Below are positions 1 through 64,000 of a DNA stretch of 64,000 nt, one piece after another. Position 1 is the stretch's first letter. Every line of letters starts with the position of its first letter. The stretch is from Parcubacteria group bacterium Greene0416_36 (lineage in GTDB: Bacteria; Patescibacteriota; Patescibacteriia; VMEV01). A program made the translations under genes and the position numbers. Under the pieces are notes generated by a model, which did not search any database, was not told the origin of the DNA, and saw only the letters and a program-made list of their open reading frames with translations. The stretch lies in NCBI GenBank assembly GCA_007375725.1, contig VMEV01000002.1, positions 45,992 through 109,991 of the forward strand, in the 5' to 3' direction.

Positions 1-1
1 G

Positions 2-1954
2 GGCACGGCCAAGGCGGATGGCAAGAAAATTTTTGTGGATTCCGAGTCGGCTCGCATGGGATTACGGTTTGCCGGCGTGCTGGAAGATCTGGGGAACCGC
101 ATCAAAATCAGCGCGAATTTTAAAAATTTGAATGAAGGGGAGCGGTCTCTCCGCGTATCTTTTCGTCTCCCTGTGAAGCTCGAAGAGGGGTATTGGTGGA
201 AGGATATTGCCACCCGAGAACTCATCGCCCCGAATACCGATTATGTCAATACCGTTCCTTTTGAAGATCTTTTGTCTGTTTCGGTTTCTTCATTTCCTTT
301 GGCATCGGTTGATTTCAGTGGAAATGGTATTTCCATGGCCCAAAACCCGAAATCTGTGCGCATGATGCGTTTGGCTTATCGAGATGAGGCGGGACTGGTG
401 GGGGAGTATGATTTGGGATTATCTCCCCACACAGCCAGAGTCGCTCCTGGAGAAGCCAATTTTGAGATGATTCTTTTTTCTCATCCCGCAAAATATGGCT
501 ATCGGGGGAGTCTGGATCAGTTTTATAAATTTTATCCGGAGTCTTTTGCCAATCGAGTGAAATTGGAAGATGCCGGAATATTCAGTTTTTCCAGCGATAA
601 AGGTGAAATTGCTGATTTTGGCATGAATTATTACAAAGCGGATACCAATAATATTGCCAGTCTTGAAACTATTGCCGCGGATCCTGGTTTGGATGTGATG
701 GTCTACAATAATCCGCTCGAATATTGGCGAAGTGACGCCGTAGGGAATAATTTTTTCGGCCGTAATTTCAAGTATACGATTGTCTCGGAAGGCTTGGCCC
801 GCACCTTGCTTTTTCGTGATTATGAGGTGGCCTTTATGGATCCCCTATTCAATCTGCCGCGCAATATGCTGACCGCCACGGTCCGAAATAGTGCGCTTTG
901 GATGACAGATAATGCCTCCGACAATTGGTTCAAAAACAGCCTGCCCACGGTCCGTTATCAGGATCCGATTGATTCTTTCATTCTCTATGTCGTGAATCCG
1001 GATTTGGATTTGCCCCGCATGAATTTTGGGAATCTTGTCTGGGGACTTCGCGTGGATCCGGCTCTCAAATCTTCCACTATTCGAGGACTTCTCCAGGGAT
1101 ATTGTGGCCTGGGTTCTTCCGAACGCGGGGATCCTTTCAATTATCGCCGAGATGATTTCGCGGTGTCCGACCATCCCCTGTCCTTTGATCCAAAAGTAAT
1201 GAAACCCGCTTCGATATTGGGCATGTCTTATGTGAAGTATGTGAAGAAAGTCTCGGAAGAAGTGGCCAAGACCGGGCAATATGTTTTTTGTGAGAGTCCC
1301 GAATCCCGCGTGGACTGGTGGTACGCGCCTTATGTCGACGGTTTTTATGTGCCCAAAAAGACGGAATTGTCGTCCTCGGCCATGCGTCCGGGTTCCGAAG
1401 GCAATTATCTCGAACATTTGCGGCTCCTTCGCACCAATGCCAAGGGTAAACCGGTCATTGTCCAAGAGTCCAATTCCACGGACACAGCCCGAGGAGGCAT
1501 TGATTATCGCGAATATATCCGCAAATCGGTTCTCTATGGTGTATTTCCTGGATTGTCTTCCCTGACCAAGGATAAGTCCGCTTTTCCTTATCTGGACTAT
1601 CATGCGGACATGAAGGTTTATATGCCTATCGTGAAGTCTCTCTATTCCGCCGGATGGCAGAGTATGACCTATGCCTCGGCCAATCATGCAAATATTTTGA
1701 TGGAGCGGTTTGGATCGAGCCAGGGTGGCAATCTCCTATTCACGATCTACAATAATTCAGCTACTCCCGTTGATTTTAAACTCTCACTTCCCAAAACCGA
1801 TTTAGCCTTGGGAGAAACGATTGTGATGGATAATCTCGTTACCAACTCAAAGATTTCCTCCACATTCAATGCGGACATTTTCATCGCGAATATGTCGCTG
1901 GGGGCAGGGGAATTGGCAGTACTCCGCGTCACGTCATCCCCGAGAGCCCCGTAG
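2..1954 (+). CDS. Large hypothetical protein, 5'-truncated by the window edge (possibly carbohydrate-active, glycoside-hydrolase-like)
   Basis: Frame is open from position 2 to TAG at 1952-1954. Tyr/Trp/Asp-rich core and beta-rich C-terminus. No diagnostic motif, so the function is a guess. Confidence 0.6.
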   Translation, partial: GTAKADGKKIFVDSESARMGLRFAGVLEDLGNRIKISANFKNLNEGERSLRVSFRLPVKLEEGYWWKDIATRELIAPNTDYVNTVPFEDLLSVSVSSFPLASVDFSGNGISMAQNPKSVRMMRLAYRDEAGLVGEYDLGLSPHTARVAPGEANFEMILFSHPAKYGYRGSLDQFYKFYPESFANRVKLEDAGIFSFSSDKGEIADFGMNYYKADTNNIASLETIAADPGLDVMVYNNPLEYWRSDAVGNNFFGRNFKYTIVSEGLARTLLFRDYEVAFMDPLFNLPRNMLTATVRNSALWMTDNASDNWFKNSLPTVRYQDPIDSFILYVVNPDLDLPRMNFGNLVWGLRVDPALKSSTIRGLLQGYCGLGSSERGDPFNYRRDDFAVSDHPLSFDPKVMKPASILGMSYVKYVKKVSEEVAKTGQYVFCESPESRVDWWYAPYVDGFYVPKKTELSSSAMRPGSEGNYLEHLRLLRTNAKGKPVIVQESNSTDTARGGIDYREYIRKSVLYGVFPGLSSLTKDKSAFPYLDYHADMKVYMPIVKSLYSAGWQSMTYASANHANILMERFGSSQGGNLLFTIYNNSATPVDFKLSLPKTDLALGETIVMDNLVTNSKISSTFNADIFIANMSLGAGELAVLRVTSSPRAP

Positions 1955-1971
1955 TTGGTTCTCACGAATAT

Positions 1972-2050
1972 AAATCCCTCCCCAACCCTCCCTTTGACAA
2001 GGGAGGGGGTAGCAGCCTCCCCCTTGTCAAAGGGGGACTGAGGGGGATTT
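1972..2050. repeat. Family-A palindromic mini-element (AAATCCC...CCCTTTGACAAGGG...CCCTTGTCAAAGGG...GGGATTT)
   Basis: Two internal hairpins plus terminal inverted repeats; near-identical copies at 5383-5469, 43838-43932 and 51613-51700. Confidence 0.85.
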
Positions 2051-2155
2051 GGTGTTTGCCTTCTACACCCTTACTTTTTCCAATTTCAAAAGCCAGCTTG
2101 AATTACTTCTCGCTGGCTTTCTTGTTGCTTATCTCGTTCGTAGCTCTTTATTCTT

Positions 2156-2347
2156 CTATTTCGCCACCCTCCTTGGCAAGGGAATAATGTCGACTTGGGT
2201 TCGTCCCATTATATTTGCTTTAGGGATCGGACGGATTTTTGGGACCGGTCTATAATTTTTTTGTTTTGGTTTCTGGGGCAATTGGGACAATTGTAGGTCT
2301 AATTTAATTCCAAGTCCTGATATTAAGACGATCAATATTACTTGCAT
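2156..2347 (-). CDS. Small orphan ORF (63 aa), hydrophobic N-terminus and basic Pro-rich tail
   Basis: ATG preceded by AGGAG; lies just downstream of the 2392-2871 ORF on the same strand. Confidence 0.35.
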   Translation of the reverse strand: MQVILIVLISGLGIKLDLQLSQLPQKPKQKNYRPVPKIRPIPKANIMGRTQVDIIPLPRRVAK

Positions 2348-2391
2348 TATTGACTCCTGAAAATTTAAAAAAATACGAATGGATCACAATT

Positions 2392-2871
2392 TTATTTTTG
2401 ATAGTGACCTAAAAGAGCACAAGTTGCCCTTACTATGATAGGTCTTTTTTGTTCGGGAGCGAGACATACAAAATTGGTTATCTGTACATCTTGAGCGCTT
2501 GTCGTTTTTCGTCCTAGGTAGACTAGCTGGGCAAAAATCCATACTGCCTCATGTTCATTTATTTCTAGCTCGGTTTTTAACGTTTCAATAGGAGCTGTTT
2601 TTATTGCCTCTAGAGTCTTTTTGGGAATGAGTCGTTGTACGAGTTCTGCAATAGATTTGGACAGTGCTTTTTCTTTTTTTGAGAGTCCTACGACTTCCTC
2701 AATCATAACAACGGCAGGCGCTACAAGAAGGTGGGTTTTTGGTACCTCTTTCCCACCTAGATTATTCCAACACAACATATCTTTTAATATTGCTGTATCT
2801 TGCTTGCTCAGATTGATTTCTTTGCATCTATCCATGAATTTCTGTTCTGCTGGATGAATCTGCTTCTCCAT
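2392..2871 (-). CDS. Hypothetical protein (AT-rich orphan)
   Basis: ORF track 2392..2934. The ATG at 2871 is preceded by AAAGGA, so it is taken as the start. Confidence 0.6.
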   Translation of the reverse strand: MEKQIHPAEQKFMDRCKEINLSKQDTAILKDMLCWNNLGGKEVPKTHLLVAPAVVMIEEVVGLSKKEKALSKSIAELVQRLIPKKTLEAIKTAPIETLKTELEINEHEAVWIFAQLVYLGRKTTSAQDVQITNFVCLAPEQKRPIIVRATCALLGHYQK

Positions 2872-3149
2872 GATGGTTTCCTTTGATTTGAAATGTACGG
2901 TTCGTGAATTTAAAAAGTGTTCTATGCTTAACATGCATTTATTATCTTGTCAAGTTCTTATTTGCCTTTAATTATGATAAAAAAGAAGGGATACTGACAT
3001 GGGATTGCTTCTCTTCGCTAAAGTGCGAAGATCGCAATGACAGTTGTTGGTATTGTTTATTTCTAAATAGGTCTTTCAGTCCGGAATCAGGTAGGCTATG
3101 AAACAATTTTTCGTAGTCTAGAGAATTCGGATTGAGGATGCAATATTTT

Positions 3150-5363
3150 ATGATGCTCGAACAGAATTTTGTCCTGCCATGGGCCGGACGAGAATTGAAA
3201 GTCACCTTGGGGAAAATGGCGTGGCAGACCAATGGCAGCGCTTTGGTGAGCTATGGAGGGACTCAGGTCTTGGCGGCCGTGGTCATGGGGCCGGAACGTG
3301 CGGGAGTGGATTTTTTTCCGCTCATGGTGGAATTTGAAGAGAAAATGTACGCGGCAGGAAAGATCAAGGGATCGCGTTTCATCAAACGAGAAACCAGACC
3401 CTCCGATGAAGCCGTATTGTCCGCTCGATTGGTGGATCGTACTGTGCGCCCTCTTTTCTCACAAAAAATCCGCCGAGATGTGCAGCTTGTTTTGACCGTG
3501 CTCTCAGTCGATGACGAGAGTCCGTCGGATGTACCGTCGCTCGTGGCAGGTGCCTTGGCCCTCCACATTTCTGATATTCCATGGGCCGGACCGGTTGCCG
3601 GCGTACGCGTGGCCAAGCTCGATGGCTCGTGGATTGTGAATCCGACCAATGATCAGCGGGAGAAGTCACAGGCGGAATTGATCGTGGCCGGAAGCGGAGA
3701 GACCACCATCATGATCGAATGCGGGGCCAATGAAGTGAATGAGGCTGATACCTTGGCCGCGATTGATTTGGCTCAAACAAATTTAGGGCCGGTGGTGAAG
3801 TGGATGAATGAAATTCGAACTAAAGCCGGAAAACCCAAACTTGATTTATTGTCCCTCAAGACTGAGACGGAAAAAGAATTGTATCGCAATGTGGAAGAGA
3901 TGAAAGAAAAAATTGAGGCTTTGATTGAAAAGTCCGTGAATCAATATTTGTTGGACAGCGCCAAAGGAACTAAGCAGCTTCGCAAAGAATCCATCAAAAC
4001 CATGCAGACCGAAATCAAGGCCGCTCTTTTGGGCGAAGGTTTGAATGAGGAGGTCTTGAATTTGGCCCTGGCGGATTTTAAAATGATGGTCGAATTGTAT
4101 GTGTCCAAAGCGATTTTGGAGCAGGGTTTACGCGTGGATGGACGCAAATTGGACGAGATCCGCCCTCTCAAATTGGAAGTGGGAACGCTCGAGAGAACCC
4201 ATGGCAGCGCTCTGTTTTCTCGCGGGGAAACGCAAGTATTGTCCGTGGTTACTCTCGGCGCGCCCGGAGACGAGCAGACACTTGACGGCATGGAAGAAGA
4301 TGGAACGAAACGATACATGCATCATTATAATTTTCCGGGTTATGCCGTGGGCGAGGCCAAGCCTTTCCGCGGACCTTCCCGCCGAGATATCGGTCATGGC
4401 GCCTTGGCTGAAAAGGCCGTCGCCCTCATGCTTCCCCCGAAGGATCAGTTTCCCTATACCGTCCGCGTGGTGTCTGAGACCCTCACTTCCAATGGTTCGA
4501 GTTCCATGGCATCCGTGTGCGGATCGACTTTGTCACTGCTCGACGCCGGTGTTCCGATCCGACGACCGGTGGCGGGTATCGCCATGGGCATTGCCACCAA
4601 TGAATCCGGCAAGTTTCGCGTATTCACCGACCTTCAAGATCTCGAAGATTCTGAGGGAGGTATGGATTTCAAGATCGCGGGAACTCGGGAAGGCATCACT
4701 TCCATCCAAATGGACACCAAAACCAATGGCCTTACCCGAGAAATGATCAAAACCACCTTAGACATGGCCAGAAAAGCCAGATTCGAAATTTTGGACGCGA
4801 TCGCGGCGGTCATCCCCACTCATCGAAAGGAATTATCTCCCTATGCTCCCCGCATTGAGGTGATCAAGATCAATCCCGAGAAAATCGGCGATGTCATTGG
4901 TCCCGGCGGCAAGATCATCCGCGAGATCACGGAGAAGAGTGGCGCGACTATTGATATTGAACAGGACGGCACGGTATTCATTTCCGCCAAGAGCCCCGAG
5001 TCTATGAAAATTGCCTCGGACTGGGTCCGCAATTTGACCCGCGAGGTCATGGCCGGCGAAGTATTTGAAAATGCGAAAGTCATGCGCCTTATGGATTTCG
5101 GTGCTTTCTGCGAAGTATTGCCTGGTCAGGAAGGGCTGGTGCATGTTTCAGAAATTTCCTATGCCCGCACCAATCTGCCGTCGGACGTTCTCCAAGTCGG
5201 CGATATCGTAAAAGTCAAAGTCCTCGAAATCGATTCCATGGGCCGCATGAATTTGTCCATGAAAGCGCTATTGCCCAAGCCAGAAGGTTATATCGAACAG
5301 CCGCGAGCTCCAAGGCGAGAGGGTCCTCCAAGAGGGGGGCGAGGCGGGGGATTTAGACGGTAG
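3150..5363 (+). CDS. pnp: Polyribonucleotide nucleotidyltransferase (PNPase)
   Basis: Two RNase PH domains (DFFPL, RRDIGHG, SNGSSSMAS, MDFKIAG), KH domain (IGPGGK) and S1 domain. Confidence 0.97.
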   Translation: MMLEQNFVLPWAGRELKVTLGKMAWQTNGSALVSYGGTQVLAAVVMGPERAGVDFFPLMVEFEEKMYAAGKIKGSRFIKRETRPSDEAVLSARLVDRTVRPLFSQKIRRDVQLVLTVLSVDDESPSDVPSLVAGALALHISDIPWAGPVAGVRVAKLDGSWIVNPTNDQREKSQAELIVAGSGETTIMIECGANEVNEADTLAAIDLAQTNLGPVVKWMNEIRTKAGKPKLDLLSLKTETEKELYRNVEEMKEKIEALIEKSVNQYLLDSAKGTKQLRKESIKTMQTEIKAALLGEGLNEEVLNLALADFKMMVELYVSKAILEQGLRVDGRKLDEIRPLKLEVGTLERTHGSALFSRGETQVLSVVTLGAPGDEQTLDGMEEDGTKRYMHHYNFPGYAVGEAKPFRGPSRRDIGHGALAEKAVALMLPPKDQFPYTVRVVSETLTSNGSSSMASVCGSTLSLLDAGVPIRRPVAGIAMGIATNESGKFRVFTDLQDLEDSEGGMDFKIAGTREGITSIQMDTKTNGLTREMIKTTLDMARKARFEILDAIAAVIPTHRKELSPYAPRIEVIKINPEKIGDVIGPGGKIIREITEKSGATIDIEQDGTVFISAKSPESMKIASDWVRNLTREVMAGEVFENAKVMRLMDFGAFCEVLPGQEGLVHVSEISYARTNLPSDVLQVGDIVKVKVLEIDSMGRMNLSMKALLPKPEGYIEQPRAPRREGPPRGGRGGGFRR

Positions 5364-5382
5364 AAAACATTAGGGCAAAAAG

Positions 5383-5469
5383 CAACAAATCCCCCTCAAT
5401 CCCCCTTTGACAAGGGGGAGGCTGCTACTCCCTCCCTTGTCAAAGGGAGGGCTGGGGAGGGATTTGTTG
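5383..5469. repeat. Family-A palindromic mini-element, inverted relative to 1972-2050
   Basis: Matches the reverse complement of the 1972-2050 copy; located just after the pnp stop. Confidence 0.85.
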
Positions 5470-5504
5470 TTTGATCATTAAATATCACTTTTTAAAAGAT
5501 AGAT

Positions 5505-6866
5505 ATGAAACATTTTTTGTTCATTCTTTCGCTTTTATTTGTCGCCCTCCCCGCCGCCGCCTTTACTCCTCTCGAACAGCAGTCGGTGGTCAAAATTGAA
5601 GTTTTTCGAAATGTGGGGGATCGGGACGCGGTACAGCAGGGGTCGGGGTTTTTTGTGAATTATGAGGGGTGTGCGGTCACCACGGCTCACGTGCTTTATA
5701 ACCAGCTTAATCGCAGTGAAGTATTTCCCGTGATTAAAATTTACGTGCCAGAAAATATCCGCAAGAATCCGGTCTCGCATGGATTGGCCGATATTCGTTA
5801 TTTGGATCCCAAACTCGATGTGGCGGTTGTGTGCCTTCGAGATCCTCACGGATTTTTTTATCATCCCTTATCTCTGCTTCCTGCTGGAGAATACAATAAT
5901 CTCGAGATTGGCGAACTCATGTATTTGGGAGGGTATCCCATTATCGGGGGATCGACTCCCGTGTATTCGCAGTCCCATATCGTAGGATTTTGGGACAATC
6001 CCAATTTATCCGAGCTCCTCAAACTCGATTATTTCGATGCGCAAAATATCACCTTGTTCAAGGTGGATGGGATCATGGGCCCCGGAGGTTCCGGCGGGCC
6101 GGTACTCTCTGCCAAGCGGGGTAATGCGGTGGTTGGCATGGTTTTCGCCTCCAGCCTCTCTCCCAGCGGCATCAATTTTCTGCTTTCCTCCGATACCATC
6201 CAAAAAGGTTTGGATACCTATCGTGCCGTAGAGAATCAAAAAGCCTCGACGGACTCGCCTTGCGTCTTTGATCCGGCCAAGGGGCTTTATGGGAAGAACG
6301 GGAAGGATTTTTATGATATGCTTTGTTCCCGCTTCCGTGACCCGAAAACTGAGCAGGTAGTATCTCTCAACTATGAGGACCGGTGCAAACGTCCTATGCC
6401 TCGCCAGCGGCTCTACGATGCCTCATCTTACATTATCTCAGGACGCGGGAATGTGGATTCTCTCTGGCAGTATTTGATTAAATTGTGTTCTCCCGAGCCC
6501 GCAGGGGCGAAAGACCCCTCGCCCCTGCCTTCTCCTCGAAATGGAGAAGTGTCGATCCCCAAAATAGGAGAGGGTTCTCTTTTAGTCGAGAAAATATTCG
6601 CTTATGGGAAACCCCGAGTGGAGGATTTGAAGACGGAACAGTCCGCCGCTCTGAAATTAAAAAGCGAATTGGTGAAAATTCTCGGCGCCAAAAATCTCAA
6701 AATCTCCGATAAAAATTGGTCATCCTTGGTCAATGCTTATGTCTACGGCCAATATCCCATCCCCGCCATCGCCCGCTCCATTCAGCTGGGCGGCTACACC
6801 GTCCACCCCCAAATTGCCTTTGGCGAGTGGAAGAAATCGGGGGATTATGCCAGGGGGATGAAATAG
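5505..6866 (+). CDS. Secreted trypsin-like serine protease with C-terminal extension
   Basis: Signal peptide; GSGF, TTAHV, DVAV and GGSGGP triad motifs. Confidence 0.8.
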   Translation: MKHFLFILSLLFVALPAAAFTPLEQQSVVKIEVFRNVGDRDAVQQGSGFFVNYEGCAVTTAHVLYNQLNRSEVFPVIKIYVPENIRKNPVSHGLADIRYLDPKLDVAVVCLRDPHGFFYHPLSLLPAGEYNNLEIGELMYLGGYPIIGGSTPVYSQSHIVGFWDNPNLSELLKLDYFDAQNITLFKVDGIMGPGGSGGPVLSAKRGNAVVGMVFASSLSPSGINFLLSSDTIQKGLDTYRAVENQKASTDSPCVFDPAKGLYGKNGKDFYDMLCSRFRDPKTEQVVSLNYEDRCKRPMPRQRLYDASSYIISGRGNVDSLWQYLIKLCSPEPAGAKDPSPLPSPRNGEVSIPKIGEGSLLVEKIFAYGKPRVEDLKTEQSAALKLKSELVKILGAKNLKISDKNWSSLVNAYVYGQYPIPAIARSIQLGGYTVHPQIAFGEWKKSGDYARGMK

Positions 6867-6882
6867 AAATAAACAACAAATT

Positions 6883-6977
6883 AGCAACAAACCCATCCCT
6901 AACCCTTCCCTTAACAAGGAAGGGAACAGCAACAAACATCCCCCTTATTTAGGGGAGGAGGAGAGGGGTTTGTTGCT
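6883..6977. repeat. Family-A variant element
   Basis: AGCAACAAACCC...GGGTTTGTTGCT terminal inverted repeats with a CCCTTCCCTTAACAAGGAAGGG hairpin; an inverted half-copy is at 46113-46156. Confidence 0.75.
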
Positions 6978-6992
6978 TACTTTCTATTATAT

Positions 6993-8147
6993 ATGTCTCT
7001 ATTTTTCAAACGTATATTGTTTTTGATGGTCTGTTTGTTTATGCTGCCCCTTTCCGGCTTTGCACAAGAGGCCGTCGAATATGTTCCCAATGAATATTTT
7101 AAGGCGAAAGTAATCGAGGTTCTCGAAGAGGGGGAAATTGAGAAATATGAAGGGGTGAAAGAGACGTATCAAAAAGTGAGGATTGAATTGTTGGATGGGG
7201 CGGAGGCGGGGAAGCGAATGGATCTCGAGCAGGGAAAAACATTCACGCTTCAGAAAAATCAAGTAGTGGCCAAGGGAGAAAGTGTCGTGGTGATCAAAAC
7301 GCCGGTGGGGGAGAATATCCAGTATTTTATTACGGATTCGTACCGTCTGAGTTCCATGGCGTGGCTACTTGCTTTTTTCGTGGCTCTGACGGTATGGGTC
7401 GGGAGGAAGCGCGGGGCCATGTCTTTTTTGGGACTCGTTTTTTCGATTGCGGTCCTCTATTGGGTCATTCTGCCACTATTTGCCAAAGGATATAGCGCTC
7501 TCTGGGTAGGAATTTTGGGAGCTATCGGCATTGCGACGATTTCGATTTATGTCTCTCATGGTAGGAATATCAAATCCACGATTTCTCTCGTTTCTATTAT
7601 TTTGTCACTGATTCTGACAACTATCGTTTCTTATTTGGCGGTAGGGGGAGCGCATTTGCTGGGGCTGGGATCGGAGGAATCGGTATTTGTCGGGCAACTT
7701 ACGACCTTGGATCTCCAGGGGCTTTTACTCGCGGCCATGATTTTGGGAGCACTCGGCGTACTCGATGATATTGTCACGGCGCAGGTTTCGTCGATTTACG
7801 AACTTCGTCGCGCGAATCCGGCTCTGGGATTTCGGGAGCTCTATCGCCGGGGCCTCAATATCGGAAAAGATCATATTGCCTCGCTTGTGAATACCTTGGT
7901 TCTGGCCTATGTCGGCGCGAGTCTGCCTCTATTTTTACTGTTTTACCTCGACAGCCAGGTCCCATTCTGGGTGACGCTCAATAGCGAGACGATTGCTCAG
8001 GAGGTGATCCGAACCCTGTCCGGCAGTATCGGCCTCGTTTTGTCCGTGCCGATCGCGACCTCGCTCGCGGCGTGGGTGTTTGGGAGGAGGGAGTTGGTGG
8101 TGGCTTCGGGGGAGAATTCTGATAGTCATGCGGGGCATGGGCATTGA
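6993..8147 (+). CDS. YibE/F family membrane protein
   Basis: N-terminal beta domain, many TM helices, GALGVLDD and G(K)DHIASLVNTLVLAYVG motifs; His-rich tail HAGHGH. Confidence 0.88.
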   Translation: MSLFFKRILFLMVCLFMLPLSGFAQEAVEYVPNEYFKAKVIEVLEEGEIEKYEGVKETYQKVRIELLDGAEAGKRMDLEQGKTFTLQKNQVVAKGESVVVIKTPVGENIQYFITDSYRLSSMAWLLAFFVALTVWVGRKRGAMSFLGLVFSIAVLYWVILPLFAKGYSALWVGILGAIGIATISIYVSHGRNIKSTISLVSIILSLILTTIVSYLAVGGAHLLGLGSEESVFVGQLTTLDLQGLLLAAMILGALGVLDDIVTAQVSSIYELRRANPALGFRELYRRGLNIGKDHIASLVNTLVLAYVGASLPLFLLFYLDSQVPFWVTLNSETIAQEVIRTLSGSIGLVLSVPIATSLAAWVFGRRELVVASGENSDSHAGHGH

Positions 8148-8426
8148 TTTTTATTTGCTAAATTAATTGAAAATCTAGTTGCCGAGGAATCCTCGGCAAC
8201 TGTTTCGCATTTGAGCGACGCAAAAATTGAAAGAATTGGCGAAATTTAATCAGAAGCAATTAAAGTAAAAAATAAGATACATTGGATATCTTATTTTATG
8301 CGGCTTTATTCAAAACTTCGGTATTTCTCATGTAAGAAATCCTTTAGAAAAGATGAAAGATTTATAAAGTACTAAACTAGGAATAAAATTACACCTCATA
8401 ATTATTTTCGTCAATAGTTGTATTGG

Positions 8427-8535
8427 CTGAGTCACCTGCACTTTGCGGATGTCCTTTATTTGTAGAGACGCGCCATGGCGCGTCTCTACAAATAAAGGAC
8501 AAAATTCCGTAGCTTCCTAGGTGCAGGTGATTCAG
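8427..8535. repeat. Long fold-back: perfect 50-bp palindrome (8451-8500) with a GTAGAGACGCGCC core, inside an outer 15-bp stem
   Basis: CTGAGTCACCTGCAC/GTGCAGGTGATTCAG outer stem; the same 28-nt core recurs at 36872-36899. Confidence 0.85.
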
Positions 8536-8631
8536 TTGTATTGGGTTTTGTAAATTATGAATTAAGAACCGCCTTGACTTGTCCGGCACAAGGTTTAATG
8601 TGAGTTCAAAATATTCTTAACTCCATTTCTT

Positions 8632-9639
8632 ATGCAATCTCAAATTTTGACTTCTTCCACGGAGATCACGCGCGCGACGAAGAAGGAACTGATGGATGCG
8701 TATCACGAACTACTCAAGAAATATAAGGATGATTCTGTATCCTCAGAATCAAAATCTGGGGATCCAAAAAAGGAGTCGGATATAAAAGAATCCGGGCCGG
8801 TTTTTTCGACAGGCAAAGATATTTTTGAGTCTATTCATGCGGCTCGTGGATCGGTGCAAGATTTTCTAGGTCAAATAGAGGGATTGCTGATGGGGAAATT
8901 TTCGGAACTCAAAAAGATGGAAGAGCAGCTGGCACATGGGCAGTCGCAATTAAAACTCCAGTATGATATTGAGGCCAATTCAGCTTCTCTCCTCGCTTTG
9001 ATTCGTGCTAATGATGAGAGCCGGCAGAAATTTGATAAGGAAAAAACAGCCCAGAAACAATTGTGGGCGGAAGAAGTGGAAGCCTCTGGGAAGCAGCGAA
9101 AAAGAGATGAGGAGGAATATTTGTATGCCTTGGAAATCAAAAAGAAAAAAGACGCCGAAGAGCAGGCGGAGATGCGAAAGAAATTTGATCAAGAAATTCA
9201 TTCTAGGGAGAAAGTTTTGATTGACCGCGAGAAAAATATGGCCGATAAAGAATCGGAATTCACCCGCCTCCAGGCTTTGGTCTCGAATTTTGACGCGCGC
9301 ATTGAAGAGACTCGCAAACATGCAGCTGCGGAAACGGAAAAAAGGCTGAAAATCGAGCATGAGGTGGCCATGACCCTTCTGAAAAAAGAAATGGATACTC
9401 AAAAAATAGTGGATTCTTCGAAAATTCATACTCTGGAATCCTTGATGGAATCGCAAAAACAAGGTGTGCGCGAACTTCAGGAGCAGCTTGCCAAGGCCAA
9501 TTCTCAAGTGCAGGAAGTGGTTCTGCGCACCATCGACAGCTCCGCGGGCGGCAAGGCCCTAGATGCGGTTAATAAAATCGCCCTAGAGCAGGCCAAAGGC
9601 GGGGTTTCTCAAAATAAATTCGGCAATAATCGGAATTGA
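8632..9639 (+). CDS. Coiled-coil hypothetical protein
   Basis: 335-aa E/K/Q-rich heptad sequence. Confidence 0.75.
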   Translation: MQSQILTSSTEITRATKKELMDAYHELLKKYKDDSVSSESKSGDPKKESDIKESGPVFSTGKDIFESIHAARGSVQDFLGQIEGLLMGKFSELKKMEEQLAHGQSQLKLQYDIEANSASLLALIRANDESRQKFDKEKTAQKQLWAEEVEASGKQRKRDEEEYLYALEIKKKKDAEEQAEMRKKFDQEIHSREKVLIDREKNMADKESEFTRLQALVSNFDARIEETRKHAAAETEKRLKIEHEVAMTLLKKEMDTQKIVDSSKIHTLESLMESQKQGVRELQEQLAKANSQVQEVVLRTIDSSAGGKALDAVNKIALEQAKGGVSQNKFGNNRN

Positions 9640-9658
9640 TTTGATGAAAAAAACTATA

Positions 9659-9708
9659 AAAAAGTGTAAGGGGTCCGACGTTACGTCGGACCCCTTACAC
9701 TTTTTTTA
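9659..9708. terminator. REP-like palindrome acting as a probable bidirectional terminator
   Basis: A-tract, GTAAGGGGTCCGACG-tta-CGTCGGACCCCTTAC, T-tract, between convergent genes. Confidence 0.75.
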
Positions 9709-9709
9709 C

Positions 9710-10132
9710 TTATCCGCAATCCCCGCACTTCCCATAAAACTCGATTTTATGATTCTCGATGGAGAATTTATTCTTTGATTCGATATTTTTTTCAATTTTT
9801 GACACAAGCATTTCATCCAGCCGTATGTGGTAAATATGCTGGCAGGTATTGCAGAGAAAATGATGGTGGTGGTCTTCTTTGCTAGAGGCCTCGTATCTTT
9901 TTTTGCCCTCTCCCAAATCGATTTCCGATACTAATTTTTTCTTTATAAGAGTCGATAACGCCCGATAAATTGAGGTTTTATTGAGGCTTATTTTTTTTGT
10001 TTTGAGCGATGAGAGGATTTCAGGCACGGAAATAGGGGCGTTTTTTTCAAGAATCTCGAGTATTTCTTTTTTCCCCTGACTCAATTTGAGTCCGGCGGCG
10101 GCGATTTTTTCTTCGATGGAGAGTTTATTCAT
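9710..10132 (-). CDS. Fur-family transcriptional regulator (Zur-like)
   Basis: SIYRAL wHTH, HHHHFLCxxC and C-terminal YGKCxxC; start set at ATG 10132. Confidence 0.9.
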   Translation of the reverse strand: MNKLSIEEKIAAAGLKLSQGKKEILEILEKNAPISVPEILSSLKTKKISLNKTSIYRALSTLIKKKLVSEIDLGEGKKRYEASSKEDHHHHFLCNTCQHIYHIRLDEMLVSKIEKNIESKNKFSIENHKIEFYGKCGDCG

Positions 10133-10142
10133 ATTAAAACTT

Positions 10143-10164
10143 AATATGCAACTATGTTGCGTTT
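10143..10164. promoter_or_regulatory. Putative autoregulatory Fur/Zur-type operator
   Basis: Imperfect inverted repeat ATGCAAC-tat-GTTGCGT directly upstream of the regulator start. Confidence 0.35.
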
Positions 10165-10271
10165 GCAATATAAATGTGTTCGGGAAAAGAGTCAATAGGT
10201 GGCTCTTTTTTTATTTTGTCCGACATTGGAAAGGGTCGGTTTTATTTATTTTTTATAGGTTGAAAGGGGTG

Positions 10272-10315
10272 AAAAAAAGGTAGGGGCACAGCGCGCTGTG
10301 CTCCTACCTTTTTTT
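10272..10315. repeat. REP-like palindrome GTAGGGGCACAGCGCGCTGTGCTCCTAC with A/T tracts
   Basis: The same arms occur inside the glycosyltransferase gene at 56169-56226. Confidence 0.8.
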
Positions 10316-10580
10316 GAGGTGGCGCTATAAAAGAATACCGACGGCTCTTTGGCTTGTTAATAAGTTCATTTACAAAGATAGAAAACTGGTTTAAATCTTC
10401 TTTCAGATCAAAAATTTTTGTTCTCTTTATCCGTAAGACTCTTGGGGTTCTGGGTATGATTAGCTTTCCCTTCTTAACCGGGGCACAAGTGTTTTATTTC
10501 TCCACTGTTAAGTTTGGACCCCCGAGTCTTACGGATTTTCTTTGTAATTATCAGATTTTTTATCATTTTTTTATAAATAT

Positions 10581-10988
10581 ATGGATCTCAATCGCGTGTT
10601 TTTAATCGGTCATGTAGTCAAAGAGGTGGAAGTGAAAAAACTAGATAGCGGCAAGCAGTGTGCGCGTATTCTCGTGGCTACTAATTTCAAAAAAGGCAAA
10701 GAGGGGGAGAGTGAGGCTTTGTTTCACGAGGTGGTTGCCTGGGACAAGTTGGCCGAGATTGCGGCGAGTTATCTGGCCAAAGGGAAAAAGGTCTTTTTCG
10801 AAGGCCGATTGGACTATCGCTCGTGGGTGGACAAGGAGAATAAAAAACATTTCCGCACCCAGATTGTCGCGGATGAGATGATCTTGCTCGACCGAAAAAA
10901 TCCCGTCGGTGAGGTAAGCCGCGAGGAAACCGAAGAAGGATCCGTCAAGGTAGGGCTTTCGGAAGATCCGTTTGGGTCGGCGGCGTAG
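10581..10988 (+). CDS. ssb: Single-stranded DNA-binding protein
   Basis: LNRVFLIG...VVAWDKLAE...YLAKG...EGRL OB-fold pattern; acidic tail ending in DPF-GSAA. May be a secondary ssb paralogue. Confidence 0.9.
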   Translation: MDLNRVFLIGHVVKEVEVKKLDSGKQCARILVATNFKKGKEGESEALFHEVVAWDKLAEIAASYLAKGKKVFFEGRLDYRSWVDKENKKHFRTQIVADEMILLDRKNPVGEVSREETEEGSVKVGLSEDPFGSAA

Positions 10989-11102
10989 GGTTAGGGTCCG
11001 GGAGGGGGAGAGGATAGCTAATAGCCTAGCCATTCGCTCCTCCTTCCGGAATATTTGCGGGTGATTCGTCGCCGCGGGTGAGGGGCCGGACGGAGAAAAA
11101 GG

Positions 11103-11140
11103 AAAATCAGACCCGCTGCTAATAGAGGGTCTGATTTTTT
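11103..11140 (+). terminator. Rho-independent terminator after ssb
   Basis: AAAATCAGACCC-loop-GGGTCTGATTTT followed by a T run. Confidence 0.7.
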
Positions 11141-11290
11141 TATAAACGACAAGGTTTTATCCTTGGCAATAAAAGAATAAAAAGAAAACCCGCCCTGTTT
11201 AGTTTCGTGGATAAGTTGTTGATTTCTAGGTATTCTTTTAAAATGAATAGGGTTATAATAATGGAAAATTCTTTAGTCTTTTTTAACTTT

Positions 11291-12319
11291 ATGGGGGGAA
11301 ATTATGATTCTTGGTTGATTGATATTGAGTCTTTTCCAGCGGATAAAAGCTGGGAAGAGAGGATCAAGTTTTTAATTGGTTTTGCTGTCTTGGCTCCTTC
11401 TAGCCACAATAGCCAGCCTTGGGTATTCAAGATTCGCGAGAATGAACTGTTTATAAATTTTGAGGCATCACGCGATCTGCCAGGAAGCGACCCCGGTGGC
11501 AGGCAGGCATGGACAAGCATTGGATGTGCAATGGAGAATTTGTGTATTTCATCTTCTTTTTACGGGCTTTCTTATAAAATAGAATATTTTTTTGTGGGGA
11601 CGGAAGAACCTTTTGTGAAGGTGATTTTTGAGTTAGCGAAAAATAATGCGGTTAGGCCTTCCCGTACTCTCATGCAGGCAATGCTCAATCGCCGTACCAA
11701 TAGAGGTGCTTATGGCAGGAAGATTCCTCTAGATTTTATTTCTGATGCGGCGGGATTCAATTCTCCGGCGTGCCGTATTGATTTTGTGAGCGATCCTGCT
11801 GGAATAGAAAAAATCGGCGAGATTGTCATTTCTTCGACTATTGATGCTTTCCGCAATCCGCTTTTTGGGCAGGAGCTTTCTGGGTATGTGAAATCCAACT
11901 GGACCCGAGCGGGCGCGGGTATTCCGGGTTTCGCGTTGGGGATTCCGGCTCCTATTTCACTTCTTGCTTCCTTTATGGTTCGCCGATTCAATATGGGAGA
12001 GCTGGGGGCCAAACAGGACCGGCAATTATACCGGGAAGGAACGCCGGTTTGGGGGATGGTGTCCTGTTCGGGGGACCATCGGAAAGATTGGGTTTGCGCT
12101 GGCATGCTGTACGAGAAACTTGCGCTTTTGGCAACCAAAAAAGGATTGGCGAGCGCCATGCAAGCTGCTCCTGTCCAGGTTGGCGAGTATTGGAAGAGCC
12201 TGCAGGAAGTTTTCCGGACGAGTTTTCGTCCGCTGGCCTTGTTCCGTTTGGGTTATCCCAGCCGCGAGGCTCGGCCCACTCCGCGCTTTTCGGCGGATCA
12301 GGTTTTGATTAGCCGCTAA
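11291..12319 (+). CDS. Acg/Rv3131-type FMN-binding nitroreductase-family protein
   Basis: LAPSSHNSQPW, DPxGR...SIGCAMENL, RRTNRG and FRLGY...TPR motifs; start uncertain (11261 or 11291). Confidence 0.88.
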   Translation: MGGNYDSWLIDIESFPADKSWEERIKFLIGFAVLAPSSHNSQPWVFKIRENELFINFEASRDLPGSDPGGRQAWTSIGCAMENLCISSSFYGLSYKIEYFFVGTEEPFVKVIFELAKNNAVRPSRTLMQAMLNRRTNRGAYGRKIPLDFISDAAGFNSPACRIDFVSDPAGIEKIGEIVISSTIDAFRNPLFGQELSGYVKSNWTRAGAGIPGFALGIPAPISLLASFMVRRFNMGELGAKQDRQLYREGTPVWGMVSCSGDHRKDWVCAGMLYEKLALLATKKGLASAMQAAPVQVGEYWKSLQEVFRTSFRPLALFRLGYPSREARPTPRFSADQVLISR

Positions 12320-12329
12320 AATTTTTTTT

Positions 12330-14873
12330 ATGCAGAAAATTTCATGCCAGAGTTATCCGGACTTTGATAATCATGAATGCGTGGTCAAGATTGAGGATTC
12401 CTCCGTGGGACTTCTCGCTTTTATCGCGATTCATAATAGCGCCTTGGGTCCAGCCACCGGTGGAACGCGTATGTTTGATTACGGGACGGAAGAAGGGGCT
12501 GTCGCCGACGTGCTCCGCCTTTCCCGTGCGATGACCTACAAGTGCGCGGCTGCGGACGTGCCACATGGGGGAGGGAAGGCTGTGATCATGGGGGATCCTA
12601 GAAAAATGAAGACTCCGGCGCTTCTGCGCGCTTTTGCCAAAGCGGTCAATGAGCTGGAAGGAGCTTTTTCAACTGGAACCGATGCGGGGATTACAAAGGA
12701 AGATGTAGAAATCATGAGAGAAGTATCCGGTTTTATCAATGGGAAACATGGGGGAGACCCTGCTCCTTATGCGGCTCTGGGCACTTTTTATGGAATCCAA
12801 AGCGCATTACTGGAATGTTTCGGAAACGCGGATTGTCATGGGAGGGTCGTGGCCATCAAGGGAATAGGAAAAGTGGGGAGATCTTTGATCAGCCTCTTGG
12901 ACAAAGCAGGCGCGAAAATCATCGCGGCCGACATCGATGATGCCGCGGTCGCCTGGGTTAAGTCTCATTTTCCGTCGGTTCGATTGGCCAGTCCGTGGGA
13001 GATCCACCGCCAGAGGGCAGACGTGTTTTGTCCCTGTGCCATGGGGGGGGAGATCAGCCGCAAGGCCGCAATGGAAATTACGGCACGGATTGTCTGTGGC
13101 GCGGCCAATAACCAACTAAGGGATCCGGCTTGCGAGCAGATTTTATTTGGCCGAGGTATTTTGTATGTGCCTGATTTTGTCGCCAATGCTGGGGGGCTGA
13201 TCCATGTGGTCGACGAACTGGCTCCTCTGGGTTATGACGCGGACCGGGTTCGAGAGAAAATCAATAATATCAGATCCTTACTGGGGAATATTTTTGAGCT
13301 TGCAAGGAGGGATCTGCGGCTTCCCAACCAGGTGGCCGAGGAGATTGCAGAAAAAAAATTCAATAAAAAATATCCGGCAAGTCCTTTGGAGATTCACGAG
13401 AATGCAAAAACCCTCCTAGATCTTTATCTTTCCAAGGAAGACCCTTTTTGGGAAAGTTTGAGGGAGAAGAGAACCCTGGAACTGTTCCACGCGGCTGCCC
13501 GTTTGGTGCCCGCTTACTCTGATTTTCTCAAAAAACATGAAGTGAATCCTTCTAAAATCCGGACGTGGTCGGATTTCCAAAAAAATGTTCCCGTGATGGA
13601 TAAGAAAAATTATCTCCGGGCCTATCCCCTAGAGGCGATGACTTGGGGAGGAACCCTCAAAGGGAAGCCCCTTAATTTTGCCGCGACTTCAGGCTCCACT
13701 GGCGTTCCCTTCTATTTTCCCAGAAGCCCGCAGCTGGAGTGGCAGTGTTCGCTGACCCTCGAACTTTTTCTCCGGAGCAGTTCATTTGGCACCCAGGGTC
13801 CAATCGCAGTGATCAATGCTTTTTCTATGGGCGTGTGGATGGGCGGAATGATCACGTTCAAAGCGTTTGACATGATCAATCAGCGAGGCCATTGCCCGGT
13901 TTCGGTTCTATGTACCGGCAACAGCAAGCCGGCTATTTTTGCCGCTCTCCGCGAGTGGGCGCCGCACTTCAGCGAGGTCATTCTCATTGGTTATCCGCCC
14001 TTTATCAAAGATGTGATCGACGAGGGGCCGTCGGAGGGAATTGACTGGTCGAAGATCCGTTTGAGGCTGCATTTCGCGACCGAATCTTTTTCTGAAGAGT
14101 TTCGCGATTATATGGCCCAAAAAGCCTCTCTCAAAAATCCGTATTTGGACACCATGAATATTTATGGTTCCGCGGATATCGGCGCCATGGGTTTTGAGAC
14201 TCCCCAAGCCATACTTTTTAGGAAGTTGATTGTATCTAGCTCCGAGGCCGCTCAGGCTCTCTTCTCGGGCAAGACGGCAACGCTTGCGCAGTTCAATCCT
14301 TATTTCATCAATTTTGAAGCTCCGGATAAAAATGTTCTTCTCAGCGGCGACAACACCATTCCGCTTCTTCGGTACTCGCTGGGAGATAAGGGGGGGGTTT
14401 TGTCTTATAAGGATATGACTGCTCATATGGATACCCATGTTCCGCTGTGGAGGGAAGAAATGTCAAAAGCGGGGATCGTCCAGAGATATTCATTGCCGTT
14501 TGTCTATGTTTATGAGCGGGGAGACCTGTCCGTGAGTTTGTATGGAGCCAAGGTCTATCCGGAAACGATCCGAAAAGTTTTTCTCGAGGGCAGGTTCAGT
14601 GATTTCTATACTGGCAAGTTCACCTTGATTGTTCGCTATGACCAGGAGCAGAACCAGCATCTGGAGGTTCATGTGGAACAAAAAAAAGATGCTCCTCGGT
14701 CAGATTCTAAAATGCTCGCCGATGCGATTGTCGCCCTTTTGGTGCATGAAAATGCCGAGTACCGAAGTCATCATGATCAAATTCCGGACAAGGTTTTGCC
14801 GGACGTGATTCTATGGCCATTTGGGGATCCTCTGCATTTCGGGCCCAATCCCAAACAGCAGTGGATCAAATGA
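12330..14873 (+). CDS. Fusion: Leu/Phe/Val dehydrogenase (N-terminal ~345 aa) plus phenylacetate-CoA-ligase-like adenylate-forming domain
   Basis: GPATGGTRM, MTYK, GGGKAVI, GIGKVG, GAANNQL and PDFVANAGG, then TSGSTG, YGSAD and LRYSLGD, all in one frame. Confidence 0.88.
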   Translation: MQKISCQSYPDFDNHECVVKIEDSSVGLLAFIAIHNSALGPATGGTRMFDYGTEEGAVADVLRLSRAMTYKCAAADVPHGGGKAVIMGDPRKMKTPALLRAFAKAVNELEGAFSTGTDAGITKEDVEIMREVSGFINGKHGGDPAPYAALGTFYGIQSALLECFGNADCHGRVVAIKGIGKVGRSLISLLDKAGAKIIAADIDDAAVAWVKSHFPSVRLASPWEIHRQRADVFCPCAMGGEISRKAAMEITARIVCGAANNQLRDPACEQILFGRGILYVPDFVANAGGLIHVVDELAPLGYDADRVREKINNIRSLLGNIFELARRDLRLPNQVAEEIAEKKFNKKYPASPLEIHENAKTLLDLYLSKEDPFWESLREKRTLELFHAAARLVPAYSDFLKKHEVNPSKIRTWSDFQKNVPVMDKKNYLRAYPLEAMTWGGTLKGKPLNFAATSGSTGVPFYFPRSPQLEWQCSLTLELFLRSSSFGTQGPIAVINAFSMGVWMGGMITFKAFDMINQRGHCPVSVLCTGNSKPAIFAALREWAPHFSEVILIGYPPFIKDVIDEGPSEGIDWSKIRLRLHFATESFSEEFRDYMAQKASLKNPYLDTMNIYGSADIGAMGFETPQAILFRKLIVSSSEAAQALFSGKTATLAQFNPYFINFEAPDKNVLLSGDNTIPLLRYSLGDKGGVLSYKDMTAHMDTHVPLWREEMSKAGIVQRYSLPFVYVYERGDLSVSLYGAKVYPETIRKVFLEGRFSDFYTGKFTLIVRYDQEQNQHLEVHVEQKKDAPRSDSKMLADAIVALLVHENAEYRSHHDQIPDKVLPDVILWPFGDPLHFGPNPKQQWIK

Positions 14874-14915
14874 TTGCCAACTATTTTTTTAATCTTTTAT
14901 TTTTGATGAAAAAAT

Positions 14916-16100
14916 ATGAATATCGAGCAGTTTTTGCTGGAAAAACAAAAAGAGAATCTAGATATCAGCCGGCCTCTCGTTTTAAATTTGGCGGCTGAGT
15001 CTGGGAGAGTGCTTCTGGAATATCTCACTAAAGATGGCAAAATCGCTCGGGTATCGGATGATTTCGAGGAGCAGATGCGGGAATATTTTGCGGTAGAGCA
15101 TCCGGAACTTATTTTCCATCCTGAGTTTAAAAAATATTTCGAAGATTATTGGCAGGGCCTCCTCCACGAGAAGCCAAGATGGCAGCATGGAGTCTGGGTT
15201 TATTTTCCATGGATGCTGTCATTGATTCATGTCTTGGATGAAGAGGCATTCAATTGTGTCCGCACGGCTAGAAATAAGCACCTGATTACGGAAGCGGAAC
15301 AGAAAAAGTTTTATGAATCGACCATTGGAATCGCCGGCCTCAGCGTGGGAAATAGCGTGGCTCTCTCTATTGTTTTGGGCGGGGGAGCCAAGCGCATCAA
15401 GCTGGCTGATTTTGACCGCTTGTCCCTGTCCAATCTCAACCGCATCCGCGGCGGGGTGGAGTGTCTGGGTTTTCTGAAGGTCGAGATGACCGCGCGACAG
15501 ATCTACTCGCTCAATCCGTTTACAGAAGTGGAGTATTTCCCTGGCGGCCTCAATGAAGAGAATATGGATCGTTTTTTCGACGGGCTGGATCTCGTCGTCG
15601 ACGAAATCGATAATCTCGGCATCAAATACCGGATACGTCAGGAAGCCAAAAAACGCAAGCTGCCGGTTGTCATGGCTGCGGATAACGGTGATAATGGCGT
15701 GGTAGATATTGACCGTTATGATCTGGATCCTGAGCTCGAATTTTTCCATGGCCGCATGGGAGATCTCAAGTACGAAGATCTGATCCGCCTCAATAAGATG
15801 GAGATCGGGAAATTGATCACCCGGCTGGTGGGGCCTGAGAATGTGACTGAAAGAATGCAGCAGTCTCTCATGGAAATTGGAAAAACCGTGGTGTCCTGGC
15901 CTCAGCTGGGGGGCGCGGCGCTTCTCAACGGCTCGGCCGTTGCCTATTGCGTGCGTAGGATTCTCAATCATCAAAGTGTGTTTGATAACCGCACTCTCAT
16001 TTCATGGGATGAACTTATGGATCCTGAGCATAATACGGATCTGCAAAAAAAGCACCGAGCGGAGCTGACCCTCGAATTTAAGAAAAAGTTCGGTTTATAA
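14916..16100 (+). CDS. ThiF-family adenylyltransferase, Rv1355c/OxzB-like (no fused nitroreductase domain)
   Basis: WVYFPW...VRTARN..LIT..EQ N-terminal extension; IAGLSVG, LADFDRLSLSNLNR and SWPQL motifs. Confidence 0.88.
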   Translation: MNIEQFLLEKQKENLDISRPLVLNLAAESGRVLLEYLTKDGKIARVSDDFEEQMREYFAVEHPELIFHPEFKKYFEDYWQGLLHEKPRWQHGVWVYFPWMLSLIHVLDEEAFNCVRTARNKHLITEAEQKKFYESTIGIAGLSVGNSVALSIVLGGGAKRIKLADFDRLSLSNLNRIRGGVECLGFLKVEMTARQIYSLNPFTEVEYFPGGLNEENMDRFFDGLDLVVDEIDNLGIKYRIRQEAKKRKLPVVMAADNGDNGVVDIDRYDLDPELEFFHGRMGDLKYEDLIRLNKMEIGKLITRLVGPENVTERMQQSLMEIGKTVVSWPQLGGAALLNGSAVAYCVRRILNHQSVFDNRTLISWDELMDPEHNTDLQKKHRAELTLEFKKKFGL

Positions 16101-16167
16101 AAAAGACGATGGGATTACAGGGTGGAATAAGTTATAATATAATAAATTTATTTTTGTTTCGTCCCTT

Positions 16168-17040
16168 ATGAAAGCTGAACAGAGATTGTTGGGAAAGTTT
16201 GCAACTCCATTTACCCTCGGTCAAATAGATGTGGGAAATTTTCGGATCAATTACATTCAAGGGGGAAAAGGCGAGCCTCTGTTACTCATTCATGGAGCTA
16301 ATATCGGATGGGGCCAGTGGCACTTGAATCTGGATGAAATGGCTAAAAAAAATGAAGTATTCGCGATAGATTTACCAGGATCAGGAGGATCGACTAAAAT
16401 AGAAATGAAGGACTCAAATCTCGAAGAAGATTTTGTGGAGACAGTTCATCAGTTTCTAGAAAAAAAAGGAATTACTCAAGTAAATATCTGCGCACATTCT
16501 TTGGGTGGTTGGGTGGCTTTAAAGCTGTCACTTCGGGCCCCTCAACTTGTGAAGAAAATGGTGCTTCTCAGTCCGGTAGGGCTTTCTTCGTATTTGCCTT
16601 GGCAATATCGACTGATGGGTTTTTCTTTTTTCGTAAGAGTGCTTACCCAGAAATGTGTTCCGGTGAATAGAAAGAATATGGCAGATTTTCTAGGTAGTGT
16701 ATGCAAAAAGAAAGATTTTTTGACGGATGATTTCGTCGATTATTATTTTGAATCTATAACAAGGGGGGAGAGAGTGACACACCCCTTTTGGTGTATCCAC
16801 CGATTGTGTGATATTGGCAAGATGAGGTCTGAGTTTTATTTAGCGGATGAAATAAAAACCATCCGTGCGGAAGTACTATGGATTTGGGGCAGGGAAGATC
16901 CTTTATTTCCATTGAGAAAGAATGCCAATATTTCAAATGCTTTGAAAGGAAAAACTGAAGTTTTTGAGAATACTGGGCATGTTGCCTGTCTTGAAAATCA
17001 TTCGTTATTTAACGAGATTTGTTGTAGGTATCTGGGATAA
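16168..17040 (+). CDS. Alpha/beta-fold hydrolase
   Basis: LIHG, DLPGSG, nucleophile elbow AHSLGG, WGREDP and GH motifs. Confidence 0.9.
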   Translation: MKAEQRLLGKFATPFTLGQIDVGNFRINYIQGGKGEPLLLIHGANIGWGQWHLNLDEMAKKNEVFAIDLPGSGGSTKIEMKDSNLEEDFVETVHQFLEKKGITQVNICAHSLGGWVALKLSLRAPQLVKKMVLLSPVGLSSYLPWQYRLMGFSFFVRVLTQKCVPVNRKNMADFLGSVCKKKDFLTDDFVDYYFESITRGERVTHPFWCIHRLCDIGKMRSEFYLADEIKTIRAEVLWIWGREDPLFPLRKNANISNALKGKTEVFENTGHVACLENHSLFNEICCRYLG

Positions 17041-17061
17041 AAATACAAATTACAATTCCTT

Positions 17062-19230
17062 ATGGGGGGAGTTATAGCGCTAAGGCTAGGTATTTTGAGC
17101 GTTGTTATCGTTTTGAATTTTTTCGTTTCAATTTTTGTTTATAGAAAAAATCGCCAAAGTGCGACGAATATTATATTCGTTATTCTTACAGCTTTGATTT
17201 CCGCTTGGCTGGTAGTTTTGTTTTTGGCTGATTATCCTGAGCTTAATTTATTTTGGGCCAGAATGACTAATTTTGTGGCAACGGCGATGAGCCTTGCTTT
17301 TTTGCTTTTGGTTCACACATTACCAGACTTTCAGCTGAGAATGCGAAAACGTAGTTTGTTTTTTCTGCTAAGCGTGACCCTGATTGTCATGATAGCGACT
17401 GTTTCTCCCTATACATTTACAGGGATTGATATTGTGGATGGGGTTCGGCAAGTAAAAGTGGGGCCTGGGATGATTTTGTTTTCTCTGTTCAACCCTCTGT
17501 GTAATATCGCAGCTATTTATTTGCTCTTCGAGAAATATCGACGTGCTTCTGGGATAGAGAAACAGCAGCTGCGATTTATTCTTTTGGGTATTTTCGTCAT
17601 GTTCGCGATGATTATCGCGACTATTTTGATTCCTGTTTTATTTTTTCAGCAGCATTTTTACGTCGCCTTTGCTCCTTTGTATGCATTGTGTTTTATTTTT
17701 GGAACAGCTTATTCAATTGTCAAATATCGTTTCCTTGATATCCGCCTCGTGATACGAAAAAGCGTGGCATATGCATTGTCGCTGAGTGTGACCTTGGGGG
17801 TTTGCGGGCTCATCATGAATGCAATGATCTATGCGAGCCCCTATCAGTCCTGGTTCGGTTATTTTATTTTGGTTTTGGGCATTGTTTTATTCAATCCTAT
17901 CCACAAAAAAATATTGGTTATTTCCAATCGGTATTTTTTTCAGTCTTTTTATGATTATAGGAAAGCTCTGCTTGAAACTGGCCAGAAAATTTTGAGTCTC
18001 ATTACCCTCGAAGATATTTCGCGGGAGATTTTCGTACCCCTCTTGCGCAATTTACAGCTGGAATTTTGCGGCATTTATCTTTCATACAAAAAACCGTTTT
18101 TTCACGCCTTGTCTGAATCGGGAGAATTTGAAGTTCCCAAAAAAGAATTAGCGTCGCTCGCTCATTTATTGTCTCTTTATTCAAAAGGTAGAATTATTCT
18201 GGCTCAGGAATTCTATTCCCGCAAATTTCATCTTTCGGCTGAATTCAAGCAAAAGATGGTGAGCAATAAAATTGAGGTGATTTTGCCGCTCATTTCAGGT
18301 AAAAATTTTCTTGGGTTTTTATTTTTGGGCTCCAAAATTTCACGAGAACCCTTCACTCTTGAAGATATTCAGCTTTTGGAGCTTATCAATACCCAGCTTT
18401 CCCCGGCCATTGCCAATGCTAGCCACTTCCGAGAGCTCAAAATCGTCAATGTCCATTTGGAAGAAAAAGTGGCCGAACAAGTGCAAAAAATCCGAGATCT
18501 TTATGATGTCAAAGCCGAATTTTTGAGCATTAGCTCCCATCAGCTCCGAACCCCTCTGACCGTCATCATCGGGATGCTCGATATGATTCGAGAGGGAGCG
18601 GTGCGCGGCAAAAAACGCGATGATTTTTTATCTAAAGTAATGGCTTCGGCTGTGAGACTGAACCGGGTTGTCAATGATATTATGGATTCCCATGAATTGG
18701 ACCGTGGCGCCAAACATTACAAAAAAGGCCTTGTTGATTTACGTGATATGATTAAAAATGTCTATGATGCTTTTTTGCCTAAAGCTCAAGAGAAAAATGT
18801 GGAATTGAAATTAGATTTTGTATCTAGTAATTCATTGATTTGGGCGGACCCTAAAATTCGAGATGTTTTTGTCAATCTGATCGATAATGCCCTCTGCTAT
18901 ACCCCTAAAGGGGCGGTGACGGTGAAACTCTACAATTCAGATGCCCATCATGTTGGCGTGGACGTGGTGGATTCTGGGGTTGGCATGTCGAAAGATACGA
19001 TTGCGTCTCTCTTTCAGAAGTTTTCGCGAGGGAAGAATATTCGGCAGATCCGTCCCAATGGATCGGGGTTGGGATTGTTTATTGTGCGAAAAATTCTTGA
19101 AAATAATCACGGATCCGTTGAGGCAACCTCTATGGGAGAAGGTACTGGCAGTACCTTTTCCGTGCGCCTGCCGATTGCTTCTCCCAAATATTTGGTCCGG
19201 TCAGCGGAAAAGGAAAATGAAACCGAGTAG
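17062..19230 (+). CDS. Sensor histidine kinase: N-terminal 7TM-type membrane sensor, GAF-like domain, HisKA, HATPase
   Basis: Multiple TM helices, IVKYRFLDI, H-box SHQLRTPL, NLIDNA, DSGVG and GSGLGL. Confidence 0.92.
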   Translation: MGGVIALRLGILSVVIVLNFFVSIFVYRKNRQSATNIIFVILTALISAWLVVLFLADYPELNLFWARMTNFVATAMSLAFLLLVHTLPDFQLRMRKRSLFFLLSVTLIVMIATVSPYTFTGIDIVDGVRQVKVGPGMILFSLFNPLCNIAAIYLLFEKYRRASGIEKQQLRFILLGIFVMFAMIIATILIPVLFFQQHFYVAFAPLYALCFIFGTAYSIVKYRFLDIRLVIRKSVAYALSLSVTLGVCGLIMNAMIYASPYQSWFGYFILVLGIVLFNPIHKKILVISNRYFFQSFYDYRKALLETGQKILSLITLEDISREIFVPLLRNLQLEFCGIYLSYKKPFFHALSESGEFEVPKKELASLAHLLSLYSKGRIILAQEFYSRKFHLSAEFKQKMVSNKIEVILPLISGKNFLGFLFLGSKISREPFTLEDIQLLELINTQLSPAIANASHFRELKIVNVHLEEKVAEQVQKIRDLYDVKAEFLSISSHQLRTPLTVIIGMLDMIREGAVRGKKRDDFLSKVMASAVRLNRVVNDIMDSHELDRGAKHYKKGLVDLRDMIKNVYDAFLPKAQEKNVELKLDFVSSNSLIWADPKIRDVFVNLIDNALCYTPKGAVTVKLYNSDAHHVGVDVVDSGVGMSKDTIASLFQKFSRGKNIRQIRPNGSGLGLFIVRKILENNHGSVEATSMGEGTGSTFSVRLPIASPKYLVRSAEKENETE

Positions 19231-19287
19231 GTTGTATGGTTTTTATTGGAAAATGGCTAGAGGAAGCTGATTATTTTTTTTATATCC

Positions 19288-19334
19288 GTGGCATTTGTAG
19301 GGACGTTGCATTGCAACGTCCCTACAAATGCCAC
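19288..19334. repeat. REP-like palindrome GTAGGGACGTTGCA...CCCTAC with symmetric flanks
   Basis: Similar core at 59960-59987. Confidence 0.8.
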
Positions 19335-19376
19335 TAATTTGTGCTTATCTACACCTTATCCACATTGTGAATTACT

Positions 19377-20105
19377 ATGAAAGAGCAACTCATCAATTTA
19401 GGTTTTTCCGATTCCCAGGCCCGTTCGTACGAGATATTGCTCGAGCATCGTTGGGTTTTACCCTCCACCTTGGCCAAATTTTTGGGTATTTCACAAACCG
19501 GAGCGCAGAAGATTTTGAATTTCTTTTCCAGCGAAGGGTTGGTCCGTCAGCGGCCCATTGGCAAGAAAAATTATTACGGGATTACAGATTTGGGGGCGTT
19601 CGAAGATTTTTTGGCGCGGCGGGAGCTCCGGGCACTTCGAGAAATGGAGCGTCAAAAAGAGGAGGGCAGGAAGGCTCTCCAGGACGCGCACTTGAGTTTC
19701 TCCCAGAAAAATAAGGATTTATCGGTGTTTTTCGTCGATGGCCCCTCTCGTCTTTCCCATATCGAGACTCATATTCTCAATTGTGTCTCCGGCGATATTT
19801 TGGGGTTTTCTAGCGGTGAATTGAAATATAAAACTCTCACTGCCAAGTCCCCTGCCCAGCGATTCAAGATTATTTATACCGGCCCAAAATGCTCGCTTCC
19901 CAAAAAAGGCCAAGAACATTTCAGGGTGAAAGACCCCGCAGACTTGCCTCAAAATACGGTCGAAGTATTGCTGTTTCCGGACAAGGTTATTTTTGTGCTG
20001 GATGAGCAGGACCGCAATCTGGTCCTCTTGGATCCCTCGGTGGTGGAGACCCTTCGCTGCCTATTTTCATTGGCATTATCTAGCTCCCGAGTCGTTAAGC
20101 TTTAA
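19377..20105 (+). CDS. TrmB-like transcriptional regulator
   Basis: LINLGFSDSQARSYEILL...EGLV wHTH followed by an effector-type domain. Confidence 0.7.
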   Translation: MKEQLINLGFSDSQARSYEILLEHRWVLPSTLAKFLGISQTGAQKILNFFSSEGLVRQRPIGKKNYYGITDLGAFEDFLARRELRALREMERQKEEGRKALQDAHLSFSQKNKDLSVFFVDGPSRLSHIETHILNCVSGDILGFSSGELKYKTLTAKSPAQRFKIIYTGPKCSLPKKGQEHFRVKDPADLPQNTVEVLLFPDKVIFVLDEQDRNLVLLDPSVVETLRCLFSLALSSSRVVKL

Positions 20106-20291
20106 GCGCCGTCGCTTTTTGTATTTTAAACTGAACTAATTCGGTTTTTAATTCTGCCTTGTCTTTATTACATATATTTTATTTATCAACCCGTCTGTGT
20201 TTTTGTTGACAAATTGTGGATAACTCTGGTAAGCCTTATATCAATAATGTTTTATAACATTATTGGTTCTTTATAATCATATCTAGGGGGT

Positions 20292-20864
20292 ATGAGACAA
20301 AAAATATTTTTGTCTTCGGCCTCGGGAACCCTCTCCGCCACGGAAAGCTTGGTGGCTGTTGCCCGGTTTTTGTCGGGCGAGGGGCATCATCTTTTCTCCG
20401 ACCGAGACGCTCTCTCTGCAGCCCACCACTCGATCATTCTCTCTTCCGCTCTGGGAGATTCGCCACGAGAGATTGCGGGGCTGATGGATGCCTTTGTTTT
20501 TGAGGCCTCCGGAATGGATTTTGAAAAAGGTCTGTGGATGGCGTGGGCGGCGCTTGAAAGGAAGCCCGTTCTGGTTCTCGTGCCAAAAGGCAAACAAGCA
20601 AGTAGTTCTTTACGGGAATGGGAAAAATCATCGGATTTTTGTTCCCGCGTGGCGTATTATAGCCGCCATAATATCAAAGCGGTCGTGGCCGGTTTTCTCC
20701 AGTCCTTGGCTTTTTTCACCGAACGGGAAAATTCGGTGAAATTCACCCTCCGCGTTCAGCCCAAGCTTTTGGGCCATTTGCGCGGCAAGGCCCATCGAAT
20801 GGGAATCACTTCGGCCCGACTTTTGCGGGATCTGATCCGTGAAGATTTTCTGAAATCCCTCTAA
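20292..20864 (+). CDS. Nucleoside-2-deoxyribosyltransferase-like domain plus C-terminal ribbon-helix-helix (probable one-component regulator)
   Basis: DAFVFEAS...G..MAWA...KPVLVL, then KFTLRV...A..MGITSARLLRDLI. Confidence 0.55.
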   Translation: MRQKIFLSSASGTLSATESLVAVARFLSGEGHHLFSDRDALSAAHHSIILSSALGDSPREIAGLMDAFVFEASGMDFEKGLWMAWAALERKPVLVLVPKGKQASSSLREWEKSSDFCSRVAYYSRHNIKAVVAGFLQSLAFFTERENSVKFTLRVQPKLLGHLRGKAHRMGITSARLLRDLIREDFLKSL

Positions 20865-21004
20865 AAAGTTGAAAGCCTGTATCGTTGATACAGGCTTATA
20901 TTTTTCCGGTGTTTTATGACACATTTTTTTCTCCTTTAAAAGAACTTTTTTGTTTATCCTGATTTTATCAGCCAATCCTCTCCCCACAAGCAAGACTGGC
21001 TGTT

Positions 21005-21238
21005 TCAGGCGCTGATCGTGACCGGGTCGAGTATGTCGAAACTTTTTTCCACAAAGGCCTTTGTTGCGGTGATATCATCCCCTGTTATGTCAGCCATTGT
21101 CGCAATGGCTTGTTTGTGGTACAAGGCTCCTTTATCAAAGACTGCCTTGAGTTGAGCGATTATTTGCGTATCGAGAGCATTGGCTGATCCGCTCATTATT
21201 CTCACCAATGTATTATATTTAACTGTAGGTATACCCAT
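21005..21238 (-). CDS. Small orphan protein (77 aa)
   Basis: ATG preceded by AAAGGAG; divergent from 21410. Confidence 0.55.
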   Translation of the reverse strand: MGIPTVKYNTLVRIMSGSANALDTQIIAQLKAVFDKGALYHKQAIATMADITGDDITATKAFVEKSFDILDPVTISA

Positions 21239-21409
21239 TGCAGTCTCCTTTCAAGGAGAGCCATTTAAAATAACTCCAATTTACAAGTTTCATTACAGGC
21301 TATATTATAAGTTTTTTTGTGTCAAGTTGCAAAATGTGGATAAAAGTATTAAGTTTTCCTATTCGGGATTGTTATTTTTAAATATATTTTTTTTGTCTGG
21401 AGAGTTTTT

Positions 21410-22531
21410 ATGTCTGATTTATACGATAGATCATCAGCTATTTTGTCAAGTTTAAAGGTTACGAATGTCAGCAAAGGTCAGAAAATTAGGATGTTTTTTG
21501 CTGAAATTGTACAGTTTTATGTTTGGAGTGTGTTACCACCTGGTAAGTGTGCGTTGAGAATTCCAGAGAATTATAGATCAGGCGAGAAATTTAGTGACTT
21601 TAATCGTCTGAATTTGAAAGAGGCGGTTATTGCATTTCGTAAGATTTTTTTTGAAGAAGGAGGGTATCAGTGTTTATGGCCGCGGTGCTCTTATAGAGCA
21701 GAACATGGATTTGTTCTCAAGCTGGGCTATAAAGAAATGTTACGGAAGATTTTCCACTGGCATCAGGAACAAATTGAATCTGCGTCGATTGATGAGATTA
21801 TAGATTTTTTCGCTAAAATAGAAGAGGAGGAAAAACATCAGAAAAAGTCGATAGCCTGTCCTCATTGCCGTTGGTCGATGACCGCTATCTATTCGGAAGA
21901 AACTGTGGCTGAATATATTGATAAAGAGCTGAATTTTGATGTCCCTCCGGAAGATAAAACAAAGTTTTATCCGGTTTGGTCTACGATGGGGGATCCTTAT
22001 GACAATCGTATCTGTGGACTTTGTTTTGGGGCGATTACAATTAGGCAAATGTTTTCCTTCCTCTTTGTAAGAGAAGAATATAATTCGACGCATCTTCTGA
22101 ATGCTGGGATATTATATGCTAAGAGGCTCAAAACATTTTGGGATACCAAAAAATTGAATGCTTTGATGCCTTTTGCTTTGGTTTATATTCTTGGGACGAC
22201 ATTGGATTATCGAAATCGTGCCGCAAAAGATAATCAATTGGGATTGGAGCCAATTATTTTTTTGACACACCATATCATGTACCATGCTCAGAAAAATGGA
22301 AATAATTGGTTATTTTTGGCGACTAGAGATAAATCTTTGCTGGGCATTTTATCGGCGGCTGGATTTGAAGCGGTTCCTTCTCTTCCAGATGAACCTAGAG
22401 AATTTGCTTTGGAAGAGCAATGGACCATTCTCTATCATTCAGATGTCGGATCATTATTAGCTGTTGTGCAAAATACAAAACCCTCTGAATTCGCTCATCT
22501 GTTAAAAATGTGCGGGAAAGCATTCCACTAA
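21410..22531 (+). CDS. Divergent GNAT-like protein with Zn-ribbon-like insertion
   Basis: C-x4-C and CPHC motifs, ICGLCFG strand, ILGTTLDYRNR (motif-A-like), LFLAT...AAGF. Fold call is inference. Confidence 0.45.
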   Translation: MSDLYDRSSAILSSLKVTNVSKGQKIRMFFAEIVQFYVWSVLPPGKCALRIPENYRSGEKFSDFNRLNLKEAVIAFRKIFFEEGGYQCLWPRCSYRAEHGFVLKLGYKEMLRKIFHWHQEQIESASIDEIIDFFAKIEEEEKHQKKSIACPHCRWSMTAIYSEETVAEYIDKELNFDVPPEDKTKFYPVWSTMGDPYDNRICGLCFGAITIRQMFSFLFVREEYNSTHLLNAGILYAKRLKTFWDTKKLNALMPFALVYILGTTLDYRNRAAKDNQLGLEPIIFLTHHIMYHAQKNGNNWLFLATRDKSLLGILSAAGFEAVPSLPDEPREFALEEQWTILYHSDVGSLLAVVQNTKPSEFAHLLKMCGKAFH

Positions 22532-22751
22532 TGTTACTTATAACTAGTCCTAATAGGCTAGTTATTCTATTTTATAGCCAGCCCAGCTTGACTAAAATTC
22601 TGTCCAGTACCCGGAAAATTGGGCACGATTATAGGGATAAAAACCAAAATTAGTTCAACAAAATTGGAATTTTAAAAAAAAGTCCTAAGCCGGGCTTTTT
22701 TTATTGTGTTTTGTTTTGATTGCATTATAATGAAAAGATTTCATTATCTCT

Positions 22752-24386
22752 ATGAATTTGGTCTGGATATTTTCATTGATTGTTTCATTGGGGGCTTTTA
22801 TTTTAGGAGCCATTATTTTCTTGTATAAAAGCAAAAAAGGATCTAATTCGATCTTTGCATTGCTCTGTATCCTCTTAGGTTTTTGGTCTTTTTCTAATCT
22901 CCTTTCTTTTGGATCTTCAAATGACATTCAAATTTTATTCTGGTCTCAATTGACAATTGTCGGACCTTTTTTTGCCGGGCCTTTATTGTTCTTGTTTAGT
23001 ACGGTTTTTCCCGTACATCAGAGTATCTCAAGGAAATTTTTGTTTTATTTGTTTACGCCCGCTTTTCTTTCTTTGTTATTTGTTTTTTCGAGGTGGAATA
23101 TCTCGTCGGTATCTTCCGGCAATGAGTCACTTCAATTTGAACCCGGATTATTATATATCGTTTTGTTTATTTATCTCATGACTACGGTATCCGGCGCATT
23201 TTATAATTTGAGACTTTCATTTCTTCAGTCTGATGATACTTTAATCCGATCTCAAATTAAATTGGTTTCTTTGGGTTTCATCTGTTTGACCGCCCTAGGA
23301 GGGGGGACTAATTTGATTTCGCCTTTGTTTTTTGGAAATTCTCAAGGCTCTATTTGGGGGCCGCCTGTCTCTTTGTTTTTATTCATTATCTTTATCGGCC
23401 TCGCCATTCTTCGATACCGATTCCTTAATATCAGATTAATTTCCGTTCATGCCATTTCATTTTTCATCGCCTTTATTTTATTGTTTCAGGCTTTTTTTTC
23501 CGTGTCTGGCTTGGAATTGGCCTTCCGATTTTTATTTTTTATCATTGTTTCGATTTTATTGTTCTTCTTGTCCCGCTCCGTCGCGCATGAGATCAAAATC
23601 AAAAACGAATTAGCAAATTTGAACGTGGAATTGTCCCGGACAAACCGGAAGCTTGAGAATTTGAATAACCGTCTGCAGGTTTTGGATATCGCGAAATCCG
23701 AGTTCGTCTCTATCGCATCTCATCAGCTCCGGACGCCGCTGACTGTCATGAAGGGCTATCTGTCCATGATCGGCGAAGGGGTTTTTGGGCCGATGTCGTC
23801 TCGGCCGCTGCGAGACGTGATGAATAAAATGACGCGGAGTACGGACCGCTTGATCGATCTGGTCAATGATCTGCTCAATGTCTCGCATATCGAGAGCGGC
23901 AAGCTGGATTTGTATTGGGAGCACTTGGATGTTGGGGAATTGGCCTCGTCCGTCGTATCGGATCTGGCACCCAGAGCCTCCGTGAAAAAAATTAATATTC
24001 AGCTCAATCGGCCTTCGTTTGTGGTGGGCAAAGTTAAATCCGATGGCCGAAAATTGGCGGAAGTAATGACGAATTTGATCGATAATGCGATTAAATATTC
24101 TCCGGAGAATACGGTTGTGGATATCTTTGTCTATCAAAAATCAGGAGATGTCTTTTTTTCCGTCAGGGACCAAGGGATCGGTGTTGATCCCGCTAATATC
24201 GAGCGCTTGTTTCAGAAATTTTCTAGGATGGATGAGACTTATGTCACGAGGGTAGAGGGGTCGGGGCTGGGACTTTTTGTATGCAAAAAACTGATCGACA
24301 TGTTCGGCGGCCGTATTTGGGCTGAAAGCCGCGGCAAAGGCCACGGCTCCACTTTCACCTTTGCCCTGAAAGTTGTGGAATCATAA
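22752..24386 (+). CDS. Second 7TM-type sensor histidine kinase
   Basis: TM helices, AILRYRFLNI, SHQLRTPL, NLIDNAIKY, DQGIG and GSGLGL. Confidence 0.92.
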   Translation: MNLVWIFSLIVSLGAFILGAIIFLYKSKKGSNSIFALLCILLGFWSFSNLLSFGSSNDIQILFWSQLTIVGPFFAGPLLFLFSTVFPVHQSISRKFLFYLFTPAFLSLLFVFSRWNISSVSSGNESLQFEPGLLYIVLFIYLMTTVSGAFYNLRLSFLQSDDTLIRSQIKLVSLGFICLTALGGGTNLISPLFFGNSQGSIWGPPVSLFLFIIFIGLAILRYRFLNIRLISVHAISFFIAFILLFQAFFSVSGLELAFRFLFFIIVSILLFFLSRSVAHEIKIKNELANLNVELSRTNRKLENLNNRLQVLDIAKSEFVSIASHQLRTPLTVMKGYLSMIGEGVFGPMSSRPLRDVMNKMTRSTDRLIDLVNDLLNVSHIESGKLDLYWEHLDVGELASSVVSDLAPRASVKKINIQLNRPSFVVGKVKSDGRKLAEVMTNLIDNAIKYSPENTVVDIFVYQKSGDVFFSVRDQGIGVDPANIERLFQKFSRMDETYVTRVEGSGLGLFVCKKLIDMFGGRIWAESRGKGHGSTFTFALKVVES

Positions 24387-24476
24387 ATTTAGAATTTAGG
24401 TTATAATTGGATTATAATTTTCTTCTGTTGGCTATTTTTGTTGAATCCTGAATCCTTATTCCTAAACCCTAAACTT

Positions 24477-25919
24477 ATGAAACGTACCAAAATTGTCTGT
24501 ACCCTGGGCCCCTCTTCTTGGGATCCCTTAGTTCTGGAAAAAATGATACGAGCCGGCATGAATGTCGCGCGTATTAATTTTTCTCACGGGTCTTATTCAG
24601 ATCACGCGAGAATTATCCGAACCATACGAAGCGTGGCCAAAAAGTGCGGACAAGATATTTTGATCCTGCAGGACTTGCAGGGTCCGCGCATTCGCCTCGG
24701 CGATTTGCCCAGCGAGGGAGTTTCTGTTTCCAAAGGGGATCGAGTGGTTTTTGTGGGCGAGTCTCTATTCGCCGGCAATTATTCCGGAAAAAATAAAGAC
24801 TGCATCATTCCGATGCAGTATGAAAAACTCTATCAAGATCTGAAACCTAGAGACATGATTTTGGTCGAAGACGGGACTAAGCGGTTTGTCGTCGAGAAAA
24901 GTACAGCCTCTGGAATTATCACGAAAGTGGTGGTAGGTGGCGTGCTCAAAACGCACAAAGGCATGAATATGCCGGGAGTGGATCTCGGCGTGGATGTTAT
25001 TACCAAAAAAGATAAGGCTGATTTGGAATTCGGTCTCAAAATGGAAGTGGATTTTGTCGCACTCTCCTTTGTCCGAGATGCACGCGATATCCACAGGCTC
25101 GAATCCTTGATTCGCGCTTGTGATTCAAAAGCAAATCCGGGTATCATCGCCAAAATTGAGCGGGAAGAAGCCATTGCCAATCTTGATGAAATTATCAAGG
25201 CTGCCAGCGGCATCATGGTGGCGAGGGGCGATTTGGGCATTGAGCTGGCGGCCGAACGTGTGCCTCTCCTTCAGAAGGAAATCATCCATCGCTGCCGATT
25301 TTATGCAAAACCGGTGATTGTGGCCACGCAGATGCTTGATTCCATGATCGCCAATCCCCAGCCGACTCGAGCCGAGGTATCCGACGTGGCCAATGCGGTG
25401 ATCGACCGCTCAGATGCGGTAATGCTCTCCGGCGAGAGCGCGGCCGGGAAGTATCCGGTCGAAGCCGTCGAGATGATGGCTAGAATTATCCACGAAACCG
25501 AATCCTCGGAGGAAGACAATGCTGGCTGTGGGGAATTAGGCGATCCTCGCCTTTGGGATGAATTCCTCGCCTGGAGCGCTTTTCACGCCTTTAGCTGGCA
25601 CTTGGTGGACGCGATCGTCGTATTTGACGATACGGAATCCGGTTATCGGGCAGGCTGGGTGGCTCGTTATCGTCCCCGTGTTCCCATTCTGGTTTTTTCC
25701 AGAGATAAGCTCCTAGGCCGCCAGTCCCTCTTATTCCGCGGGGTACAATCTTATTCTTATCGCTGGGACTCTTGGGAGGAATGCCTCTCCAAAGCCTCTG
25801 GAATGATCTCCAAAGAGGGAATCCTCCCAAAAGGCTCCACCATCCTCTGTCTCGGCTCCGAACAGCACCCTGGCTTAAAATCCGGCTTCATGGACCGAAT
25901 GCAGTGGGTGAAGCTATAA
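24477..25919 (+). CDS. pyk: Pyruvate kinase
   Basis: RTKIVCTLGP, RINFSHG, IAKIE, MVARGDLG and ATQMLDSM. Confidence 0.96.
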   Translation: MKRTKIVCTLGPSSWDPLVLEKMIRAGMNVARINFSHGSYSDHARIIRTIRSVAKKCGQDILILQDLQGPRIRLGDLPSEGVSVSKGDRVVFVGESLFAGNYSGKNKDCIIPMQYEKLYQDLKPRDMILVEDGTKRFVVEKSTASGIITKVVVGGVLKTHKGMNMPGVDLGVDVITKKDKADLEFGLKMEVDFVALSFVRDARDIHRLESLIRACDSKANPGIIAKIEREEAIANLDEIIKAASGIMVARGDLGIELAAERVPLLQKEIIHRCRFYAKPVIVATQMLDSMIANPQPTRAEVSDVANAVIDRSDAVMLSGESAAGKYPVEAVEMMARIIHETESSEEDNAGCGELGDPRLWDEFLAWSAFHAFSWHLVDAIVVFDDTESGYRAGWVARYRPRVPILVFSRDKLLGRQSLLFRGVQSYSYRWDSWEECLSKASGMISKEGILPKGSTILCLGSEQHPGLKSGFMDRMQWVKL

Positions 25920-25924
25920 ACAAC

Positions 25925-26024
25925 AAAAAAGGCATTAGGTTATTAGGTATTAGCTTCTTAGGAACAACAGAAACCGTGGCTGTTTCCTAATAAGCTAATG
26001 GCCTAACGCCTAATGCCTTTTTTT
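25925..26024. repeat. Inverted heptamer-repeat fold-back between pyk and rnj (probable bidirectional terminator)
   Basis: (xxATTAG)n arm pairs with a (CTAAxxx)n arm; flanked by A and T tracts. Confidence 0.7.
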
Positions 26025-26027
26025 GAG

Positions 26028-27959
26028 TTAAACCTCAATAATCACTGGCAATACCAGCGGCCGCCGCTGAGTTTTGGTATAGAGGAATTGGCCGATTTCA
26101 TTGCGAATTTTTGATTTGAGATAGGTCTCATCCGCTGCGGATTTCGGATCTTTGTCTTCGAGTAATTTCTTGATTTTAAGCCGTGTCTGCTCAATGAGTT
26201 TTTTATTCTCTTTCATATAAACAAAGCCTCGGGAGATGATATCGGGACTGCCGATCAATTCGCCGGTTTTTTGAGCGACCGTGGCGATGATCACGCACAT
26301 GCCGTCTTCAGCCATTTGTTTTCGGTCGCGGAGCACGACATGATTGACATCGTCTACGCCTAACCCGTCGACAAATACATATTCGGCTGGGAGTCGGGTG
26401 GAGGTGAGGTGGCCGATGTCGCGCGTGAACTCCATAACTTGTCCGTTTTCAGCCACGATAATGCGTCCTTCATGGATACCCACTTCTCGGGCCGCCTGGG
26501 CATGAGCCTCAAGCTTAAACCGAGTGGCTTCAATGGGCACGAGGTATCGGGGCCGTATGAGGCGCATCATGAGTTTGAGATCTTCTTTTTTTGCGTGACC
26601 TCCGGCATGCACGTCCATCATTTCTGTATGAATGATCTTTGCTCCTTGTTTGCAGAAAGTGTCTTTGAGATTCTGAACCGTGCGTTCATTGCCCGGAATC
26701 ACGGAAGAGGAGAAAATGACAGTATCGCCTTTTTTGATCGAAAGGAATTTATGTTCGCCATTGGCAAAACGCATGAGGAAGGCACGGTCTTGCCCCTGAG
26801 CTCCGGTGCCGATGACCAAGAGCCGGTTGTCGGGCACATGCTGGGCGTCCTTGGCGTCTTCCAAGAGCTGTCCGGGGGCAAGTTTGAGATATCCGAGTTT
26901 GTGGCAGATATCCACGTTATTGACCATGGATCGGCCTTCAAATAATACTTTTCGGTTGTATTTGGCGGCCAGGTCAATGAGGATTTGCAGACGTGCTATC
27001 TGGGAGGCAAAGGTTCCCACCACGATACGCCCCGGAGCGTTGTTGAAAATAATATCCATGTCTCGCTTGACGTCGGATTCGGAGATTTGATAGCCCTCCT
27101 GATCCGCGTTGGTGCTGTCGAGCAGCAATGCCAAGACCCCTTCATTGCCGAACGAAGCATATTTGCCGAGATTAGCGGGCAGGTCCGGAGCGATGGGCGA
27201 AAAGTCGATTTTGAAGTCCGCGGAGTGGAGCACCAGTCCTGCGGGCGTGTACACGGCAATACCAAAAGTATCTGGAATCGTATGGTTGACTCGGAAGAAT
27301 TCGATTTGAAAATGTTTGCCCAGCTTGATTCTAGATTTTTCGTCTACCAAGGTAATATTGTAGGGCGGAATATCTTTGAAATCTTCGTGCCGCTGATTGA
27401 TCAGGCCTGCTGTGAGCTTTCCGGTGAATATAGGAGGATTTCCAAGCCGTGGAATCAAATGAGGAATCGCTCCGATATGATCGTAGTGGCCGTGAGTGAT
27501 GACCACTCCTCGGAGCCGGTCTTCCTTTCCCTTGAGATAGGAGATATCTGGAATGACATAATCAATCCCCAACATGGCTTCTTCCGGAAACTGAAGACCC
27601 ATATCAATGATGATGATATCGTCTTCATATTCCATGAGAGTCATGTTACGTCCGATTTCCTCGAGCCCTCCCATGACCGCGATTTTGAGTTTTCCTCCTT
27701 TGTATTCTCCGAAATCATATTTCAGGAGAGAGCGGGAGAGTTTTGGCGCGGCGATATCGCCCGCGGGTTGGGTCTGTGTATATTCTCTGGGGCGATAGAC
27801 TTCCGCGTTGCGGTTGGCTCCATGATAGTTGTTTTGCGCGGCTCCTTGTCTTGGCGCCGAATTGGGCTTATATGCTTTTCGTAGCTGGGGCTGAACCGTG
27901 AAAGGATCAACCTCGGGTTTTTGGCTATTGTTAATAGGTTCTTGTTTTGCGTCTAACAT
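26028..27959 (-). CDS. rnj: Ribonuclease J
   Basis: GGLEEIGRNM, THGHYDHIGA, NHTIPD, DFKID and VHAGGHA; low-complexity N-terminal extension. Confidence 0.95.
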   Translation of the reverse strand: MLDAKQEPINNSQKPEVDPFTVQPQLRKAYKPNSAPRQGAAQNNYHGANRNAEVYRPREYTQTQPAGDIAAPKLSRSLLKYDFGEYKGGKLKIAVMGGLEEIGRNMTLMEYEDDIIIIDMGLQFPEEAMLGIDYVIPDISYLKGKEDRLRGVVITHGHYDHIGAIPHLIPRLGNPPIFTGKLTAGLINQRHEDFKDIPPYNITLVDEKSRIKLGKHFQIEFFRVNHTIPDTFGIAVYTPAGLVLHSADFKIDFSPIAPDLPANLGKYASFGNEGVLALLLDSTNADQEGYQISESDVKRDMDIIFNNAPGRIVVGTFASQIARLQILIDLAAKYNRKVLFEGRSMVNNVDICHKLGYLKLAPGQLLEDAKDAQHVPDNRLLVIGTGAQGQDRAFLMRFANGEHKFLSIKKGDTVIFSSSVIPGNERTVQNLKDTFCKQGAKIIHTEMMDVHAGGHAKKEDLKLMMRLIRPRYLVPIEATRFKLEAHAQAAREVGIHEGRIIVAENGQVMEFTRDIGHLTSTRLPAEYVFVDGLGVDDVNHVVLRDRKQMAEDGMCVIIATVAQKTGELIGSPDIISRGFVYMKENKKLIEQTRLKIKKLLEDKDPKSAADETYLKSKIRNEIGQFLYTKTQRRPLVLPVIIEV

Positions 27960-28177
27960 AAGTACTATAAATAGATTGTCAAAATGAATTGATCAATTAA
28001 TTAAAAAATCATTCTTAAATCAAAAGAAAAAAATTGATTTCCCGCCAGAGGCGGACAATCGTCGTTTTTTTATAAAAAAATAATGGGCTAATATCAGCCG
28101 AAATAAGCTGATACAAGCTATTTTTTGAGAGTGAATGATTAAGAGAGTATATCACGTTCTATGGAAAAATCAATGGG

Positions 28178-28261
28178 TGCTGGCGGCCGGATTTGAACCG
28201 ACATGATCGAGCGATCGCTAGTCTCTGAAACTAGTGTGTCTACCAATTCCACCACGCCAGC
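28178..28261 (-). tRNA. tRNA-Leu(CAG)
   Basis: Acceptor stem GCTGGCG/CGCCAGC, D loop GGAATTGGTAGAC, anticodon arm CTAGT-TTCAGAG-ACTAG, long variable arm, GTTCAAATC T loop. Confidence 0.95.
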
Positions 28262-28262
28262 T

Positions 28263-28310
28263 TAATTTCTTGGTAAGGGCGTATTGCAATACGCCCTTAC
28301 CAAGAAATTA
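28263..28310. repeat. REP palindrome GTAAGGGCGTATTGCAATACGCCCTTAC with 10-bp symmetric flanks
   Basis: Core is identical to the copies at 41268-41295 and 41569-41596 in and next to the RAYT gene. Confidence 0.9.
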
Positions 28311-30290
28311 TTTCCAAACTCGTTTTGTTTCAATATACCACTCACTGAGATTATTAAACCGGTCGCTGGGTTTGACGATATGATCGATATCGAAATTCTT
28401 GATGTCGTTCGACAAAATGTAGTTGTAGGTGGGGCTGTAAAGAAACAGCGCGGGAATTTCCCCCGATAGAATCTCTAGAAACTGTTTATATAATACTTCT
28501 CTCTGTGTCAAATCTTGATTTTGACGGGCATCGATGATAAGTTTATCGGCATTTTTGTCGGCAAAAGAGGTGAGGTTAAGTCCGGGGTCCTTGGCTTGAG
28601 AAGAATGCCAAAAAGCATAAGGATCGGGATCCAATCCGATATTTTGACCGTAGAGGAGGGCCTCATACTGCCGTTTTTTGATGATTTCTTTTTGTATTTT
28701 TGGGGCGTCAAATAATTTGAGCTCTACCTGCGCTCCAATTTTTTCCCAATAGTCTCGGATCAGTTCTGCTGCTTTTTTGTTTTCCGGATGATCTACCGTT
28801 GTAAGAGAGATGGAAAGAATATGGCCGTCTTTTTCACGGAAAAACTCTTGAGATATGGAGGGAGTTGCTGAATTTTCTAGAAAGGGTTCGAGTTCCTGAT
28901 CGGGTATGTTTTTGGGGTCTTTATCTGACAGTGCGGCGGGGAGGGTTTTATCTTTTTCCGAATCTTTTTTTGCGGCGAAGTTTTTTTCCATCCGGGTTCG
29001 GAGCTGTTTTATCGCTTGTTTTTTTTGCCTGTCTTTATACTCCTGCTGTGATATTTTCTGATATCCCGCCTCTTCGAGTAATTGATTGGCTTTTTGGGGA
29101 TCATAGGAGTCAGAGGGGGTTTGGGGGCCAAGAGATAAGAGGGGGTTATCAATCATTTTTCCTTGTTCTTCCAGCGCATAGTCAATGATTTTTTGTTTAG
29201 AAATCGCAAGTGACAGGGCCTGCCGGACGGTTTTGTTCTGGAGAATATTATTTTGATCTTGGTTGAAAAAAATGGCGGTATATTGAGGGAATGAGAGGGG
29301 GTGGGTAATCAAATGTTGGTTGCCCCTGATTGAGTCTTGTTCTTTTTGAGGCAAGAAATTGATGCCGTCGATTGTGCCATTTTGTATAGCGAGAGTGAGG
29401 TCGGTGGTATTTGCGAAAAAACGGAATTCAATTTTCTCTAGATAGGGTCTCTCTCCGTAAAAATTATCATTTCGGACTAGCGTATAAGATAAAATGGTTC
29501 CTTTCTTGTCTTTTTCTAGGGAATCAAACTTCCAAGGTCCGGAACCGATAGGTTTGCGATTATATTCCACGAGTTTCCAGTTTACAGCTGGGATTTCAGC
29601 CCAAATATGTTTGGGCAAAATCCCGAAAGTCAGGAGAGTGGGAAAAGGGGCGAAGGGCTTTTTGAGGGAAAATTTGAGCGTGTGGGGATCGATTTTTTGA
29701 TATTCTACTCCCCTGAGGCTTAGAAATAAAGGGCTTTGATAGGCCGGATCTAAAATGGCGTCAAGAGTAGCCACGACATCATCGGCATTAAATTTAGCCC
29801 CATCATGCCAATAGACATCTTGGCGCAGAGTGAGGGTGTAGATCAGGGAATCACTGGATATCTCGTAGTCGAGAGCCAGATCGGGTACGAGTTCTTGTTC
29901 TTTATTATATTTGAGCAATCCTGAATACACGAGGGAAGAGATATCATTGTCGATATCGCTGGTTTGAGAGAAGAGCGGATTCAAATAGAGCGGCGTGCCG
30001 ATGCTTCCTTCCGTATATTTGCCTCCCGATTGGGCGACTAGTTGTGTCCGGTTTAATATAAAAGAGGCTCCGATATAGGCGAAGCTCAACACAATAATAG
30101 AGAGCAGTATTTTTAACAGCAGATTTTCTCGGCGTGATAGAATTTTGGGCGTGCTGCGAATCTGTTTCCAAGTGGGAATTTTTTTTCTTTCCAAAAGCAT
30201 GCGTATGGCATGGTCTTCTTGTTTTGTCTCATCGCTGGTCTCGACTGTCCTAGAAAATCTGTTGGGATTGAATCGGTCAAAAATTGCCAC
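28308..30290 (-). CDS. ABC transporter substrate-binding protein, family 5 (OppA/DppA-like), membrane-anchored
   Basis: LNPL, YSGLL, PDLA, WHDG..F.ADDV and PIGSGPW motifs; GTG start at 30290 chosen to avoid overlap with secG. Confidence 0.88.
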   Translation of the reverse strand: MAIFDRFNPNRFSRTVETSDETKQEDHAIRMLLERKKIPTWKQIRSTPKILSRRENLLLKILLSIIVLSFAYIGASFILNRTQLVAQSGGKYTEGSIGTPLYLNPLFSQTSDIDNDISSLVYSGLLKYNKEQELVPDLALDYEISSDSLIYTLTLRQDVYWHDGAKFNADDVVATLDAILDPAYQSPLFLSLRGVEYQKIDPHTLKFSLKKPFAPFPTLLTFGILPKHIWAEIPAVNWKLVEYNRKPIGSGPWKFDSLEKDKKGTILSYTLVRNDNFYGERPYLEKIEFRFFANTTDLTLAIQNGTIDGINFLPQKEQDSIRGNQHLITHPLSFPQYTAIFFNQDQNNILQNKTVRQALSLAISKQKIIDYALEEQGKMIDNPLLSLGPQTPSDSYDPQKANQLLEEAGYQKISQQEYKDRQKKQAIKQLRTRMEKNFAAKKDSEKDKTLPAALSDKDPKNIPDQELEPFLENSATPSISQEFFREKDGHILSISLTTVDHPENKKAAELIRDYWEKIGAQVELKLFDAPKIQKEIIKKRQYEALLYGQNIGLDPDPYAFWHSSQAKDPGLNLTSFADKNADKLIIDARQNQDLTQREVLYKQFLEILSGEIPALFLYSPTYNYILSNDIKNFDIDHIVKPSDRFNNLSEWYIETKRVWK

Positions 30291-30294
30291 AGAT

Positions 30295-30504
30295 CTAGTA
30301 TAAAATATTAACAAGGGCCAATATGAAAAAAGCGACCGAACACAGAATGGTGATACGGTGAATGATTTTTTCCGCTCCCCGTTTGGTCTGATAGAGGGCG
30401 CCGGAGCCCCCAAAAATGCCTCCCAAAGAAGATCCTTTTCCCTGAAGAAGAACCAGGACGATGAGAATGATTGATAATATGAGCTGTGTAATATCGAGAG
30501 CCAT
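30295..30504 (-). CDS. secG: Preprotein translocase subunit SecG
   Basis: LVLLQGKGSSLGGIFGG...TKRGAEK with two TM helices. Confidence 0.9.
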   Translation of the reverse strand: MALDITQLILSIILIVLVLLQGKGSSLGGIFGGSGALYQTKRGAEKIIHRITILCSVAFFILALVNILY

Positions 30505-30776
30505 AGAACTAAGTTATATAAGTCACAAGTTATAAATGACAAGTCATTAGTTATTTATCACGCCATAGTCCCGCCTTTTGCGGGGCGAAGGCGGACAAGT
30601 AGACAGCCAAGGGGAGAGGTGGTTTTATTTGTGATTTGTCATTTGTGACTTGTGATTTCTGTTGTTTAACATAGTCTACCATATCAAAATTCGCTTGTCG
30701 GTGTCAATCGAGACGAGTCGTGGATTCTAAATGTAAAAATGCGTATAATGCCTTTGATCTTACCTCGGTTTATTTT

Positions 30777-31505
30777 ATGGAAGAGCAAAAAAATCCTCCG
30801 GACCGGAAATTTATCTCACAAATCTTATTTTTCGCCCTTTTGTTTCTAGTTCTTGTGGCTGTGGGAGCTGGAATTGCTTTGTATTCATTTTTTCAATCTG
30901 AAAAGTCGCTGGGGCCTGGCGAATTATCCGGAGGCGCCATAACGGTCACCGAGTATGGGGATCCGGTGATCGGCCCGGCCAATGCTCTTATATCGGTCTA
31001 TGAATTCTCAGATTTTTCTTGCTCTTTCTGTCGCCAATCAGCTGATAGTCTTCGTTCCATATTGCTTCGCTACGATGGAAAGGTAAAATGGGTTTATAAA
31101 GATTTTCCGATTGCCTCGCTTCATCCCAACGCAATGATAGCCGCTATGGCTGGAGCCTGCGCCCATGAGCAGGGAAAATTCGTGGCCATGCACGATGCGA
31201 TTTTTGCCAATCAGCAATATCAAAGCCGTGAGAATTTGATCCGATACGCCAAAACCGTGGGCCTCGGCCAATCCCAGTTTATCGAGTGTTTGGATTCCAG
31301 CAAATTCCAGTCCGAGGTGGAGAGCGATTTGCGCGAAGGGATATCTCTCGGTGTCACTGCCACCCCCACTTGGTTCATCAATGGGCAGAAGATTGAAGGG
31401 GCGTTGTCGGAGGAGGAGCTGGCCAAGATATTTGATCAAATTCTTGGAGAAATTAAGAATGAAGAATTAAGAATGAACAGCCAATTCACTGTTGTTCATT
31501 CTTAA
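30777..31505 (+). CDS. DsbA-family thioredoxin-fold oxidoreductase
   Basis: N-terminal TM; EFSDFSCSFC, DFPI and GVTATPT. Confidence 0.88.
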   Translation: MEEQKNPPDRKFISQILFFALLFLVLVAVGAGIALYSFFQSEKSLGPGELSGGAITVTEYGDPVIGPANALISVYEFSDFSCSFCRQSADSLRSILLRYDGKVKWVYKDFPIASLHPNAMIAAMAGACAHEQGKFVAMHDAIFANQQYQSRENLIRYAKTVGLGQSQFIECLDSSKFQSEVESDLREGISLGVTATPTWFINGQKIEGALSEEELAKIFDQILGEIKNEELRMNSQFTVVHS

Positions 31506-31532
31506 TTCTTAATTCTTCATTGTTTTTTGTGT

Positions 31533-32441
31533 ATGCGTTCATTCCTCCTCTTCATCCTTTCTTTTGCTATCGGGACCGGCGTGTTTGCCTGGACCAATCC
31601 GACGGCCACGCCTCCTAATAATAATGTGGCGTTGTTTAGTCCTTGGCAGCCGAGCGGGAGTGATATTTTTTTTAGTGCGGGCAATGCAAGTGTGGGGACC
31701 AATACTGCTCTGACTCCGCTGACCCTCAAGGGCCCCCAGATTCCGGTTTTTTCGAGCGCGACTCGTGGAACCCTTACTGTTACGGGAGACTATACCGCCG
31801 GGCGTTATATGGCGATTGATTTTGCTTACAATCCAACGGCTAATCCGACCGCGCGTATTGCCGCGTATCATGATGGCGGAGGATCTCGATTATATTTGGG
31901 GACTTCTTCAAATTATGCCAGCGGTATTACTAGCTATGGTTTGACCGTGGATCCCAGCGGTAATGTGGGGGTAAAAATGTCGCCCAATGGGCCGACCTTG
32001 CATGTCAATGGCGCCATTGGAGCTACACAGTGGGTGGGAGCAGGGTGCGAGACAGGATGCAGTGCGGATGCTTATGTCCTCCTCTATCCCGATGGCCGAG
32101 GAGTGGCCACTACCGGCTGGCAGGTGGCTTCGGATGCACGCCTGAAGAAAAATGTGATTCCTCTTGGCGGCATGTTTGATAAAATTGAGCAATTACGGGC
32201 CGTGGAATTTGAATGGAAAGATCCCAAGAGGAATCAAGGCAAACAAATCGGATTCATCGCGCAGGAAGTGGAAAAAGTGATGCCTGTCTTGGTGAGCCAA
32301 GACATGACCGGATATAAAAATGTCAATTATGGCGTTGTCTCGGTCATGCTTGTAGAGGCCATGAAAGAAATGAACGCCAAGTATCAAAAACAAATCGAGA
32401 GTTTGGAAGAGAGAGTGAGGGAATTGGAGGGGCGAAAATAG
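31533..32441 (+). CDS. Secreted fibre-like protein with C-terminal S74 intramolecular chaperone
   Basis: Signal peptide, WTNPTATPPNNN, GNVG repeats, SDARLKKN...IGFIAQEVE and coiled-coil end. Confidence 0.85.
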   Translation: MRSFLLFILSFAIGTGVFAWTNPTATPPNNNVALFSPWQPSGSDIFFSAGNASVGTNTALTPLTLKGPQIPVFSSATRGTLTVTGDYTAGRYMAIDFAYNPTANPTARIAAYHDGGGSRLYLGTSSNYASGITSYGLTVDPSGNVGVKMSPNGPTLHVNGAIGATQWVGAGCETGCSADAYVLLYPDGRGVATTGWQVASDARLKKNVIPLGGMFDKIEQLRAVEFEWKDPKRNQGKQIGFIAQEVEKVMPVLVSQDMTGYKNVNYGVVSVMLVEAMKEMNAKYQKQIESLEERVRELEGRK

Positions 32442-32447
32442 ACACAT

Positions 32448-32492
32448 AAAAAATTGCAGGGGTAGGTTTCAAACTTACCCCTGTAATTTTTT
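32448..32492. terminator. REP-like palindrome / bidirectional terminator
   Basis: A-tract, TGCAGGGGTAGGTTT/AAACTTACCCCTGTA, T-tract, between convergent genes. Confidence 0.7.
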
Positions 32493-33006
32493 ATTCCACG
32501 ACCTCCGGCGCGAATTTCGGCAGTGGTCTATTATCAAAAAAATTGATTTCGGTGGCGTTGATTTCGGTTTCGTAGGTGAGGTCGTCGGTGGATGATATCT
32601 CTATATTGATTCCGGTTGTGAGAGAATTGATGGTTGGTGGATTATCTAGTGCGGGAAGAATGGGATTGTTTTTAAAAGCCACGGCGGTACTTAGAGACCA
32701 AGTTATTATTCTTTCGATGGGTGCTGGGATTCGGAGGGGGTGCAGTACGATTTGTGCCGTCTCTAGGACCATGGTTCGATTGGAAGCGTCCATGCTTCGG
32801 ATGATGCCTGAAATAGTATTGCTTGGCGCGGATGGATACAAATTATCCAAAAAATCGGTCGCTTGTTTTAGTTCGGAGCGTATTTTTTCTTTCTCCATTC
32901 TTTCCTGTCCGAGCCGGTGGTCCAGATTCCAGATGGCGTAACCTCCCGCAACCGATAGAGCGAGAAGACAAAAAAATACGAATAGATATTTGGCGGAAGG
33001 ATGCAT
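32491..33006 (-). CDS. Membrane-anchored hypothetical protein (TM, coiled coil, small beta domain)
   Basis: ORF track; architecture resembles 33876-34433. Confidence 0.7.
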   Translation of the reverse strand: MHPSAKYLFVFFCLLALSVAGGYAIWNLDHRLGQERMEKEKIRSELKQATDFLDNLYPSAPSNTISGIIRSMDASNRTMVLETAQIVLHPLRIPAPIERIITWSLSTAVAFKNNPILPALDNPPTINSLTTGINIEISSTDDLTYETEINATEINFFDNRPLPKFAPEVVE

Positions 33007-33158
33007 ATAAAAAATTATTTATTTTCTGTCATTATAGTTTTTTTATTTGCGGGTGGGAAATGATATGCTAGGTGGTAGGAAGTAGTTGGTAGTGAGTAGG
33101 AAATAAAAATTACTATAACTACTCACTACTCCCTACAAACTACTCACTAATTTTTTCT

Positions 33159-33833
33159 ATGTATAAACGCATCATTCAACAATCCGCCGTCTCGATCATC
33201 ACCTTCGGCGTGTTGGTCGTGGGTTACAACGCCATGGGCGCAGCATGGGTGGGGCCGACGGCCAATCCGCCGGGCAATAACGCGGAAGCGCCCATCAATG
33301 TGGGAGCCGCCGCGCAGGTGAAATCTGGAAGCTTAGGGCTGGGGGTGGCAGTTCCTTCCGCGCCTCTTCATATTCAGGGAAATGGAGGGGTTTTACGCCT
33401 GCAGAGCAATGTGGCGGGGATTGCCGGCAGTGTGAATACAATGTTTTATGATAGCTCGGGAACTCGCCTCGGATATGTGGGGGACGCCTCTTCGGGGAAC
33501 AACCACATTTATCTCGGGTCAGATGTGGGGAATGTGTATCTGAATACTGCCGCGGGTGCCGGAGTGACCGTGACGGCCGGGGGCAATGTCGGCATCATGA
33601 ATGCCAGTCCGACGTCTCGATTGCAAGTGTCCGGCAATCTACGCGTTGATGGATCGATATGTTTTGGCACGGATTGCCGCAGTTCGTGGCCCATAATACC
33701 TGGCACTGGGACTGAAGAATATATTGTCACGAATACTACCGGATTTATTCGTTGTCCGAGCGGGAAAGTGATGACCGGAGTCGGATATTCTGCCTCGGGA
33801 GACGATCATGTCACTTATCTTATCTGTCGATAA
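33159..33833 (+). CDS. Secreted fibre/adhesin-like protein
   Basis: Signal-like N-terminus, WVGPTANPPGNNAEAPINVG, GNVGI repeat, ICFGTDCRSSWP and CPSGKVMTG tip. Confidence 0.8.
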   Translation: MYKRIIQQSAVSIITFGVLVVGYNAMGAAWVGPTANPPGNNAEAPINVGAAAQVKSGSLGLGVAVPSAPLHIQGNGGVLRLQSNVAGIAGSVNTMFYDSSGTRLGYVGDASSGNNHIYLGSDVGNVYLNTAAGAGVTVTAGGNVGIMNASPTSRLQVSGNLRVDGSICFGTDCRSSWPIIPGTGTEEYIVTNTTGFIRCPSGKVMTGVGYSASGDDHVTYLICR

Positions 33834-33875
33834 GTAAAGCTTCGACACTTTGATTTCTTTAAATTATTTTGAATT

Positions 33876-34433
33876 ATGAACGAAAAATTACAAAATGTTC
33901 TTTTAATTTTTTTGATTGGGGCTGTACTGGCTTTGGGTTTTGTGTCTCTAAATTTGGCCAGAGATATAGGCGGCTTGAAAATGAGCAATGCACTGGTTAG
34001 AGGAGGCCAGGATATTGTAGCCACCCCATCACCGGATACCACTCCATCTGCAGAGATAAATATTGCATCTGATCTATCTCGCCTAGACACCGAGATAGAA
34101 AATCAAATCCGATCGGTGCAGGGCAATACCCATTCTGCTTTTGGGATAGTAAAATCGGTAGGAGACGCTCAATTGACGTTGGATTTGCGTTTACCCAGTT
34201 TGTCTTCTTTGAAAGGCATGGATTCTTCTATTGAGAAAAGAAATCTCGTTTTGAAATTGACTCAAGAAACCCTTTTCGACGGGATCAATCGGGTCGATAT
34301 CAAAGCCGGAGATGTTCTGGGTTTTGACTCCGTAGAGAGTGTTTATTCCGAGCGGGAGGTGTCGGCCAGAAGAGTTCTTTCTTTCCAGAATGCGGTTCTC
34401 GAGTATTTGGGAGGCACCTTGGTGGATGATTAA
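33876..34433 (+). CDS. Membrane-anchored hypothetical protein
   Basis: N-terminal TM; G.VKSV...DIKAGD beta-barrel-like pattern. Confidence 0.7.
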   Translation: MNEKLQNVLLIFLIGAVLALGFVSLNLARDIGGLKMSNALVRGGQDIVATPSPDTTPSAEINIASDLSRLDTEIENQIRSVQGNTHSAFGIVKSVGDAQLTLDLRLPSLSSLKGMDSSIEKRNLVLKLTQETLFDGINRVDIKAGDVLGFDSVESVYSEREVSARRVLSFQNAVLEYLGGTLVDD

Positions 34434-34493
34434 AGGAGGCATTAGGCTTTTAGGCATTAGCTTATTAGGGACAGCCTCATAGCCTAGCTTGTG

Positions 34494-35324
34494 TTAAATT
34501 TCTGATAATTGCATTACATTTTTGAGAAGAAAGGCCACCGTGAGTGGTCCTACTCCTCCAGGAACGGGGGAGACAAGAGATGCGCGATTTTTTACACTAT
34601 CAATATCCACATCTCCTACGATTTTTCTAGGAGCGATTTTATTGATTCCGACATCAATGATGATTGCTCCTTTTTTGATATTCTCGCCCCTGATCCATTG
34701 AGGCTTTCCGCATGCGGTCACGAAAATATCGGCATTTTTTGTGGCGTCGAAAATGTCGGTATCTCGGCAGGATTTCCATGAGCCGCCGATATTTTTATCG
34801 GCCAGAATTTTGAGAATGGGTTTGGAAAAGATTTCACTATTAGATGTGATGAGTGCATTTTTTCCCGCGAGATTTTGTCCTGTCGATTCGAGGAGAATCT
34901 TGATTCCCGCGGGGACGGGGGAGAGAATCGCGTCCGGGTCGCCTCGCAGGAATTTCTCCAGATTGGCGGGGTGGAAGCCATCGGCGTCTTTCTCGGGATC
35001 GATTGCCTGGATGGCTTGGTTGGGATTGAGTTGAGCGGGGAGTGGGAGCTGGAGGAGGATTCCGTGGACGGTTTTGTCTTCATTCAAATTTTGAATTTGT
35101 GCTGATAATTTTTTTTGCGTGGTATTTTTCCTCATTTTGAATAATCGAAACTCCACCCCGATTTTTTGGCAGGCTTTTTGTTTGAGCGCGATATATGTTT
35201 TGGAAGAGGGATCTTGGCCAACTAAAATAGCCGCTAAAATGGGTTTTAGCTGTTTTGAGGATATTTCAATTCGTAACTCATCCAGGATTTTTTCGGCGAG
35301 CACTCGGCCGGGGAGGAGGGGCAT
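34494..35324 (-). CDS. folD: Methylenetetrahydrofolate dehydrogenase/cyclohydrolase
   Basis: HGILLQLPLP, KDADG, IDVGIN and PVPGGVGP. Confidence 0.95.
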   Translation of the reverse strand: MPLLPGRVLAEKILDELRIEISSKQLKPILAAILVGQDPSSKTYIALKQKACQKIGVEFRLFKMRKNTTQKKLSAQIQNLNEDKTVHGILLQLPLPAQLNPNQAIQAIDPEKDADGFHPANLEKFLRGDPDAILSPVPAGIKILLESTGQNLAGKNALITSNSEIFSKPILKILADKNIGGSWKSCRDTDIFDATKNADIFVTACGKPQWIRGENIKKGAIIIDVGINKIAPRKIVGDVDIDSVKNRASLVSPVPGGVGPLTVAFLLKNVMQLSEI

Positions 35325-35402
35325 AGTTGACAAAAATATTTAAAAATGATAGTATATCTATACCATTCTGTTTAAAGATATCAGATTTTTTGGAGATATT
35401 CC

Positions 35403-35873
35403 ATGAAAATACTCACAATTATTGTTTTTTTGATTTGTTCTGTTTCCATTTTTGGGGCTTATTGTGGGAAGAATCTTGTTCCTAGACGTGTAAAGGCTGT
35501 TAAACCTGTATTGGTTGAAATCGATTTTAATGATTGTTTTTGGGAAACTGGAAAATATGAATGCCTTCGGGCTGACGGGTCTATCAGTGATACTAATATT
35601 CAATTTGAGATAGTCAAAGTAGCTGGTGGTGGTGAGATTCGTTTTAGTATTGATGACTCTTCCATCGAATTGACTCAGGCTCAATTGAAACATAAATCAG
35701 CTCCGAGGTTGGGTTTTAAGATAGAGAAGGAAAATGGCGTATTTATTGCTCGTGTTCCAAAGATTGTCATTGAGCAGGGCTATTTTTTTGATGGTCTTGT
35801 GATCGGAAATCGTAATGGCGGTGGTCATAAATGGATTGTGCCTTATCAAATAATTAGAAAAAATAGAAAATAA
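35403..35873 (+). CDS. Secreted or membrane hypothetical protein
   Basis: Signal-like N-terminus, GGAG SD, and an upstream TTGACA-N17-TAGTAT promoter. Confidence 0.65.
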   Translation: MKILTIIVFLICSVSIFGAYCGKNLVPRRVKAVKPVLVEIDFNDCFWETGKYECLRADGSISDTNIQFEIVKVAGGGEIRFSIDDSSIELTQAQLKHKSAPRLGFKIEKENGVFIARVPKIVIEQGYFFDGLVIGNRNGGGHKWIVPYQIIRKNRK

Positions 35874-36008
35874 AAAAGAAAGGAATACCAGCGCGTCAGC
35901 ACTAAATTTGACGGCTGGTTTTTTGATTTTATCCTAAAAAAGTTCAAGCCATCGCGCAGGTTTGCGGATGGCTTTTTCGGTGCCTAACTTATTAGAAGTT
36001 TTAGGCTT

Positions 36009-36491
36009 TTAGGCAGGGACGGTCTCGGCTTCATGAGTTTCAAGTGTCATTTCTTGCGTGGTAGGAACAGGGTGATTGTTTTGATTTGTCATGTTTACAA
36101 TCAAGCGTTCTACAGGAAAGTCAAGGCCATTGGCAAGTATTGTCCTATTTCCTAGCCCATCGGTTTTGCGGTTAAAGGGACCGAGGCTGGAGACGGACAC
36201 GGCTCGGATTGGAAATTCGTTGTGGGAGAGCGATTCGATTTTTCCGGTGTATATGCCAGAAAAAAGGGATAAGTCGATGTTGCTGGTGAGTGGTTTGGTT
36301 TCGAAAAAATTTATTGTAGGCAATGGAGCCTTGATATTTTCAGCGAACCACCTTTTGAGTGCTTGCTCGGGGGTTTCGCCATCGAGTACTTCGCCACCAA
36401 AAAGCTCGTGGTGCCAGCGGTCATTGATTTTCATGACGAGAATCTGGTTCTCGTCAGTGAAAAGAACCAGTCGAACCCAATTTTTCTTCAT
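36009..36491 (-). CDS. Nudix-fold protein with degenerate Nudix box
   Basis: GGEVLDGETPEQALKRWFAEN; ATG 36491 preceded by GGGAGG. Confidence 0.7.
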   Translation of the reverse strand: MKKNWVRLVLFTDENQILVMKINDRWHHELFGGEVLDGETPEQALKRWFAENIKAPLPTINFFETKPLTSNIDLSLFSGIYTGKIESLSHNEFPIRAVSVSSLGPFNRKTDGLGNRTILANGLDFPVERLIVNMTNQNNHPVPTTQEMTLETHEAETVPA

Positions 36492-36684
36492 CTTAAATCC
36501 TCCCTTTAAATAAATATTCTCTAAAAATATAGAGTAGAGGTTAGAGAAAAAAGAACCGCGATTCATACTAGAATCTTACAAAGAAGAGTAGCATGGGGAG
36601 GGGATTTTTGACAATGATTTATTTTTTGATTTTTTATCAAAATGGGTTCAAGATAAAAAAGGTAGATTCTAACTAAAGTATTTT

Positions 36685-36843
36685 ATGAGCAAACAAACTG
36701 TGGGAGAAATAAAAAATGATTTAGAAGAGGACGATTTGGATTCTTCAATTTTAGATTCAGCTATTAAAGAAGCCTTGGACGATTTGAAAAACGGGCGTGT
36801 TCATTCACATGAAGAAGTTTGTAAATTGTTTGGGATTAAATGA
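36685..36843 (+). CDS. Small acidic antitoxin-like protein (52 aa; absent from the ORF track)
   Basis: Hand translation MSKQTVGEIKNDLEEDDLDSSILDSAIKEALDDLKNGRVHSHEEVCKLFGIK; the C-terminus resembles type II antitoxin tails. Confidence 0.55.
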   Translation: MSKQTVGEIKNDLEEDDLDSSILDSAIKEALDDLKNGRVHSHEEVCKLFGIK

Positions 36844-36863
36844 AATTTGAGAGATTTTTTATA

Positions 36864-36907
36864 AAAAAATAGTAGAGACGCGCCATGGCGCGTCTCTACT
36901 ATTTTTT
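36864..36907. repeat. REP palindrome GTAGAGACGCGCCATGGCGCGTCTCTAC with A/T tracts
   Basis: Core is identical to 8462-8489; located at the glyA 3' end. Confidence 0.88.
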
Positions 36908-36917
36908 TATGATCTCT

Positions 36918-38165
36918 CTAAATATATTTCACCCCCTCATAAAGCGGAAATTTTTCCGTCATCTTCTCCACTTCTTTTTTCACTTCTGCGTGGATATTCG
37001 TGTCGTCAATATTTTCCAAGACGCGCACGATCCAGTGTCCGACTTGCTCCATTTCTTTTTCCTTCATCCCGCGGGTTGTAAGAGCCGGGGTGCCGATGCG
37101 CAGTCCTCCCGGATCCTGTGGGGGGCGAGAGTCAAAAGGCACGGCGTTTTTGTTGGTGTGGATTCCGGCCACGTCAAGGGCGTCTTGAGCCTGTTTTCCG
37201 GAGAGATTTTTATTGGCGAGGTCGATTAAAATAAGATGATTGTCCGATCCGCCGGAGACGAGAGTGAAGTCGTGCTCACGGAGAATATTACAGAGAATTT
37301 GAGTATTGAGAAGGATTTGCTTGGAATACTGCTTGAATTCGTCCGTCATGGCCTCGGCAAAACACACCGCTTTTCCGGCGATGATGTGCTCGAGAGGGCC
37401 CCCCTGAAGGCCAGGGAAGATGGCCTTGTCGATTTTGGAGGCGATATCTTTGTCATTGGAGAGAATGAGTCCGCCTCGAGGACCTCGGAGGGTTTTGTGA
37501 GTCGTTGAAGTTACCACATGCGCATGTGGTATTGGGTTGGAGTGGACTCCTGCGGCGACAAGTCCGGCGATATGGGCCATGTCCACCATGAAGAGGGCTC
37601 CGATTTCGTCGGCGATCGCTCGAAAAGCGGGGAAGTCCCATTCGCGCGAGTAGGCCGAAGCGCCGGCGAGAATCATTTTGGGTTTGAGTTCGAGGGCGAT
37701 TTTACGAACTTCCTCCATATCAATTCGTCCGGTTTTGGGACTCGCGCTGTAGAATGAGAATTTGAAAAGTTTTCCCGAAAAGTTGACCGGGTGTCCGTGA
37801 GTGAGGTGTCCTCCGTGATCGAGTTTGAGCGAGAGAATCGTATCGCCAGGTTGAAGGAGCGCCAAATATACCGCCATATTAGCCTGCGAACCCGCGTGTG
37901 GCTGAACATTGGCATAGGCACATCCGAAAAGCTTTTTCGCGCGGTCAATCGCCAGTTTTTCGATCTCGTCAATCCACTCATTGCCGCCATAATAGCGTTT
38001 GCCTGGGTAACCTTCCGCGTATTTATTGGTCAGCACGGATCCTGCGGCTTCCAGCACCGCTTCGGACGTATAATTTTCCGACGCAATCATCTCGAGTCCG
38101 TTTCGCTGGCGCGCGAGTTCGTTTTGGAGGAATTGGGCGAGGATGGGGTCGCGATGGGAGAGCAT
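36918..38165 (-). CDS. glyA: Serine hydroxymethyltransferase
   Basis: [27 protein letters not shown] and [12 protein letters not shown]. Confidence 0.98.
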
Positions 38166-38297
38166 AGGGAATTAAAAATTAAGAATGAAGAATGAAGAAT
38201 GAAGAATTTTCTGCAACCTTATCAAATATAAAGGGGTTTGGACAGTTGCAAAATGATTTATTTTGTGTATAATTATCTAATTATTATCAGACAATTT

Positions 38298-38594
38298 ATG
38301 AATTTAAATTTTGTATCCACCACTCAGCTACAAAAAAATCCCAGTAAAGTATTGAATGAAGAAGGTATTCAAATTGTGCTTAAAAATAATCAGATGCAGG
38401 GGGTTATTTTTTCGGCTAAAATTGCCAAGCGTTTTTTGGATTTAGCCACATTGAGGCAGATTCAGGAGGAGCTTTATGAAATGTCGGATCCCGAGACGGT
38501 CAAAGTGATTGAAGAAGGCCGATCGGGAAAGAAAAAAGGCGTGGATTTTTTTGATTTCATGAAACAATATGGCGTACAAGGTAGAAAACGTTAG
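38298..38594 (+). CDS. Phd/YefM-like antitoxin
   Basis: VSTTQLQKNPSKVL...IVLKNN...VIFS N-terminal pattern with an acidic helical C-terminus. Confidence 0.55.
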   Translation: MNLNFVSTTQLQKNPSKVLNEEGIQIVLKNNQMQGVIFSAKIAKRFLDLATLRQIQEELYEMSDPETVKVIEEGRSGKKKGVDFFDFMKQYGVQGRKR

Positions 38595-38643
38595 TTTATC
38601 AATTGTGATCATGGTTTGAATTTAAAAATGTTATCTTAATACT

Positions 38644-38994
38644 ATGCCCCTTTATTTGATAGAAGAACCGATTTCTATTGAAAGGCTGAAAGAAATTGCC
38701 AGTGAACGTTTTGGTGATATGGTTAAAGTTGTTGTAGATATTGAAAAAGGGGCTATGGTTGTAGGGGGAGAATTGCATGCTGATGAAGAATCAGATCTGA
38801 TCGGAAGAGGATCGATGCAGGAAAATTTATGGGGGATCAATTTATATCCCGACATTACCGGAGAGAATTGGCTAGAATTTGATTCAATGATCAATGTTCG
38901 TCCTAGGCAAAATAATCGTACTCGAGGGGTTGAGGACCCTGATATTAGAGAGAAAATCAATCGCCTTGTTGATCAATTGGTGAAGCGATCATGA
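38644..38994 (+). CDS. DUF5674-like conserved hypothetical protein
   Basis: MVKVVVD, GGELHADEE, LWGINLYP and FDSMINVRP..NN motifs. Confidence 0.75.
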   Translation: MPLYLIEEPISIERLKEIASERFGDMVKVVVDIEKGAMVVGGELHADEESDLIGRGSMQENLWGINLYPDITGENWLEFDSMINVRPRQNNRTRGVEDPDIREKINRLVDQLVKRS

Positions 38995-39332
38995 TTTTAG
39001 ATTTTATGAACACTATGCACTCTGTAGAAAATTGGCATGTATTATCTCTGTCTTCTCAGATGGGCAATATTGGCAGTGAAATTTCAAGGGCAAAAAATTG
39101 GAGAGGCCGAAATGATATTCAATATATAAAAGCATTGGAACGAGCTTTTGAATTGTTGGATTTGACATTATCGGATCCCGCACGAAATCATCAGCTTCGT
39201 GAAATTTCCAGAGTGCGCGAAGTTCTCGCTGATATTTATCTCGGATCGTTTGAATATAAAACCACTCTCGAAGATTTAGACCGCTATTTCATGCCCTTTG
39301 CGATTGTCGCAAGAAAAGAAATGAATCGATAA
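38991..39332 (+). CDS. Conserved helical hypothetical protein translationally coupled to the DUF5674-like gene
   Basis: ATGA overlap; QMGNIGSEI.RA...RAFELLDLT motif. Confidence 0.75.
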   Translation: MILDFMNTMHSVENWHVLSLSSQMGNIGSEISRAKNWRGRNDIQYIKALERAFELLDLTLSDPARNHQLREISRVREVLADIYLGSFEYKTTLEDLDRYFMPFAIVARKEMNR

Positions 39333-39336
39333 ATTT

Positions 39337-39579
39337 ATGAGCGAATCCAAAAAACGCCTCAAACTCGTAGTGACTGAAAAATGTATCGGGTGCGTGACCT
39401 GTGAGGTTTTGTGCCCCGAAGTTTTCAAACTCGAAAACGACGGCCGCGCCCACATCAAAGACGGCTTCGACGCGGAGAAAAATAAAAAGGGCATCGACGA
39501 GTCGATATTGGCGTGCCCGACTCAGGCGATTGAGTGGCAGTCTGAGGACACCCCGTCATCCCCGAATTCTGCAGCGTGA
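39337..39579 (+). CDS. Ferredoxin (single cluster)
   Basis: CIGCVTC...CPEVF...CPTQAI. Confidence 0.88.
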   Translation: MSESKKRLKLVVTEKCIGCVTCEVLCPEVFKLENDGRAHIKDGFDAEKNKKGIDESILACPTQAIEWQSEDTPSSPNSAA

Positions 39580-39613
39580 TTTTTTGACACGGTAAGTTTG
39601 GATCGGGGATCTC
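39555..39613 (+). repeat. GTCATCCCCG...TCGGGGATCTC mini-element overlapping the ferredoxin stop
   Basis: Same termini in inverted orientation at 45403-45458. Confidence 0.6.
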
Positions 39614-39630
39614 AGGTCCCTAAAATTTTT

Positions 39631-39731
39631 TTATCGGTATTCACACGACCGCAAAAAAGGTAAGGGCTCAAAATTTTGAGCCCTTACCTTTTTTAGATGG
39701 GGGGAATAATTTGAGAATAAAAAAATCAGAA
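39631..39731. repeat. Cassette flank 1, copy A (REP palindrome, G-tract, AAAAAATCAGAA)
   Basis: Direct repeat of 40275-40378; the palindrome GTAAGGGCTCAAAATTTTGAGCCCTTAC is identical in both. Confidence 0.85.
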
Positions 39732-39776
39732 CCTTGGATGGTCTGAAATTTTGTGAGGTGGAGTAGTCCTCTGGTT

Positions 39777-40067
39777 TTATTTTTCTTTCTTTAGATACTC
39801 CGTCAAAGCTTCAACCATGATTGTTGATATGGCTTCTTCTTTGTTCTCTGGATTCTTAGTATAAGCGATCTGTACCAATTTGTTGTAGAGAGGAGAGGTA
39901 CATCCTCCTTGGAAAAAAGTATCGAGATGTATTTTTATACCGTTTCTTATTAGTGTACTTATCTGCACTTCTGTTATGGTTGATGTTTTTCGGATTTTCT
40001 CGAAGAATTCTTTTTCGAAAGCAATACTATGAATCACTTTCTTTTCTTTTTTTGTTTTTGCTAGCAT
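39777..40067 (-). CDS. Small hypothetical protein, ribbon-helix-helix-like N-terminus
   Basis: HSIAFEKEFFEKIRKTS...ISTLIRNGI pattern. Confidence 0.6.
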   Translation of the reverse strand: MLAKTKKEKKVIHSIAFEKEFFEKIRKTSTITEVQISTLIRNGIKIHLDTFFQGGCTSPLYNKLVQIAYTKNPENKEEAISTIMVEALTEYLKKEK

Positions 40068-40133
40068 TTTATACCCTTTTTATTTGTGGATTTAGGATCT
40101 GAACACTGAAATCTTTTTACTATAGATCTTATT

Positions 40134-40190
40134 TTTTGTCAATATACCCATCCTCCTCATTATTTTGTAAGATAGGCGGGAATTGGGGAA
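40134..40190 (-). promoter_or_regulatory. Cassette flank 2, copy A (57-bp block carrying a minus-strand TTGACA)
   Basis: 56/57 identical to 40866-40922; diverged third copy at 45316-45370. Confidence 0.8.
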
Positions 40191-40274
40191 GGTAGAGATA
40201 AAATACGAATTAATGATTAGGTCTTTAGGCCCGCTTTAGGGCGAAGTGGGAGGATCTCATCTACTTGGGGTCTC

Positions 40275-40378
40275 TTATCGATACTCACTTGACGGCTAAA
40301 AAAGGTAAGGGCTCAAAATTTTGAGCCCTTACCTTTTTTAGCGGGGGGGGGAATAATTTTGGAATAAAAAAATCAGAA
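40275..40378. repeat. Cassette flank 1, copy B
   Basis: Direct repeat of 39631-39731. Confidence 0.85.
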
Positions 40379-40433
40379 TTTTCATTCTGAGTTTTTTGCG
40401 CCTAGATTTGCGGACGCGATTTTTATATTGCGA

Positions 40434-40802
40434 TTAGCATTTTTTCAACTCATGACACTTGGTGTCAGTTTCATGGTCTACTAAAACATTCATTTCTTTG
40501 GAAAGTTCATCCTTTAAAAATTGAGCTTTTAATTTTTCAAGACTTATGTTCTCTGGGCAATAATCGTTGCATTTACTTATTGCCGTCAGTATTATTTCGG
40601 GCAGTTTGTGCTTGATGTAGGGGCCAAATAATGAACCCTCATCTTCCGTCACCAACATATTCAAAATATGTTGGATTGTACTTTTTAACATTTTTACCAC
40701 CCTAAAATTGCGGTCTATTGGACATCTTATGTCAGGCCCAGATTTTTGAAGAAAGTGGATGGTCTGGACCATTAGATTCACGCAGAACTCTATTGTATTC
40801 AT
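40434..40802 (-). CDS. Orphan hypothetical protein
   Basis: ATG 40802 preceded by AAAGGA. Confidence 0.55.
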   Translation of the reverse strand: MNTIEFCVNLMVQTIHFLQKSGPDIRCPIDRNFRVVKMLKSTIQHILNMLVTEDEGSLFGPYIKHKLPEIILTAISKCNDYCPENISLEKLKAQFLKDELSKEMNVLVDHETDTKCHELKKC

Positions 40803-40865
40803 GGTTTGTCCTTTCAAAAAGAAGTTTTTGTAAAAAGCTGTTATCTTTTTAGCATTCTTTTTTTA

Positions 40866-40922
40866 TTTTGTCAATATACCCATCCTCCCCATTATTTTGT
40901 AAGATAGGCGGGAATTGGGGAA
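40866..40922 (-). promoter_or_regulatory. Cassette flank 2, copy B, which is also the RAYT 5' leader
   Basis: Near-identical to 40134-40190; ends 2 nt before the RAYT ATG. Confidence 0.8.
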
Positions 40923-40924
40923 AT

Positions 40925-41527
40925 ATGTCGGTCACATATGAATGGGAGCGGAAATCGATGAGACTTGTGGGCTATGATTATTCGAAGCCGGGGTTTTATT
41001 TTGTGACGGTTTTGACGAAGGATAGGGAATGTTTGTTTGGGGAGATTGAAGAGGGGGAGATGAGGTTGGGTGAGATGGGAAAGATTGCGGAGGGAGAGTG
41101 TTTGAAAACTTCGGAGATTCGAAAAAACATCAAGGTTGATTGTTTTGTGGTGATGCCAAATCATGTTCATGGGATTATTGAGATTATGGATGTTGACGGC
41201 GATCCGGGTAAGGACAATGTACTCGAGTCTCGACCTGGTAAGGGCACGGTGCTTGAGAGTCTACCCGGTAAGGGCGTATTGCAATACGCCCTTACCTCGA
41301 GTCGGGTGGGGTTTCGTTCTCCGTCCAATAATCTTGGTGCCGTGATCAGGGGATATAAATCATCAGTCACCAAACAAATCAATGACCTTCGTAATACCCC
41401 GTGCAATCCTGTCTGGCACCGCAACTACCACGATCACATCATCCGATCACTGGAGGAACTTGAAAATATCCGAGAGTATATAAAAAATAATCCACGAAGA
41501 TGGAAAGACGATCCGGAGAATGTTTAA
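40925..41527 (+). mobile_element. REP-associated tyrosine transposase (RAYT/TnpA-REP, HUH Y1 family)
   Basis: RKSMRL.GYDYS.PG.YFVT, VMPNHVHGII (HUH), WHRNYHDHIIR and YIKNNP; REP copies inside and just downstream. Confidence 0.92.
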
Positions 41528-41568
41528 ATATATGAATTTTTTAAATCTGATTCATAGCAAGGACGCAA

Positions 41569-41596
41569 GTAAGGGCGTATTGCAATACGCCCTTAC
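41569..41596. repeat. REP palindrome downstream of RAYT
   Basis: GTAAGGGCGTATTGCAATACGCCCTTAC. Confidence 0.9.
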
Positions 41597-41706
41597 GGGT
41601 TGGAGCAATGGCTCCGTGGCAAATATTATCCCCGCGGGGGATATACTTTTTGATTTATAAATTATTATCATAGCAATTTTTTGACAGATTAATTTTAAAA
41701 TTACAC

Positions 41707-41780
41707 GAGATTGCCGCGCTCCCCTCGGAAATGAATCATGACTCTGTCATGATTCTAGGCTCGGGATCGCTCGCAATGAC
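41707..41780. repeat. GAGATTGCCGCG...GCTCGCAATGAC mini-element with internal hairpin
   Basis: Terminal pairing plus GAATCATGAC/GTCATGATTC stem, 8 nt upstream of ileS; single copy in this window. Confidence 0.5.
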
Positions 41781-41788
41781 ACTATCAT

Positions 41789-44773
41789 ATGCAAGAACAA
41801 AAAAAATCCTTCCTCTCTGAAATAGAGGAAAAAATACTCGAATTTTGGGACAAAGACAAAACATTTGAGAAGTCGGTAAACGAGCGGCCGGAATCAAAGC
41901 CTTATGTCTTTTATGACGGGCCTCCTTTTGCGACCGGTCTCCCTCATTATGGACATATCTTGGCGTCGACTTCCAAGGATATGGTTCCGCGATACTGGAC
42001 CATGAAAGGGTATCGGGTGGAGCGGCGGTGGGGATGGGATTGTCATGGCCTTCCGATCGAAAACATCGCTGAAAAGGAACTCAAAATCAGTGGCAAAAAA
42101 GCGATTGAGGAGATGGGCATTGATAAATTCAACGAGTTTTGCCGATCGAAAGTGCTCACTTATGCCAAGGATTGGGGGACAATAGTGCGTCGCATCGGCC
42201 GATGGGTGGATTTTGATAATGCCTACATGACCATGGATAATTCGTATATCGAGTCCGTGTGGTGGGCATTCAAGCAAATGCATGGAAAGGGCCTGATATA
42301 CGAAGGCAAAAAAGTGCTTCTCTACTGCTCCCGCTGTGAGACGCCGATTTCGAATTTCGAGATAGCGATGGATAATAGTTATAAGGATGTGGAGGAGGAA
42401 ACCGCTATCGCGAAATTAAAAATTAAAAATGAAAAATTAAAAATTGGAACAACAAATAATACTTACTTTTTGGCGTGGACGACGACACCGTGGACCCTAG
42501 TAGGGAATTTGGCATTGGCGATCAATAAAGATTTTGAATATGTGGTGGTGGCGAAAGATGGGATGAATGAGCAAATGATCTTGGCTAAGTCGGCATTTGA
42601 AAAACAGCAGGATTTGTATGCGGGATATTCGGTGGTGGAAACAGTTCGGGGGGAGAAACTATTAGATTTGGAATATGAACCGCTCTACGAGATGAATGCG
42701 GGCGGCAAGCGGGGATTTTATGCTTTGGATGGGGGAGCGGATGTGACTGCGGATGATGGAACGGGTATGGTCCATATGGCCATGTATGGTGAGTTCGACT
42801 ATGAAATGGCCAAGAAATATGATTTGCCTCAGATCATTCATTTGGATGAAATGGGAAAACTCAAAGAAGGGCCGGAAGCTTGGAAAGGCGTTTATTTCAA
42901 GAAATTGAATGGTTTGGTTTTGGAAGATCTCAAAAGTCGGGGACTTTTATTTGCTTCTCCGAAACATAGTCATTCGTATCCATTCTGTTATCGCTGTGCC
43001 ACGCCACTCTATTACGCGCCGATCCCGGCTTGGTTTATCGCCGTATCTAAAATCAAATCTCGTCTCCTCGAACTAAACGCGACGGGAAAAAATACCAATG
43101 GCAAAGATGTGGGCATCAATTGGGTACCGGATCATCTCAAGGAGGGCCGGTTCAAGAACAGTCTCGAAGGCGCGCCGGACTGGAATATTTCCAGAAACCG
43201 TTATTGGGCCTCTTCGATTCCCGTGTGGAAATGCGTGGATTGCGGAAAGCAGGAAGTTTTCGGATCCGTACAAGAATTGCGAGATAAGGCGACCAATCTC
43301 AAAGAATTAGGCTTGGAAAAAGCCGAGATCGATCTGCACAAACATGTTGTGGATAAAATATTGGTGGAGTGTGAGTGTGGTAAATCGATGCATCGTATTC
43401 CCGAAGTCATTGACTGCTGGGTGGAAAGCGCGTCCATGCCTTTCGCGGCGGAACATTACCCCTTCGAAAATGCTAAAAAATTCGAGCATTCATTTCCAGC
43501 TCAATTTGTCAGCGAATATATCGCTCAAACCCGGGCGTGGTTCTACGTTTGTCTTGTTCTCTCTGGAGCAGTATTCGACAAGATTCCTTTTGAAAATGTG
43601 GTGGTGACTGGTACGATCATGGCCGAGGATGGCACGAAAATGTCCAAATCTAAAGGGAATTATCCGGATCCCATGGGACTGATCAACCGTTTTGGTGTCG
43701 ATGCTCTGCGTCTCTATCTCATGTCTTCTCCTGTAATGAAAGGCGAATCCCTCAATTTTTCTGAGAAAGGCGTGGATGAAATGGCCAAGAAAGTCGTGAT
43801 GCTCTTGTATAATGTGGTGAATTTTTATGAGTTGTTTGTAACAAATCCCCCTCGGTCCCCCTTTGACAAGGGGGAAGAGGGTGTTGTTTCCCCCTCCCTT
43901 GTCAAAGGGAGGGTTGGGGTGGGATTTGTTGCCTCTACCCCATCGACAGGAAACATTCTCGACCGCTGGATCCTGTCCAAATTGAATACTCTGATTACTG
44001 AGATGACCGAAAAATATGATCGCTATGAACTAGTCGATGGCACGCGGCTGCTTCCTTCCTTCATCGATGAACTCTCCACCTGGTATGTCCGCCGTTCGCG
44101 GGACCGGTTTAAGGGGGAGGATGAGGCGGATCGACAAAGCGCTTTAGCGACTCTGGGTTTTGTTTTGTCGGAGCTTTCTAAACTGCTGGCTCCCGTTGCG
44201 CCCTTTACGGCTGAACAGGTTTGGATGCGGCTGGGTAATAAAACCTCGGTGCATTTGGAACCGTGGCCGGTCGCCAGTAAGGGCGTGGATGAAAAAGTGG
44301 TGGAAGAGATGGATTTTGTCCGAAAAATTGTCGAAGATGTTCATCGCCAGCGCGCAGAAGCGGGCGTGAAGGTGCGACAACCTCTTGGAAAAGTAGAATT
44401 AACTCTTCCTTTCGGACTTTCTCGAGATTTGGTTGATATTTTGAAAGATGAAGTGAATGTACTCGAAGTGATTCAGAAAAAAGGGGAGTGGAAAGTAGCG
44501 CTTGATACTCAACTTACTGAAGAACTTAAAAAAGCTGGAATGTTTCGAGAACTGGTCCGCCAGATCAACGGCATGCGAAAGGAATCAGGACTCTCGATCG
44601 GTGATTTTGTCACCATGGAATACCTCTCTGATCCTCAATTATCTGCTTGGATTGAATCTAATCGCGAGATATTAGCCAAACAGGTTTTGGCTTCGAAGAT
44701 TGTGGCGGGAGGGGATGGAGGGAAGGAACTGGATTTGGATGGGAAGAAGTTGGTGTGGAAAATTGTGAAATAA
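41789..44773 (+). CDS. ileS: Isoleucine--tRNA ligase, type 2
   Basis: DGPPFATGLPHYGH, GWDCHGLP, WTTTPWTL, WNISRNRYW, KMSKS; C-terminal G..RE.VR.I...RK without a Zn finger. Confidence 0.96.
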   Translation: MQEQKKSFLSEIEEKILEFWDKDKTFEKSVNERPESKPYVFYDGPPFATGLPHYGHILASTSKDMVPRYWTMKGYRVERRWGWDCHGLPIENIAEKELKISGKKAIEEMGIDKFNEFCRSKVLTYAKDWGTIVRRIGRWVDFDNAYMTMDNSYIESVWWAFKQMHGKGLIYEGKKVLLYCSRCETPISNFEIAMDNSYKDVEEETAIAKLKIKNEKLKIGTTNNTYFLAWTTTPWTLVGNLALAINKDFEYVVVAKDGMNEQMILAKSAFEKQQDLYAGYSVVETVRGEKLLDLEYEPLYEMNAGGKRGFYALDGGADVTADDGTGMVHMAMYGEFDYEMAKKYDLPQIIHLDEMGKLKEGPEAWKGVYFKKLNGLVLEDLKSRGLLFASPKHSHSYPFCYRCATPLYYAPIPAWFIAVSKIKSRLLELNATGKNTNGKDVGINWVPDHLKEGRFKNSLEGAPDWNISRNRYWASSIPVWKCVDCGKQEVFGSVQELRDKATNLKELGLEKAEIDLHKHVVDKILVECECGKSMHRIPEVIDCWVESASMPFAAEHYPFENAKKFEHSFPAQFVSEYIAQTRAWFYVCLVLSGAVFDKIPFENVVVTGTIMAEDGTKMSKSKGNYPDPMGLINRFGVDALRLYLMSSPVMKGESLNFSEKGVDEMAKKVVMLLYNVVNFYELFVTNPPRSPFDKGEEGVVSPSLVKGRVGVGFVASTPSTGNILDRWILSKLNTLITEMTEKYDRYELVDGTRLLPSFIDELSTWYVRRSRDRFKGEDEADRQSALATLGFVLSELSKLLAPVAPFTAEQVWMRLGNKTSVHLEPWPVASKGVDEKVVEEMDFVRKIVEDVHRQRAEAGVKVRQPLGKVELTLPFGLSRDLVDILKDEVNVLEVIQKKGEWKVALDTQLTEELKKAGMFRELVRQINGMRKESGLSIGDFVTMEYLSDPQLSAWIESNREILAKQVLASKIVAGGDGGKELDLDGKKLVWKIVK
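43838..43932. repeat. Family-A element inserted in-frame in ileS
   Basis: Matches 5383-5469; translated as VTNPPRSPFDKGEEGVVSPSLVKGRVGVGFVA. Confidence 0.88.
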
Positions 44774-44787
44774 AGAGGGTATCAAAC

Positions 44788-44833
44788 AAAAGTAAAAGCG
44801 GTCCGAAGTAATATCGGACCACTTTTACTTTTT
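44788..44833 (+). terminator. REP-like hairpin / terminator after ileS
   Basis: AAAAGTAAAAGCGGTCCGA...TCGGACCACTTTTACTTTT. Confidence 0.7.
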
Positions 44834-44856
44834 TACAGGAGGCCAAGAAAAGAAGG

Positions 44857-44885
44857 TTGACAGTAGGCACGTTTTTGTCTATCAT
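44857..44885 (+). promoter_or_regulatory. Sigma70-type promoter with no downstream + strand ORF
   Basis: TTGACA-N17-TATCAT. Confidence 0.7.
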
Positions 44886-44890
44886 AAAGA

Positions 44891-44995
44891 TAGATTACCC
44901 CGCACGGTAAAGAGAATTCCTCCTTACGTCCGGCTTGTATATGTACGGGGTTCTATCTTTTCATTGCTTTAAAATGGCCTTACCGGGCCTTTTTA
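44891..44995 (+). ncRNA. Putative antisense (antitoxin) sRNA
   Basis: Follows the promoter; long stem GATAGATTACCCCG/CGGGGTTCTATC; ends at GGCC-ttaccg-GGCC-TTTTT overlapping the toxin-like ORF stop. Confidence 0.55.
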
Positions 44996-45051
44996 GTTAT
45001 GATCAACATCATTAAGAAAATTAATGAGAGAATCAAAACTATAGAGTCCAT
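44980..45051 (-). CDS. Putative type I toxin peptide (23 aa; absent from the ORF track)
   Basis: MDSIVLILSLIFLMMLIITKKAR; AAAGGAGGTGA SD 6 nt upstream; single TM helix with basic tail. Confidence 0.65.
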   Translation of the reverse strand: MDSIVLILSLIFLMMLIITKKAR

Positions 45052-45402
45052 AATTCATCACCTCCTTTCCTGGGAATTTTGAACGGACGAGTCTTTTTAC
45101 ACAAGCCCATTATCTTAATGGCTTTTTTTATATTTGGGTAGATCGTTTTATCCCCATAAACCACAGCCACCTTGTCGGACAGGGTGTTTTTTAAAATTAA
45201 AAAAACCAGAGATTTCTGGTTAATTTTTCTGCAATATTAAATTTAGATTTTTATTTTTTCTGATTTTTTAACACCCCCCCCGCTAATAAACTGAAACTAT
45301 AATCTTTTTTATATTTTTTGTCAATATACCCCTTCCCCTCATTCTTTTGTAAGATGAACAAGGAATTTGGAGTGGGGTTACAATATTGATTGCGTTTAAG
45401 AT

Positions 45403-45458
45403 GAGATCCCCGATTCTAACTTTAGCGGTACTGCATTGTTTTATTGTTCGGGGATGAC
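45403..45458 (-). repeat. GTCATCCCCG...TCGGGGATCTC mini-element, inverted copy
   Basis: Termini match 39555-39613. Confidence 0.6.
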
Positions 45459-45520
45459 GGTTTATACGAGGATGTTGGTCGTCACCTAAATCCTAGATCC
45501 TTAATCCTGAATCCTAATTT

Positions 45521-46099
45521 ATGTTAGGCTGGCTCCGCGGCACAATCCGCTATCTCTCCTCCCGCCATATCATTCTCGATATCGGCGGAGTTGGGTATGA
45601 AGTTTGGGTTCCGACACGTCTGTCCGGGTCTTTTTTACCTGATTCCACCGCGGAATTTTTCATTCATCATATCATCCGCGAAGATGCCAATTTACTTTAC
45701 GGGTTTCCCACGAGCGGGGAGTTGGAGTTGTTTAAGTTGCTGCTGACTGTCTCCGGCGTGGGACCCAAGACGGCGCTCTCGGTGCTCGACGGCGCGGAGC
45801 CTCTCGACATTATCCGCGCTTTGGGCCAGGAAGATGCGTCATTTTTCAAAAATATTTCAGGGATAGGCGCCAAGACTTCGGAGCGGATCATTCTTGAACT
45901 TAAGGGGAAGGTCGAGAAAATGTCGGCCTCGTCTCTGGGGGGAGAGTCCAGCATGGCATATCAAAATCAAGAAGATATTATTTCGGCCTTGGTGGCTTTG
46001 GGGTATCAGGCGGTATCCGTGCGCCGGATTGTTCGCGAATTAGGGCCCGTGGCTTCGGCTCAGGAAGGCATCCGCCGGGCATTGGCGAAGTTGAAGTGA
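45521..46099 (+). CDS. ruvA: Holliday junction branch migration protein RuvA
   Basis: GGVGYEV, REDA..LYGF, VSGVGPK, GIGAKT and AL.ALGY. Confidence 0.96.
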   Translation: MLGWLRGTIRYLSSRHIILDIGGVGYEVWVPTRLSGSFLPDSTAEFFIHHIIREDANLLYGFPTSGELELFKLLLTVSGVGPKTALSVLDGAEPLDIIRALGQEDASFFKNISGIGAKTSERIILELKGKVEKMSASSLGGESSMAYQNQEDIISALVALGYQAVSVRRIVRELGPVASAQEGIRRALAKLK

Positions 46100-46165
46100 T
46101 AGTAGGCTGTTTCTCCCTTCCTTGTTAAGGGAAGGGTTGGGGATGGGTTTGTTGCTAATATTTTT

Positions 46166-47194
46166 ATGCGTTTTTTCCCTCCAAAATCTCTCATCTCTCC
46201 CATTTTTGTGGCATTTTTTTTATTCGTGATCTTTTTGATGTGGACGCATTTTAAAAACCGAGAGTCATCTGATTTGATCGCCATTGATTGGTATGGCACG
46301 TCTCTGGGAGTATCCACGGCTCATGAAGAAGCCTCACTTCTCGGGCTCAAAAAGCATTTTGGCAGGGATGTGAAGATCCAATTCCATTATATTTCTAAGC
46401 TCGGTGAGAGCGGGAAATTTGAGAGTGTTTTGGCTGGGGGGCAGGAATCGTCGGCGGAGTTGGACCGAGATATTCTGGAAAATAAAGTGAAATTAGTATT
46501 TCAGAAATATCAGTCAGATTTATTCGCAGATTATTTACGGATCAGTGCATTGACCCTGGATTATACGTGGAAAAATCGACTGCCTTTTTTGAATGAAGAT
46601 GATTTTGAAATTTCCTGGCGCTTGGGCCGAGAGGGGGAGTCATTACTGCGGCAAGAGTGGCTGGATTTCGAAGAAATTCGCGCTGAGTTGAATCTTCCGG
46701 ATACCGCTTTCTCGCTTTTGCTTGTGGATGGCCGGCCTTACTTCGGGAAGATCGAATTGCTGGCCCTTTCATCCATGATCGCCCGGCAAAATTTTCCTAA
46801 TTCGTCTAATGCCGAGTATAATTATAAAGGCATTCCTCTCTGTTACGATCATTCGCAGTGCCGTGAGTTTCCCGATTTGGAAGGAATCTGTGCCTCTAGG
46901 CATTGCCAATATTATGGGGCGCCAGAGATCAAATTGAATATTCTGGATGATTCTCTGCCCCGCTCGGCCGCCGTGATATCCGCCATGAGAAAAAGACACC
47001 CCGAGCTGGATTCTGTTTTCTGGCAAGAGCCGGACGCCAAAGACATCCGCCAGAAAACCGGCATCAAATCCGGCCCCGTCTATTGGCTCAGCGACACCCT
47101 CCGCGATTCGGTTCTCTTTGGCAGATACCTAGATAATAATGAAGTTGAGATTGTCGGAGGATTGATAGTTTTGAAGGAGTTGAGAATCGAATAA
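46166..47194 (+). CDS. Membrane-anchored hypothetical protein
   Basis: N-terminal TM; small Cys cluster. Confidence 0.65.
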   Translation: MRFFPPKSLISPIFVAFFLFVIFLMWTHFKNRESSDLIAIDWYGTSLGVSTAHEEASLLGLKKHFGRDVKIQFHYISKLGESGKFESVLAGGQESSAELDRDILENKVKLVFQKYQSDLFADYLRISALTLDYTWKNRLPFLNEDDFEISWRLGREGESLLRQEWLDFEEIRAELNLPDTAFSLLLVDGRPYFGKIELLALSSMIARQNFPNSSNAEYNYKGIPLCYDHSQCREFPDLEGICASRHCQYYGAPEIKLNILDDSLPRSAAVISAMRKRHPELDSVFWQEPDAKDIRQKTGIKSGPVYWLSDTLRDSVLFGRYLDNNEVEIVGGLIVLKELRIE

Positions 47195-47249
47195 TCTCTT
47201 TTGGCTGTTTCATTCGTCATTCTTAAATTCGTAATTCTTCATTGATTTT

Positions 47250-48152
47250 ATGCCCCCCCAACTCTCTGATCAACAATTATCTTTGGGATATTGGCTGGTC
47301 CAGAACAGGCAGAATTTTCGTAATATCGGCGTCGCGATTCTTATTATCCTCAATCTGGGTCTGTGGGGATACAGTTCTTGGCGCTGGATTAAGGTCTTTG
47401 CCATTGACAAGGCCCATCATGAGGCCATGATGGCCGAATTTTCGGCCAATTATGTGAATTATGAAGGTGTGCATACCTGGGACGCGCCCCTCCCTTTCGT
47501 GAATCTGGGGGCGTGGGCACTGGATGCGGGAGGCGGGAGATATGATCTCGTGGCTAAGCTCCGCAATCCTAATAATCAGTGGCTGGCCCTGATTGAATAC
47601 CGTTTTACAGCATCGGACCCGAAAGTGACCACGAAAATTTACAAAGATTTTATTTTGCCTGGGGATTATAAATATTTCATGGATCTGGGCGTGGAGAGCA
47701 AATCCAGTCTCGCCACTCCGCGGATCAATATCGTGAGTCTCCGCTGGCAAAAAGTGGTGGGCGCACTACAAAAAAAGAGCAAAGCACTCCGCATCGATGT
47801 GTCCGACGCTAAATTTCTAGGAAATCGTGGTCTGGGTCTGGGAGACGCTCTCGATATTTCTAGGGTTGAATTCAAGGCCAAGAATAATTCCTCTTATAAT
47901 TTTTGGAAGGTGGGGTTCAGCGTGGTCGTGCTCGCGGGAACCAAACCCGTCGCGGTCAATTATTTATTGGCCGATGATTTTGTCTCGGGTAGCGAGAAAT
48001 TTCTGGACGTGTCTTTTTTTAACAAACTGTCGGCTTCCACGGGCGTGGAAGTGAAGCCGGATCTCAATATTTGGGACATGAAAAATTATCGCGATTTCTC
48101 AGGCGCATTGGGGGCGGATATCAAGGATTTTGGAGATTTTAGGAGGCAGTAA
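47250..48152 (+). CDS. Membrane-anchored hypothetical protein with two beta-sandwich-like halves
   Basis: N-terminal TM; LRNPN..W...F.LPG pattern. Confidence 0.7.
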   Translation: MPPQLSDQQLSLGYWLVQNRQNFRNIGVAILIILNLGLWGYSSWRWIKVFAIDKAHHEAMMAEFSANYVNYEGVHTWDAPLPFVNLGAWALDAGGGRYDLVAKLRNPNNQWLALIEYRFTASDPKVTTKIYKDFILPGDYKYFMDLGVESKSSLATPRINIVSLRWQKVVGALQKKSKALRIDVSDAKFLGNRGLGLGDALDISRVEFKAKNNSSYNFWKVGFSVVVLAGTKPVAVNYLLADDFVSGSEKFLDVSFFNKLSASTGVEVKPDLNIWDMKNYRDFSGALGADIKDFGDFRRQ

Positions 48153-48159
48153 TTGTTCT

Positions 48160-49284
48160 ATGCGATACCTCAATCTGTTTTCCGCATTCTGGAGGCTGGA
48201 CTGGATTTTAATTTCTTCCGTGATTTTATTGTCTCTATTGGGTCTGGCATCTATTTACTCCGCCAATTTGGGGATTATTGGAGGGACTTTTTTGACTTTC
48301 AAAAAACAGTTGCTGTTTTTGGGGGGAGGCCTCGTGTTTTTATTTTTGGGCGCGGGGATGGATTATCGAATTTTGAAAAATTATACGCGCCCTTTGTATT
48401 TTGTTACTCTCGCGATTTTATTGTTTGTCTTGTTTTTCGGATCCGTTCAGCGCGGAACAAGGGGCTGGCTGAATTTTGGCGTGTTTAGTTTTCAGATTGT
48501 CGAATGGGCCAAGCTGGTAGCTGTTGTTTTTATGGCGAGCTACTTGTCCGAATGGGCCAGGTTGCTCAATCAATGGCGGCATGTTTTTACTAGCGGGGTG
48601 GGTGTTTTTTTGTTGTTTGTATTGGTTTTCCTCCAGCCGGATTTTGGTTCGAGTATGGTCATTTTTTTTCTTTGGCTGTCAGTTTCGCTCGTTTCAGGGA
48701 TCAAAAAAACGCATTTTCTCATGATTTTGTCTCTGCTCGCTCTGGCCGCTGCTATCGGCTGGGTCGGATTTCTCAAACCCTATCAAAAAGATCGCATCGA
48801 ATCGTTTTTGGATCCTTATGCTGATCCTTTGGGCCGCGGATATAATTTGCATCAGGCTCTGATTGCCACTGGCGGAGGGGGGTTTTGGGGGAAAGGGCTG
48901 GGCGCCGGATCACAAAGCCAGCTTAAATTTCTTCCCGAATCCCAGACCGATTTTATTTTCGCGGCCATTTCTGAAGAGCTGGGGTTTGTCGGATCGACTT
49001 TTCTACTGGTTTTATTTGGCATTTTATTTTGGCGGATGTATCTCATTATTCGAAACGCTCGGGATGATTTTGGCCTTTTCTTGGTTTTGGGGATATGGAT
49101 TGTGTTTTGGATCCAGGTGGTGATCAATGTGGGGATGAATATCGGCATCATGCCAGTCACCGGCATCTCTTTGCCCTTTGTCAGCTATGGGGGCAGTTTT
49201 TATCTCGTGGCTATGTTTATGGTGGGGCTTTCCCAAAGCGTTCACCTCCGTGTTGATTCCATGGAATTGGACAGCCGCGATTGA
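48160..49284 (+). CDS. rodA: Rod shape-determining protein RodA (SEDS family)
   Basis: QPDFGS, YQKDRI..FLDP, FLPESQTDFIF and PVTGISLPFVSYGGS. Confidence 0.92.
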   Translation: MRYLNLFSAFWRLDWILISSVILLSLLGLASIYSANLGIIGGTFLTFKKQLLFLGGGLVFLFLGAGMDYRILKNYTRPLYFVTLAILLFVLFFGSVQRGTRGWLNFGVFSFQIVEWAKLVAVVFMASYLSEWARLLNQWRHVFTSGVGVFLLFVLVFLQPDFGSSMVIFFLWLSVSLVSGIKKTHFLMILSLLALAAAIGWVGFLKPYQKDRIESFLDPYADPLGRGYNLHQALIATGGGGFWGKGLGAGSQSQLKFLPESQTDFIFAAISEELGFVGSTFLLVLFGILFWRMYLIIRNARDDFGLFLVLGIWIVFWIQVVINVGMNIGIMPVTGISLPFVSYGGSFYLVAMFMVGLSQSVHLRVDSMELDSRD

Positions 49285-49399
49285 TTTTTCTCTGGCTTTA
49301 TATTATGCTCGGAAAGTGAATTGACCTCGCCCTGATTTTCGTTTAAAATAGTCTGAAATTAGCACTTTTTTATTAAAGGCCAGTTTCCTATATAATTCT

Positions 49400-49750
49400 A
49401 TGTTTAGGCAGAATCATCCACTCGATTCGCTTCCAGAAGGCATTCATTCACTTTCTCTGTGCCCGATCTGCCAATCGAAATATAATCCCATCGGCGTTCG
49501 GATCCTGGAGGAGCGGGAAGGGTCTCATTTGGTATATTTTACTTGTAGGAATTGCGCAGGTTCGGTGGTCTCGGTTGTCACTCATGTGGGGATCGGTATT
49601 TCTTCCGTGGGAGTTTTGACTGATTTATCAGCCGATGAAGTTGTCCGCTACGCTCATGGGGAGGATCCGATCGCTTTGGACGATGTTTTGGAATTGCATG
49701 CTTGGATTGAGGATCCTAGGAAAAAATATTTGGAATTTTTAATGAATTAG
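49400..49750 (+). CDS. Zn-ribbon hypothetical protein
   Basis: CPIC...CRNC and LTDLS..EV motifs. Confidence 0.75.
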   Translation: MFRQNHPLDSLPEGIHSLSLCPICQSKYNPIGVRILEEREGSHLVYFTCRNCAGSVVSVVTHVGIGISSVGVLTDLSADEVVRYAHGEDPIALDDVLELHAWIEDPRKKYLEFLMN

Positions 49751-49787
49751 GAGAATTTATAATTAAGGATTTTGTTTTCATAAAGGT

Positions 49788-50525
49788 ATGGTAGTCTCTC
49801 TAAAAGCTCAAAAACGAGAAGCTTTTGGCCGTAAAAATCAGAGCGTCCGCGAGGAAGGGTGGGTGCCCGGGGTGATTTATGGCAAAAAATTTAATAATGC
49901 CTCTATATCTGTACGCAAGGGTGAACTGGAAAAAGTTCTTCGTCAGGGAGGTTCTTCCGGTCTAGTAAAGGTGGAGATTGAGGGCGGGGAAAATATTGAT
50001 ACTCTCCTTCAGGATTTTCAATATCATCATTTGAGCGGCGATATTTCTCATGTGGATTTTCTCAAAATCGACATGAATGAACCCATTACCGCTTCCGCCA
50101 GTGTGGTGATCAAAGGCAAATCTAAAGCCATCACCGAGCTTGCCGGCACTTTGATCAATAAGATCAACCGCCTGACTATCAAATGTCTTCCGAAGGATTT
50201 GATCTCTTCGATCGAGATTGATATTTCCGTGATTGAAAAACTAGGGCAATCCATTAAAGTCAAAGATGTCGTTCCTCCTGCCGGAGTTCAGATCCTCAAT
50301 TATCCCACGGATGTGATTGTGGTGGTTCCCGTGCCTCGTCTCTCCAAGCATGAAGAGGCGTCTGCGGCCGAACAGGTCGGGCCTTTGGCTGTCGAGAAGG
50401 TGGAGACAAAGAAGAAAGAGGATGGCGAAGAGGGTGCCGAGGCTCCAGCCGCTGGTTCGCCTGCCGTCGGAAAAGACGGCAAGGAGCCTGCCAAGGATGC
50501 CAAGAAAGACAATGCCAAAAAATAA
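49788..50525 (+). CDS. rplY: 50S ribosomal protein L25/Ctc
   Basis: PGVIYG, HVDFL and C.P motifs; charged tail. Confidence 0.93.
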   Translation: MVVSLKAQKREAFGRKNQSVREEGWVPGVIYGKKFNNASISVRKGELEKVLRQGGSSGLVKVEIEGGENIDTLLQDFQYHHLSGDISHVDFLKIDMNEPITASASVVIKGKSKAITELAGTLINKINRLTIKCLPKDLISSIEIDISVIEKLGQSIKVKDVVPPAGVQILNYPTDVIVVVPVPRLSKHEEASAAEQVGPLAVEKVETKKKEDGEEGAEAPAAGSPAVGKDGKEPAKDAKKDNAKK

Positions 50526-50549
50526 TCAAGCATTTACTTTTTTCTTTTC

Positions 50550-51611
50550 ATGTCGCATCCACACAAAAATAAAAAACGTTTTTTTTTAATGGGATTGGGA
50601 GGGTGCTGCGGATTTGTAGCTCTTGGATTATTTTTATTCTCCGCGGCTTCTCCTTTTGGCGTATTTCAGTCTGCCATATCGAATCGAGATATCAAAAAGG
50701 ACAGCGAGCTTGTCGCCGCGGTCCCCCAGATATCTCGATTTTTAGATGGCGTGAAAGTGAACCAAGGGAAAGAAAATCACTTTCCCATCGCCGCCATGAT
50801 TGAGAATCATACCGAAGCCCGTCCCCAGTCCGGCCTTGCTAAGGCTCAGCTGGTTTTCGAGGCGCCTGTGGAAGGCGGCATCACCCGATTTTTAGCCGTG
50901 TTCACGGATTATTCGAGAGTGGAGAAAATGGGTCCGGTTCGTTCCGCGCGTCCCTACTATTTGGATTGGGCTATGGAATTTGACCCCCTGTATCTCCATG
51001 TCGGAGGAAGCGAGGATGCGCTTGATAAGTTGAAGCAAATCGGCATCCGCGATCTCGATCAGTATTTCGAGTACCAATATTATTGGCGTTCTCCGTCTCG
51101 AGCCGCGCCCCACAATGTCTACACTTCCGGCGAGCTTCTTGGCCGCGCTCTTCGAGACAAGGATCTCGAAGGCAAGACGGGTAATTTCACCCCGTGGAAA
51201 TTCGCGGACGCGGGCATGGACGGTGGGGTGGAAACTTCTTCCGTGAAAATTTCTTTTTCTTCTCCGGAATACGAAGTGAATTGGAAATATGACGCGGCGA
51301 AAAAGTCCTATGCCCGTTTTTACGGAACTGTCCTTCATACGGACGAAGACGGGACTGCGATCGAGGCGAAAAATATCGCACTTCTGTACACTCCGATTTT
51401 AATTATCGATGAAGTGGGCCGCCGCAGTGTCGAGACCTTGGGCACTGGCCGCGCCGTTATTTTTCAAAATGGAAAAGCCTTTGAAGGGACATGGGAGAAA
51501 CTGAACCGTAAATCGCGCCTCCGATTTTTTGTGAATGAAAAAGAGGTGGAATTCGTGCCCGGGGCGACTTGGGTGGAGGTGGTGTCGAAGACTTTTGATA
51601 TTGCGTGGTAA
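50550..51611 (+). CDS. DUF3048-family protein
   Basis: MIEN...ARPQSGL, VEGGITRF, GPVRSAR and APHNVY. Confidence 0.85.
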   Translation: MSHPHKNKKRFFLMGLGGCCGFVALGLFLFSAASPFGVFQSAISNRDIKKDSELVAAVPQISRFLDGVKVNQGKENHFPIAAMIENHTEARPQSGLAKAQLVFEAPVEGGITRFLAVFTDYSRVEKMGPVRSARPYYLDWAMEFDPLYLHVGGSEDALDKLKQIGIRDLDQYFEYQYYWRSPSRAAPHNVYTSGELLGRALRDKDLEGKTGNFTPWKFADAGMDGGVETSSVKISFSSPEYEVNWKYDAAKKSYARFYGTVLHTDEDGTAIEAKNIALLYTPILIIDEVGRRSVETLGTGRAVIFQNGKAFEGTWEKLNRKSRLRFFVNEKEVEFVPGATWVEVVSKTFDIAW

Positions 51612-51612
51612 G

Positions 51613-51700
51613 AACAACAAATCCCTCCCCAACCCTCCCTTTGACAAGGGAGGGGGTGGCCTCCCCCTTGTCAAAGGGGGATTGAGGGGGATTTGTTGCT
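51613..51700. repeat. Family-A palindromic mini-element
   Basis: Near-identical to 1972-2050. Confidence 0.88.
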
Positions 51701-51708
51701 TCAAATAT

Positions 51709-52125
51709 ATGAACAAAAAAGGTTTTACGTTAATCGAATTGCTGATTGTCGTGGTGATCGTGGGGCTTTTGTCCACGGCGGCGATCATGAGTTTTGGTTC
51801 GGCCAGAATCAAGGCGCGGGACGCAAAAAGGGTGGGGGATATCGCGGCTCTCACTAAGGCTCTGACTCTCTACATGAGCAGCAAAAATATCTATCCGGTG
51901 ACGGTTCCGGAGATCTGTCTGGACGGCACGGATTTGGTCAATGACGCGCTCATTGACGAAGGCGTGGTGGCGACTCCTATCCGAGACCCTCTCTACCCCG
52001 ATGACGTCGTCAAATGCTACCGCTACTCCTCCAATGCCGCCGGCACTCAGTACACTCTCAAATATTTTCTCGACACCACTAGTGACTCCGGCGAGGCGGG
52101 GGATCATAGTGTGTATAATGACTAG
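51709..52125 (+). CDS. Type IV pilin / pseudopilin
   Basis: MNKKG/FTLIELLIVV prepilin site; KARDAKR..D. Confidence 0.92.
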   Translation: MNKKGFTLIELLIVVVIVGLLSTAAIMSFGSARIKARDAKRVGDIAALTKALTLYMSSKNIYPVTVPEICLDGTDLVNDALIDEGVVATPIRDPLYPDDVVKCYRYSSNAAGTQYTLKYFLDTTSDSGEAGDHSVYND

Positions 52126-52223
52126 TGTTTTGGCCGAGTCCCATCTTGATTTTTTTGAAAAAATTCTTTCGCTCTTGGTATAATGAGAGGGAGAGAGTTT
52201 TTTATTATTGATTTTTTAAATAT

Positions 52224-52742
52224 ATGAGTAATTTGGAGCAACCGTCAATGTCAGGAAAAAATGAACCTAAGAAGCCAGACCTTCAAACTCAATTAAAGAA
52301 ATTTTTAGGTAAATTGCCAGATAGTGGGGGGGAAAATAAATCCGAAAAGCCACCATTACAGCCATTCGTCCCAGATAAATTAGAAAAATTTCTAGGTCGT
52401 AGTTTGCCAAAGAGTGAGGGGCCAAAGATTAAAGACGTGATTGCACAAAAGGAGAAGGAAGAGGAAGAAAGGGTGATAGCAGAAGATTTGGCTGGCACGG
52501 GTGATGTTCAATTCGATGAACCTAAAACACAGGGTCAGGGAACGGATGTTTGGAAAGAAAAGGAATTTGGGCCAGTATCTGCGAAAATACAAAAAACATC
52601 TGAGATAGAAAAAAAATATGAGAAATATTATAAGGAGACTGGCGAATTGAAGGGGAAAGAGCCTTTATCAAAAGAAGGAGAAGCAAAAAAACATATTAAA
52701 GAAGATCCCTTTAAAACATTTGCAAAATCAAAAAAATCATAA
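52224..52742 (+). CDS. Charged low-complexity hypothetical protein
   Basis: K/E/P-rich; internal repeat L.KFLG..LP. Confidence 0.6.
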   Translation: MSNLEQPSMSGKNEPKKPDLQTQLKKFLGKLPDSGGENKSEKPPLQPFVPDKLEKFLGRSLPKSEGPKIKDVIAQKEKEEEERVIAEDLAGTGDVQFDEPKTQGQGTDVWKEKEFGPVSAKIQKTSEIEKKYEKYYKETGELKGKEPLSKEGEAKKHIKEDPFKTFAKSKKS

Positions 52743-52798
52743 CCGTATTTTAAAAGCCATTAAAGAAGTTCTTTAATGGCTTTTGCTGTGGCAAACAG

Positions 52799-53383
52799 CT
52801 AAACAATTTTTTTTATTTGATATAAATTGTTTATTTTTTTTATCGTGTCATTGTTGGCAATTCCTTTTATTACTGCATACTGTAGCAGAATAATGCCGTC
52901 AAACTCTTGCTTCAGAAGTTTTAGGGTATCGGCGGTATCATGAAAAATATTTAGATCGGTCGGATCGAGAAATAGCGATATGAGCTGGAATTTTAGACAT
53001 TTGAATAAATCAAATGTTTCATCTGTTTGTTTTAAATATATGTCTGCAATGGCTTCGAGTATTTTTCGGATATCCCTCTTGACCGGGTCGCGCCATTCTG
53101 TAATTGTGGCGAGATACTGCGAGCATTGAGAAATGGCATGATCCAAATGTGTTTCAGATACGAAACTTCTCGCCCAAAATTTGACGTAATATATAAATAT
53201 ACCGTCTACAAAGGGGAGCAATTCTTCATCATTCTCTGTCTTCGGGAGATTTTGAGCTAAATATTTCAATTGTTCCTCCAAATTTTCAATTGCTTTTTTG
53301 GGGTCTTCCCGTGCTTTTAAAATTGCTTGATCGAAATCTCCGTGGATAGAGCCATACTCTCTTTTTTCAATTTGTTGTGGCAC
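52799..53383 (-). CDS. Helical (TPR-like) orphan protein
   Basis: GTG start with AAGGAG; all-helical pattern. Confidence 0.6.
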   Translation of the reverse strand: MPQQIEKREYGSIHGDFDQAILKAREDPKKAIENLEEQLKYLAQNLPKTENDEELLPFVDGIFIYYVKFWARSFVSETHLDHAISQCSQYLATITEWRDPVKRDIRKILEAIADIYLKQTDETFDLFKCLKFQLISLFLDPTDLNIFHDTADTLKLLKQEFDGIILLQYAVIKGIANNDTIKKINNLYQIKKIV

Positions 53384-53585
53384 GTCCTTCTCCTTAATTC
53401 GAAGTTGATAATGTACGTTCTACTTTCCTGTCTGGTACCATCTCATTTTTATCTATCAATAGTCAATATTGACTTTTTATCTCTTTGCCTGTATAATAAA
53501 TTGTTGAAATTTGAATAGTGTTCTTTCTTAGATGTATAATATAAACGAATTATTTTATACATCTAATTTTTAAAGGGGAAATAAT

Positions 53586-53855
53586 ATGGGATTTTTTGAA
53601 GCGGTGGGTTTGAAATCGAAGGTGGAAGCACCTAAGAAGGTAGATCGAGAGGCTATGCGAAAAATGTTGGATGAGTCGGGTGCTTCTGGGGCTCAAAAAA
53701 TTAGAAAGGAGGAAATGGGTGAGGAAGAAAATATGGAGCAAGGCACTTCAGAGATGCTAGACGCAGCTTTGGAGGAAGAAAAATCGGCTAAAGAAGAAGC
53801 GAAAAAAACTCCTCAGCAAAGAGCTCAAGATTTATTGAAGTCGATAAAAAAATGA
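53586..53855 (+). CDS. Small charged hypothetical protein
   Basis: Upstream TTGACT-N17-TATAAT at 53469-53497. Confidence 0.6.
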   Translation: MGFFEAVGLKSKVEAPKKVDREAMRKMLDESGASGAQKIRKEEMGEEENMEQGTSEMLDAALEEEKSAKEEAKKTPQQRAQDLLKSIKK

Positions 53856-53903
53856 GAGGAAAAACAATTTGCGAAATTTTTAAGAACACCTTTTGGGGTG
53901 TTC

Positions 53904-54362
53904 TTATTTTTCATATTGACTGGGTTTATTATCCCCAATCTTTTGGACAATTCTGGATTCGCGAGTTTTTCCTTGTTTTCTAAGTCGATGTGCGAGGTCA
54001 AAAAAAGAATATGTTTCAAATCCGCACAGTAATATCCTCATGACGCTGTAATATAAAGCCAATTGAGCATTCCCTGCCTTATCCAGTATTTTGGCGATAT
54101 CTTGAAGCTGCTTATCTAATTCTATTAGCAAAACGTTCCAATTTTTATCATTTTTATCAGCTGTTATTTTGTAGTTGTTGATAGGCGCTACAATTTCATC
54201 GATAGCTTTTTTGAGGCTATCTGTCTGAATTTCTTGATATGCTTTTTTGGTGTGAATAAGAAGACTGCTTAGCCATTTTTTCTTATCGGGCAAGTCTATC
54301 TCTGAGATGAGATGGTAAATCCATTTTCTTTTCGAGTGAATAATGGATGGGGTAGATTTCAT
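53904..54362 (-). CDS. Helical (TPR-like) orphan protein
   Basis: ATG 54362 with AGGAG. Confidence 0.55.
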   Translation of the reverse strand: MKSTPSIIHSKRKWIYHLISEIDLPDKKKWLSSLLIHTKKAYQEIQTDSLKKAIDEIVAPINNYKITADKNDKNWNVLLIELDKQLQDIAKILDKAGNAQLALYYSVMRILLCGFETYSFFDLAHRLRKQGKTRESRIVQKIGDNKPSQYEK

Positions 54363-54530
54363 GGGATATTCTCCTGAGTACAATTTAGGAAAAAAATTGT
54401 GGAATGTACAAAACTGATTAAAAATTACCATTTCCCCCATTCCTTGACAACATTTGTTGTTACGTATACACTATTGGGGTGTTTTTTTAACTCAAAGATT
54501 GCATTTCATAATCCTGTGGGGGGAGATTAA

Positions 54531-55145
54531 ATGCTGGTAATGCAAAAGATCGATAAGGAAAGCCTGTCTGATGTTGTCTCTGATTCCAACAAAAAGACGG
54601 GGCCTTGTATTCGAATGATAATCGTTGCGAAATCGAAGAAATCGGCAGATTCAGCGGTTTCGATCGTGGCTCCTGATAAGACTCCGTCTTTGGCGGAGAA
54701 ATTTATTTCTAATTCTCGTTTTCCGACATCCGGAAGCAAGCAGACGAGACAGGGTTTGATGATTCCCATGTTTCGCCGAATTTTTGAGGAATCGATTGAG
54801 GATGTCAACGTTCGCGCGAAAGTCTGCCCGATGTCAGTTTGGGTTCGAGCTCTCGAGGTTGCCTTTGGTCCTATGGAGCTTGAAAATAGTAGTTCAGAAG
54901 AGATTGAGAAACGAGAGATGAAGAAAAGGAGTATTTTGTTGGATTGCTTATATGCACAACAAAAACGGAAGGACAAAAGAGAACTCAAGGCTCTTTTTTC
55001 AAAAAAAATAGGAACGGAGAAAAAGAGCATTTTTTTGGATTATTTGTACGACAAGCCAAAATGGGCGAAAATGCTAAGGAATGATCGCATTAGAAGAAAG
55101 AGGAATTGGAAGCATTTTTGCGTTTTAGCGGCAGAAAAAGTGTAA
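54531..55145 (+). CDS. Basic hypothetical protein
   Basis: Upstream TTGACA-N17-TACACT and GGAG SD; terminator-like hairpin follows. Confidence 0.6.
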   Translation: MLVMQKIDKESLSDVVSDSNKKTGPCIRMIIVAKSKKSADSAVSIVAPDKTPSLAEKFISNSRFPTSGSKQTRQGLMIPMFRRIFEESIEDVNVRAKVCPMSVWVRALEVAFGPMELENSSSEEIEKREMKKRSILLDCLYAQQKRKDKRELKALFSKKIGTEKKSIFLDYLYDKPKWAKMLRNDRIRRKRNWKHFCVLAAEKV

Positions 55146-55237
55146 GATAAAAATAGAAGGAACAAAATTTAGATCGGCATCTCGTTTGGGGATGCTGGTT
55201 TTTTTATTTGAAGGGGAAATTGGTAGAATAGTGGCGT

Positions 55238-57343
55238 ATGAATTTTCTCGGAAAAATTTCCGTCATCATCGCCTGCTTCAACTATGGCCGATTCATTGAA
55301 GAGGCCATTGAGAGTGTCCTGGAATCCACGTTTCAGGATTTTGAAATTGTGGTGGTGGATGACGGGTCTACAGATCCGGAGACGATTCGAGTGCTGGACG
55401 CGCTGGATCATCCAAGAATTCGATTGGTTCGACAGAAAAATCAGGGGCTCGCTATGGCTCGTAATAATGGCATAGAGGCGAGTTTCGGCGAGTATTTTTT
55501 GCCTCTGGACGCGGATGATAAAATTGCGCCGACGATGCTGGAAAAGTTTGTTGCCGTACTGGAAACTCGGCCTGATGTGGGGTTTGTTTATTCGTGGATT
55601 CAATTTTTTGGAGATGAAAATCGGGTTTTTAAAACTCAGGACGCGGATTTGAGCATTCTTCGCGAAGAAAATATCTGCTGTGGGTGTTCTTTGGTTCGAA
55701 AAGAGGCGTGGCGCGAGGTCGGGGGCTATGTTCCGGGTCTCTACGGGTACGAAGACTGGAATCTGTGGATTACTCTCGTTGAGAATGGCTGGCTGGGGGT
55801 TTCGATTCCCGAGATCCTTTTCTATTACCGTCGCCACGGCAAAACCATGCTCGCCGACGGCCAGAGCCGGCACTGGTATTTGATGGGGGAGATGGGGAAG
55901 TTGCATGCCCCCATGATCAGTGAGGGCGCACACATAGGTGCGCCCCTACGGGAGGGGGTTGCTTTGGTAAAAAAATTCCAAAATAAACTCACCTCCGAAG
56001 ACCTCCTCAATTGGCGCCTCTGGAAACAGTCTCCCTGGTACATGGCCAAGCGCACAATTCCCAATGGGATTAAATGGAAGGTCAAAGTCGTGTATTGGAA
56101 GATCAAGTCTTTATTTTTGAGGGGGAAAAAAGAGGCGGCGAGGCGCGAGATTTTGGCGGGGGTGGCGCGTAGGGGCACAGCGCGCTTGTCCGCCGTAGCT
56201 TTAGCGAAGGAGGGCTGTGCCCCTACGCGGGGTGAAGGGGTAACCAAAAAATCCATTCTCTATATCCTCCCCACCGTCTCGGTTGGCGGGGTTGAAAAGA
56301 CCGCGCTTGATACGATTCAGGCACTCCGAGGCGAGTTTGATTTCACGATTATTGTCAGTCAAAAAGGCGAGCACGCTTGGGCAGAGGCCTTCCGATCGGC
56401 AGGGGCACAGCTATTTTTTCTTGAAGACATTCGCGACCCATCACTGTGGGTCGAATTGCTACGGGGGGTGATTGCATTACGGAGAATCGAAGTGATTCAT
56501 ATCGCGAATTCGATTTGGGGCTATAGCCAAACCGCTTGGATTAAGGAGAAGTTCCCACATATCCGCATCATCGATATTTTTCAGGGTGGGGAAGTGGAAG
56601 GGGGCGTGATCGGCTGGAATCGGCAGTTCGAGGGGAATATCGACCAAACGATCGTCGTGAATTCCGGATTGTTCGAGAAATTGATCCATAAAGGCTCGCC
56701 GAGGGAGAAATTCATTTGTATTCCCAATGGCGTGTCGCTCTTGAAATTTTCTCGGGATAAAGTGGTTGTATCCGGAGAAGAGATTCGTTGGAAATGGGGA
56801 TTGCCTCTAGACCGTCCTATTATTTCTTTTGTCTCCCGTCTGTCTTCTGAAAAGAATCCTCTTTTTTTTCTTGAAGTCGCCAAAGCCATCCATGCCGCGC
56901 GTACGGGTGCCTTTTTTGTGGTTGCCGGATCGGGATATTTGCAGGATTTATTTTTAAATAAAAGAGCGGAGTTGAAACTGGAACATTCTCTCCGGTATTT
57001 TCCTCATCTACAGAATATTCCCGAACTGCTCAGCGTTTCATCGGTACTGGTCAATACGTCACTGACCGAAGGCTGGTCGGTGGCGATTCTGGAGGCTATG
57101 GCCATGGAAGTGCCGGTGGTGGCGTCTCGGATCTGGCAGAATGCGGCCTTGGTGGAAGAAGGGAAAACCGGACTCTTGGCTGATCTGGGCAATGTGAATG
57201 CTTATCGAGACTCGATTTTGCAGGTGCTGGATGATCCTTATTTATCCGGAGCGTTGGCTCTGAATGCGCGCAAAAAAGTGGTCGAGGAATATGGAATAGC
57301 AAAAATGGCGTCGAGGTATCGGGATTTGTATTTTTCCTATTAA
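55238..57343 (+). CDS. Bifunctional glycosyltransferase (GT2 plus GT4-like)
   Basis: ISVII.CFN, VVDDGSTD, LDADD and EDW, then GGVE, IPNGV, RLSSEK and EG....LEAMA. Confidence 0.92.
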   Translation: MNFLGKISVIIACFNYGRFIEEAIESVLESTFQDFEIVVVDDGSTDPETIRVLDALDHPRIRLVRQKNQGLAMARNNGIEASFGEYFLPLDADDKIAPTMLEKFVAVLETRPDVGFVYSWIQFFGDENRVFKTQDADLSILREENICCGCSLVRKEAWREVGGYVPGLYGYEDWNLWITLVENGWLGVSIPEILFYYRRHGKTMLADGQSRHWYLMGEMGKLHAPMISEGAHIGAPLREGVALVKKFQNKLTSEDLLNWRLWKQSPWYMAKRTIPNGIKWKVKVVYWKIKSLFLRGKKEAARREILAGVARRGTARLSAVALAKEGCAPTRGEGVTKKSILYILPTVSVGGVEKTALDTIQALRGEFDFTIIVSQKGEHAWAEAFRSAGAQLFFLEDIRDPSLWVELLRGVIALRRIEVIHIANSIWGYSQTAWIKEKFPHIRIIDIFQGGEVEGGVIGWNRQFEGNIDQTIVVNSGLFEKLIHKGSPREKFICIPNGVSLLKFSRDKVVVSGEEIRWKWGLPLDRPIISFVSRLSSEKNPLFFLEVAKAIHAARTGAFFVVAGSGYLQDLFLNKRAELKLEHSLRYFPHLQNIPELLSVSSVLVNTSLTEGWSVAILEAMAMEVPVVASRIWQNAALVEEGKTGLLADLGNVNAYRDSILQVLDDPYLSGALALNARKKVVEEYGIAKMASRYRDLYFSY

Positions 57344-57385
57344 TTCTTTACAATAATCTAATAATCAAAATAATTCATCAAAATT

Positions 57386-58393
57386 ATGACAGTCAAAAAT
57401 ATTGGAGGGCTGGGAGTCTCGCTATTCGCTCTGGCCCTACTTTTAGCGCCAGAGGCCGCTCGAACCGCTGGTTCCGGCGGAGGCGGGGGAACTGTTGTCA
57501 CACCTCCTCCCGTTGCTTGTACGGCCGATACCTGGTCCTGTACTTCATTTGGCGAATGTTCTGCTGAAGGGAGGAAAACTCGTGTTTGCACTATGACTGA
57601 TAATTGTCCCACAGCTGAGACCCCGAAGCCTTCGGAGTCTGAGGCTTGTACTCCTCCGGCTAAGCCACTGGAGACGCCCAAACCTACTACCACCACATCT
57701 CCCGTTGCTGACAAATGCACAGCGGATGAATTTGACTGCACCGAATTTGCTCAGTGCGGCGAGAATGGAAAACAGGTTCGCAAATGCGTGATGAAGAAAG
57801 ACTGCGCGGGGGTCACGACACCAAAACCCGAGGAAGAACGCGTTTGTCCGGGTCTCCGCTGTGGACAGCTGGATACGCTCGAGAAGCGTGTGTCCTGTCG
57901 CCTCAAATTATCGGAATCCGAACTCGCCTCTGAGTTCAAGCTTTTGTATTATCCTGAATACTGCAAGACCGGAAAGACCGATGATTGGAAGAAGGGATGT
58001 ATTGCCCTCTACCAATCTTTTGGAAAGTGCTGGAAGATGCCGGTCGGCGAGAAGCGAGTGGGTTGTGCCAAGGAAGTATTGTCTATCGGTGATTTGAATA
58101 AAGAAAAAGACGCTTGTATTGGCAAAAAAGGTACTGAGAAAACCGCTTGCGTGGAAGCCATGACCAAGAAAGTGAAGAATTTTGTGCTCTTTAATCTCTA
58201 TGAATTGTCGCAGAAGGCTGAGACCCTACTCAAACAAGGCAAAGCTACTACGGAACAGGTCGCCGCTTTCGATGTCTATATTGAAACCAAGAAACAAGAG
58301 CTTCAAACCAAAAATACCGTTGCCGATTGGAAGCGCATTGCCGGCGAAGTCAAAGCCAAATGGGCTGAATTTGTCAAAAATGTAAAAAAATAA
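57386..58393 (+). CDS. Secreted Cys-rich repeat protein
   Basis: Signal peptide; two CTAD.(W/F).CT.F..C...G...R.C.....C repeats; helical C-terminus. Confidence 0.75.
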   Translation: MTVKNIGGLGVSLFALALLLAPEAARTAGSGGGGGTVVTPPPVACTADTWSCTSFGECSAEGRKTRVCTMTDNCPTAETPKPSESEACTPPAKPLETPKPTTTTSPVADKCTADEFDCTEFAQCGENGKQVRKCVMKKDCAGVTTPKPEEERVCPGLRCGQLDTLEKRVSCRLKLSESELASEFKLLYYPEYCKTGKTDDWKKGCIALYQSFGKCWKMPVGEKRVGCAKEVLSIGDLNKEKDACIGKKGTEKTACVEAMTKKVKNFVLFNLYELSQKAETLLKQGKATTEQVAAFDVYIETKKQELQTKNTVADWKRIAGEVKAKWAEFVKNVKK

Positions 58394-58484
58394 CGATCAA
58401 TAATAAATGAATCATTACGGATGATCTATTTGCCTTGACTGTTTCATTCGTAATTCATAATTTGTAATTCTTAATTGATTCTCT

Positions 58485-58913
58485 ATGGCAAAAAATATTA
58501 TATTGGCGCTCATCGCGGTTGCGGTCATTGGCGGCGGGATTTATTATGCTACCTCCCGTAATGACGGGTATACTTCCAAATGGGAGAAAAAGGATAAGCT
58601 TCCTGTGAATGGCGGAAATAAAGATGATGTAAGAAAGATGGAGGAACAGAAGATGCTGGAGTCTTGCATGGCTCTATATGGATCCGGCAAGGTGGATCCT
58701 TCGTCGATGAAGGGTTGCCAGGATTATTGCAAGACGATGATAGAGGGCGGCACGCGGATGGACGCTCAAAAGACCGAAATGTGTGCGAGCATGATGAAAG
58801 GATTCGAAGGTTCGTCCGCTGCCACCCCCGCTTCCGAATCCGAACTTTTGCTCCAGGATAATCTGGACGAATCCTTGGATTCACTCAAAATTTTGGAGCA
58901 GGTAGGGAGCTAG
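58485..58913 (+). CDS. Membrane-anchored hypothetical protein
   Basis: N-terminal TM; four Cys; Met-rich. Confidence 0.65.
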   Translation: MAKNIILALIAVAVIGGGIYYATSRNDGYTSKWEKKDKLPVNGGNKDDVRKMEEQKMLESCMALYGSGKVDPSSMKGCQDYCKTMIEGGTRMDAQKTEMCASMMKGFEGSSAATPASESELLLQDNLDESLDSLKILEQVGS

Positions 58914-59016
58914 TGAATGATCATATTTTAAAGTAGTCTTTTGAAAGCTGGCTCCTTCGTCGAAAGCCAGCTTTTGTGTGAAGGTGATGATTGGAGCTCA
59001 TTTTGTCACAAAAAAT

Positions 59017-59931
59017 ATGGGACTCGCTCAATTACAAAAAATAAAACGAATGAAAGTCGTGGAGCCTATTGTATTGGATGCTTCTCTTCTAAAGAAAGTG
59101 TCAAGGGCTTATGGCGAAGATCGTTTGCCCGATATAAAAAAGCGCGTGGAAGAATTGGATTATTATCGTATCCGTTATCAATCCGGTAAATATGAAGTCG
59201 AAGGATTTGTCATTGAGCCGAAGATGGGAGAAAATTTGCCCTGTCTTATTGTTAATCGCGGGGGATCGGGGGATTTTGGAAAGTGGGAAATGGAGAGATT
59301 ATTTGGTTTTCTGTCGAGGTTTGCCTCATGGGGTTACATTGTAATCGCTTCCCAGTATCGTGGATGCGGAGGGAGCGAGGGCAAAGATGAATTTGGGGGA
59401 TCGGATATTGAGGATGTTGTGAATTTGTATAAAATTCTCAAGGATTATCCGAGAGCTGATACGGAGAAGATCGGTATGTATGGAGCGAGCCGTGGCGGAA
59501 TGATGACCTATTTGATGCTTGCAAAAGTTCGCTGGTTGCGGGCTGCTGTTTCCGTTGCGGGGCTGGCGAATAAATTCCGGCAGCAAGAATTGCGTCCGGA
59601 TATGAAAGAGCATCAAGCTTTATTTTTCAACCCCACAAAAGCTGAATTAACAAGAAGATCTGCGGTATTTTGGGCGGATCAATTCGCAAAAAAAACGCCA
59701 TTGCTCATGATTCATGGGACGGCGGATTGGCGCGTGTCAGTTTTGGATTCTATTGAATTGGCTCAAGAATTGTATGAAAATAAAATTCCGTTTCGTCTGA
59801 ATGTGTTGGAAGGAGGAGATCATGGTTTGACGGAACATGATGCCGAAAAAATGAGGCAAATCCATGACTGGTTTGACCGTTTCGTCAAAAAAGGAGAAAA
59901 ATTACCGAATTTGAAATATCATGGGAAATGA
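59017..59931 (+). CDS. Prolyl oligopeptidase (S9) family serine peptidase
   Basis: NRGG, QYRG, GASRGG, HGTADWRV and GGDH; start uncertain. Confidence 0.88.
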   Translation: MGLAQLQKIKRMKVVEPIVLDASLLKKVSRAYGEDRLPDIKKRVEELDYYRIRYQSGKYEVEGFVIEPKMGENLPCLIVNRGGSGDFGKWEMERLFGFLSRFASWGYIVIASQYRGCGGSEGKDEFGGSDIEDVVNLYKILKDYPRADTEKIGMYGASRGGMMTYLMLAKVRWLRAAVSVAGLANKFRQQELRPDMKEHQALFFNPTKAELTRRSAVFWADQFAKKTPLLMIHGTADWRVSVLDSIELAQELYENKIPFRLNVLEGGDHGLTEHDAEKMRQIHDWFDRFVKKGEKLPNLKYHGK

Positions 59932-59950
59932 TGATTTTGTTTTAAACGTC

Positions 59951-59996
59951 GACCATTGAGTAGGGACGTTGGATGCAACGTCCCTACTCAATGGTC
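59951..59996. repeat. REP-like palindrome with symmetric flanks
   Basis: GACCATTGA-GTAGGGACGTTG...CAACGTCCCTAC-TCAATGGTC. Confidence 0.8.
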
Positions 59997-60136
59997 TGAC
60001 ATTGACTCATCACCCTTTCTTTTATAGACTAAAACAATTATTAAATTTGGATTTTTGAGATTCTGTTGTTTCTAGATCCTGAATCCTTCCGCCAAAGGCG
60101 GATCCGCCTTTGGCGGAAAATCCTGAATCCTAATCT

Positions 60137-61903
60137 ATGTTTCGTACCAATACCTGCGGAGAACTCACTTCTTCGTTTGTCGGGAAAAAGGTCATGCTTT
60201 CGGGTTGGGTGCAGACTCGGCGCGATTTGGGGGGATTTATTTTCATTGATTTACGCGATCGTTTTGGTGTCACTCAAATCACTTTTTCCAAAGACGAGAA
60301 TCAGGCTCTCTGGGAGTCGGTGGATAAGCTTCGCTCGGAGTATGTGATTCGCGTGGAAGGCTCGGTGGTAGCTCGAGAAAAAAATAATATCAATTCTAAG
60401 TTAGCAACAGGAGAAATTGAACTCAAAGCTCGAGTCTTAGAAGTTCTCAATCCTTCCGAGCCTTTGCCTTTTGATTTATTTGGTCCGGATGCGGACAGCG
60501 TGAACGAGGAATTACGTTTGAAATATCGATTTTTGGATTTACGCCGGCCCCGCCTGCGAGACAATATTTTGTTCCGCGCGAAAATGATCCGCTATATCCG
60601 CAATTGGATGGAGAATACCGGTTATACCGAGTTTCAAACTCCGATTTTGACGGTCTCGTCACCTGAAGGATCGCGCGATTATTTGGTTCCGTCCCGACTT
60701 CACCCCGGGAATTTTTACGCGCTTCCTCAGGCGCCCCAGCAATTCAAGCAGCTCCTCATGATTTCGGGATTCGACAAGTATTTTCAGATCGCTCCGTGTT
60801 TCCGCGATGAAGACGCCCGTGCTGACCGCGCGCCCGGTGAATTCTATCAGCTCGACGTAGAATGCAGTTTCAAGACCCGCGATGAATTTTTGTCGGAGAT
60901 GGAGCCGCTATTCATTGATTTGACCGAGCAATTGACGGATAAAAAAGTATGGAAAAAGCCTTTTCCCCGCATTCCTTACAAACAGGCTCTGGATCTCTAT
61001 GGTTCGGATAAGCCGGATTTGCGCTATGGTTTGGAGTTCCACAATCTGACTGATTGGGCCAAGAAAAGCGCGGTCAAGATTTTCCACGGCGCGGATCATA
61101 CCAAGGGTATTTGTGTCTCCGGCGGAGCGGAATTTTCCAGAAAGGAAATTGAGGAAGAATTTGAAAAGACGGCCCAGGATAATGGCGCGGCGGGTCTGGT
61201 CTGGCTTAAGGTGAGGGATAGTGGACTTGAAGGATCGATTGCGAAATTGCTCACACCGGAGGATCAAGCTTATTTGATTCGTGAATTCGGGGCTAAAAAA
61301 GGCGATATTATCTTTATCATTTCAGCGGAATATTCGATTCTCTGCCGCTCCTTGGGACGCGTGCGCAACTTGGCGGCGGCCAAGAAGGGCCTCGCGGATC
61401 CCAAACTTATTGCTTGGGCATGGGTCGTCGATTTCCCCATGTATGAATACAATGATGAATTAAAAAAGATTGATTTTGTTCATAATCCCTTCTGCATGCC
61501 TCAAGGCGGCATGAAGGCTCTCTCGGAAATGGATCCGATCTCGATTTTGGCCGATCAGTATGACGTGGTGGCCAACGGCCTCGAGATCTGTTCGGGTTCA
61601 GTGCGCAACAATCGGCCGGATATTATGTATAAGGCCTTTAGTATCGCTGGGTACACGAAAGAAGAGGTGGACGCGAAGTTTGGCCACATGATCCGCGCCT
61701 TTTCTCTGGGCGCGCCTCCGCACTGCGGGTTTGCTCCTGGCATCGACCGTCTGGTGATGCTTTTCTCCGGCGAGAAAAATATCCGCGAGATCATTCCTTT
61801 TCCCAAGAATCAGGCCTGCCAGGATTTGATGATGAACGCGCCTGGGGAAGTGCGGCCGGAACAGCTGAGGGAATTGAAGATTAAGGTGGATTTGAAGATG
61901 TAA
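60137..61903 (+). CDS. aspS: Aspartate--tRNA ligase
   Basis: RDLGG..FIDLRD, LKYRFLDLRR, PEGSRDY, QIAPCFRDED, YGSDKPDLR and GAPPH. Confidence 0.97.
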   Translation: MFRTNTCGELTSSFVGKKVMLSGWVQTRRDLGGFIFIDLRDRFGVTQITFSKDENQALWESVDKLRSEYVIRVEGSVVAREKNNINSKLATGEIELKARVLEVLNPSEPLPFDLFGPDADSVNEELRLKYRFLDLRRPRLRDNILFRAKMIRYIRNWMENTGYTEFQTPILTVSSPEGSRDYLVPSRLHPGNFYALPQAPQQFKQLLMISGFDKYFQIAPCFRDEDARADRAPGEFYQLDVECSFKTRDEFLSEMEPLFIDLTEQLTDKKVWKKPFPRIPYKQALDLYGSDKPDLRYGLEFHNLTDWAKKSAVKIFHGADHTKGICVSGGAEFSRKEIEEEFEKTAQDNGAAGLVWLKVRDSGLEGSIAKLLTPEDQAYLIREFGAKKGDIIFIISAEYSILCRSLGRVRNLAAAKKGLADPKLIAWAWVVDFPMYEYNDELKKIDFVHNPFCMPQGGMKALSEMDPISILADQYDVVANGLEICSGSVRNNRPDIMYKAFSIAGYTKEEVDAKFGHMIRAFSLGAPPHCGFAPGIDRLVMLFSGEKNIREIIPFPKNQACQDLMMNAPGEVRPEQLRELKIKVDLKM

Positions 61904-61915
61904 GACATGTAAGGC

Positions 61916-61964
61916 AAAAAACTGTAAGGGCTCCGATGTTACATCGGAGCCCTTACAGTTTTTT
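61916..61964 (+). terminator. REP-like palindrome / terminator after aspS
   Basis: GTAAGGGCTCCGATG-tta-CATCGGAGCCCTTAC with A/T tracts; related to 9666-9698. Confidence 0.75.
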
Positions 61965-62070
61965 TAGGCACTGACATATCAGTTTGGTTAAAATCGAAAA
62001 AAAATTTAAAATAAAGATGGAGGGCTATTTTGAGCCGAAGGTTCATCCGCCTATGGCGGGTTTCTTCTTT

Positions 62071-63042
62071 ATGTTTATGATAACCGGACTATTAGATTTT
62101 TTATTGGGAGGTCAGATGGTGGGGATCCTTTTAGGCCAGGAGCCGAAAACCAAAACAATACGATGGGAGCCCGTGCGTTATTTCGTGGATCCGTACCTTT
62201 TTTCTTCGTCTCTTCCGGCGAGTCCCGACCGTCCTCGGCCCATTCCGCCCATACGGAAAGATTTTTCCAATATGGGGGTGGATATTACGGGACGATCAGC
62301 GATCGTGATGGACCAGAAAACCAAGGCAGTGCTCTTTGCCAAAGACGCGGATACTCCGATGCCTATCGCTTCTATTACAAAATTGGTTTCTTTATTAGTG
62401 GTTCTGGATGCTAATCCCAATTTGTCGGGGCAGGCATTTTTGGATCGGAAAGACTATTTGCAGGAAGGCATCCGTGTGGTATTCCCCAATGAAACCTATT
62501 TGATCAAAGATCTTTTTTTTGCAGCCTTGGTGGGATCGGACAATAATGCCATCGCGCTTCTGGCTCGTTCGACGAACTTATCCAAAGAAGAATTTGCGGC
62601 TCAAATGAATGCTATGGCCGCCACAATTGGAATGAAGGGGGCCTTGTTTGTGGAACCGACCGGGCTTGATCCTCTGAATATAGCTTCCGCGCAGGGTGTG
62701 GCACTGCTTTTGGATTACGCATCGGAGAAGCCGTACATGAGTACAGGGAGCCGCATGACTCAATATGTTTTCACTCCGGTAGGCTCGGCGGTCCGCCGCG
62801 CGGCCAATAGCACGGATAAGCTTTTGGGTACTTATTTGTCCCGAAGTCCCTACTCGGTGAATCTTTCAAAAACCGGATATATTGAAGAGGCTCTTTATTG
62901 TTTTTCTTTGCTGGTGTCCAATACCGAGAAAAAGGCATCCTTGGTTGGAGTGGTTCTGGGGTCGCAAGGCGCGCGGGAACGTTTTGACGAAGTGGAGGAT
63001 TTAGTCGCGTGGAGTTTAGATAATTATATTTGGTATGAGTAA
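62071..63042 (+). CDS. D-alanyl-D-alanine carboxypeptidase/endopeptidase (peptidase S11)
   Basis: ASITK (SxxK), SDN and KTG motifs. Confidence 0.9.
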   Translation: MFMITGLLDFLLGGQMVGILLGQEPKTKTIRWEPVRYFVDPYLFSSSLPASPDRPRPIPPIRKDFSNMGVDITGRSAIVMDQKTKAVLFAKDADTPMPIASITKLVSLLVVLDANPNLSGQAFLDRKDYLQEGIRVVFPNETYLIKDLFFAALVGSDNNAIALLARSTNLSKEEFAAQMNAMAATIGMKGALFVEPTGLDPLNIASAQGVALLLDYASEKPYMSTGSRMTQYVFTPVGSAVRRAANSTDKLLGTYLSRSPYSVNLSKTGYIEEALYCFSLLVSNTEKKASLVGVVLGSQGARERFDEVEDLVAWSLDNYIWYE

Positions 63043-63811
63043 TGCTTCGCTCGAAGTCAAGAAAATCATAGTGGGGAATTGGAAATCGTATTTGAATTTT
63101 TGCCAGAGCGTAGAACTCGCTTTTGATTTGGAAAAAAAGATCAATTTCTTGGAGCCTGCGGTTCGCGTGATTATTTGTCCCTCCTCCATTGCTCTTTCTT
63201 CGATTCGCCCCATGCTTCGGGATATATTTTTGGGTGCGCAGGATGTCTCGGCATATCCGGTTGGGGCTTATACCGGAGAAATAACGGCCGAGAATCTTTT
63301 TTCTTTGGGCTGCTCTTATGTTATTATCGGCCATAGCGAGCGGCGGAAATTTGTGGGAGAGTCAGATAATTTGGCCAATAGAAAAGTGCTCTCGGCTTTG
63401 GCCAATAATTTGGTGCCGATTTTGTGCGTGGGCGAAACAGCCTCTCGGCGAGAAGAGGGGAAATTGGAACAGGTGATCCGAGTCCAGTTGGAAAAAGGTT
63501 TGGCAAGCGTAAAATTAGACAATACCCATTTACTCATTGCTTATGAGCCGATATGGGCGATAGGCACGGGGCGCGCGTGTTCCCCGGAGGACGCAAAGGA
63601 GGTTGCGCGGTTTGTGCGGCAGTGGCTGGGGGAGCGTTTTGGCGAAGGATCTTCCAGCGTAGGAATTCTCTATGGTGGATCAGTGAATCCGGAGAATGTG
63701 CTTTCGTATACGCAATTAAAAGAGGTTGACGGGGTTTTGGCGGGGGGGGCTTCCGTGAAGCTTTTAGATTTTTATAAAATCGTCGAAAAAATCAGTATTA
63801 GCCTGTTATAG
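63035..63811 (+). CDS. tpiA: Triosephosphate isomerase
   Basis: GNWK, GAYTGE, GHSERR, AYEPIWAIGTG and YGGSV. Confidence 0.97.
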   Translation: MSNASLEVKKIIVGNWKSYLNFCQSVELAFDLEKKINFLEPAVRVIICPSSIALSSIRPMLRDIFLGAQDVSAYPVGAYTGEITAENLFSLGCSYVIIGHSERRKFVGESDNLANRKVLSALANNLVPILCVGETASRREEGKLEQVIRVQLEKGLASVKLDNTHLLIAYEPIWAIGTGRACSPEDAKEVARFVRQWLGERFGEGSSSVGILYGGSVNPENVLSYTQLKEVDGVLAGGASVKLLDFYKIVEKISISLL

Positions 63812-63814
63812 TTT

Positions 63815-64000
63815 ATGTATGATTTGATTCCATTTTTAGTGATAGGAGGGGCGGTGGCGGGCATTATTTTTATTTTGAGCCGAAGGTGGAATGATATTGT
63901 GTCGTTTAGTCCGAAAGATGAGGAATCTTCGGGGGATAAAGCAATCAAAAAACAGTTGGTGGAGCGGAGAATGGACCGCATCATTAAAGAGAAAAAAGAA
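63815..64000 (+). CDS. Membrane-anchored protein, 3'-truncated by the window edge
   Basis: MYDLIPFLVIGGAVAGIIFILSRRW..., open to the end of the window. Confidence 0.6.
   Translation, partial: MYDLIPFLVIGGAVAGIIFILSRRWNDIVSFSPKDEESSGDKAIKKQLVERRMDRIIKEKKE

Follow-up and report, generated by a model that had tools for sequence, protein, structure and literature searches.

We propose, with confidence slightly above even, that the operon at 11291-19230 of this DNA is an autoinducer circuit: its enzymes would produce an aryl-acyl amino-acid oxazolone or the ring-opened form of one, and the 7TM kinase encoded alongside them would sense this product. The window, which is the whole 64,000-nucleotide stretch that was analysed, comes from a groundwater bacterium of the Patescibacteria with a tiny genome, whose assembly is 100%-complete. 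This core is a conserved Patescibacteria cassette comprising a ThiF cyclase, an Acg-type oxidase, a PaaK-fold ligase and a HisKA_7TM kinase. The features of the 13-kb stretch in which it lies are given below.

11291-12319, + strand: Acg-type flavin-dependent oxidase, nitroreductase fold (NF047509 match; BLAST to the C-terminal half of Rv1355c-type proteins)
12330-14873, + strand: fusion, a single 847-aa ORF (Leu/Phe/Val dehydrogenase and PaaK-like ligase family calls)
12330-13382, + strand: Leu/Phe/Trp-type amino-acid dehydrogenase domain (family match, catalytic lysines)
13383-14873, + strand: PaaK/NatL2/ClxA-fold adenylating ligase domain (model, Foldseek, PDB profile search, ANL motifs)
14916-16100, + strand: stand-alone Rv1355c/TrzS-type ThiF cyclase (PRK07877, Rv1355c family)
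16168-17040, + strand: alpha/beta hydrolase (family match, Ser111-Asp244-His271 triad)
17062-19230, + strand: kinase 1, HisKA_7TM-GAF-HisKA-HATPase (domain matches)
19288-19334, no strand: REP-like palindrome directly 3' of the kinase 1 gene
19377-20105, + strand: TrmB-like regulator with TrmB HTH (family match)
20292-20864, + strand: NDT-like domain with a CopG/RHH-type tail (Atlas clusters: nucleoside-deoxyribosyltransferase-like domain and CopG-type)
21410-22531, + strand: orphan protein with a predicted GNAT fold (Atlas lead)
22752-24386, + strand: kinase 2, HisKA_7TM-HisKA-HATPase (domain matches)

Every ORF named in the initial annotation of 11291-24386 is present, and the ORF listing places all of them on the + strand, in keeping with the co-directional arrangement described there. 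The stretch also contains an extra 77-aa ORF on the - strand at 21005-21238. Intergenic gaps measure 10-67 nt within 11291-19230 and 146-545 nt after kinase 1, where the run of genes is interrupted by these wider gaps and by the REP-like palindrome. Six more copies of the palindrome occur elsewhere in the genome, and the copy at 19288-19334 probably shows where the core operon stops. The coding parts of the stretch, including the fusion, are letter-identical in contigs from four runs that belong to a single study, which may be the source of this DNA. To see whether the fusion could be a misassembly, its joint was compared in those contigs; it shows no difference, an agreement that does not amount to independent support. 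No RNA dataset was among the listed holders of the stretch. A promoter scan gave 33 against 22 by chance, mildly above expectation, and was left unused.

Across the phylum, homologues of the ThiF protein occur in 39 of 401 genomes and of the ligase in 43 of 401, with both present in 36 of the 39 ThiF genomes; HisKA_7TM is found in 33 of these 39 vs 142 of the 362 others. The ThiF search returned no homologue when a single protein was run against named genomes and 389 when a 13-row alignment was used. We counted neighbours up to 6 kb from ThiF at 120 related loci, in sets of 40 and 80. The ligase lies within this distance at 34/40 and 77/80 loci (111/120 together), a 7TM kinase at 31/40 and 56/80 (87/120), and the oxidase at 27/40 and 64/80, being missing nearby at 13/40 and 16/80. 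This synteny check over CPR genomes thus upholds the predicted co-occurrence of enzymes and kinase. A precursor slot in the cassette is occupied by a dehydrogenase, aminotransferase, aromatic ammonia-lyase or SDR-like gene, the product of which probably supplies an aryl acid. Two kinds of slot gene are never found at one locus (0/117 vs 11.9 expected), and the slot gene is missing at 48/120 loci, partly owing to short contigs. In one family the cassette genes are scattered (L036-L042), and the ThiF and ligase trees track the precursor gene only loosely. Among the papers searched, none describes the cassette; the network in the PMC12856293 supplement, where CPR sequences may be present, lies beyond that scope.

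Kinase 1 retains all of its H, N, G1, F and G2 boxes, and the sensor tree places it with the cassette kinases (97/89) and, more narrowly, in the hydrolase subclade (100/99). The structure model of its sensor is a GPCR-like 7TM bundle with GPCRs as the best matches (Z 14.7, rmsd 3.6 over 219 residues), a score to be read against the Z near 13-14 that is common among helical bundles; Foldseek gave only weak GPCR matches, the best at E 8e-4. A sensor profile found no match among PDB sequences, and in NCBIfam no CqsS or LuxN model matched the PF16927 sensor; Bernard et al. have a further model, for the N-terminus of CqsS, that lies beyond this comparison. At other CPR 7TM-kinase loci, a small-molecule synthase occurs in the two upstream genes in 32 of 60 cases and downstream in 3 of 60, counted with a synthase list compiled after the upstream matches had been seen. 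These upstream synthases include LuxI/FeeM and CqsA-like enzymes, decarboxylases and methyltransferases. Synthase type changes 14 times on the sensor tree vs 36 times when shuffled, and the cassette kinases that carry a label, 32 in number and drawn from 26 families, all fall together; with 51 families among 68 rows, this tree is poorly suited to testing a host-family effect. The upstream bias and the sorting of sensors by synthase type both support the synthase-plus-receptor layout that had been suggested for this locus.

A synthase linked to, and co-inherited with, an intact membrane kinase is a hallmark of CqsA/CqsS-type systems, and both properties are seen here. The arrangement, with a synthase gene adjoining a multi-helix membrane histidine kinase, is shared with CqsA/CqsS, LqsA/LqsS and the CPR pairs of Bernard et al. 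2020 (PMC7567580), who reported 51 CqsA, 18 LuxI and 3 PpyS homologues adjoining sensory kinases in CPR. The cassette differs from all of these in its synthase chemistry and in its HisKA_7TM (PF16927) sensor; the terms "ThiF" and "7TM" are absent from the main text and nine supplementary files of PMC7567580, and "PaaK" from the supplementary files. Co-inheritance of neighbours says nothing on ligand specificity, since physical linkage alone yields it. Judged from its sequence and its place on the sensor tree, kinase 1 is probably the cognate receptor of the cassette product. Receivers found near cassettes stand alone, are ~115-190 aa long and lack any DNA-binding part, and in this genome one stand-alone receiver lies directly 5' of pilB-pilC-pilM and another directly 3' of comEC.

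These observations also bear on an alternative that we judge unlikely, in which an oxazolone-type metabolite targets the host or competitors and the kinase merely regulates the operon upon an outside cue. Regulators often adjoin the genes under their control, HisKA_7TM kinases are frequent in genomes that lack the cassette, as the 142 of 362 above attest, and oxazolones are described as antibiotic-induced in proteobacteria and as having no known receptor. Against such a role, the grouping of sensor domains follows the type of adjacent synthase across host families, the same kinase family stands behind LuxI/FeeM and CqsA-like genes, and the cassette-near receivers have no DNA-binding part.

The ThiF protein matches the N-terminal half of PRK07877 (335 bits, E 6e-100, model positions 4-350), the whole-protein cut-off of 476 bits applying to the fused protein and not to a stand-alone ThiF. 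It is 33-42% identical to fused Rv1355c-type proteins (BLAST E 1e-70 to 1e-90) and carries the RTARN, GLSVG, SNLNR and DEID motifs; a CxxC motif was looked for in 14916-16100 and is absent. The oxidase, whose start codon may be anywhere in 11243-11291, scores 180 bits against NF047509 of the Acg family (cut-off 199), and it matches the C-terminal half of the PRK07877 model and of 12 fused Rv1355c-type proteins (E 3e-61 to 2e-8). Its APSxxNxQPW motif and Arg134/Arg138 are kept in the 34 rows of the alignment. The two proteins thus correspond to the two halves of Rv1355c-type proteins, as expected of the split oxazolone synthetase that had been postulated, and their families are shared with TrzAS (Rv1356c/Rv1355c), TyzACB and OxzAB (PMC12856293, PMC10404671, 10.1101/2020.06.11.147165), in which a ThiF cyclase and an Acg-like oxidase are two hallmarks of the pathway; TyzB/TyzC already show the split form. 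Tested Rv1355c-type members produce oxazolones. By homology, the ThiF protein probably performs ATP-dependent ring closure and the oxidase is probably a desaturase. The invariant Asp232 and Arg138 are candidate counterparts of the TrzS catalytic residues Asp217 and Arg540.

The ORF at 12330-14873 joins both domains of the amino-acid-dehydrogenase/adenylating-ligase fusion that had been annotated from the sequence. Among proteins of 465-1483 aa, 20 of 8000 scored candidates matched, none of the others near 850 aa and limited to both domains, and the fusion is absent from the 120 related loci; it is unique to this genome among the proteins and loci searched. In the dehydrogenase domain, both catalytic-site lysines are retained in 34/34 rows and Gly replaces the LeuDH pocket Ala in 34/34 rows. 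Bacillus PheDH carries the Gly/Leu signature. PMC9401909 reports that changing Ala113 to Gly makes the side-chain pocket bigger, and the domain thus combines the catalytic lysines and enlarged pocket that are hallmarks of Leu/Phe/Trp dehydrogenases. It probably supplies an aryl 2-oxo acid.

The ligase domain was modelled with a pLDDT of 90.7, and the top Foldseek matches are PaaK (E 3e-23), NatL2, AjiA1 and ClxA. Its nearest solved folds are CoA ligases, PaaK being ranked over NatL2 and ClxA. A single-sequence search of the PDB was empty and a profile search succeeded. Its ANL adenylation motifs are intact, so that it unites the PaaK fold and motifs characteristic of NatL2/ClxA-type ligases. 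NatL2, AjiA1 and ClxA are PaaK-like, CoA-independent enzymes of benzoxazole biosynthesis that use ATP to join an aryl acid with an amine or a hydroxyl group, after which a heterocycle forms (PMC12519233). The cassette ligase differs from them in having ~15% identity, in that ring closure would fall to ThiF and in taking its acid from amino-acid deamination, and its CoA independence is putative. Two points count against the proposed route here: the CoA-ligase ranking of the fold, and a long-chain acyl-CoA synthetase-like gene, of which the genome contains one, so that the cell may be using scavenged CoA.

In place of the acyltransferase of TrzAS, TyzACB and OxzAB, the cassette has this ligase and a deaminating enzyme, together with a dedicated membrane kinase at most loci, and its host has no genes for fatty-acid synthesis. 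The 100%-complete genome gives no match to PF21926 (FeeM-type), nor to ACP, ketoacyl synthase or CoaE. TyzA is FeeM/BjaI-like (PMC10404671); a FeeM model built from five CPR proteins printed no match across the 120 loci, and no acyltransferase of the OxzA/TyzA/TrzA type was found in the 26 of 34 in-cassette accessory ORFs scanned. The adjacent acyl-CoA-dependent N-acyltransferase that is a hallmark of the OxzAB/TyzACB/TrzAS pathway was accordingly not found in these searches of the genome and the loci. The GNAT-like gene at 21410-22531, considered as the OxzA equivalent, has no homologue in any cassette, and the acyl step is more likely performed by the PaaK-fold ligase. The structural model suggests that this enzyme probably forms the amide in place of OxzA.

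Rather less probable still than the outside-cue alternative is a synthase-receptor pair with a product other than an oxazolone, for example an ester, an aryl 2-oxo acid dimer, another heterocycle or an N-acyl dehydro-amino acid. NatL2 makes an ester first, a 2-oxo-acyl group allows other modes of cyclisation, and the hydrolase would open an oxazolone. The stieleriacine, thalassotalic acid and kyonggic acid clusters (PMC12479983) have separate ThiF and nitroreductase genes, as the cassette does, yet for the stieleriacine and thalassotalic-acid clusters no oxazolone was observed. By analogy, the cassette could likewise end in a ring-opened product of the N-acyl dehydro-amino acid type. Those clusters differ from the cassette in relying on an N-acyl amino acid synthase and on fatty acyl chains, and the main text of that paper mentions no ligase. 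What favours an oxazolone is that the ThiF protein and oxidase match the two halves of proteins whose tested members are oxazolone makers. Most ThiF-like enzymes work on peptides, proteins or tRNA, and a RiPP- or TcdA-like modification of a peptide, protein C-terminus or tRNA is nonetheless very improbable here: the ThiF, MoeB and TcdA models score 31-66 bits vs 335 for the Rv1355c model, no YcaO was found among the cassette genes scanned (ORFs of at least 70 aa), and the constant partners are a ligase and a deaminating enzyme.

The hydrolase is found at 6/120 related loci and, in the trees, travels with the kinase rather than with ThiF. Of the release or turnover role first ascribed to it, opening or clearing the product remains the predicted function, and the gene is an accessory of the cassette.

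The 13 kb hold two systems, of which the core at 11291-19230 is one. TrmB-like genes occur at 3/120 loci, and this regulator is not a fixed cassette part. The protein at 20292-20864, annotated as an RHH regulator, does have a CopG/RHH-type tail in the Atlas; it also has the NDT-like domain, gave no Pfam match and has no homologue in the cassette loci searched, placing it outside the cassette. The GNAT fold of 21410-22531 is an Atlas lead with a TM of about 0.5; Pfam gave no match, two protein searches found no homologue, and the protein did not match a model made from GNATs that neighbour related kinases. Kinase 2 falls in a different sensor clade, nearest to kinases adjoining GNAT and ornithine-decarboxylase genes, with moderate support (85/93) that is lost in a larger tree. 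It and the GNAT-fold gene, the latter being the likely synthase on the strength of the predicted fold, probably form a separate second synthase-receptor pair. The proposal of a single system over all 13 kb, with the GNAT-like protein as an OxzA-type acyltransferase and both kinases reading one molecule, finds some appeal in the co-directional genes, the acyltransferase nature of the GNAT fold and the location here of the genome's only two HisKA_7TM kinases, and we give it hardly any weight, given an orphan gene unrelated to any cassette, sensors that cannot be sisters (AU test, p 0.003) and parts set apart by hairpins and long gaps.

In the pathway that we favour, the dehydrogenase, placed by its family, would deaminate an aromatic amino acid to a 2-oxo acid, with substrate and direction both putative. 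The ligase, by analogy with ClxA and NatL2, would adenylate this acid and attach it to an amino acid, with no acyl-CoA transferase of the OxzA type involved. ThiF would then adenylate the free carboxyl and close the oxazolone, and the flavin oxidase would desaturate it, as in TrzS and TyzB/TyzC; the hydrolase, with its triad, may open or clear the ring. The molecule would bind the 7TM domain of kinase 1, which would pass the signal on to stand-alone receivers, probably the ones located in the operons for type IV pili and competence. Known oxidases require O2, which counts against the proposed route.

The TrzAS paper regards what oxazolones do physiologically as a major unresolved question and suggests signalling. 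If our reading is true, oxazolones would have a role in cell-to-cell signalling, one that becomes testable in a laboratory host because the cassette keeps an oxazolone synthetase beside one receptor-kinase clade. HisKA_7TM would gain a ligand, where the two papers that name the domain give none in the parts consulted, and there would be an acyltransferase-free route to the oxazolone ring. More tentatively, and short of an even chance, the cassette may be one dialect, amino-acid-only and based on oxazolones, of a phylum-wide chemical language in which GPCR-fold kinases are paired with their own swappable synthases; it would steer type IV pili and DNA uptake, with two channels in this genome. 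This wider pattern makes dozens of synthase-receptor pairs available for cross-testing, and the circuit would reveal by what means minimal epibionts gauge their own numbers or choose the moment to attach.

Every gene named in the initial annotation was found on the + strand, and its family assignments stand for all of them except the orphan at 21410-22531, whose GNAT-like label has an Atlas fold lead as its sole basis. The source genome comprises 1.03 Mb in 25 contigs with completeness rated 100%, and the runs containing window DNA are groundwater metagenomes from a single study. Gaps inside the core are 10, 42, 67 and 21 nt; those downstream of kinase 1 are 146-545 nt.

Features of the locus
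11291-19230, + strand: core, with Acg-type oxidase, dehydrogenase-ligase fusion, ThiF cyclase, alpha/beta hydrolase and kinase 1 (HisKA_7TM-GAF, 17062-19230)
19288-19334: REP-like palindrome after kinase 1, with 6 more copies in the genome
From 20292, + strand: NDT-like and CopG/RHH-type gene
21005-21238, - strand: 77-aa ORF flanked by the regulators and the GNAT-like gene, no Pfam match
21410-22531, + strand: orphan GNAT-fold gene
22752-24386, + strand: kinase 2 (HisKA_7TM)

The core genes make up a conserved cassette. Of 401 genomes of the phylum, 39 carry a ThiF homologue and 43 the ligase, with both in 36 of the 39 ThiF-bearing genomes, an overlap of two lists of related and hence non-independent genomes. 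HisKA_7TM domains are found in 33 of these 39 versus 142 of 362 others, with the same non-independence. We compared two sets of neighbourhoods, one of 40 loci (37 of the 38 other ThiF-match genomes plus 3 additional) and one of the best 80 of 389 named ThiF relatives; among these 80, the lineage-naming titles are all Patescibacteria/CPR. Genes found no more than 6 kb from ThiF are the ligase (34/40 and 77/80), the oxidase (27/40 and 64/80) and a 7TM kinase (31/40 and 56/80; 27/32 and 38/48 where both flanks reach at least 4 kb), so the proposed co-occurrence of enzymes and kinase is borne out in other genomes. The hydrolase is present at 6 of 120 related loci and TrmB-like genes at three; one locus, L193, has the gene order of the window plus one additional ORF. 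The GC content of the hydrolase and kinase 1 (16168-19230) is 0.40-0.41 versus 0.49-0.52 for the enzyme genes; these two genes co-travel, and their ThiF/ligase partners sit in differing clades. In six cassettes an unnamed family of ~305 aa (L135:10647-11579 and five relatives) lies directly 5' of the kinase, with no Pfam match in the two members scanned.

The ring chemistry is probably of the oxazolone type. The ThiF protein reaches 335 bits with the Rv1355c model versus 31-81 with every other ThiF-type model; it and the oxidase each correspond to one half of the fused Rv1355c-type proteins. TrzS (Rv1355c) is reported to use ATP for the cyclisation of an N-acyl amino acid and O2 for its desaturation, and Acg is named as the solved homologue nearest to its oxidase (PMC12856293). 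OxzA and TyzA are described as acyl-CoA transferases, TyzA being FeeM/BjaI-like (PMC10404671). We found no OxzA/TyzA-type acyltransferase gene in the genome, in the 120 related loci searched with a FeeM model or among the 26 of 34 in-cassette accessory ORFs scanned, and no match to ACP, ketoacyl synthase or CoaE in the source genome, which carries one long-chain acyl-CoA synthetase-like gene. The cassette's constant partner is instead the ligase, whose predicted model (pLDDT 90.7) matches PaaK first, then NatL2, AjiA1 and ClxA; the last reportedly joins aryl acid and amine via an adenylate (PMC12519233). The ligase would thus take the place of OxzA, and CoA may or may not be used.

Putative precursor-supplying genes occupy a slot near the ligase; at 48 loci no such gene was seen.

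Occupants of the putative precursor slot
Amino-acid dehydrogenase: 34 loci
Class I/II aminotransferase: 18 loci (some, several kb distant, may be bystanders)
Aromatic ammonia-lyase: 13 loci (best model tyrosine ammonia-lyase FlxA, 618/700 bits)
SDR-like protein, function unassigned: 7 loci

With three likely duplicates removed, two kinds occur together at 0 of 117 loci versus 11.9 expected, and none of 5000 shuffles gave fewer than 4. The SDR-like family (L047:12112-13191 and six relatives) is unnamed and has a Gly/Thr-rich motif that is strongly conserved. What the three known enzyme types have in common is removal of an amino group to give a carboxylic acid. The LeuDH Ala position is Gly in 34 of 34 cassette dehydrogenases, as it is in tryptophan dehydrogenase, and the Val position is Leu in 33 of 34; these residues presumably match Bacillus PheDH. 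The change of Ala113 to Gly is reported to enlarge the pocket (PMC9401909). These observations make an aryl acid the likely acyl donor. Dehydrogenase and ligase genes often abut in other cassettes; their fusion, found in this genome only among the proteins and loci searched, is compatible with channelling between the two steps.

Kinase 1 is the predicted receptor. Sixty 7TM-kinase loci were chosen regardless of neighbours, as top matches with sufficient flanking DNA, and synthases were called with Pfam (E <=1e-7) among two genes on each side (upstream, 89 of 116 listed ORFs plus 7 added; downstream, 91 of 102). A small-molecule synthase lies upstream at 32/60 and downstream at 3/60 (6/60 on a loose count), by a class list fixed only after the upstream matches were known. 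The upstream classes are SAM methyltransferases, FeeM/LuxI, CqsA-like PLP enzymes, histidine/ornithine/arginine decarboxylases, short ThiF, acyltransferases, UbiA and SHMT.

Candidate synthases upstream of HisKA_7TM kinases (L numbers are fetched loci)
Pyruvoyl histidine decarboxylase: L101, L121, L123
Ornithine decarboxylase and GNAT: L074, L081, L094
NNMT/PNMT-family methyltransferase: L130
SHMT: L072, L075
PigE/acyl-ACP-reductase-like and acyltransferase: L077, L112
Short ThiF and methyltransferase: L080, L102

Homologues of CqsA, LuxI and PpyS have been reported beside CPR kinases (Bernard et al., PMC7567580). Mapped onto a 107-domain sensor tree, synthase type requires 14 changes, where 11 is the minimum and shuffling gives a mean of 36. 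The 32 labelled cassette kinases come from 26 families and all fall in one group, and several host families recur with two or three types of synthase. A careful 30-row tree supports the cassette clade at 97/89 and the four hydrolase cassettes at 100/99, with the bootstrap not fully settled. The trees record co-inheritance of synthase and kinase, which physical linkage alone could yield; neighbours and trees together give the pattern expected from matched synthase-receptor pairs. With a pLDDT of 93.7, the sensor model shows seven helices plus an outer hairpin. Class C GPCRs are its top structural matches (Z 14.7, rmsd 3.6 over 219 residues), a level that helical bundles can attain simply through their arrangement; histidine kinases with GPCR-like folds have been published before (PMC13581589). 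There is a good chance that kinase 1 senses the cassette's own product, and we lean slightly towards the combined mechanism of oxazolone-type synthesis with self-sensing. Elsewhere, a FadL/TodX-type outer-membrane barrel (L079:8544-9758), odd in a CPR genome, lies 5' of a methyltransferase and 7TM kinase, and 7TM sensor arrays (L069:3464-6291, L099:8354-10363), several without a kinase part, adjoin synthase cassettes.

The initial annotation had joined core, regulators and kinase 2 into a single 13-kb system, a view we abandon: the core is separate, an AU test rejects kinase 2 as a copy of kinase 1 (p 0.003), and the 20292 and 21410 genes have no homologues in 101 compared loci. The sensors nearest kinase 2 adjoin GNAT and ornithine-decarboxylase genes (support 85/93; lost in a 168-row tree), and for the orphan 5' of it a GNAT fold like that of arylalkylamine N-acetyltransferases is predicted (TM ~0.5). 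The two may form a separate synthase-receptor pair, held with lower confidence because 220 nt and two hairpins lie between them.

The source genome encodes four receiver domains, two of them within a Che cluster (L213, G000:C19:33001-43100: MCP, CheW, CheC-like/receiver, CheB, CheA, CheC, CheD, then a PAS kinase) of this 1-Mb genome. One stand-alone receiver lies directly 5' of pilB-pilC-pilM (L211:1481-5952) and the other directly 3' of comEC (L212:2088-4804); another genome of the same order has a 7TM piece, kinase, receiver and pilB in a row. It is reasonable to guess that signalling from the cassette would control type IV pili and DNA uptake; the same receivers could also take input from four further HisKA kinases in the source genome.

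A description of the cassette was not found among the open-access papers searched; it is real, conserved and undescribed in the searchable open-access literature. We class it as a variant because its parts and principle are already known: it combines chemistry like that of TyzBC with logic like that of CqsA/CqsS and, with no OxzA-type acyltransferase found in the searches above, falls outside the OxzAB-type pathways. The genes upstream of the 7TM kinases at L071-L130 include many unstudied candidate signal synthases.
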